A DNA stretch of 64,000 nucleotides, from contig OZ024746.1 of the NCBI GenBank assembly GCA_964016885.1, positions 70,804,001-70,868,000 of the forward strand, given 5' to 3'. Every line of letters starts with the position of its first letter. The stretch's first letter is position 1. Shown here one piece after another: positions 1-64,000 of this stretch. Below the pieces are notes generated by a model, which did no database searches, was not told the DNA's origin, and saw nothing but the letters and a program-made list of their open reading frames with translations. The position numbers were made by a program, and so were the translations under genes. The stretch comes from Eledone cirrhosa (Eukaryota).

Positions 1-231
1 TATGTATATGTATATATGTATGTATGTATGTATATGTATATATGTATGTATATAATGTACATGTATGTATGTATGTATGTATATGTATGTATGTATATGT
101 ATGTATGTATATGTATGTATATGTATGTATATATATATGTATATATATATGTATATATATATGTATATATATATGTATATATATATGTATGTATATATAT
201 ATGTATATATATATGTATGTATATATATATG

Positions 232-315
<84 letters not shown>

Positions 316-1297
316 TATGTATGTATATATATATGTATGTATATATATATATATGTATGTACATATATATGTATATATATGTATGTATATATATATATGT
401 ATGTATATATATATATATGTATGTACATATATATGTATATATATATATGTATATATATATATGTATGAATATATATATGTATGAATATATATATGTATGA
501 ATATATATATGTATGAATATATATATGTATGAATATATATATGTATGAATATATATATGTATGAATATATATATGCATGTATATACATATGTATGTATAT
601 ATATATGTATGTATATACATATGTATGTATATATATATGTATGTATATACATATGTATGTATATATATATGTATGTATATACATATGTATGTATATATGT
701 ATGTATATATATATGTATGTATATACATATGTATGTATATTTATGTATGTATATACATATGTATGTATATTTATGTATGTATATATATATGTATGTATAT
801 ACATATGTATGTATATTTATGTATGTATATACATATGTATGTATATTTATGTATGTATATATATATATATGTATGTATATATATATGTATGTATATATAT
901 ATGTATGTATATGTGTATGTATATATATGTATGTGTATGTATATATATTTATGTATGTGTATGTATATATATTTATGTATGTGTATGTATATATATTTAT
1001 GTATGTGTATGTATATACATTTATGTATGTATGTGTATGTATATATATTTATGTATGTATGTGTATGTATATATATTTATGTATGTATATATATATATGT
1101 ATTTATGTAAGTATGTATATATATATGTATTTATGTATGTATATATATATATATGTATTTATGTAAGTATGTATATATGTATTTATGTATGTATATATAT
1201 GTATGTATGTATATAGATGTTTGTTTTTATATATATATATATGTATATAAGTATGTATATATGTATATAAGTATGTATATATATATGTATATATGTA

Positions 1298-1330
<33 letters not shown>

Positions 1331-1708
1331 GTAAGTACGTATGTATATATATATATATGTATATATGTGTGTGTGTATATATCTATATATGTATGTATAT
1401 ATATATGTATATATTTGTGTGTGTATATATGTATATATATATGTATATATGTGTGTGTATATATCTATATATGTATGTATATATATATGTATATATTTGT
1501 GTGTGTATATATGTATATATATGTATGTATATATATATATGTATATATGTGTGTGTATATATGTATGTATATATGTGTGTGTAAATATGTATGTATATAT
1601 GTGTGTGTATATATGTATATATATATATATATGTGTGTGTGTATATATGTATGTGTATATATGTGTGTGTATATATATATATATATGTGTGTGTATATAT
1701 ATATGTAT
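1..1708. repeat. Compound (TA)n/(TATG)n/(TG)n microsatellite
   Basis: Almost entirely TA, TATG and TG units; the overlapping M/Y/V/C/I ORFs are translation artefacts. Confidence 0.97.
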
Positions 1709-4700
1709 GAGGATGGGATGGGTGGTGTAGGTATCCTACTAACTGACAAGTGGGTAGAAAAGGTAATCTCAGAGAATAGGGTGAATGCAAGAATCATTAA
1801 ACTCAGACAATCCCTGAATAAAATAATTTCCACAATAATATCAGCTTACACACTCCAATCGAGGTTGCCAGAGGAACTTAAGGATAGGTTTTAATAGTCC
1901 CTAATGCACACTAGTGCTCTAACAAACGACAATGACTTCCTAATCATTGCAGGAGATTTTAAATGTAGGTAAACACCGTGACGGCTTCTATAGAGTTCAT
2001 GGAGGCCATGGGGTTGGCACAAGAAATGAAGAAGGATTCAGGCTTCTAGAATTCTGCGATGCCAATGACATGTCGATATGTAACACAAACTTCAAAAGAC
2101 CCGACAACCACCTGATCACCTATAGATCAGGGGACCATTCTAGTCAGATAGATTTTATCCTCATCAGAGGACGTGACAGATGGACGGTCATAAACACAAA
2201 AGCCTTCCCTAGTGAGGAATGTACCTCCCAACATAGCTTAGTTGTCAGCGACCTCATGGTCAGAACTAGACGAACCTGGAGAAGAAATATCTGGAAGCTG
2301 AAAGATCCCTCAGCCAGTAACAGATTTAAAGATATTTTACTCAATGCCTATGACAGTAAAGAAGAACAGATAGACATTCAATGTAGAAGAGCACTGGGTG
2401 TTCCTAAAAAATAACTTACTAAAGGCGACGGATGAGATCTGTGGCTGGAGTAAGACCACATGCAGGAGGAGAGTGACTTGTTGGTGGAACAATAAGGTAG
2501 ATGAGGCAGTTAAGGCCAAGAGACAGGCATGGAAAGAATGGAAGAACGGGGGAAGCAGGGTACATTACATAGAGACCAGGAGGGAAGCTAGGCGACAAGT
2601 ATACTTAGCTAGGAGAGAAGCAGAGGATGGAAAATTCAAGCATGTTTTGCAACGTAAGGACCAGAAACAGGAAGTGTTCAAGATTGCAAGGCAGTGTCAG
2701 AGAGAATTGTGATGTCATTGGATAGAAGTGTATCTGGAATGATAAAGGTGAGCTTGCCCTTACAAGTGCTGAGAAGAAAGATGCGTGGAAGAGCCATTAT
2801 GATAGATTACTAAATGAGGAGAATGCATGGGAAGAAGAGATCCTACCCCAAGTAGACCCTATAGAGGGGCCAGCAGTACAAGTCAGCAGCAGCGTAGTAA
2901 GTAAGGCAATCAAAGATATGAAGACAGGGAAGGCAACCGGTCCATCGGGTATAGCTGCCGAGATGCTGAAGACATCTGTGTCGGTAGGTCACACCATAAC
3001 CCCACGCATTGTTAACCAGGTAATACTAGGTGCCATACCAAAGGATTGGGGCAGTAGCATCATTGTCAACTTCTACAAAGGTAAAGGTGATGCACTAGAT
3101 GGAGGAAACTATAGAGGTATAAAGCTGATGGACCAGGTCATGAAAGTAACAGAAAGAGTTATAGCACAGTTGATTAGGGACCGGATGAAACTAGATGAGA
3201 TGCAATTTGGGTTTGTGCCAGGAAGAGGCACCACTGATACCCTCTTCCTTGTGAGGCAGTTACAGGAAAAGTACCTAGCTATAAGTAAGCCACTCTACCT
3301 GGTATTCGTCGATCTCGAGAAAGCCTTTGACAGAGTTCCCCGTGCTATAATCTGGTGGGCTCTTAGAAAACTAGGAGTAGATGAATGGCTTGTGAAAGCT
3401 GTACAAGCCATGTATAGGGGAGCAGTCAGCAAAGTTAGGATTAGCAATGAGTATAGCGAGAAATTTAGCTTACAGGTTGGTGTCCACCAGGGCTCTGTTC
3501 TTAGCCCTCTCCTATTCATCATAGTCCTGCAGGCAATAACGGATACCTGTGGGAACTCCTGTATGCTGATGACCTCGCACTTATAGCTGAATCTATGGTA
3601 GAACTAGAGAAGAAATTCCAAACTTGGAAGCAGAGACTAGAAAGAAACGGTCTCAAAGTCAACCTGACAAAGACTAAGGTCCTTGTAAGTAGACGAGAAA
3701 ACAGAACCCAGATCCCCTCAGGGAAATGGCCTTGCTCAGTATGTAGGAAAGGTGTAGGCAGGAACTCCATTCTCTGCCCCAAATGCAAACAATGGGTACA
3801 CAAGAGATGTAGCGGGATCTCAGGAAGCTTAACTTAGGCTTCACATGTAGCAGCTGTGCTGGGACAGCAAACAGCCACAGGAAACAAGTACCACCAAACT
3901 CTGGGAGGGCTCTGTAGAAACAGTAGACAGCTTCTGCTACCTAGGTGACCGAATTAGCAGCGGAGGTGGGTGTTCGGAAAGTACACTAGGGTAAGAATGG
4001 GATGGAAGAAGTTCAAGGAGCTACTGCCACTGCTGGCTGCAAAAGGCTTTTCCCTCAAAATGAAAGGCAGACTGTATGATGCGTGTATACGAACAACAAT
4101 GTTACATGGTAGTGAGACCTGAGCGCTGTCTGTGGAAGACTTGCGTAGATTAGAAAGAAACGAAGCCTGCATGCTCTGATGGATGTGTAATAGTAATATA
4201 CGCGAAGGGCAAAGCATAAAGGAATTGAGAGAGAGACTGAGCATAAGAGGAATCAAATGCTGTGTGCAGGAGAGGCGGTTGCGTTGGTATGGACATGTGA
4301 TGCGTATGAAGGATGACAGCTGCATAAAAAGGTGCAGAGCAGTGGAAGTCGATGGAAACCGCGGAGTGGGGAGACCCAAGAAGACCTGGGATGAGGTAAT
4401 AAAAGCCGACCTTACCCAATTACACCTCTCAAAGGCGATGACCCACAACCGTGACCTCTAGCGTCACACAGTAATACAGAAGACCCGACCCCCCACGGAT
4501 ACAAGCCGAAGCTGAAGCATATAGACAATATTCCCCCACACCCTCCCACTGCAAAGTGGTTGGGGAGGTGCCATGGCAAAAAAGCACCCAGCGCCCACAC
4601 TGTAAAGTGGACGTGTAGGCACCACGGAAAAAAAGCACCCAACACTCACTGTAAATGAGGTTGGTGTTAGGAAAAGCATCCAGCTGTAGAAATCAAGCCA

Positions 4701-4810
4701 GAATCAGTTCCCGTATAAGCAAGACAAGGTCTGCCGACCGGACACTGCCCACAACAGGACAACCCGTCTAACCCATGCTAGCGTGGAAGAACGGTGATGA
4801 TGCTGATGAT
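1709..4810 (+). mobile_element. RTE-clade LINE, subfamily A; 5'-truncated and decayed (APE endonuclease, RT, PHD-like finger, 3'UTR, (GAT)n tail)
   Basis: Frameshifted segments: GVGILL, SAY, GHGVGTRNEEG, SQIDFIL and QHSLVV (APE); KATGPSGI, NYRGIKL, QFGF, FVDLEKAFDRVPR, GVHQGSVLSPLLF and LYADD (RT); RLRWYGHVMR and GRPKKTW (RTE C-terminus). Ends CCATGCTAGCGTGGAAGAACGG followed by GAT-like repeats. Confidence 0.93.
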
Positions 4811-4868
4811 GTGTGTGTGTGTATACATGTATATATATATGTGTGTGTATATATGTATGTGTATATGT

Positions 4869-5440
4869 TATCTCTTTCTCTTAATTTTGAGTATTTTTTT
4901 TGACCGGCCACCTTCCTGGTAGCAAGGTTGTAAAAGAAAAGAAATTGTCATCCCTTGAATCGCAAGAATGTTATGCAAATTTTGAAGGTGCCAGCTATCG
5001 CAGCCATTTGTAGACTATGAATTAGGGAGCTGCGCTCTTTGTCCGCAAATCCACGTTCAGTCATACTTTGGTTGGTATATAACATCAAGGTTGGTATATA
5101 ACATCAATGGTCATATTGGTTGGTATATAACATCAAGGTTGGTATATAACATCAAGGTTGGTATATAACATACTTTGGTTGGTATATAACATCAAGGTTG
5201 GTATATAACATCAATGGTCTGTAGATGTCCTCCTTCTCCTGTATTTTTCTGACAACATTTACATCAAGTGGGCAGCTGATCTCCACAACAGAAAACGTTT
5301 TCAATGTGTGGTCCCAAACAACAATATCAGGCCGGTTGTGCTTTAATTTGGTGGCAGTTTTTATTTTCAGGTTCCACCAGTATTCCTTAGTGCCATCTGT
5401 CTCAATATATTCTTCCTTGTTTGTTGTTAATTTTGTTATA
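4869..5440 (-). mobile_element. 3' fragment of an R4/Dong-like non-LTR element (restriction-like endonuclease)
   Basis: Manual minus-strand translation of ~5421-5212: [59 protein letters not shown]. After a tandem repeat: LIHSLQMAAIAGTFKICITFLRFKG*. HNRPD..E..P...K and LQ.AA..GT.KI resemble R4-clade RLE C-termini. Confidence 0.8.
5070..5217. repeat. ~19-bp tandem repeat, 7 copies of the core GGTTGGTATATAACAT
   Basis: Core starts at ~5070, 5089, 5118, 5137, 5156, 5177 and 5196, inside the R4-like fragment. Confidence 0.9.
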
Positions 5441-5504
5441 TATGTATGTATATAAATGTGTGTATATATGTATGTATATAAATATGTGTGTGTGTATATA
5501 TGTT

Positions 5505-5542
<38 letters not shown>

Positions 5543-6045
5543 TGTATATATATATGTTTGTATATATATATATGTTTGTATATATATATGTTTGTATATA
5601 TATATATGTTTGTATATATATATGTTTGTATATATATATATGTTTGTATATATATATGTTTGTATATATATATGTTTGTATATATATATGTTTGTATATA
5701 TATATGTTTGTATATATATATGTTTGTATATATATATGTTTGTATATATATATATATGTTTGTATATATATATATGTTTGTATATATATATATATTTGTA
5801 TATATATATATATTTGTATATATATATATGTTTGTATATATATATATTTGTATATATATATATGTTTATATATATATATTTGTATATATATATATGTTTA
5901 TATATATATATTTGTATATATATATATGTTTATATATATATATATATGTATGTATATATTTAGATATATATTTAGATATATATGTATGTATATATTTAGA
6001 TATAGATGTATGTATATTTGTATGTATGCATGTATGTATGAATGA
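5441..6045. repeat. (TA)n microsatellite punctuated by TGTTTG
   Basis: Read directly from sequence. Confidence 0.95.
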
Positions 6046-6387
6046 ATCATCATCATCTTCATCATTTTACGTCCGCTTTTCCCTGCTTGCAAGGGTGGGA
6101 CGGGAACTGATACTGGCTTGATTTCTACAGCTGGATGCCCTTCCTAACACCAACCTCATTTACAGTGAGTGCTGGGTGCTTTTTTGCCGTGGCACCTCCA
6201 CGACCACTTTGCAGGTGAATGATAGGGACCTCGGTGCCTATCATCTCATTTCTACAGTTGAGTAAACTGGAACAATGTGAAATAAAGTCTCTTGCTCAAG
6301 GAAACAACACATCACCCGGTCCGAGAATAGAACTCACAACCTTTTGATTGCAAGGCCAATGCTCTAACCACTAAGCCATATGCCTCC
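6046..6387 (-). mobile_element. tRNA-derived SINE with RTE-type body and tail
   Basis: Minus strand: A-box-like TGGCTTAGTGG, decayed B box GAGTTCTATTC, central TGTTGTTTCCTTGAGCAAG, body matching the RTE-A 3'UTR, terminus CCCGTCCCACCCTTGCAAGCAGGGAAAAGCGGACGTAAAAT then (GAT)n. Second copy at 48257-48610. Confidence 0.85.
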
Positions 6388-6553
6388 ATGTATGTATATA
6401 TAGATATGTATGTATGTATATATAGATATGTATGTATGTATGTATATATATAGATATATAAGTATGTATATATATATATGTATGTATGTATATATATATG
6501 TATGTATATATGTATGTATGTATGTATATATATATGTATGTATGTATATATAT

Positions 6554-7165
6554 TGTGTCAGGTCACCAGTTGGTGCTACTGGTAACATGTATCCCAGTAC
6601 AACCTGTCTCATGGTTGGGTCGTTGGCGACTAAACTGGCAACCCCACCAAGGTTTCTTGGTGAGGAGGGTGGCTTTGGACATCCTGCAGGACTAAAAACA
6701 AAACCTGTCAAAGGGCGAAGGAGCTCTTAAGAGTCAATGGCCATCCAAAATCACCGGGAGAGATGACCCCTTAGCCTTTGTCAAAGCAGAATTCTAGGAG
6801 AAGGAAAACTCTGATATAACTCCTGCAACCCTGATGATATCCAATGATGTTGACTTGTTCTTCTTTTTGGTAAATATCATCTTGGTTAAGAGAGTGGGAC
6901 TGGCTTTGTGCAGTGCCTTTGCTCACTATAAAACCTTCATCGCACAGGCATTGCTTTATATCTGGAGATCTCTCTGCACCTGTCGTCACATGGTACCATG
7001 GGCCCAGCACTATGTGTCAATTATTGTCACAGGTGTAGTGTTTGTAGCAGAATTTTCAAGTCGCTGGCTCGACTAAAAAGTCACACCGTTCAGCGCATCG
7101 GTAGGGGTTCTCCTACATGGATATAAAGTAGTGGCCGTACTCGAAAACGAGTTGGCAGCCACCAT
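6554..7165 (+). mobile_element. Probable short non-autonomous RTE-like derivative (5'UTR-like part fused to a 3' end)
   Basis: CTAGGAGAAGGAAAACTCTGAT resembles RTE 5'UTR sequence (recalled, not searched). The 3' part encodes a C2H2-like remnant [17 protein letters not shown], then a short UTR and a microsatellite. Confidence 0.45.
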
Positions 7166-7169
7166 GTAT

Positions 7170-7205
<36 letters not shown>

Positions 7206-7214
7206 GTATGTATG

Positions 7215-7313
<99 letters not shown>

Positions 7314-7362
7314 GTATATATATGTATGTATATATATATATGTATATGTATATATATATATG

Positions 7363-7411
<49 letters not shown>

Positions 7412-7508
7412 ATGTATGTATGTATATGTATGTATGTATATGTATGTATATGTATGTATGTATATGTATGTATATGTATGTATGTATATGTATGTATATG
7501 TATGTATG

Positions 7509-7549
<41 letters not shown>

Positions 7550-7606
7550 GTATATGTATGTATGTATATATATGTATGTATATGTATGTATGTATATATA
7601 TGTATG

Positions 7607-7665
<59 letters not shown>

Positions 7666-7675
7666 GTATCAAATA

Positions 7676-7830
7676 TATGTGTCAATTATTGTCACAGGTG
7701 TAGTGTTTGTAGCAGAATTTTCAAGTCGCTGGCTCGACTAAAAAGTCACACCGTTCAGCGCATCGGTAGGGGTTCTCCTACATGGATATAAAGTAGTGGC
7801 CGTACTCGAAAACGAGTTGGCAGCCACCAT
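7676..7830 (+). repeat. Exact 155-bp duplicate of 7011-7165
   Basis: Identical on base-by-base reading; the copies are separated by ~510 bp of TA/TATG microsatellite. Confidence 0.92.
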
Positions 7831-7845
7831 ACATACATATATATA

Positions 7846-7968
7846 GATCAGTTCCTGTATGAGCAAGGCATGGTCAGCCGACCAGACACTGCCCACAACA
7901 GGACAACCCGTCTAACCCATGCTAGCGTGGAAGAACGGACGTAAAACGGTGATGATGATGATGATGAT
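7846..7968 (+). mobile_element. RTE-A 3'-terminal fragment
   Basis: Matches ~4703-4810 and 56228-56348; ends in (GAT)n. Confidence 0.85.
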
Positions 7969-8069
7969 GTATGTATATGTATGTATGTATATATATATGT
8001 ATGTATATATATATATGTATATATATATATGTATATATATGTATGTATATATATATATATGTATGTATG

Positions 8070-8099
<30 letters not shown>

Positions 8100-8100
<1 letters not shown>

Positions 8101-9267
8101 CATCATCATCTTCGTTTAACGTCCATTTTCCACGCTAGCATGGGTTAGACGGGAGTTGTCCCACTTGAGGCAAGGTTGGTCGGGTGACCATGTCTCGCTC
8201 ATATAGGACTATCTGGCAGGTTTTCTACGGCTGGATGCCCTTCCTAACACCAACCACATTTACAGTGTGGAACTGGGAACTTTTTACCGTGTTACCTACA
8301 CGGCCACATTACAGCGTGGACTGTGTGTTTTTTCTCATGACACCTACACGATCTCGATCTCATTGATTTGGACTGGATGTTGTGGGACCAACTTTACAGA
8401 GAGAGGGTGGTGTTGGTGGGAGTGGAAGGATAGGGTAGGTGTAGTGGATTGGGGTGTATATTTGGTTAAGAGGTACCTACTGACTGTAGGTTTCGCTTTG
8501 TACATAGGCAAGGCGGGTCTTCTGTATTACTGCGTAGCGCCAAAGATCTCAGTCCAGTGACATTGTCTTAGAGAGGTGCAAGTGTATAAGGTTGGAATTT
8601 ATCAGATCGTCCCAGGTTTTTCTGGGTCTACCTACTCCGTAACTACCATCAATTTTGATCGCCCTGCACTTTTTTTTATACAGCTGTCGTCTTTCATGCG
8701 CATCACGTGGCCATACCAACGTAGTCTTCTCTCGAGTAAACAGCATCTGATCCCTCTTATTCCTAATTTCTCAGTTAGTTCATTTATGCTTTGCCATTCA
8801 CGTATATTACTATTACACGGAGCATGCATGCTTCGTTCCTTTCCATGCTCACTGCCATGTAGCATTGTTGTTCGTATACAAGCATCATACAATTTGCCTT
8901 TCATTTTTAGAGGGAAACCTTTTGTGGCCAACAGCGGTATAAGCTCTTTGAACTTCCCGTTCTGACTCTGGCTACTGTACTTTCAGAACACCCTCCACCA
9001 CTGCTGATTTCGTCACCCAGGTAACGGAAAGTGTCTACTATTTCTATAGAACCATCTGGGCAATAGAAGGGGCTAGTATCCTGTGGACACTTGCTACCTA
9101 TTGCACCTGAGCATCGGCCACATATAAAGTCTACGTTCTTAGATAGTTTACTTGTGATCCCACTACATCTTTTATGTACCCATACTTTGCATTTGGGACA
9201 TAAAATTGAATTTCTGCCTTCTCCTTTCTTACACACTAAGCAAGGCCATTTCCCTGAGGGTACCTGT
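8100..9267 (-). mobile_element. RTE-clade LINE, subfamily B, 5'-truncated
   Basis: Minus-strand ORFs give CPKCKVWVHKRCSG, FRYLGD, RLRWYGHVMR and GRPRKTW; (CAT)n at 8100; closely similar to 33150-34551. Confidence 0.92.
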
Positions 9268-9526
9268 ATATATATGTATGTATATATGTGTATGTATATA
9301 TATGTATGTGTGTATATATATGTATGTATGTATATATATGTATATATATGTATGTCTGTATGTATATGTATGTGTATGTATGTATGTATGTATATATATG
9401 TATGTCTGTATATGTATGTATATGCATGTGTGTATATGTATGTATGTATATGTATGTGTGTATATATATGTATGTGTGTATATTTATATATGTATATGTG
9501 TGTATATTTATATATGTATGTATGTG

Positions 9527-9557
<31 letters not shown>

Positions 9558-9600
9558 GTGTATATATGTATATGTATGAATGTGTGTATCTATATATGTA
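9268..9600. repeat. TA/TG microsatellite
   Basis: Read directly from sequence. Confidence 0.95.
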
Positions 9601-9620
9601 TATAGTTTTAATATAGAAGA

Positions 9621-9664
9621 GCTTCTACAGGACTAGAATTGTTTCATTCGTGAGAAATCATCAG

Positions 9665-9667
<3 letters not shown>
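9621..9667 (-). ncRNA. Hammerhead ribozyme core motif (type I topology, stem I truncated)
   Basis: Minus strand reads TTC-CTGATGA-TTTC-TCAC-GAAT-GAAA-CAA-TTCTAGTC-CTG-TA-GAAGC: CUGAUGA and GAAA cores, stem II UUC/GAA, stem III ACA/UGU, GUA cleavage triplet, stem I UUC/GAA. Confidence 0.6.
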
Positions 9668-9716
<49 letters not shown>

Positions 9717-9936
9717 ATATGTATACAAATATATATATGTATGTATATGTAGATATGTATGTATATATATATGTGTGTATATGCAGATATGTATGTGTAT
9801 ATATGTAGATATGTATGTATGTATATATATATGTATATGTAGATATATATATATGTATGTATATATATGTAGGTATGTATATATATATATATATGTATAT
9901 ATATATGTATATGTATGTACAAATATGTATGTATGT

Positions 9937-10078
9937 CATCATCATCGTTTAACGTCCCTTATTCCAAGCTTGCATGGGTTTGGACGGGAGTTTTCCCACT
10001 TGAGGCAAGTGTGGTTGTCTTGCTCGCATAGGACTGTCTGGCGGGTTTTCTACGGCTGGATGCCCTTCCTAACACCAC
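9937..10078 (-). mobile_element. RTE-B 3'-terminal fragment
   Basis: (CAT)n plus GGCTGGATGCCCTTCCTAACACC motif. Related pieces at ~10226-10271, 32192-32343, 32697-32797, 36641-36885 and 59250-59530. Confidence 0.8.
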
Positions 10079-10270
10079 ATGTATGTATATGTATGTACAC
10101 ATATGTATGTATTTATGTATATATGTATGTATATAACTCTTTTTGCTTTTACTTTGTGTCTCTCTGCAAAGTAACAAGATGTGTTGCCACTGGGAGGCAC
10201 ACACACACACGCATATATACATTGCCTAACCCATGCTAGCGTGGAAGATAGACGTTAAACGATGATGATG

Positions 10271-10313
<43 letters not shown>

Positions 10314-10609
10314 AATTTATGTATATAGTATTTAGACCATTTACTGTATTTCCTATTTGGCAAAATCAGTAGGGCTGACAGATAAAATATTTTGCAGTGT
10401 TTAATTACATTCTGAGTTCAAATCCTTCTCAGGTCAACTTTATCTTTCACCTTTCTCTTCTTCCCCATAAATTGCTGGTCTTGTACTGAAATTAGAAACA
10501 ATAATGAAAAAATATAGTTCTTCTGCACCACAAGAAGCACTTCCTTGTTCCTCGGATTCATGCAGCATTGTGCTGGGGGAGATATAGACCTCTGTTAGTG
10601 TACTACAAG

Positions 10610-10895
10610 GTGGTGAATTGGCAGAGTTGTTAGAACATTGGAAAGAATGCTTTGTAGTATTTGTTTCAGCTCTTTACTCTCTGAGTTTAGATGCTGCCAA
10701 GGTCAATTTTGCCTTTAATCCATTTGAGGTTGATAAAAAAAGTTCCAATCAAGTACTGGAGTTGATTCTTCTTCTAGATCTTCTTCTCACTTCCATTCTT
10801 TTGCTCTCTATCTTTCTTTGGAAGAAATCTGCCATATTTAGATCTAGAGAGGAGATCGGCTCTGCCAGGTTTAAAATAATGCCCTGGTAATGCCA
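10610..10895 (+). mobile_element. tRNA-derived SINE, long-tail variant (decayed)
   Basis: TGGCAGAG head and TTTGCCTTT.ATCC...GAGGT.GATAAAA core, followed by a tail shared with 43353-43630 (GGAAGAAAT...GGCTCTGCCAGG.TTAAAAT). Confidence 0.7.
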
Positions 10896-12479
10896 CATAT
10901 CAATTCAACATCCTCTATGATTCCTGCATGTGTGCAGTGTACTACGTTAGTTTTCCTTTGTTACAGTACTTAACTTGTTGTTTCGGGTGTTATTTCAATG
11001 TTTGATCTGTTTTCTTGGGTATGTGTGTGTGTATGGTGTGAGTTGTGTTATTTTGTTGGTTGGTGAAGAATATATTCTGTATGTTTTATAATCAGTGTTA
11101 TGCGTCTCAGTGTTGCGTGTGTAGTGAGTTACTGGTTATATAAAAGTATGTTGTGTTATTTTATGGGATATTAATCCTATAGAGAATATGTTGTGTAAGT
11201 TATATTTGCTTCTTATAATACACTGAATGTGTTGTTTTATTTTATTAGCTCCTTATTGTATAGAGTATGTGTTATATTAGTTGTGTTATTTTATTAGCTG
11301 CCTATTGTATAGAGTATGTGTTATGTGTAGAGATTGCTCTGAATTGTGCTATTGAATTGATAATGTCTTGTAGCTTTCACAGGATTCGGGCTGTTTGTAG
11401 CATTTTGAGCCCTGGTATAGCTTGTATGTTTTATCTTTTTTTCAGTTTTGTTTTATCATATCTTGTGCTCCTATTATTATTAGCACTGTTTTTACTGTCA
11501 TGCTTCATATCTTATTTATTTCGCTTTCAAGATCTTTGTTTTCTGACAGATGATTGTGGCTAGATCATTATCATATACCTTGTCTAATAAATCTTTATTC
11601 CATTTCTTGTCTGTTTTTACATCAAAGTGTTGGCATATTGGCCAGTGGCCTTTGCTACCAACTCCTCAGTCATTTGTGTATATATTCAAACATGGCAAGA
11701 ACTAGGTAGCTGGAGATGATATGGTCAACCCTCTCATTAAACTGGTTGCCCAGTTTGCACCTCACATGCACTAACACACCACATATATGAAGTGACACAC
11801 CCCGCATGTAAAGATATAACCCTCATGTAGTGACTGACCATGAATACACTGAAACCCCCCCCCCCCCCTCACATTCAATAACTCACCCCACATGCAATAA
11901 CAACCCTCCGCATGCAATAACAACCCCCCACATGCAATAACAACCCCCCACATGCAATAACACACTCCACATGCATTAACACATACACACACACTCTCTC
12001 TCAAACGTTAATAGTTGAGTGAGCTGTTAGTTGGTTTCTCAATTTGGAAGAATTAATGATTTAAAAGGTGCAGAGTTGCTTGTTAGAGAGAGAGAGAGAG
12101 AGAGAGAGAGTGTGTGTTGTGGAAGGAGACAGCATGTTTATGGGTCTTCATATAAGAGTTCTTACTCTAGTTATTATGCTTTCGGAATATCCACCTTCAC
12201 TGTTAATTAGGTTACTCAAAGTAACCTATCAACAACTTGTTGGGAGTCTTCTGAACATAAAAAAAATTATCTGTTTCATTTGTACTCTTACTGCTGACTG
12301 TTCCTATACATCTGTTACATATGAAGTCTACATCCTCTCCCAGCTTCTCTGGGATCTCCTTACATTTCTTGTGCATTATTATGGAATTTTTACCTATTCT
12401 TTTTTCTATATATTGAGCATGGCCATTTTCTTGACAGCAGCAGTGTTCTATCTTCTTTCCTACTCACCAAAAGTTTAGT

Positions 12480-12950
12480 CTTTGCTAATTTTACTTTGCA
12501 GCCTCTCAATTCAAGGTTTTGCTTCCATGTCTGGTATCTTCTCTAAATCGTCTTTAGATTCAGCCATAAGATCTCAGTTATCAGCATACAAGAACTCCCA
12601 CATGCAGTTTTAAACTCCTCTATTATGGCTTGAAGGAGTAAAATAAACTGAAGGGGGTTGTATGCTAAATTTGTCACTAAGCTCATTATAACTCTCAACT
12701 TGGTGACTGCCTTTTTTTACATAGCTTTCATGGTCCTCACAAGCCATTCATGTACACCTAGTTTCCTTAGTGACTACTTGACTATAGAATGAGAAACCTG
12801 GTCAAAGGCCTTCTTCTAGTCAACAAATGCTACATAGAGTGGCTTACTCCAAGCTAAGTACTTCTCCTGCAGTTGTATCACTAGGAAGAGAAGATTGGTA
12901 GTACCTTTTCCTTGCAGAAAAACCAAACTGCAGCTATTCTACGCTTATTC
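12480..12950 (-). pseudogene. Old degenerate RTE reverse-transcriptase fragment
   Basis: Minus-strand remnants of LQEKYLA..KPLYVAFVD.KKAFD and LQAIIEEFKT..LYAD. Confidence 0.75.
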
Positions 12951-12955
12951 TCTTC

Positions 12956-13616
12956 TTAACCCTTTTAATGCCAAACTAGCTGAACACGATACAAAACTCT
13001 TTGTTTTAAAGTGTTTATATTTATCTAAAATCCTTCCATTATAATTTTATGTATGAACCTTTAAGTTATGCTCCATACACCAACTTAATAATGATAATGT
13101 TATTATTATCTTGATTATAAGGGTGGTGGATTGGCAGAATTGTTAGAGCATTGGATGAGTTTCTTTGTCGTATTCTAGCTTTTTATGTTCTGGGTTCAAA
13201 TTTTGTCAAGGTCAACTTTGCCTTTCTTCCATCCATGGTTAACACAAAAAATACCAAACAATATAATCAACTGGACTGATATAATCAACTTTCCCTTCCT
13301 ATGTTAGAAGCCATTATTTAAGGGCAGTGGATTGACAGTATCGATAGATCATTGGATAAAATGCTTTACATCATTTAGTTAAGTCTTTCTACATTCTGAG
13401 TTCAAATCCAACCGAGGCTGACGAAGTACCAATTAAATAATGGTGTTGATAATGATGAGTACCAGTTAAATATTTGGGTTGATATAATTGATTTTCCCTT
13501 CCCCCAAATTGCTGGCCTTTTGTCAATGTTAGAAAGAATTATTATCTTTATGTTCAAAACTATTTGTAAATCATAGGCAGTGTTTTTCATTAGAAATATG
13601 GTAATGAAAGGGTTAA
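12956..13616. mobile_element. TTAA-flanked (piggyBac-type) MITE containing nested SINE copies
   Basis: Left end TTAA-CCCTTTTAATGCCA; right end TGGTAATGAAAGGG-TTAA; SINE copies at ~13120-13545 inside. Confidence 0.7.
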
Positions 13617-14114
13617 TTATCTGTGCTGTAATGTCATCAGTAACTTTCATAACCTGGACCATCAATTTGATACCCTTGTATTTGTTACTTTCTAGAGTAT
13701 TTCTTTTATTTAAATATATAGAAGTATTTTAAGGCCATTTTCTTTGCTAAAGCAGGGTTTGTTAGCCTTGCGGGTCTCATGATATGCGTCACACTCATCA
13801 AGAAGGAAAAGCCCAATCCTTAACTTAGAACAAGGAAACAATGTTTCCATTGATCTTTCCATTACTGATACTAACTGTCCGTTGTAACACCTGGCTGAAG
13901 TGTCGCCACTTTTCTTGTGATAGGAGGCAGAATTTGTACTCAGAATGTACAGAGCTGAAACAAATATTGCAAAGCATCCTATCTGTTATTTTAACAATTC
14001 TGCAAATCCACTGCTCCTTAACTGGTACCCTATTTATTAACCCTAAAAGGATGAAAGGTGAAGTTGACTCTAGCAAGATTTGTACTCAGAGTGCAAAGAG
14101 CCTGAACAAATATT

Positions 14115-14350
14115 GCATGTGGTCTAGCGGTAAGTGTGTTGGACTTACAATCACAATGTTATGGGTTTGATTCCTGAATTGGGTTGTGTGTTGTGTTCTT
14201 GAGCAAAACATTTCATTTCACGTTGCTCCAGTATACTCAACTGAAAATTAATACCAGCAGTAGCTGAGGATTTAAACCTGTGATAGACTGGTGTCCTGTC
14301 CAGTGGGGAGTCTTGTACTTTCAGTCACTTAATGTTACGGAAACCAGTCC
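14115..14350 (+). mobile_element. Old tRNA-derived SINE
   Basis: TGGTCTAGCGG and GGGTTTGATTCC boxes, TGTTGTGTTCTTGAGCAAAAC core, CTGTGATAGACTGGTGTCCTGTCCAG tail; a related minus-strand tail lies at ~47940-48105. Confidence 0.6.
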
Positions 14351-15239
14351 TGATGAGACTTTGAGTTTGAGACTTACTTTATCTAATCCAGTGTTCTAAT
14401 GACTTCCAATTTGTTGTCATACTGGGCTTCATACTCAACATTGGTTTTGAGGAAATGCGTTACAGGTGAATACCAATCCTAGCACCAACACTTTTAGATA
14501 TTATATATAATATATGTGGACGCAGCATGGTTGAATGGTTAAAAGGTTCCCTTTGCAATCCTTAGGTTCCAGGTTCAATCTCACTGTGTGGCATCTTGGG
14601 CAAGTCTCATTTACCATAGCCCTAGATTCATCCATGTCATGTGAGTGATAGACATACTGTTTTGAAGCCCATTGGATAGACAGTAATTCAAAGATTCAAA
14701 AGGCTAACCTTGTCACACATTGTCATTCTGAATCTTGCTGAGAATTACATTAAGGGTACATGGGACTGTGGAATGATAAGTTACTTTACACATTGATTTT
14801 ATGGGCAGTTCTATTGATTGAACAATTGGAACAGTGATCATTGAAACCAATGGAGGTTCATTAATTGATATATATATATATACATTATTTATAAAGGGAG
14901 CAGTTCTTTTAATGGGCTTCCACACAGTTTCTTTCTAGATACCAAATTTTGATGAACCAAAGTTATGGCAGAAGACACCCAAGGTTCTCATTATGGACTA
15001 CCATCCAGTATTTAATAATTTGTCCATCTAATGTTCACATACACTTCTGAATAAATTACCTAGGTAACAAAATTTATCAATTACATCTAGTACGCCTCCT
15101 AAATATTTGAAAATATTCTTTTTATAGGTGTTCTTGCAGCTAACTACTCTTGTGCATATCCTGCATATGAAATCCTTCTTGGTCAGTCTTTTGTGTACTC
15201 ATAGTTTACATTGGGTACAATACAGAATTGCTTGTGGAC

Positions 15240-15400
15240 ACAGGCATGGTTGAGTGGTTAAGAAGTTCACTTCACATCATAAGGTCTAGGGTTCAATCCC
15301 ACTTTGTATCTTGGACAAGTGTTTTTACTATAGCCTTGGGCCGACCCAAACCTTGTCATTAAAATTGGGTAGATGGAAACTGTTTGGAAACCTGATGGAT
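15240..15400 (+). mobile_element. Old tRNA-derived SINE; related copies at ~14520-14675, 45180-45345 and 42655-42790 (-)
   Basis: TGGTTGAGTGGTTAAG and GGGTTCAATCCC boxes, then CTTGGACAAGTG...ACTATAGCC. Confidence 0.6.
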
Positions 15401-15956
15401 GGTTTGTACATGTAATTTAAATGTCCAGCTTTGTCACATATTGAAATGAGACAAAAATGAAATTTACAGCTCACACCTATGCAGGTTTAGCTAGCCTATT
15501 ATGAGAATGCATCTCATGTGAGTTTTTGTGGGTGTTTTAATGATTGGAGTTCAAATCCTATCATTTTGCACAAATATGTGCTGCCCAGTCCATTAATCAA
15601 ATCCTTCACCTTATGATGATGAGTCCAACACCCTAACCCTTAGACCACATACCTTCACTGTGGAACTGGTGTTAATTTATGAGTTGGACATTCAGTTGAT
15701 TGAATCACTGAATGCTCATTGTTGAAACTGATGGGAAATCTCTCATCATGGAATTTCTCCCTACTACATTTCTGAATATTGAGCATAGCCACTTCCTAGA
15801 TAGCACTGGATTTCTCTATTCTTTCTTGATAAATGTTTTTGCCTATACTATGTATATAACCCATGCTAGCGTGGAAAATGGATGTTAAACGAAGATGATG
15901 ATTTTTGTGTCTTTCAATTCCAGGCTCTTCCTACATGTTTGAAATATTTCTAGGTC

Positions 15957-16352
15957 GTAACCTTTTGATACCAAACTGCCTGAAACCACATCTGGTTCTA
16001 TGATACAAAGCTGTTTGTTTTAAAGTGTTATTTATTTTAAAAACTTTAAAAAAAGTTTCCATTAAATTAGATTAATAATGAGAAAGTTAGCTATATCACT
16101 AAATCCTTCCAAATTATTTTCAAAATGATTTGAAAATCACAGGGTGTGTTTTTCATTTGAAATAATGTATATTATTGATTCAAAACCTTCCATTATAATT
16201 TTATCTAAGAACCTTTGTGAAGTTGAGTTCAAAACACCCGTTTAATAAGAAAGTTAATTACATTACTAAATCACCTCAAATTTTTGATTATTTTCAAAAT
16301 GATTTGAAAATCATAGTGTCTTTCACTAGAAATATGGTAAAGAAAAGGTTAA
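15957..16352. mobile_element. TTAA-family MITE copy; others at 16482-16737, 23348-23508 and 63482-63728
   Basis: Shared termini CCTTTTGATACCAAAC..CCTGAAACC and TAGAAATATGGTAA.GAAA.GGTTAA. Confidence 0.7.
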
Positions 16353-17476
16353 ACTCCTCTGTTATGGCCTGGAGAATTATATCAATCTGGGGAGAAGTGA
16401 AAAACCAAACCCTGATGGACACTTAACTGCTCATTAACTTATACTAAGCCTTATTCTGCTGACAGCACACTTGTACATTACTAAACCCTTCGTTACCATG
16501 TTTCTAATGATAGAGACTGTTTATGAATTTCCAATTAGGTTTTAAAATAAGAATTTGGAGGAATTTAGTAATATAACCAGCCTTCCTTCTCATTATTAAC
16601 CTATTGTATGGAACATGATTTAAATGTTCTTACATAAAATTATGATGTAAGATTTTTAGATAAAAATAATCACTTTAAAATAAATAGCTTTGTATTGTGG
16701 AAACAATTCAAAAACGGTTTAATTGCTAAAGGATTAATGGCAACCATATTACAGAGCATGGTAATGTGTTGAAAGCCTCTCCACATCAACTTCCTTCTTC
16801 CATTATTTGTTCATCCTGGTCTGTCTCTTGGCTGGTATGGCTCTATCTATTGTACAAGTCCATCTCATGTTACCCCTTGCCTGCCTGGAACATTACTGCA
16901 TCCACAGCCCTGATCTTTGCATGTTATATATATGTCTATTGATTTATATGTTGCTCCAGTATGGCCAGAGCCCATGAGCTAGAACACATCATTCATCATC
17001 ATCATTTAACATCCATTTTCCACGCTAGCATGAAGAGTGTATATCAATTATGGGCCAACTGCAGCTCATATGGCTTTCTGAATGGCACACATAATTTCAA
17101 AATTACCTTGAATCTTTTTAGTAGTGTTGTTCACCTTATAATGAGCCATATCTCGTGCAATCTACTGTTTGAAAAAGGTTGCCCATACCTGGAATATATA
17201 ATTATCATCATCATTTCACATTTGCTTTCCATTCTGACATGGGTTAGATTGGGTGTTACAATCTGAGCTAAGGATCATGTTTCTCTTGTAATTTCTATTT
17301 TTGGTCCGGTGTCTTTCCAGTACCAACCACTTTACAGAGTGTACTGGATGCATTTTATCATAGTACCAGCAGCACTAGAGAGGATGTCCTTGTCAATACT
17401 AAAGGATCCTCTCAACTCTAAGTTGTCTATTTCTTTATGCTGGCATGGTTCGCCTCTTTTACTTATCATCTATCAT

Positions 17477-17478
<2 letters not shown>

Positions 17479-17536
<58 letters not shown>
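17479..17536. repeat. (TC)n microsatellite immediately 5' of Tx1 copy 1
   Basis: Read directly; a matching (TC)n at 23198-23234 follows the element. Confidence 0.95.
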
Positions 17537-17539
<3 letters not shown>

Positions 17540-17751
17540 ATCTCTTGGATGGACACACGTGTGAAACTTGGTGGGTAAGTTTTGCCTAAATTTCTATAGA
17601 AATTCTCAACTGTGAACCTTCATTTTTATACCAATTTGTAGAGGGACTGCCAGGTCAAATTTTGATCTGGACAGTCTCTCAAAATATTCTACGCCTTTAG
17701 GCGAAATAGTTCATAGAAATCTTTTTGGAAAAACTAACATTTAAAAAAAAA

Positions 17752-19517
17752 ATGGCTGAAGCTTCTTCACCAACATTCGAAGGAGGAAAGGGGAAGATAT
17801 GCTTACAGCTTCCCCCTACCACTGTCATAGTAGCAGATGTCAAAGACAAAGGTCAGCAAGAGGAAGGATTTTCTCCACCTGCTGACTGACAACTTGACGA
17901 TGCCATGGCAACAAACCAAAACCAAAAGTGAAACAATTAACAAAAACAACACAACCAGTGGCACCAGCAACAACAACAATGCTATGAACGAAAACAACAC
18001 CAACAACAATAACAACAACAAGAAGACCAATAACTGCAACAAGGAAGTAAACGACAAAATATCGTTTGCGCAAACCGTAAAGAAAATGGTAAGCTACACT
18101 CTGGTAGATATTTCAAATGCAAATGAGCTTTTGAATAACGCCAGACAGTACATAACTTTTGGGGAGAACGGATCATTCTCCATAAACTCTCCCCCAGATT
18201 TGCGAAGAGAAGCTGCTTTGAAAACTGTAGTTTTCAGGACAGTCTCAAACAAAACCTGAAAACTGACTCAACTTTCACAAGGCGAAATTGAGTTGGTTTT
18301 AGAAGATGCCTTGAAAGACATTGCTTTCATTCAGAAGAGTAGACTCTACGGGAGTTTATCCATTTTGATGAAAGACCAACTGACTGCACAGAAATATTCT
18401 GTGTCGCCAATTGTGTCACCATTCACCTTTTTCCCCAGTTACATGGGGAAAAGAACACAGAAAATAAAAATCAAAAGTATCACACCAAATATTGATATTT
18501 GGTGGGTACTATGTGGATTTTTAAACCTCGAAAAAGACTCAATAATATCGGTAGGTAAGTCCTCCGGCGACCTGTTCAGCAGAACTAGCCTGGAAATTCT
18601 GGTCAAAATGACACCAGAACGAATAGCTAGGATCCCAGAACGTGTGCTGCTGGATGGCTTATATACATAAACATTTCGGTTGAGAGTAGGCGGCCCTCAT
18701 GTTACCACTGCCTAAGCAGGGGTCACCTGAGAGCTTCCTGTCCTCGGCTAACTAGCCCAAAAAAGGCATTACTGCCAACACCTGCAACACTAGCAATCGC
18801 CGCCACCACCACCACCACCACAACAACAACAACATAAAAAAATAGTGACAACAAAACAAATGACAAACACAGTCCCACCCAACTCCTCCCCACCTAAAAC
18901 AACTCCAGAAACACCCACACACATAACAGTTCCCCAAAATGTACCCCTCCCCAACCTCATCATCGTCACCCAGTGACGATGAGGGAGAGCCTTTCCGACC
19001 AGTAAAAAGAATAAAGAAAAGACATAACACAAACAAAAATGCAACAAACACACAAACACCAACACAAGCGATGCAAACAGCACAAACAAAAACACCCCCT
19101 CCTGAAAACAAAACACCTACTACAAAACGTAAACACACACAAGAACCACAGACAAAAAGCAACACAACAAAAATGTTACACCTACATAAATACTAACAAT
19201 AAAACTTTAACAGACACCATATATAAAACCCTTCGGTGGAGACCGAAGGGAAAACTTTTACACACTCTTCGGAGAATCTTAATCTTAAAATGATTAGGAT
19301 TTCCATAGACACACAAACAGTTAAAAGAAAAATTTCCTAATGACGTAAGTAACCCCTGCATCAAACCCTATAACCGCGTCCTTTTGAAATATTTCCCCAC
19401 CCCCACCCCACCTGACACCCCTCCCCACCAAACATCTCCATCCCCACCCCACCAAACAACCCCTCCAACACTCCCATGGAAATTGTGCAGCCTGGTCCCC
19501 AGGAGACGAAGAGGTGA
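17752..19517 (+). pseudogene. Tx1 ORF1 (gag-like nucleic-acid-binding protein), frameshifted
   Basis: ATG at 17752; track segments 17837-18259 and 18293-18670; perfect CX2CX4HX4C knuckle CYHCLSRGHLRASC at 18700-18741; T/P/N/K-rich tail; probable stop TGA at 19515-19517. Confidence 0.72.
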
Positions 19518-19557
19518 GTGATTTCTTTTCCTCTTCTTTTAACTTTTCAGCACCAAC

Positions 19558-22500
19558 ATGGCCAATATAAGAGTTGGATGTGTGAATCTACGCGGCCTGG
19601 GGATGCCCTGGAAACAGGGCAAACTCTTAAACGACCTCAGGTCGCACAGTATGGATGTAGTAGCCATTTGCGAGTCCAGGATCCACAGCGAGCGACAACT
19701 GGCCCCCATCTTCGACGACTTTGAGATCTACGCATCTCTCTGTCAGCCGGAAGGTGGGGGTGGGGTTGCCGTTTTGCTGCGGAAACACCTGGACCTCTTA
19801 ACACAGACGGTACATCTGGACCCGGAAGGTCGATTGGTGGTCTAGACGTTGTCGGTAGTGAAGGTGGAGCCTTCAGGCTGGTGGCCGCATATGCCCCATT
19901 CGGGACACCGCGGCCAGACTTCTTCAAACGTCTAGAGACTTTTCTGGGAATGTCCCGCTCCCTGTTAGTGGGGAACTGGAATGGAATCTTAGATGCACGT
20001 TGGGACCATGTGGGAGCATGTCCCGATAGAGGGGGGGTGGGGGGTGTAACAGCCTCAAACAGTTAATCGGCCGATTTGACCTGGCCGATAGATATCGACT
20101 AGATTTTCTGACTGTGCCACTGTGGACGTGGACTAATTGTAGCGGAACATCTAGATCGTACCTAGATAGGGTTCTAGTTAGAAAGAAGGATAGGGACATG
20201 TTAAGCTGTCCACAAATGTTCATGGTTGCCTATTCAGATCACAAATTAGTGACCTGCTTAGTCAACCTTGACAAAACCCATAGACAGGGACCCGGCTATT
20301 GGAAGCTGAACTTGTTACCGACATGCAAAGCCTACAGTAGACGGATTAGCACTTTAGTTAAGCAGCACTTGACGGGGAGCCATTGTCAACAACAGATGGT
20401 GGTACTCTCTCAAGAGGGCAGTTAGATTAGACTCGATAGGTTTTAGTAAAGAATTAGTGTTAGATAGAAATAAGACCGAAAAGGAATTGGTAGATAAAGT
20501 AGAAGAGGCACTTAGGAGTGGCAACGTAGCCAGCGTACTAGCGACGAGAACGGCCTTGGACCAGTTCTTCGACGCAAAGCATGAAGGCTGCGTTGTCAGA
20601 AGCAAAATACGTGCTCTGGGAAACGAGGGAGCCAAAGCTGTCAGCTGGGCCTGAGTGACGGAGGTGAAAGTGGCAACAAGTCCACGATTCGGTCTTTGAA
20701 GGACCAAGACGGACGCGTGATACGTGCGCCGAAGCAGATGTGTGTGGCTTTTCAGCAGCACTTTGCTCAACTGTTCGGGCAGAGCGGCGTGCCGGAGGAG
20801 CTATGGATTTCAGTCCATACCTTGACGGCCTACCGCGACGGCCTACCGCGACTCTCGGACAGCGAGGCGAAGTTCTGCGAAAGGCCAATTTCGGCCGCTG
20901 AGATAGGGGACGCGCTGAGCCAATGCGGCAAACGAAACTCTCCAGGTCTCAACGATCTACCCTACGAATTTTATGTAGCAATGCCGGACTTGTTCTCCGG
21001 TCTCCTGCAACTGGCAGCAGAACGGGAGAATTCCCAGTTCTGTGACCAAGGGCGTAGTCATGTTAGTCAGGAAGGACGAAAATAAGGGGGATGACATAGG
21101 CAACTTCTGGCCCATAACTCTGCTAAACACAGAGTTAAAGATTTGGGCCAAGGTGTTGGCAAAGAGGCTGGCGCTTGTCATTGAAAACCTGGTGGGAGAA
21201 GCGCAGACATGCGCAATCCCGACTAGGTCCATACACGACAACCTCCACCTCATGCGATACATCATAGAGAGGGTAGGGTGTAAACCTGGCTTCGGTGGGG
21301 CTCTGATCAACTTGGATCTGTCTAAGGCTTTCGATAGGGTTGACCATCGTTACCTGGATGCGGTGCTCGAGGCGGCAGGCTTTGGACCTGGGTTCAGGGG
21401 CTGGATTGCTGCAATGCACAGCAGCAACATCTGCTCAAGGGTCAAGGTGAACGGCTACCTCTCGGAGCCGTTCCATATCACGCGATCCATCCGACAGGGA
21501 TGCCCTCTCTCCTCCCTTCTGTACGTATTGACTCTAGAGCCACTATTGCGGAAGTTGGAGCTATTGCAGGGCATCCCTTTGGAACCGGGACTGCGAAAAG
21601 TGGCGTTGGCCTGCGCCGACGACGTGACAGTAATGGTGTCGAGCACCTTGCAAATCGGGGAGGTCGGCACCTTACTGGAGGAATACGAAAGGTTCACAGG
21701 AGCGAAGCTGAACCTGGACAAATCTGTTGGTTTGCAACTTGGAACATGGAGAGGCAAACCGATGACGTCGTCGGACGCTGGACGGAAGGACTGGTAAAGC
21801 TGCTCGGGGTCTGGTTTGGTCTGGACCTCCAGGTGGAGAAGAACTGGAATGAGGTGACTGCCAAGGTGTTTGCGCACACCCAGAAGTGGGCCGAGCACAA
21901 ACTATCCTTGAAAGTTCGAGTGGAGGTGGCGAAACTTTTATAGCGTCCGTCATCTACTACCGCTTGACCGTCGTGCCTTGTCCAGCCAAAACGCTCACCA
22001 AAATGGAGTGCGCACTCTTCCAATTCCTTTGGAAGAAACAGGCTCCTTTGGTGAGAAGATCCATCTGCTGCCAACACCCTTCAAATGGAGGGCTGGGGAT
22101 GCCGTGGTTGACGATGCGCAAACACGCGCTCAGGCTGCGGCACCTCCACATATTCCTCACCAGACAACCGGTGTGGACCCCGTTCGTGAGGCGAGCCTTC
22201 CCACGACTCGTCTCGCTGACCGAGCTGCAGGCCTGGGTCAAGCAAAGACTGAGGAAAATGGGCGACTGGCACATCCAATGTGCTCAGGCGCTCACAGTCC
22301 TCTGGCAAACAGACCCGGCGATCAGTGGAGACTCCACTTCGACATTCTATAGAGGGTTGGTTTGCAGCAAGTGCGACAACGCGCTCGGAGAAACTCTGGG
22401 CGTAGAGGAGGCCGAACTGGCCAGTTTGTTCGGTAGGACCTTCCGCCCGGGTCCAATGGACAACTTCCAAAAGTCCCTGGCCTGGCAGTGCTACCGAGGA

Positions 22501-22982
22501 GCTCTACCAGTTCGAGATAAGCTCTACAGACACGGGCGCCCCGGCAGGGACCCTTCGAAAAAGATTTGTCCGAGATGCGTGAGTGACGAGGAAACCATTG
22601 CGCACGCATTTGTACACTGCCTGGGCGTTAGCCCCACAGGTCGGTATGTAGAACGACTATTGTCGCACGTGGGACCAATCCAGTTGCCACCGAGTCCATT
22701 GTCATGATCAAACCGCCACCCTCCTTCAAAAACGAGGGAGAGGCGGTTTTCCTATGTGTTATGGCTATGGTGAAAGAGGTTATATGGTGGACGAGGTTAA
22801 AAGGGCTGAGGTCAGACACCTTTCTCTCCGGCGAGCAACTGATTAGTTTTTTCAAATATCATTTTGGAAGAAGAATCAGGATGGAGAGAGAGGTGCTATA
22901 CTCCAGCAAATTTTATAAAAGGTGGGTGAATGTGGCAAAGATGGCCCGAGTGGTTGGGCCTTCTCTCTATATAAGCCTGTAG
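19558..22982 (+). pseudogene. Tx1 ORF2 (APE endonuclease, RT, C-terminal zinc finger), multiple frameshifts
   Basis: MANIRVGCVNLRGL, ICES, GGGVAVL, SYLDRVL, SDHKLV, DLSKAFDRV and RQGCPLS motifs. Catalytic YADD is changed to CADD (~21612). A 13-bp duplication sits at 20824-20849. Confidence 0.92.
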
Positions 22983-23197
22983 GTAGAGGAAGGGAGTACT
23001 CACTCTTGGTACTCCTGGAGATGAGGGTTGTACATTTTTTCGGGGGTGTACAACCCATGTGTAACGCCTCCCCCCCATTGGGGATTTCAATTGTTATTTG
23101 TTATTTTATTAATAGTTTTATTTTCATATACCTGTATGTAAACTCCCCATTTGTATTTGTTCCCTTCTTTTGTGCCCTTGTGGCTAATAAAGAAATT

Positions 23198-23234
<37 letters not shown>

Positions 23235-23779
23235 AGCTTCCTTTTTCTCTGTCCCTCTTTTTCACTGGCCCACTCTCCTCATCACTTTTTCTCTTCCTAT
23301 TAATCTCTCATTCTCTGTATGTCTTTATAACTATCTCTCATGATAGTTTAACCCTTTTAATATCAAACCACCTGAAACCACCCCTGGTTCTATGATACAA
23401 AACTAATCTGAAAACCTTCCATCATAATTTCATGCAAAAACTTTCGTTATGTTCCAAATACCAACTTTATAATAGGTAGCACTAGAAATACGATAATGAA
23501 AGTGTTAACACCCTTCATTCTGTGTCGCTATTTTCTCTCCACTCTATCCCTCTCTTTGTCACTGATCTCTAACTATTTCTCTCTTTGTTGCTGTTCTCTT
23601 TGTTTATCACTGCACTCGCTCTCTCATGCTCTTTACCACATAATTCTATCATCCTCATTATTTGTTGCACACACAAGAGGGAGAGGGAGCGAGATGGCTT
23701 TTATTTGTAACTCTAACCCTAACCCTCCCTCTCTAACTCTGTCTGTTGGCTTCTCTACCTGCATTTTTCTTGAACTGTC

Positions 23780-24485
23780 ACTCTGTCTGTCACTCTATCT
23801 GTCTGTCTTGATCTATCTATAAGAAAGATATCTATATATATCTATCTCTTAGTGTGTCAGTCAATTTATATCTGTCTGTCTGTCTCTCTATGAATATCTA
23901 TCTGTCTGTCTATCTATCTATATCTGTCTGTTTATATCTATCTATCAATATCTATCTATCTATCTATCCTTAGTTACGTCCCTTTACGATCTGAGGTCAA
24001 ATCCCGCCGAGGTTGACTTTGCCTTTCATCCCTTACGGGGTCGATAAAATAAAGTACCAGTAATGCTCTGGGTAATTGCTGGCCTGGTGCCAAAAGTAGA
24101 AACAATATCTATCTATCTAGCTATCTTTCTTTCTGTCTGTCTTTCTATATCTGTCTTTCTCTCTTGATCAATCTATACCTATCCATCCATCTATCTAGCT
24201 GCCTGTCTATTTATATCTATCTATCTATCTGTCTATTTATATCTATCTATCTATCTGTCTATTTATATCTATCTATCTATCTATCTATCTGTCTATTTAT
24301 AACTATCTATCTATCTATTTATATCTATCTATCTATCTATTTGTCTATTTATAACTATCTGTCTGTCTATTTATATCTATCTATCTGTCTGTCTATTTAT
24401 ATCTGTCTGTCTATCTATCTGTCTATTTATATCTATCTATCTATCTATCTATCTATTTCTATCTATCTATCTATCTATCTATTTA

Positions 24486-24524
<39 letters not shown>

Positions 24525-24587
24525 TTCTATCTATCTATCTATCTATCTATCTATTTATATCTATCTATCTATCTATCTATCTATCTA
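23780..24587. repeat. (TCTA)n/(TCTG)n microsatellite field with a SINE fragment at ~23970-24105
   Basis: Read directly from sequence. Confidence 0.92.
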
Positions 24588-25466
24588 ATTCTATAGAGGG
24601 TTGGTCCGCAGCAAGTGCGACGACGCGCTCGGTGAAACTCTGGGCGTGGAGGAAGATGAACTGGCCAGTCTGTTCGGTAGGACCTTCCGCCCGGGACCGA
24701 TGGACAACTTCCAAAAGTCCCTGGCCTGGCAGTGCTACCGAGGAGCTCTACCAGTTCGAGACAAGCTCTACAGACATGGGCGCCCGGGCAGGGACCCTGC
24801 AAAAAAGATCTGTCCGAGGTGCGTGCGAGACGAAGAAACCGTCGCGCACGCATTCATACACTGCCCGGGCGTCACTGACCTGTGGGGCTATGTGGAACGA
24901 CTATTGTCGCGGGTGGGACCAATCCAGTTGACCACCGAGTCCATTGTCATGATCAAACCGCCACCCTCCTTCAAAAACGAAGGAGAGGCGGTTTTCCTTT
25001 GTGTGATAGCTATGGCGAAAGAGGTTGTATGGTGGACAAGGTTGAAAGGGCTGAGGTCAGACACCTTTCTCTCCGGCCAACAACTGATTCTTTTTTTCAA
25101 ATACCACTTTGGAAGAAGAATCAGGATGGAGAGAGAGGTGCTGTACCCCAGCAAGTTTTATGAAAGGTGGGTGAAAGTGGCGAGAATGGCCCGAGTGAAT
25201 GGGCCTTCTCTCTATATCAGCCTGTAGGTTGAGGAAAAGGAGGAGGAGAGGAAAGGAGTACAAGCTCTTCGTACTCCTGGAGATGAGGGTTGCACATTTT
25301 TTTCGGGGGTCTGTGTTACCCATATAAACTGTCTCCCTCTATTGGGGAAAATCGACTAACTTTTAAATTCCATCTGTGATAACATTTTACACGTTTTTAT
25401 TGTATGTAAACTTCCCCCTTTGTATTTGTCCCCTTCTTTTGTGCCCCTGTGGCTAATAAAGAAATA
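24588..25466 (+). mobile_element. Tx1 copy 2, 5'-truncated (879 bp)
   Basis: Collinear with 28050-28928 with about 10 substitutions by eye; ORF2 C-terminus with CPRC...HAFIHC; AATAAA at 25455; flanked by (TCTA)n. Confidence 0.95.
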
Positions 25467-25507
<41 letters not shown>

Positions 25508-25511
<4 letters not shown>

Positions 25512-28500
25512 GGACCCGGAGGGTCGACTGGTGGTCCTAGACGTTGACGGTAGTGAAGGTGGAGCGTTCAGGCTGGTGGCCGCATATGCCCCATCCGGGA
25601 CACCGCGGCCAGACTTCTTCAAACGTCTAGAGACTTTTCTGGGAACGTCCCGCTCCTTGCTTTTAGTGGGGGACTGGAATGGAATCCTAGATGCACGTTG
25701 GGACTATGTGGGAGCATGTCCCGATAAAGGGGGGTGTAACAGCCTCAAACAGTTAATCGACCGATTTGACCTGGCCGATAGATATCGACTAGATTTTCCG
25801 ACTGCGCCACTGTGGACGTGGAGTAATCGTAGCGGAACATCTAGATCGTACCTAGATAGGGTTCTAGTTAGAAATAAGGATAGGGACATGTTAAGCTGTC
25901 CACAAATGTTCATGGTTGCCTATTCAGATCACAAACTAGTGACCTGCATGGCCAACCTTGATAGAACCCATAGACAAGGACCCGGCTACTGGAAGCTGAA
26001 CTTGTCGTTACCGACAAGCAAAGCCTACAGTAGACGGATTAGCACTTTAGTTAAACAGCACTTGACAGGGGCCATTGTCAACAACAGATGGTGGTACTCT
26101 CTCAAGAGGGCAGTTAGATTAGACTCGATAGTTTTTAGTAAAGAATTAGCGTTAGATAGAAATAGAACCGAGAAGGAACTGGTAGATAAAGTAGAAGAGG
26201 CTATTAGAAGTGGCAACGTAGCCAGCGTGCTAGCAACGAGAACGGCCTTGGACCAGTTCTTCGACGCAAAGCACGAGGGCTGCGTTGTCAGAAGCAAAAT
26301 ACGTGCTCTGGGAAACGAGGGAGCCAAAGCTGTTAGCTGGGCCCGAGTGACGGAGGCAAAAAGTGGCAACAAGTCCACGATTCGGTCTTTGAAGGACCAA
26401 AACGGACGCGTGATACGTGAGCCGAAGCAGATGTGTGCGGCTTTTCAGCGGCACTTTGCTCGGCTGTTCGGGGGGAGCGGCGCGCCGGGAGAGGCTATGG
26501 ATTTCGGTCCATACCTCGACGGCCTACCGCGACTCTCGGACAGCGAGGCGAAGTTCTGCGAAAAGCCGATTTCAGCCACTGAGATAGGGGACGCGCTGAG
26601 CCAATGCGGCAAACGCAAATCTCCAGGTCTCGACGGTCTACCCTACGAATTTTACGTAGCAATGCCGGACTTATTCTCCGGTCTCCTGGAAGCGGTCTAC
26701 TGCAACTGGCAACAGAACGGGAGAATTCCCAGTTCTGTAACCGGGGGCGTGGTCACACTAATCAGGAAGGACGAGAATAAGGGGGATGACATAGGCAACT
26801 TCCGGCCCATAACTCTGCTAAACACAGAGTTACAGATTTTGGCCAAGGTGTTGGCAAAGAGGCTGGCGCTTGTCGTCGAGAACCTGGTGGGAGAAGCGCA
26901 GACATGCGCGATCCCGACCAGGTCCATACACGACAACCTCCACCTCATGCGATACATCATAGAGAGGGTAGGGTGTAAACCCAGCTTCGGTGGGGCCCTG
27001 ATCAACTTGGATCAGTCTAAGGCTTTCGATAGGGTTGACCATCGTTACCTGGATGCGGTGCTCGAGGCGGCAGGCTTCGGACCCGTGTTCAGGGGCTGGA
27101 TTGCTGCAATGCACAACAGCAACATCTGCTCAAGGGTCAAGGTGAACGGTTACCTCTCGGAGCCGTTCCATATTACGCGATCCATTCGACAGGGATGCCC
27201 TCTCTCCTCCCTTCTGTACGTACTGACTCTCGAGCCACTACTGCGGAAGCTGGAGCTATTGCAGGGCATCCCTCTGGAACCGGGACTGCGGAAAGCGGCG
27301 TCGGCCTACGCCGACGACGTAACAGTAATGGTGTCGAGCGCCTCGCAAATCGAGGAAGTCGGCACCTTACTAAAGGAATACGAAAGTCTCACAGGAGCGA
27401 AGCTGAACCGGGACAAGTCCATCGGTTTGCAACTCGGATCGTGGAGAGGCAGACCGATGCCTTCCGATGGCGTCGTCGGACGCTGGACGGAAGGACCGGT
27501 AAAGCTGCTCGGGGTCTGGTTTGGTCCGGACCTCCAGGTGGAGAAGAACTGGAACGAAGTGACGGCCAAGGTGTTTGCACTCACCCAGAAGTGGGCCGAG
27601 TGCAAACTATCCTTGAAAGGTCGAGCGGAGGTGGCGAACACTTTTATAGCGTCCGCCATCTACTACCGCTTGACCGTCGTGCCTTGTCCAGCCAAAACGC
27701 TCGCCAAAATGGAGCGCGCCCTCTTCCGATTCCTTTGGAAGAGGCGGGCTCCTTTGGTAAGAAGATCCATCTGCTGCCAACACCCTTCTAACGGAGGGCT
27801 GGGGATGCCGTGGTTGACGATGCGCAAACACGCGCTCAGGCTGCGACATCTCTACGTATTCCTCACCGGACAACCGGTGTGGGCCCCGTTCGTGAGGCGA
27901 GCCTTCCCACGACTCGTCTCACTGACCGAGCTGCAGTCCTGGGTCAAGCAGAGACCGAGGAAAATGGGCGACTGGCACATCGAATGTGCTCAGGCGCTCA
28001 CAGCCCTCTGGCAGGCGGACCCGGCGATCAGTGGAGACTCCACTTCGTCATTCTATAGAGGGTTGGTCCGCAGCAAGTGCGACGACGCGCTCGGTGAAAC
28101 TCTAGGCGTGGAGGAAGATGAACTGGCCAGTCTGTTCGGTAGGACCTTCCGCCCGGGACCGATGGACAACTTCCAAAAGTCCCTGGCCTGGCAGTGCTAC
28201 CGAGGAGCTCTACCAGTTCGAGACAAGCTCTACAGACATGGGCGCCCGGGCAGGGACCCTGCAAAAAAGATCTGTCCGAGGTGCGTGCGAGACGAAGAAA
28301 CCGTCGCGCACGCATTCATACACTGCCCGGGCGTCACTGACCTGTGGGGATATGTAGAACGACTATTGTCGCGGGTGGGACCAATCCAGTTGACCACCGA
28401 GTCCATTGTCATGATCAAACCGCCACCCTCCTTCAAAAACGAAGGAGAGGCGGTTTTCCTTTGTGTGATAGCTATGGCGAAAGAGGTTGTATGGTGGTCA

Positions 28501-28928
28501 AGGTTGAAAGGGCTGAGGTCAGACACCTTTCTCTCCGGCCAACAACTGATTCTTTTTTTCAAATACCACTTTGGAAGAAGAATCAGGATGGAGAGAGAGG
28601 TGCTGTACCCCAGCAAGTTTTATGAAAGGTTTTTGAAAGTGGCGAGAATGGCCCGAGTGAATGGGCCTTCTCTCTATATCAGCCTGTAGATTGAGGAAAA
28701 GGAGGAGGAGAGGAAGGGAGTACAAGCTCTTCGTACTCCTGGAGATGAGGGTTGCACATTTTTTTCGGGGGTATGTGTTACCCATATAAACTGTCTCCCT
28801 CTATTGGGGAAAATCGACTAACTTTTAAATTCCATCTGTGATAACATTTTACACGTTTTTATTGTATGTAAACTTCCCCCTTTGTATTTGTCCCCTTCTT
28901 TTGTGCCCCTGTGGCTAATAAAGAAATA
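25508..28928 (+). mobile_element. Tx1 copy 3, 5'-truncated within the APE domain
   Basis: Begins ATCTGGACCCGGA (matches copy 1 at ~19814); AATAAA at 28917; (TCTA)n on both sides. Confidence 0.95.
25510..28689 (+). CDS. Uninterrupted Tx1 ORF2 segment (partial APE, RT, zinc finger) lacking the N-terminal ~85 aa
   Basis: GDWN, YLDRVL, SDH, KSPGLDGLP, NFRPITLLN, DQSKAFDRV, RQGCPLS, YADD and CPRCVRDEETVAHAFIHC; no stop codons over ~3.18 kb; no native start codon. Confidence 0.9.
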
Positions 28929-29053
28929 TATCTATCTATCTATCTATCTGTCTATTTATATCTATCTGTCTGTCTATCAGTCAGTCTTTCTGTCTGACTG
29001 TCTATTCTGTCAGTCCTGTCTATCTATTTAGCTAGCTATCTGTCTGTATGCCT

Positions 29054-31615
29054 ATTGAATTTAGTAAGGTTCTAGCTGCGGATAGGAATAGGAAGGAAAG
29101 GGAGCTAATAGATAGAGTAGAAGAGGCAATTAGAAGCGGCGACGTGGCCAGAGTGCTAGCGTCGAGAACGGCTTTGAGCCAGTTTTTCGACGCGAAGCAC
29201 GAAGGCTGCGTTGTCCGAAGTAAAATACGTGCTCTAGGGAACGAGGGGGCCAAAGCTGTTAGCTGGGCCCGCGTGACAGAGGCCAACAGTGGAACTAAAT
29301 CCACCATCCGGTCTTTGCGAGACCTGGATGGACGGGCGATTCTTGAGCCTAAGCAGATGTGTGAGGCCTTTCAAAGGCACTTTGCCCGACTGTTCGGGAG
29401 GGGCGGGGAGCCGGTTGGAAACGTGGACTTCGGTCCATACCTCGACGGCCTGCCGCGCCTCTCGGACAGGGAGGCGAAGTCTTGCGAGGAGCCGATTTCG
29501 GCCGCTGAGATAGAGGACGTGCTGGGCCAATGCGGCAAACGCAAATCCCCGGGTCTCGATGGTCTTCCTTACGAATTATATCTAGCTATGCCGGACTTGT
29601 TCCCCGATCTCCTCGAGGCGGTCTACTGCAACTGGCAACAGAACGGGAGAATTCCCTGTACTGTGACCAAGGGCGTAGTCACGCTAGTGAGGAAGGACGA
29701 GAACAAGGGGGACGAAATAAGTAACTTCAGGCCCATAACTCTGCTAAATACAGAGTTACAGATTTTGGCCAAGGTGCTAGCAAAGAGGTTGGCGCTTGTC
29801 GTGGGCAACCTGGTGGGAGATGCGCAGACATGCGCTATCCCGTCCAGGTCCATCCATGACAACCTCCACCTCATGCGATACATCATAGAGAGGGTTGGGA
29901 ACGAACCCGGCTTTGGTGGGGCTCTGATCAACTTGGATCAATCTAAGGCGTTCGATAGGGTCGACCATGGTTACCTGGATGCGGTGCTAGCGGCGGCAGG
30001 CTTCGGACCTGTTTTCAGGGGCTGGATCACTGCTATGCACAGCAGCCGCATCTGCTCTAGGGTCAAGGTGAACGGCTACCTCTCGGAGCCGTTCAAAATC
30101 GCGCGGTCCATCCGACAAGGGTGCCCTCTCTCCTCCCTTCTGTATGTGTTGACTCTCGAGCCACTACTGCGGAAGTTGGAGTTGTTGCAGGGCATCCCTT
30201 TGGAACCGGGATTGCGGAAAGCGGTGTCAGCCTACGCCGATGATGTGACAGTAATGGTGTCGACGGCCTCCGAAATCGAGGCGGTCGGCACCTTACTGGA
30301 GGAGTACGAAAAGTTCACAGGGGCTAAGCTGAACCGGGACAAGTCGATCGGTTTGCAACTCGGCACGTGGAGGGGCAGACCGATGCCCTCCGATGGCGTC
30401 GTCGGACGCTGGACGGAGGGCCCGGTGAAGTTGCTTGGGGTCTGGTTCGGACCGGACCTCCAGGTGGAGAAAAACTGGGCGGAGGTTACGAACAGGGTGT
30501 TTGCACTGACCCAGAAGTGGGCCAGTTGCAAACTATCCCTGAAAGGTCGGGCGGAGGTGGCGAACACTTATATAGCGTCCGTCATCTACTACCGCCTGAC
30601 CGTAGTGCCCTGCCCAAGGGAAACCCTCACCAAGATGGAGCGCGCGCTCTTCCAATTCCTTTGGAAGGGGCGGGCTCCTATGGTGAGGAGATCCATCTGC
30701 TGTCAACACCCTTCGAATGGAGGGCTGGGGATGCCGTGGCTAATGATGCGTAAACACGCATTAAGGCTACGGCACCTCTACGTATTCCTCACCGGACAAC
30801 CGGTGTGGGCCTCGTTTGTGAGACGAACCTTTCCCAGACTCGTCTCACTCACCGAGCTGCAATCCTGGGTCAAGCAAAGACCGAGAAAACTGGGCGCCTG
30901 GCACACTGAGTGTGCCCAGGCGCTCACCGCCCTCTGGCAGGCGGATCCGGTTATCAGTGGAGACTCCACCGCAACATTCTATAGAGGGCTGGTACGCAGC
31001 AGGTGCGACGACGCCCTCGGAGAAGCCCTAGACATGGAGGAGGACGAACTGGCCAGCCTGTTCGGTGGGACATTCAGCCCGGGACCTATGGACAACTTCC
31101 AGAAGTCCCTGGCCTGGCAGTGCTACCGAGGGGCTTTACCCGTTCGAGAAAGGCTCTACAGACACGGGCGCCCGGGTAGGGACCCCGCCAAAAAGATCTG
31201 TCCCAGATGCGTGTGCGACGAGGAAACCGTTGCACACGCATTGGTACACTGCTCGGGCGTAGCCGATCTGTGGGGCTATGTCGAACAACTGCTGTCAAGG
31301 GTGGGACCGATCCGGTTGACCACCGAGTCTATTGTAATGATCAAGCCGCCTCCCCCCTTCAAAGATGAAGCAGAGGCGGTGTTTCTGTGCGTAATAGCCA
31401 TGGCGAAAGAGGTTGTATGGTGGACGCGTCTGAAAGGACTGAGGTCAGGCACCTTTCTCTCTGGCCAACAACTGGTCCGTTTCTTCCGATATCATTTCGG
31501 AAGAAGGATCAGGATGGAGAGAGAGGTGCTGCACCCCAGTCGTTTTTATGAAAGGTGGGTGAAAGTGGCGAGAATGGCCCGTGTGAATGGGCCTTCTCTT
31601 TACATAAGCCTGTAG
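29054..31615 (+). CDS. Uninterrupted Tx1 ORF2 segment (RT and zinc finger; endonuclease lost)
   Basis: YADD, RQGCPLS and CPRCVCDEETVAHALVHC. The ATG at 29048 lies in the TSD and is not native. Confidence 0.88.
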   Translation: MEFSKVLAADRNRKERELIDRVEEAIRSGDVARVLASRTALSQFFDAKHEGCVVRSKIRALGNEGAKAVSWARVTEANSGTKSTIRSLRDLDGRAILEPKQMCEAFQRHFARLFGRGGEPVGNVDFGPYLDGLPRLSDREAKSCEEPISAAEIEDVLGQCGKRKSPGLDGLPYELYLAMPDLFPDLLEAVYCNWQQNGRIPCTVTKGVVTLVRKDENKGDEISNFRPITLLNTELQILAKVLAKRLALVVGNLVGDAQTCAIPSRSIHDNLHLMRYIIERVGNEPGFGGALINLDQSKAFDRVDHGYLDAVLAAAGFGPVFRGWITAMHSSRICSRVKVNGYLSEPFKIARSIRQGCPLSSLLYVLTLEPLLRKLELLQGIPLEPGLRKAVSAYADDVTVMVSTASEIEAVGTLLEEYEKFTGAKLNRDKSIGLQLGTWRGRPMPSDGVVGRWTEGPVKLLGVWFGPDLQVEKNWAEVTNRVFALTQKWASCKLSLKGRAEVANTYIASVIYYRLTVVPCPRETLTKMERALFQFLWKGRAPMVRRSICCQHPSNGGLGMPWLMMRKHALRLRHLYVFLTGQPVWASFVRRTFPRLVSLTELQSWVKQRPRKLGAWHTECAQALTALWQADPVISGDSTATFYRGLVRSRCDDALGEALDMEEDELASLFGGTFSPGPMDNFQKSLAWQCYRGALPVRERLYRHGRPGRDPAKKICPRCVCDEETVAHALVHCSGVADLWGYVEQLLSRVGPIRLTTESIVMIKPPPPFKDEAEAVFLCVIAMAKEVVWWTRLKGLRSGTFLSGQQLVRFFRYHFGRRIRMEREVLHPSRFYERWVKVARMARVNGPSLYISL

Positions 31616-31879
31616 GTGGAAAAGAGGAAGGAACGAGGGAGCACCCCCTCTCTGTGCTCCTGAGGAAAAGGGTTGCACACTTTTTTCGGGGGTGTGTGCG
31701 ACCCCCCAAGGCGCCTCCTCTCTATTGAGGATTTTGTTAAAAATTTTATTTTTTGTTATATCTTATTTTATTTTTATATTTTGTTATTGCCTCCTCCTTA
31801 TTGAGGACGCCTTTTTGTGTAAACTCCCCCCTTTGTACTTGTCCCACTTTTGGTGCCCTAGTGGCAAATAAAAGAAACT
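29054..31879 (+). mobile_element. Tx1 copy 4 (diverged subfamily), 5'-truncated, 17-bp TSD
   Basis: TATCTGTCTGTATGCCT at 29037-29053 and 31880-31896; AATAAA at 31867. Confidence 0.95.
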
Positions 31880-32341
31880 TATCTGTCTGTATGCCTGTCC
31901 TGTTTGTCCTGTCTGTTCTGCCTGTCAAGTCTATTGACATCTCTCTGTCAGCCTGTCTCACCTGTCTACATCTATCTATCTGTCTGACAGTCAGTCTAGC
32001 TATATGTATCTGCTTGTCCATCCATTTAACCAGGTCAGTCCCTGGTCCCTGCTGTTGTTAACATTCCCCAAACCACTACACTAACATTTCCATATTAGAC
32101 AACAACTGTCCACTCACATGCACACAATGGGGCACACGCTTCCACTTTATCACATCCAATGTGTATATGTATATATATATATATATATATATCATCATCA
32201 TCATCGTTTAATGTCTATCTTCCACGTTAGCATGGGTTAGACGGGAATTGTCCCACTCGAGGCAAGATTGGTCGGGTGACTGTGTCTCGCTCGTATAGGA
32301 CTATTTGGCAGGTTTTCTACAGCTGGATGCCCTTCCTAACA

Positions 32342-32383
<42 letters not shown>

Positions 32384-32422
32384 CATACAAACACACATAT
32401 AATGTGTGTATATGTGTTTGTA

Positions 32423-32480
<58 letters not shown>

Positions 32481-32794
32481 GGTGTGTGTGTAAATGTCTG
32501 TATGCATATATGTATGTGTATATATGTATATATTTGTGTGTGTGTATATATATACACACACACACAAATATATACATATATATATACACATACATATATA
32601 TACATACACACATATTTACATGCACACCCACATATATATATATATACATACATACATATATATAAACACATATACACACATATATACACACATATATCAT
32701 CAACATTATCGTTTAACATCCATTTTCCACGCTAGCATGGGTTAGTCAGGTTGTCCCATTTGTTTCGCTCATACAGAAATGTTTCTGGCTTGGT

Positions 32795-32835
<41 letters not shown>

Positions 32836-33103
32836 AATTTCGTATGTCTAATGATATACAGTATGTTTATGAATAAACATTTAGAAAGCCTTCTAGCTAT
32901 GAATATTGAAAAGCTGATGGCCAGTGTCGTCTAGCAGATTCCAGTGCTTCCCCTGCTTTCTGCTGGAATTTGAAACAGTAAAAAATATATAGTTTTTTCG
33001 CCTATGTAGATGGTCTGATTAGCCTTATTTGCATATGGAGATGTCAAGCTGGCTCAGCTTGAAAATAGAATTAAAGTTTTTTTATGTATATATATAGATC
33101 GAA

Positions 33104-33149
<46 letters not shown>

Positions 33150-33152
<3 letters not shown>

Positions 33153-34551
33153 GCTATAACAGAGGAGTTCAAGACCGGCTGCCCATGGGAACTCCTATAC
33201 GCAGATGATCTAACGCTCATAGCTGAATCAATGGCTGAACCAGAGAAGAAATTCCAAACATGGAAGCATGGCCTAGAATCAAAAGGCCTTAAAATTAACC
33301 TGTCTAAGACTAAAGTTCTAGTTTGTAGGAAGGAAAATAGGGCACTGGTCCCATCTGGGAAATGGCCATGCTCAGTGTGTAGGAAAGGAGTAGGCAGAAA
33401 CTCCATTTTATGTCCCAAATGCAAAGTATGGGTGCGTAAAAGATGTAGTGGGATCACAGGTAAGCTAACTAAGAATATAGATTTTATATGTGGCCGGTGC
33501 TCAGGTGCAATAAGTAGCAGCAAGTGCCCTCAGGATACTAGCTCCTTCCATTGCCCAGATGGTTCTATAGAAATAGTGGACACCTTCCGTTACCTGGTGA
33601 CAAAATCAGCAGTGGAGGAGGGTGCTCTGAAAGTACAGTAGCTAGAGTCAGAACGGAATGGAAAAAGTTCAGAGAGCTTATACTACTATTGGCCGCTAAA
33701 GGTTTCTCTCTAAAAATGAAAGGCAGGCTGTATGATGCCTGCATACGAACAGCAATGTTACATGGCAGTGAAACTTGGGCATTGTGTGCAGAGGATATAC
33801 GCAGACTGGAGAGGAACGAAGCTTGCATGCTCCGTTGGATGTGTAATAGTAATATACGTGAACGGCAAAGCATAAATGAACTAAGGGAGAAATTAGGAAT
33901 AAGAGGGATCAGATGTTGTTTACTCGAGAGAAGACTACGTTGGTATGGTCACGTGATGCGCATGAAAGACGACAGCTGTATAAAAAAAGTGCAGGGCAAT
34001 AAAAATAGACGGTAGCCATGGAGTAGGCAGACCCAGAAAAACCTGGGACGACTTGATAAATTCCAACCTCACACACACCTCTCCAAGACAATGTCACTGG
34101 ACCGAGATCTTTGGCGCTACACAGTAATACAGAAGACCCGCCTTGCCCAAGTACAAAGCGAAACCTACAGTCAGTAGGCACCTCTAACAAAAATACACCC
34201 CGTCCTACTACCCCCATCCCATCAACACCACCCCTTTCAATGTAAAGTTATGTTGGTACCACAACATCCAGTCCGAAATAAATGAGGTCGTGTAGGTGTC
34301 ACGACAAAAATAAAACACACAGTCCACGCTGTAATGTGGCCGTGTAGGTAACACGGTAAAAACCTCCCAGTCCACACTGTAAACGTGGTTGGTGTTAGGA
34401 AGGGCATCCAGCCGTAGAAAACCCGCCAGACAGTCCTATACGAGCAAGACAACCAATCTTGCCTCAAGTGGGACAATTCCCGTCCAAACCCATGCAAGCG
34501 TGGAAGATAGACATTAAACGATGATGATTATTATGATGATGATCATGATGA
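33150..34551 (+). mobile_element. RTE-B LINE, 5'-truncated, flanked by (TA)n on both sides
   Basis: ELLYADD, PHD-like Cys cluster, RLRWYGHVMR, 3'UTR and (GAT)n tail. Confidence 0.93.
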
Positions 34552-34594
34552 TATATATATATATAATGTCTGCCCTGTTTGTATATAGACAAGA

Positions 34595-35615
34595 ATTGTT
34601 CTGGCCATACTTTGGGTTAAACAACAGCAATAACAACAGAAACATATGTTTATCAAACAGGATGGCAGTGGAGTATAATGTGTATCACATCGACCACCTC
34701 ATCCCCCCCATTGTGCTGGTATGGTTTACATGTATGTGGGCAATAACTTGAAAGCTTACTTGATCAAACCAGGCTATACTCAGTTCTAAACAACAACAAC
34801 TATAGATATATATGATTATCAAAGTGGGTGACTGGTGTAATCCCTTCCTTCTCCCTCTCCTCTCTGATCTGTTTGTATGTGGTCAGTGACATAAAGGCCT
34901 ACATGATCAGACCAGACCAAGGCCTGATTAACAGCTGCAGCAGCAGCAGCAGCAGCAACAACAACAACAACAACATACATACATATATTGATTATCAGAG
35001 GGGACAGCAGGGGTGTGTGTGTAAGTTCACTCCCTCTGTCCCTACCTACTTATATGTGAACACCAACTTGAAGACCTGCTTGATCAAACCAGGTCAGGCT
35101 AGACCAGGCTGTATCTAGGGCTAAACAACACCACAAGCAATATTCATACATATATATGTTTATCAAAGAGGATGGTGAAGGGGGTGGTGGTGGTGGTGGT
35201 GTAATATCTCACCCCCTCCTCTTCACCCTCCGGTTTGGCCTATTTGGTCAGGCCAGGCTATACCCAGGTCTAAATAACAGCAGTAGTGTGGCTGGGTTAT
35301 GTCTCACTTATCCCCTCTAATCTGGCATGTTTAATGAAACCATGCTATACCTAGGGCTAAACATCAGAGAGATATAAGAATATCATAGTAGATGGGGTGT
35401 GGGTGGGTTGTTATGCCCCCACTATCTGGCCTGTTTGATCAAGCCATGCCACCCCTAAGGCTAAACATCAAATACATATATGATTATTATCATGGGTGGT
35501 AGGACTGGAGGTGTAATGTCATCTCCCTGTCTCACCTGATTTGGTTTGTTTGTTGTTAGCGGGCAATGACCTGAAGGACTACTCAATCAGCCTATGCCTA
35601 GGGCTAAACAGCAAT
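34595..35615. repeat. Diverged tandem repeat, units ~90-170 bp
   Basis: Recurrent TGATCAAACCAGGCTATAC..AGGGCTAAACA.CA motif about 8 times. Confidence 0.7.
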
Positions 35616-35659
35616 CACTGATGGTCTTTATTTAATTAATAGGAACAACTTAATGATCA

Positions 35660-36077
35660 CATATACACATACACTCAGTTACACACACACACACACACAT
35701 ACATACACTCATACATATATGTAGAGACAAAAGTATACACATATCGACACATTTACGCATATACATTCAAAGATATACACACAGACACAGACACAGACAC
35801 AGAGACACAGACACACACACACATACACACTGACATACACACAGACACACTGACATACATACAGACATACACACACACAGAGACACAGACACACACACAT
35901 ACACGCTGACATACACACAGACACAGAGACACAGACACACACACACTGACATACACACAGACAGACACAGACAGAGATACACACACACATACACACACAG
36001 ACACACACACATACACAGACATACACACAGACAGAGACACACACAGACACACACACACATACACACTGACATACACA

Positions 36078-36130
<53 letters not shown>

Positions 36131-64000: not shown

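Follow-up and report, generated by a model that had tools for sequence, protein, structure and literature searches.

Two teleost LINEs of the Tx1 clade are described as residents of pyrimidine-rich microsatellites, Kibi in (TC)n and Koshi in (TTC)n (accessible sections of PMC4494074 and PMC3812793). Crocodilian Tx1 elements (Tx1-1_Crp and others), reported near Kibi/Koshi, are found in (TTCC)n/(TTTC)n, and a family counts as target-specific when more than 20% of its genome-wide flanks share a common target type (PMC4494074, as far as its accessible text goes). According to the available portion of PMC3812793, the choice of microsatellites by APE-type LINEs is not well understood. L1-Tx1 families reported as recently active in O. 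vulgaris number 13 and account for 421 insertions (PMC13282606, Table 1), and the main text of that paper holds no target analysis (the word "target" has 0 occurrences). Our literature search, with most subscription papers and Repbase/Dfam outside its reach, returned nothing on TCTA/TCTG-targeting Tx1 elements or on the target specificity of cephalopod Tx1 elements.

Here, we analyse a 64-kb stretch of DNA (hereafter, the window) that contains four LINE copies of the L1/Tx1 group, all on the + strand and each flanked on both sides by TC-type repeats. The sample is a single locus, picked for its striking look. What is new at this locus is that copies 4 and 1 carry target site duplications (TSDs) and that a higher-order TCTA unit lies on both sides of copies 2-3.

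Results

Sequence search confirmed the positions and strand given in the preliminary description, which had recognised four same-strand Tx1-type copies from three subfamilies within ~14 kb; blastn and tblastn found no further copy of the family elsewhere in the window. Copy 1 (17547-23196, + strand; 5' base uncertain by 1) is full-length and decayed, with a 5' UTR, ORF1 and ORF2 (both broken) and a 3' UTR ending AATAAAGAAAT. Its ORF1 (17752-19330, + strand; 3' end approximate), delimited from translations, is interrupted by stops and frameshifts, and the middle part has no match in Pfam, in the Atlas or among homologues. A separate ORF1 with a CCHC knuckle is typical of Tx1 elements, and copy 1 has one, with a single CX2CX4HX4C knuckle at 18700-18741 followed by a Thr/Pro/Lys-rich stretch. 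ORF2 of the same copy (19558-22982, + strand) has the APE-RT-zf layout with several frameshifts and stops, and retains the APE N-terminus absent from copy 3 (Exo_endo_phos, E=0.0018, short of the curated cut-off).

The remaining copies, also on the + strand, are 5'-truncated. Copy 2 (24588-25464) spans 877 bp and has 10 differences from copy 3 (25512-28926, with the 5' end at 25508/12), which is truncated within the APE domain and keeps a frame of 1059 aa open to a stop at 28689, carrying RVT_1, zf-RVT and a partial Exo_endo_phos. Copy 4 (29054-31879) represents a third subfamily, has a frame of 859 aa open to a stop at 31615 and ends AATAAAAGAAACT. In the final ~640 nt of ORF2, which the copies have in common, identity is 98.9% between copies 2 and 3, 89.0% between copies 1 and 3, 85.5% between copies 3 and 4 and 82.0% between copies 1 and 4, and this range places the copies in three subfamilies; these are apparently of different age and agree in their TC-type flanks. 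Copies 2-4 look young, judging from open frames and an exact TSD. The AATAAA(A)GAAA termini without poly(A) that had been noted are present in all four copies, plus 0-2 ambiguous bases, and the 3' ends do run straight into repeat: TC at copy 1, TCTA at copies 2 and 3, and degenerate TCTG at copy 4.

ORF2 bears out an assignment to L1/Tx1-type elements, having the layout of an N-terminal APE, an RT and a C-terminal zinc-binding domain (Pfam: RVT_1, E=6.6e-27; zf-RVT, 3.6e-6; Exo_endo_phos, E=7e-5 on the truncated domain of copy 3) and has human L1 ORF2p as its best relative with a solved structure (E=2e-47). Records in public runs with reads matching copy 3 number 33,574 (X1), 3,168 (X4), 104,824 (X5) and 203,456 (X24), from which we conclude that the family is abundant and diverse. 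None of the 24 listed loose ends of reads, from a set with 6,465 more, carried a 3' flank of the family, the 3'-junction repeat being skipped.

The repeat tracts, all on the + strand, differ from copy to copy. Copy 1 follows a (TC)n tract (17480-17546, from TRF and TSD search) whose final 11 bp (17536-17546) are the 5' TSD copy; the 3' copy (23197-23207, one mismatch) and a (TC)n tract follow the element (23197-23234). Copy 2 is preceded by a degenerate (TATC)~124 tract (24106-24587) with a higher-order unit of 26-30 bp, and is flanked by a periodic direct repeat of 32 bp. Between copies 2 and 3, TRF agrees with the earlier statement that only (TATC)11 is present; this TA(TATC)11 spacer (25465-25511) is likely a duplicated target, and its final four bases (ATCT) form a microhomology with the 5' end of copy 3. 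One higher-order TCTA unit, GTCTATTTATATCTATC, occurs five times before copy 2, once after copy 3 and nowhere else in the window. The 127-bp TCTA/TCTG spacer between copies 3 and 4 (28927-29053) holds this last occurrence of the unit and ends in the 5' TSD copy of copy 4 (29037-29053), and the 3' TSD copy, TATCTGTCTGTATGCCT (31880-31896), leads into degenerate TCTG repeat. This TSD is exact, 17 bp long and non-periodic, and has exactly two occurrences in the window; in degenerate tract parts, matches of at least 17 bp occur at 5 of 66,066 position pairs. The repeat type is equal on the two sides of each copy, yet differs among copies with near-identical 3' ends; the TC-type flank score is 0.38 for copy 4, with its degenerate flank, versus 0.68-0.84 for copies 1-3.

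Because of the TSDs and the higher-order TCTA unit common to both sides of copies 2-3, we regard the TC-type repeats, on this sequence evidence, as insertion targets that predate the LINE copies and not as tails, in keeping with the original proposal that the tracts serve as landing sites. The TCTA tract also holds a 5'-truncated SINE (23969-24105, + strand) with a 23-bp near-direct repeat on both sides; it belongs to an abundant family and lacks the TTA tail of the other copies. This SINE was rejected as evidence, since chance could well put a single hit, out of the 18 that blast gave, into 2% of the DNA.

The window family forms one clade (IQ-TREE support 100) with a sister lineage in genome G001 (groups P0007, P0008 and P0014; 41-43% amino acid identity), the nearest outside lineage with DNA examined. 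The sister has 85 matches, 57 of them near full length by table count, in head-to-tail arrays. It resembles the window copies in an AATAAA(A)G end without poly(A), a single ORF1 CCHC knuckle (a weak zf-CCHC match) and co-oriented stacking, but differs in its near-identical full-length units and its short unique non-repeat spacers; its elements have no repeat tail, and the two ORF1 sequences are not alignable. Among its 29 distinct 3' flanks, which are not independent, none is TC-type (strict scores 0-0.11); a loose regular expression had flagged 10 of the 29, and inspection by eye showed these to be runs of T or three units of GA. Since the sister stacks without TC-type flanks, stacking needs no microsatellites, and both the piling up of copies and the AATAAAG end without poly(A), which occur in the sister too, speak less strongly for the original interpretation.

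Farther out, FastTree groups the window RT with U2- and 5S-flanked elements (0.905), and the grouping is gone in the IQ-TREE quick tree, both trees being midpoint-rooted and containing no named Tx1/L1 reference. The window RT is a long-branch clade of its own, with a sister that is not microsatellite-flanked. The U2-/5S-flanked loci, Keno-like and Mutsu-like (L007, L012, L016, L018 and L023), are among the nearest with an identifiable target (27-30% amino acid identity). They share the ORF2 layout of the window family and differ in having RNA-gene targets and, at L016, L018 and L023, ends formed by an A run. The metagenome scan gave distant elements only (best segments 25-36%, one 44%); among 80 more distant loci, none had a TC-type repeat flank and none was a TC/TTC-flanked locus for a Kibi/Koshi reference. 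No relative appeared in the viral-contig scans or the first genome-contig scan, L081 and five bacterial loci were rejected as relatives for want of a tblastn match, and none of 314 stored proteins had microsatellite-derived termini.

Discussion

On balance, a soft TC/TCTR microsatellite preference of a probably octopod L1/Tx1-group lineage is the likely reading of the locus. TC-type tracts make up 1039 of the 51,229 non-element bases of the window (2.0%), and TC-type flanks were found in this window at 4 of 4 copies. By our tract count, the copies keep out of the far more extensive TA/TATG/TG tracts, which cover 7,700 bases (15%) of non-element DNA and hold no LINE copy. Copies 2 and 3 occupy one site, so that three sites and not four enter the calculation, and the idea of four independent sites was rejected; three sites in TC-type tracts have a window-wide, post hoc p of ~1.5-1.9e-5. 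The like orientation of all three has p=1/8, in a window whose TC-type tracts are almost confined to the + strand (1039 vs 80 bp). The preference is probably soft, because TC, TCTA and degenerate TCTG all appear to be accepted.

The locus displays an ORF1(CCHC)/ORF2(APE-RT-zf) anatomy and 5' truncation. We propose that a LINE lineage, probably octopod, entered pre-existing TC-containing microsatellites, its machinery likely preferring pyrimidine-rich repeats. The APE domain would nick the purine-rich strand and leave a primer that ends in A (…AGATA or …AGAA). Reverse transcription would begin at an RNA end that lacks poly(A) and pairs over no more than 1-2 bases, and a second nick, staggered relative to the first, would yield a TSD of 11-17 bp or more. 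Such a TSD would restore the site and let another member of the first copy's subfamily land beside it, which may be why copies 2 and 3 adjoin; tracts close by would have received the two other subfamilies on separate occasions. The preference probably arose in this lineage and was not inherited from a Kibi/Koshi ancestor. A stronger proposition is tentative and may well be wrong, namely that targeting of TC/TCTA/TCTG microsatellites, strand-specific and independent of fish Kibi/Koshi, evolved in an octopod L1/Tx1-group lineage whose ancestor stacked head to tail at non-repeat sites.

An unlikely but substantial alternative combines a local hot spot with clade-wide stacking: the elements would have little sequence preference and re-insert at or close to existing copies, or where the DNA is accessible, the main TC-type tract of the window being coincidental. 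The sister arrays, with their short non-repeat spacers, fit this picture, as does the SINE within the TCTA tract, and the p value becomes merely 0.04-0.07 once local clustering is granted (three sites, ~1.5 kb of empty-site DNA). Tandem TE dimers are, moreover, common and derive from repeated insertion, although the same source ascribes them to insertion-site preference (accessible text of 10.1101/158386). However, the window copies belong to three subfamilies (82-89% alike) with host DNA between them, whereas the sister units are near-identical and full-length; copy 1 sits 1.4 kb off, in a short (TC)n tract separate from theirs, and repeat DNA was struck at 3 of 3 sites.

Passive accumulation, that is, unbiased insertion followed by survival in low-complexity neutral DNA, with orientation mirroring the local strand bias, we consider improbable. 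In its favour, a strand bias runs through the microsatellites of the window as a whole, with 26 TCTA/TCTG runs on the + strand and 0 on the - strand, and with 32 of TATG against 3 of CATA. Passive accumulation near CA repeats has also been proposed for Waldo-A/B (available portion of PMC3812793). Yet this explanation leaves the seven-fold larger TA/TATG/TG tracts without copies unaccounted for and sits poorly with the young look of copies 2-4. For copy 2 only, a local partial duplication of the 3' end of copy 3, or an assembly artefact, would leave three events; the 98.9% identity, the same 3' junction and the 46-bp spacer agree with it, but the periodic direct repeat around copy 2 and the 10 differences, at 6 of which the majority allele of public runs is that of copy 2 (the 40 rows listed do not cover the remaining 4), make it more improbable still. 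An origin of the repeats in the element itself, which would make or carry them as its tail in the way of LINE clades with 3' tandem repeats, is very improbable, for although all four 3' ends pass directly into repeat, an element-encoded tail was rejected on the TSDs, the repeat on the 5' sides too, the exact duplication of the 5' flank of copy 4 in its 3' flank, the varying unit between copies with near-identical ends and the sister elements without a repeat tail.

A soft preference would, by analogy, likely be a modest extension of the behaviour of the fish elements. As with Kibi and Koshi, an APE-type LINE lies in pyrimidine-rich microsatellites, copy 1 in (TC)n as described for Kibi; the window family differs in its probable cephalopod host and in also occupying TCTA and degenerate TCTG (copies 2-4); (TTC)4+ runs are absent from the window. 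The crocodilian Tx1 elements likewise prefer a tetranucleotide microsatellite on the pyrimidine strand, whereas the units TCTA and TCTG include A or G. Since such tetranucleotide targets have already been reported (PMC4494074, accessible text), extending Tx1 targets to TCTA/TCTG is, by this comparison, a small step. The window family may be among the L1-Tx1 families of O. vulgaris.

If the preference fails genome-wide, the locus is an ordinary LINE cluster. If it holds, the evolution of target sites could be compared directly between a young and abundant invertebrate family, whose TC/TCTR preference is relaxed, and its non-targeting sister at ~42% identity. Under the stronger proposition, the two lineages would also be suited to finding the APE residues or RNA 3'-end features by which a LINE switches from forming arrays to targeting microsatellites. 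Such a preference would also help to account for the clusters of transposable elements in microsatellite-rich octopus genomes.

Anatomy and subfamilies of the LINE copies

The window holds four copies of one L1/Tx1-group LINE family, all on the + strand; no further copies of the family were found elsewhere in the 64 kb. The one full-length copy, copy 1 (about 17547-23196), has decayed; its ORF1 (start 17752) carries a CX2CX4HX4C knuckle and its ORF2 (start 19558) the APE N-terminus. Copies 2 (24588-25464), 3 (25508/12-28926) and 4 (29054-31879) are 5'-truncated; the last two retain an open frame with RVT_1 and zf-RVT, to which copy 3 adds part of Exo_endo_phos. Identity across the final ~640 nt of ORF2 (98.9% for copies 2 and 3, 89.0% for 1 and 3, 85.5% for 3 and 4, and 82.0% for 1 and 4) resolves three subfamilies, and together with the coordinates bears out the preliminary description, which was also right that all four copies end in AATAAA(A)GAAA without poly(A), the extra bases being 0-2 and ambiguous. 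The best relative with a solved structure is human L1 ORF2p, and the nearest eukaryote-named homologues are from Argonauta hians (63-65%) and Acanthosepion pharaonis (36-47%), which points to an octopod host. Parts of copy 3 are present in 20 public runs, with half or more of its words in 5 of them, and reads of four public runs placed on copy 3 reveal a large, diverse family.

Probable insertion into pre-existing microsatellite tracts

As had been claimed, a repeat lies at both ends of each copy; its type is identical on the two sides and differs from copy to copy. A 17-bp direct repeat, exact and non-periodic, bounds copy 4 (29037-29053 and 31880-31896) and occurs only these two times in the window; matches as long are found at 5 of 66,066 position pairs in degenerate tract parts, and at 0.35% of pairs when pure tracts are included. 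The 11-bp repeat flanking copy 1, with one mismatch, takes in the TT irregularities of a (TC)n tract that is pure elsewhere and, lying within a microsatellite, is weaker evidence of target-site duplication (TSD) than that of copy 4. Copy 2 has a 32-bp periodic repeat on both sides, and the 5' junction of copy 3 shows 4 bases of microhomology. A higher-order unit, with five occurrences upstream of copy 2 and one downstream of copy 3, is common to both outer sides of this pair, indicating that they were once one tract. The evidence favours the microsatellites as pre-existing insertion targets, not tails. In public runs the majority allele is that of copy 2 at at least 6 of the 10 differences between copies 2 and 3, which fits two insertions from one source and is compatible with an early duplication instead.

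Insertion would proceed by target-primed reverse transcription. The TSDs start with TATCT (copy 4) or TTCT (copy 1), so that the first nick would fall on the purine-rich strand and yield an A-ended primer. The L1 primer is T-rich and pairs with the poly(A) tail; an A-ended primer would be unable to do so, which would fit the absence of a tail from the four copies. The APE motifs found, N and E in copy 1 and YAP, GDWN, YLDR and SDH in copy 3, are those catalytic in L1, and the loop preceding SYLDR has 8 residues, compared with 8-12 (mostly 10) in proteins of the sister lineage. The choice of target may lie with the endonuclease, with local DNA structure or with chromatin. Each TSD would restore the insertion site, and we propose that a site regenerated in this way gave rise to the pair of copies 2 and 3. 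Tandem SINEU-3 insertions with the TSD sandwiched between them have been described (PMC4494074), as have Drosophila TE dimers arising through repeated insertion (10.1101/158386).

Stacking in a sister lineage

Scanning the genome collection for a motif specific to the clade gave 36 loci. Of these, 31 encode a 41-42% relative and lie on ten contigs of a single record whose title is that of a bacterial MAG (G001); we infer that these LINE-bearing contigs are likely animal host DNA. G001 holds 85 matches, of which we count 57 as near full length; they form co-oriented head-to-tail arrays that repeat every 6.4-6.9 kb or so. The arrays (contigs C3-C15 and C17-C19, loci L082-L136, e.g., L097:1501-7203) consist of intact two-ORF units, up to about 11 per array. 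One short spacer is common to arrays on separate contigs and missing from some outer 5' flanks. An origin as concatemers, not by site-specific re-insertion, is suggested. The G001 proteins are 92-98% identical to the stored P0007/P0010/P0014 group, and that of L100 is 76% identical to P0008. The sister proteins, copies 3 and 4, the stored protein P0001 and Argonauta form one clade (support 1.0 in FastTree, 100 in IQ-TREE).

Sister copies also end in AATAAA(A)G without poly(A) and are joined by short unique spacers. None of their 29 distinct 3' flanks, mostly internal array junctions and non-independent, is TC-type, i.e., of TC/TCTA/TCTG microsatellite DNA (scores for TC-likeness 0-0.11 versus 0.38-0.84 in the window), nor is any of the 4 located outer 5' flanks, judged by eye. 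Stacking and the lack of poly(A) at the end are therefore traits of the clade for which microsatellites are not needed. Stacking thus no longer supports the model of the preliminary description, in which the tracts are landing pads where copies pile up, and any TC preference was either gained by the octopod lineage or lost by its sister.

Placement among L1/Tx1 elements

Rfam searches of 20 of 80 more distant metagenome loci found U2, 5S rRNA and tRNA genes, target kinds known for Tx1 families, at or in several; a TC/TTC-type flank was seen at 0 of the 80. FastTree on 145 RT rows, which for speed omitted most of P0021-P0066, grouped the window clade with the U2-/5S-flanked elements (0.905); a quick IQ-TREE tree of 45 rows did not, and both trees lacked named references for Tx1, Kibi/Koshi and L1. 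The anatomy is consistent with membership of Tx1, to which the family may belong.

Among these distant loci, U2-like matches lie in the element 5' part, upstream of ORF2 (L001:701-817, L002:554-716, L007:782-896), with a flanking U2 besides at L007. At L041:5055-5127, the A-run end of an L1/Tx1-type element lies within one tRNA gene of a cluster. At the 3' ends of L056 and L079, the A run gives way to short sequences that resemble each other, possibly a common target.

The microsatellite targets described are (TC)n for Kibi, (TTC)n for Koshi and (TTCC)n/(TTTC)n for crocodilian Tx1 (PMC4494074, PMC3812793). In O. vulgaris, 13 L1-Tx1 families are listed as active, in a main text without target analysis (PMC13282606), and L1-Tx1 is among the expanded elements of coleoids (PMC8967140); PMC8869645 and PMC4640811 provide background only. 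A literature search, with Repbase, Dfam and most subscription papers outside it, found no paper that describes TCTA/TCTG as a target or a target specificity for Tx1 in cephalopods, and the family may have been catalogued earlier.

Other repeats in the window

A 5'-truncated SINE copy (23969-24105, +) lies inside a TCTA tract, lacks the TTA tail seen on other complete copies and has a 23-bp direct repeat on each side with 1 mismatch (23946-23968 and about 24101-24123). The 3' tail of abundant SINE copies (53766-53899 and about 44400-44543, both -) resembles the array-forming LINE 3' end (L097 near 7870-7910) in a C run, an A run and GGCCT(T/C)GTGCC, a short match without statistics, which hints that the tail may be derived from, or mobilised by, the sister/window clade. 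An unrelated decayed LINE (about 2100-4300, +) is 27% identical to the copy 3 RT over 177 aa. Of two minisatellites, one (37151-39205) repeats a 70-bp unit 30 times, the unit being made of 5-bp GTGTA/GTGTG-like subunits; the other (46046-46804) repeats a 119-bp unit 6 times.

Possible target preference or local hot spot, and strand

TC/TCTA/TCTG-type DNA occupies 1039 of 51,229 non-element bases on the + strand (2.0%) and 80 on the - strand; the 7,700 bases of TA/TATG/TG-type DNA contain no copies. As copies 2 and 3 occupy one site, the number of sites is three. Window-wide, all three would fall in TC-type DNA with a probability of about 1.5-1.9e-5, computed post hoc for a locus that was chosen by eye. 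The three sites lie within about 1.5 kb of empty-site DNA that is 35-40% TC-type, and given this local density the probability is 0.04-0.07. For one orientation at all three, p = 1/8, and strand specificity, part of the original proposal, is thus not established. Microsatellite strands are asymmetric across the window (TCTA/TCTG runs 26 versus 0, TATG 32 versus CATA 3, TG 50 versus AC 23), which might reflect a long transcribed intron.

The feature is real, and its reading as insertion into pre-existing tracts is on firmer footing than in the preliminary description. A soft TC/TCTA/TCTG preference in an octopod L1/Tx1-group lineage is the best reading and somewhat probable, family-wide specificity resting on three neighbouring sites. 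The main rival, a local hot spot combined with a stacking habit, we consider rather unlikely. The concatemer-like arrays of the sister lineage are possibly odder than the microsatellite insertion itself.

Follow-up and report, generated by a model that had tools for sequence, protein, structure and literature searches.

How a two-gene LINE expresses its second open reading frame and keeps its RNA intact in a nucleus that splices is a question that is still open outside mammals, and the splice sites of human L1 have been viewed as tolerated accidents. The question is raised anew by a locus of Eledone cirrhosa, contained in a stretch of 64,000 nucleotides that was analysed as a whole and is referred to here as the window. 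An earlier note on this DNA had described splice signals positioned to express ORF2 of a Tx1-type LINE, either by skipping ORF1 or by fusing it in frame to ORF2. Comparison with related families shows that the donors recur and that the acceptor does not, and for this reason the weight of that reading moves from the acceptor to the donors: both the 5'-terminal donor and the one at the ORF1 stop have counterparts in a sister family, whereas the acceptor does not stand as a conserved design.

The element (positions 17543–23195, forward strand) is full-length but decayed, with the order 5'UTR–ORF1–spacer–ORF2–3'UTR, many stop codons and frameshifts, and 25 gap openings in the alignment of this main copy with an open copy. 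Its 5' end is set at 17543, where family contigs of sequencing runs X1 and X5 begin, and the 5' junction falls in a (TC)n microsatellite (17480–17545, no strand) that is likely to be the target site. The broken ORF1 (17752–19521, forward) comprises an RRM-like region, a CCHC knuckle (18697–18744), a low-complexity tail and an FPxDV motif near 19330–19347. Tested for the RRM and CCHC of a Tx1-type ORF1, as opposed to the coiled coil-RRM-CTD of L1, it gave a weak zf-CCHC match under the cut-off (E 0.011), and the relative P0165 resembles ZCCHC3-RBD/CCHC clusters at 0.90–0.93. The likewise broken ORF2 (19558–22982, forward) encodes an endonuclease, a reverse transcriptase and a C-terminal zinc finger, and its domain matches (Exo_endo_phos, 7e-5; RVT_1, 6.6e-27; zf-RVT, 3.6e-6) fit an ORF2 of the Tx1 clade. 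An AATAAA with (TC)n downstream lies at 23186–23234 (forward). Three 5'-truncated copies are found on the same strand: copy 2 (24588–25467), which sits between (TATC)n tracts, copy 3 (25510–28930), which holds the open ORF2 of 1059 codons and is 89% identical to the main copy, and copy 4 (29036–31880), which is 81% identical; copies 3 and 4 are without the ORF1–ORF2 junction. All four copies in the window, a single locus, terminate in repeats of the (TC)n or (TATC) type, in keeping with the target preference of the Tx1 clade. In a quick reverse-transcriptase tree that contains no named Tx1 element, the element joins P0001 and P0002 of Argonauta with a value of 99, and its grouping with the sister families has a value of 97. 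No relative of the element was found in the viral contigs searched, no match to the window's protein in the genome contigs searched, and no Rfam match in the element or in three sister loci.

The first donor described by the earlier note, TGG|GTAAGT at 17575, is present, although it lies 32 nt inside the 5' end and not about 40. This putative U1-complementary motif (donor 1; 17572–17580, forward) scores 9.0 bits and the second, GAG|GTGAGT at 19514 (donor 2; 19511–19519, forward), scores 11.1 bits and indeed overlaps the ORF1 stop, both values being taken from an approximate matrix. ORF1 holds three further donors that had been overlooked, at 18089, 18555 and 19345; on the same approximate scale, the one at 18555 (18552–18560, forward; codons V-G-K; 11.4 bits) outscores donor 1, and the other two are weaker than it. 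Overall, GTRAGT occurs four times in 17543–19560, against 0.34 expected and 0/300 shuffles. The TAA of a nine-codon uORF (17549–17578, forward) falls inside donor 1, and its ATG at 17549 would be the sole ATG of the leader after a 17575–19550 join, in frame with ORF2. A predicted hairpin (19508–19536, forward) would bury donor 2 together with the 5' half of the pyrimidine tract, with a stability not beyond composition (equalled in 101 of 1000 shuffles). A general hairpin between the ORF1 end and a U-rich spacer was rejected (mean z of -0.09 in eight relatives).

The acceptor, ending in TTTTCAG at 19550, was correctly placed 7 nt ahead of the ORF2 ATG at 19558. It terminates a U-rich inter-ORF spacer (19520–19550, forward) 37 nt from donor 2, contains 18 pyrimidines in 20 nt, ranks first of the 173 YAG sites on the sense strand of the element and is of a type met three times among 1727 sites in the window. 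When the 38-nt spacer was shuffled, an equal site arose in 70 of 5000 trials and one of slightly lower strength in 454 of 5000. Together with a donor near the 5' end, an acceptor upstream of the ORF2 start reproduces the layout of the human SpORF2 type. So good and well placed a site is unusual, and counts against the explanation by U1 binding that is preferred below.

Within its own family this acceptor appears to be the majority state. Family contigs were available from four sequencing runs, of which X5 is of undefined type; among the 40 listed of 1553 substitution rows none is a near-fixed difference at 19549–50, and an X5 contig spanning 19486–19732 shows three differences and no gap. One organism-B contig of the family keeps the pyrimidine tract without the AG, which is changed to AC. 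Farther afield, an acceptor before ORF2 is absent from both related families, namely the sister family, whose ORF2 is 41% identical to that of the element, and a third family (L115), and from all 41 distant relatives (0/41), these being the loci kept from 80 metagenome loci after removal of 39 that were near-duplicates, 5'-incomplete or without a clear ATG. Eight of the 41 have a U-rich spacer, and none of the eight spacers ends in an acceptor. In the 5'UTRs, the L087 subfamily has no acceptor, and two of six type-A sister sequences have its AG changed to GG. Acceptors are thus labile, and the idea that the acceptor is a conserved design feature is not supported. The type-B sister 5'UTRs, which retain an acceptor with a CAG/TAG change, count the other way.

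This comparison bears directly on the proposal that ORF2 is expressed mainly from a subgenomic RNA in which 17575 is spliced to 19550 and donor 2 serves as a regulated switch. The best acceptor of the element before an ATG in good context, a leader whose one ATG is in frame and a 5' donor conserved in the sister family all speak for it, as does the ability of human SpORF2 to support ORF2 function (PMC2896524). We nevertheless consider it unlikely: such an acceptor is missing from related families that express ORF2, the organism-B contig lacks the AG, the intervening stretch holds acceptors (17641, 18438) and, at 18555, a stronger donor, and in human L1 the ORF2 proteins act in cis on the RNA that encodes them and spliced RNAs are described as dead ends (PMC5860796). 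Spliced retrocopies were sought in the family contigs, where GT..AG ends occur at none of the 15 joints listed of 364, and precise GT–AG loss in the sister arrays, where it was seen at 0/64 ORF1 ends and 0/54 ORF2 ends.

The donors behave differently. In the sister family, all copies of which come from one genome bin, a donor lies directly 3' of the ORF1 stop in 64/64 copies, as compared with 2/40 distant relatives and 24/1036 control windows; its invariance is weak by itself, with 3 of 14 spacer positions varying. A donor is also found near the 5' end in 11 of 12 clusters of sister 5'UTRs, which fall into two unalignable types, and no other invariant block of six 5'UTRs (mean column identity 63%) is as long as this donor, which takes up 10 of 400 columns. 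The 21 rows scored as lacking a donor in this comparison were discarded as antisense false anchors. In addition, a module follows the ORF2 stop in the 3'UTR of 54/54 sister copies, consisting of a GT in a donor that alternates between GTAAGT and GTGAGT, a variable U/C tract and a YAG at 33–40 nt (36–37 nt in 36 of the 54), the same layout as 19514–19550. The third family has the 3'UTR donor only, with none at the ORF1 stop or in the 5'UTR, so that the ORF1-stop/5'UTR pattern is seen in two of three families. Donors after stops were rejected as a general Tx1/L1 trait (2/40 and 1/32). The 37-nt match between the element and the sister module was noticed post hoc.

Might the signals be by-products, with a common U-rich reinitiation spacer that happens to end in CAG and donors that arise from stops, codon use and promoter motifs? 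Donors tend to fall at stops because GTRAGT contains TAA or TGA; the U fraction before ORF2 is 0.33 vs 0.20 in ORF1 in the 41 relatives (p = 1.5e-5), of which eight have a donor of at least 7 bits within 90 nt of the ATG; the motifs at 18555 and 19345 sit in conserved protein motifs, the V-G-K codons of the former being present in an Argonauta ORF1 relative too; and the human L1 donor is retained as a RUNX3 site (PMC5860796). On the other hand, donors at three corresponding sites of the sister family, the exchange of GTAAGT and GTGAGT, the coincidence of the longest invariant block with a donor and the control rate of only 24/1036 make this origin rather improbable, and the splice-site-like signals are probably not due to chance.

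Removal of the 37-nt spacer itself, joining 19513 to 19551 into an ORF1–ORF2 polyprotein, had been put forward as an in-frame fusion. The ORF1 stop is ambiguous, and the join would be in frame if it is the TGA at 19515–17 and out of frame if it is that at 19519–21. The spacer is flanked by a consensus GT and a consensus AG, the composition of the tail favours the 19515–17 frame (+9.4 vs -6.9 bits), the module in the sister 3'UTR is equally long and human intron candidates of 37–65 nt exist (PMC4463651). Set against this, the conserved FPxDV motif reads unbroken to the TGA at 19519–21, a branch-like TAAC is as close as about 9 nt to the AG, a family-contig variant with 3 nt left out (among the 12 of 167 indels listed) would give an intron of 34 nt, and intron lengths in the two molluscs listed have 10% quantiles of 113 and 198 nt (PMC13644364, supplement S14). 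No fused protein in ORF1–ORF2 order occurs among the 120 matches listed (582–1854 aa), and a weak search for longer proteins with the ORF2 N-terminus or the ORF1 core found none. P0076/P0148 were rejected as examples of this fusion, being gene models in which ORF2 precedes ORF1. With so short an intron and so ambiguous an ORF1 end frame, the fusion is very unlikely.

Real introns with other partners are scarcely more attractive. The nearest candidate acceptor for donor 1 (17619–17641, forward; 14 of 20 pyrimidines) would make a 67-nt 5'UTR intron, and donor 2 could be joined to a downstream acceptor to yield an ORF1-only RNA. Donor and acceptor are both retained in the type-B sister 5'UTRs, where they resemble a genuine intron; in the sister family the ORF1-stop donor comes after the stop and the 3'UTR has conserved acceptors near +50 and +250; and gag-only RNAs of the Copia and EVADE type offer a precedent. 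Yet donor 2 in the window cuts before the ORF1 stop, the four 3'UTR copies of the window have no common acceptor, and spliced UTR introns should vanish on retrotransposition although all sister copies retain them, which leaves such introns highly improbable. An acceptor at the ORF2 stop, considered as a partner of donor 2, was not consistent across the four copies.

The best explanation, to which we assign a probability of roughly 45%, is that the 5'-end donor and the ORF1-stop donor are selected U1 snRNP sites shared with the sister family, and that ORF2 would be expressed mainly from the unspliced two-gene RNA, with an ORF1-skipping RNA as a minor product. U1 would bind donors 1 and 2, by mechanisms familiar from other systems. 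Since donor 2 is only 37 nt from the 19550 acceptor, too close for efficient excision, U1 bound there would act as a brake on splicing and, with the help of the U-rich run that follows, would interfere with recognition of the branch point, leaving most RNA at full length. U1 may also shield the A-rich ORF1 from early polyadenylation (AATAAA at 18463, 19010 and 19198), and ribosomes finishing ORF1 would restart across the spacer of 36–40 nt. Where donor 2 is free, splicing of donor 1 (or 18555) to 19550 could produce a SpORF2-like RNA. ORF2 is without AATAAA or ATTAAA to shield, an observation that counts against the protection step. Human L1 likewise carries conserved splice sites alongside mostly unspliced RNA (PMC5860796). 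A doubtful, more ambitious possibility is a Tx1 lineage with retrovirus-like balanced splicing, in which a 37-nt donor–tract–acceptor switch would be reused after stop codons to balance full-length against one-gene RNA, the latter carrying ORF2 alone in the octopod family and ORF1 alone in the sister family.

If selected U1 sites are the true explanation, donors kept at the 5' end and after stops across families with 41% identity in ORF2 would point to purposeful recruitment of U1 by a LINE lineage. Host splicing is used by other retroelements: Copia and EVADE are LTR elements that make spliced gag-only RNAs by removing pol. In Drosophila TART, introns have been described in antisense RNAs (PMC1636488). 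The present element differs from these, which are LTR elements or have antisense introns. [quoted passage not shown] The spacers between ORF1 and ORF2 of vertebrate L1 are T-rich in fish and have been discussed in terms of reinitiation or an IRES; they mostly measure 250–1000 nt, in contrast to the short spacer of the element, and 'splic' is absent from the text of the paper on them (Boissinot and Sookdeo 2016, PMC5381506). For O. vulgaris, 13 young L1-Tx1 families have been listed (PMC13282606). The literature searched, whose coverage excluded Repbase and most subscription papers, yielded no description of splice signals in a Tx1 element, and the octopus papers in it contained nothing pertinent.

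The earlier note had also opposed the element to mammalian L1, in which ORF2 is translated from unspliced RNA. That contrast is incomplete, as human L1 also makes the ORF1-skipping SpORF2 (Belancio 2010, PMC2896524) and SpIREs (Larson 2018, PMC5860796), in which a 5' donor is joined to an acceptor before ORF2 with removal of ORF1 (97 to 1837 and 290 to 1920). Human L1 and the element are alike in having a 5' donor and a pre-ORF2 acceptor, and differ in that the latter, a Tx1-type invertebrate element known here from its sequence signals, has its acceptor outside coding sequence, in the spacer and 7 nt ahead of the ATG, with another donor preceding it where ORF1 stops. Non-productive U1 sites are established in the NRS of Rous sarcoma virus, the late 3'UTR of papillomavirus, U1 telescripting and the steric exclusion of alpha-tropomyosin, where a motif of the 5' splice-site kind, in many cases accompanied by a U-rich run, governs splicing or polyadenylation but is not itself used as a splice site. 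No report of such sites in Tx1/L1 elements was found in the literature searched; for the present element they are inferred from its sequence.

The splice-like motifs considered here lie in the 5' third of a decayed Tx1-type LINE (17543-23195, plus strand), which is flanked by (TC)n and whose 5' end was set at 17543, where family contigs of two runs start. Its ORF1 (start 17752) and ORF2 (start 19558) are both broken, with 25 gap openings relative to the open copy at 25510. ORF2 carries endonuclease, RT and zinc-finger domains, and a Tx1 assignment is probable, fitting the domain layout and targeting. The closest named relatives are those of Argonauta hians (ORF2 63%, ORF1 44%) and Octopus sinensis, which points to an octopod as the likely host. 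Four copies of the family occupy 17480-31930, head to tail with only (TC)n or (TATC)n between them. The three downstream copies, between (TATC)-type repeats, are 5'-truncated, and all three lack the ORF1-ORF2 junction; in copy 3, which looks young, ORF2 is open over 1059 codons. Elsewhere, the window holds a decayed RTE-like LINE (1710-4800, plus strand; RT domain E 6e-21) and minisatellites at 37151-39205 (70-nt unit of TGTAG/TGTGG pentamers), 46046-46809 (119/244-nt units) and 52215-53034 (18-nt unit at 97% identity).

The two donors (17575 and 19514) and the acceptor (ending at 19550) that the earlier note read as signals for a spliced ORF2 message are all present. The acceptor ranks first among the 173 YAG sites of the element, and of the 1727 in the whole window three reach its strength, itself included; shuffling the spacer at its own composition yields an equal acceptor in 70/5000 trials, or 454/5000 if the threshold is lowered slightly. 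More donors are present than had been noted: five were scored with an approximate matrix, at 18555 (11.4 bits), 19514 (11.1), 17575 (9.0), 18089 (8.9) and 19345 (7.2). GTRAGT occurs four times against 0.34 expected, a count reached in 0/300 shuffles, and two internal donors fall in protein motifs common to relatives, VGK and FPxDV. An origin of the motifs by chance is unlikely. Splicing between other partners, for which 17641 offers an acceptor candidate nearer to the donor at 17575, is very improbable. After a 17575-19550 splice, the leader would retain one ATG before that of ORF2, at 17549 and in the same frame. A hairpin is predicted to bury the donor at 19514, with a stability no better than expected from composition.

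Conservation of the signals was compared in contigs of four runs and three organisms. Among the 40 of 1553 substitutions listed, none is a near-fixed difference at 17572-17581 or 19512-19560, and a contig of the X5 sequencing run spans the second donor and the acceptor with three differences and no gap; the motifs are therefore probably the family majority state rather than private mutations. One contig from organism B has CAC in place of CAG, retaining the tract, TAAC and ATG context. Some spacers differ in length, by -3 or +2, and none of 15 joints listed among 364 has GT..AG ends. Summed contig depth climbs sharply at 17610-17689, within the 5'UTR, and again starting some 100 nt upstream of the ORF2 ATG (19450-19560), which suggests segments common to subfamilies with different ORF1s.

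The in-frame ORF1-ORF2 fusion that had been proposed, through removal of 37 nt (19513/19551), depends on where ORF1 stops. It holds for the frame favoured by tail composition, ending at TGA 19515-19517, and fails in the frame of FPxDV, a motif also found in ORF1 of Argonauta, O. sinensis and the sister family; this is the ORF2 frame, open up to TGA 19519-19521, and excision destroys it. With an indel roughly every 135 nt, either TGA may be the ORF1 end. The earlier note called such an intron probably too short; the 10% quantiles of intron length are far higher, at 113 and 198 nt in two molluscs (excerpts of PMC13644364), though human candidates of 37-65 nt exist (excerpts of PMC4463651). Fusion by this route is very unlikely.

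Related, intact elements were found in bacterial genome bin G001, where animal-type contigs are contamination: at least 17, up to 94 kb, consist largely of head-to-tail Tx1-type arrays (L081-L118, L125-L161) with 67 ORF2 starts. Several subfamilies share ORF2 and differ in the 5'UTR and ORF1 start. The arrays are a good system for the study of array formation. The main sister family (ORF2 41% identical to the window element; adjacent clade in the tree) ends ORF1 with TAA G|GTAAGT, 14 nt upstream of the ORF2 ATG, in 64/64 copies, none of which has an acceptor between the two. No loss of any donor/acceptor segment was seen among the sister copies examined. In a third family (L115, three copies) a donor occurs in the 3'UTR only; the comparison covers one bin and three families overall.

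In the sister 5'UTRs, which are of two unalignable types, GTAAG is present once in the first 140 nt in 11 of 12 clusters (chance by shuffling, 0.08-0.22 per cluster), the twelfth being seemingly truncated. The type A alignment has its longest invariant run at the donor; the acceptor close to the ATG, by contrast, has been lost from 2/6, and one subfamily has no YAG at all. Type B retains an acceptor, with CAG/TAG exchange, and places the donor inside an inverted repeat in 3/4. At L082:3452-3526 it forms one arm of a repeat of about 14 bp and is predicted to be fully paired. In each of the 54 anchored copies, GTAAGT or GTGAGT stands 14 nt past the ORF2 stop, followed by a U/C tract that varies and, 33-40 nt from the donor, by a YAG; this distance is 36-37 nt in 36/54, the same layout as 19514-19550 in the window, a length match spotted post hoc. 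From these patterns, we infer that the donors are the selected part and the acceptors labile. L082 also has a donor just past the ORF1 stop (5988) and acceptors just past the ORF2 stop (9483-9530), both of its donors lying less than 50 nt after a stop; such a pair could excise the whole of ORF2, leaving an ORF1-only RNA. In the sister 3'UTR (L082:2645-3355), AATAAA regions occur twice, some 240 nt from each other, the second marking the element end.

More distant relatives (80 metagenome loci, mostly 25-33% identical) gave 41 non-redundant junctions, in which the U fraction is 0.33 in the 40 nt before ORF2 versus 0.20 in ORF1 (p = 1.5e-5). A strong U tract is present in 8/41, with an acceptor at its end in 0/8, and a strong acceptor precedes ORF2 in 0/41; a U-rich spacer therefore does not require splicing. 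A programmed spliced ORF2 RNA, which the top-ranking acceptor of the window element would favour, is improbable beside the sister junctions, which lack one. Few of the distant relatives carry a donor where ORF1 stops (2/40; control windows, 24/1036). In several L1-like relatives (L049, L055-L060, L058, L079) the ORF1 stop abuts or overlaps the ORF2 start (TAAATG, TAATG, TAGTATG), a layout typical of translational coupling.

The features are real, and the mechanism is proposed from sequence. The reading preferred here, at a probability of roughly 0.45, is that the donors are selected for U1 and the acceptor is kept mostly silent. With the AG 37 nt away, U1 sitting on the donor at 19514 would leave little room at the branch point; U1 sites may also protect the A-rich ORF1, which has three AATAAA. 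Mechanisms of this kind are known from the retroviral NRS, papillomavirus 3'UTR elements, telescripting and tropomyosin. ORF2 would be made mainly through reinitiation, as implied by the 14-nt spacer of the sister family, with the ORF1-skipping RNA as a by-product.

No account was found in the literature of donors kept at the Tx1 5' end and at stop codons, although subscription papers, Repbase entries and supplements might hold one. The microsatellite association has a precedent in Kibi and Koshi (PMC4494074, in part), and T-rich spacers are described for fish L1 (PMC5381506, in part). According to excerpts of two further papers, human L1 produces SpORF2 RNAs, which skip ORF1 and support the activity of ORF2 (PMC2896524); its splice sites are conserved although most of its RNA stays unspliced, and they give rise to SpIREs, dead-end spliced retrocopies (PMC5860796). 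The ORF1-skipping RNA proposed here would therefore be a known kind of product.
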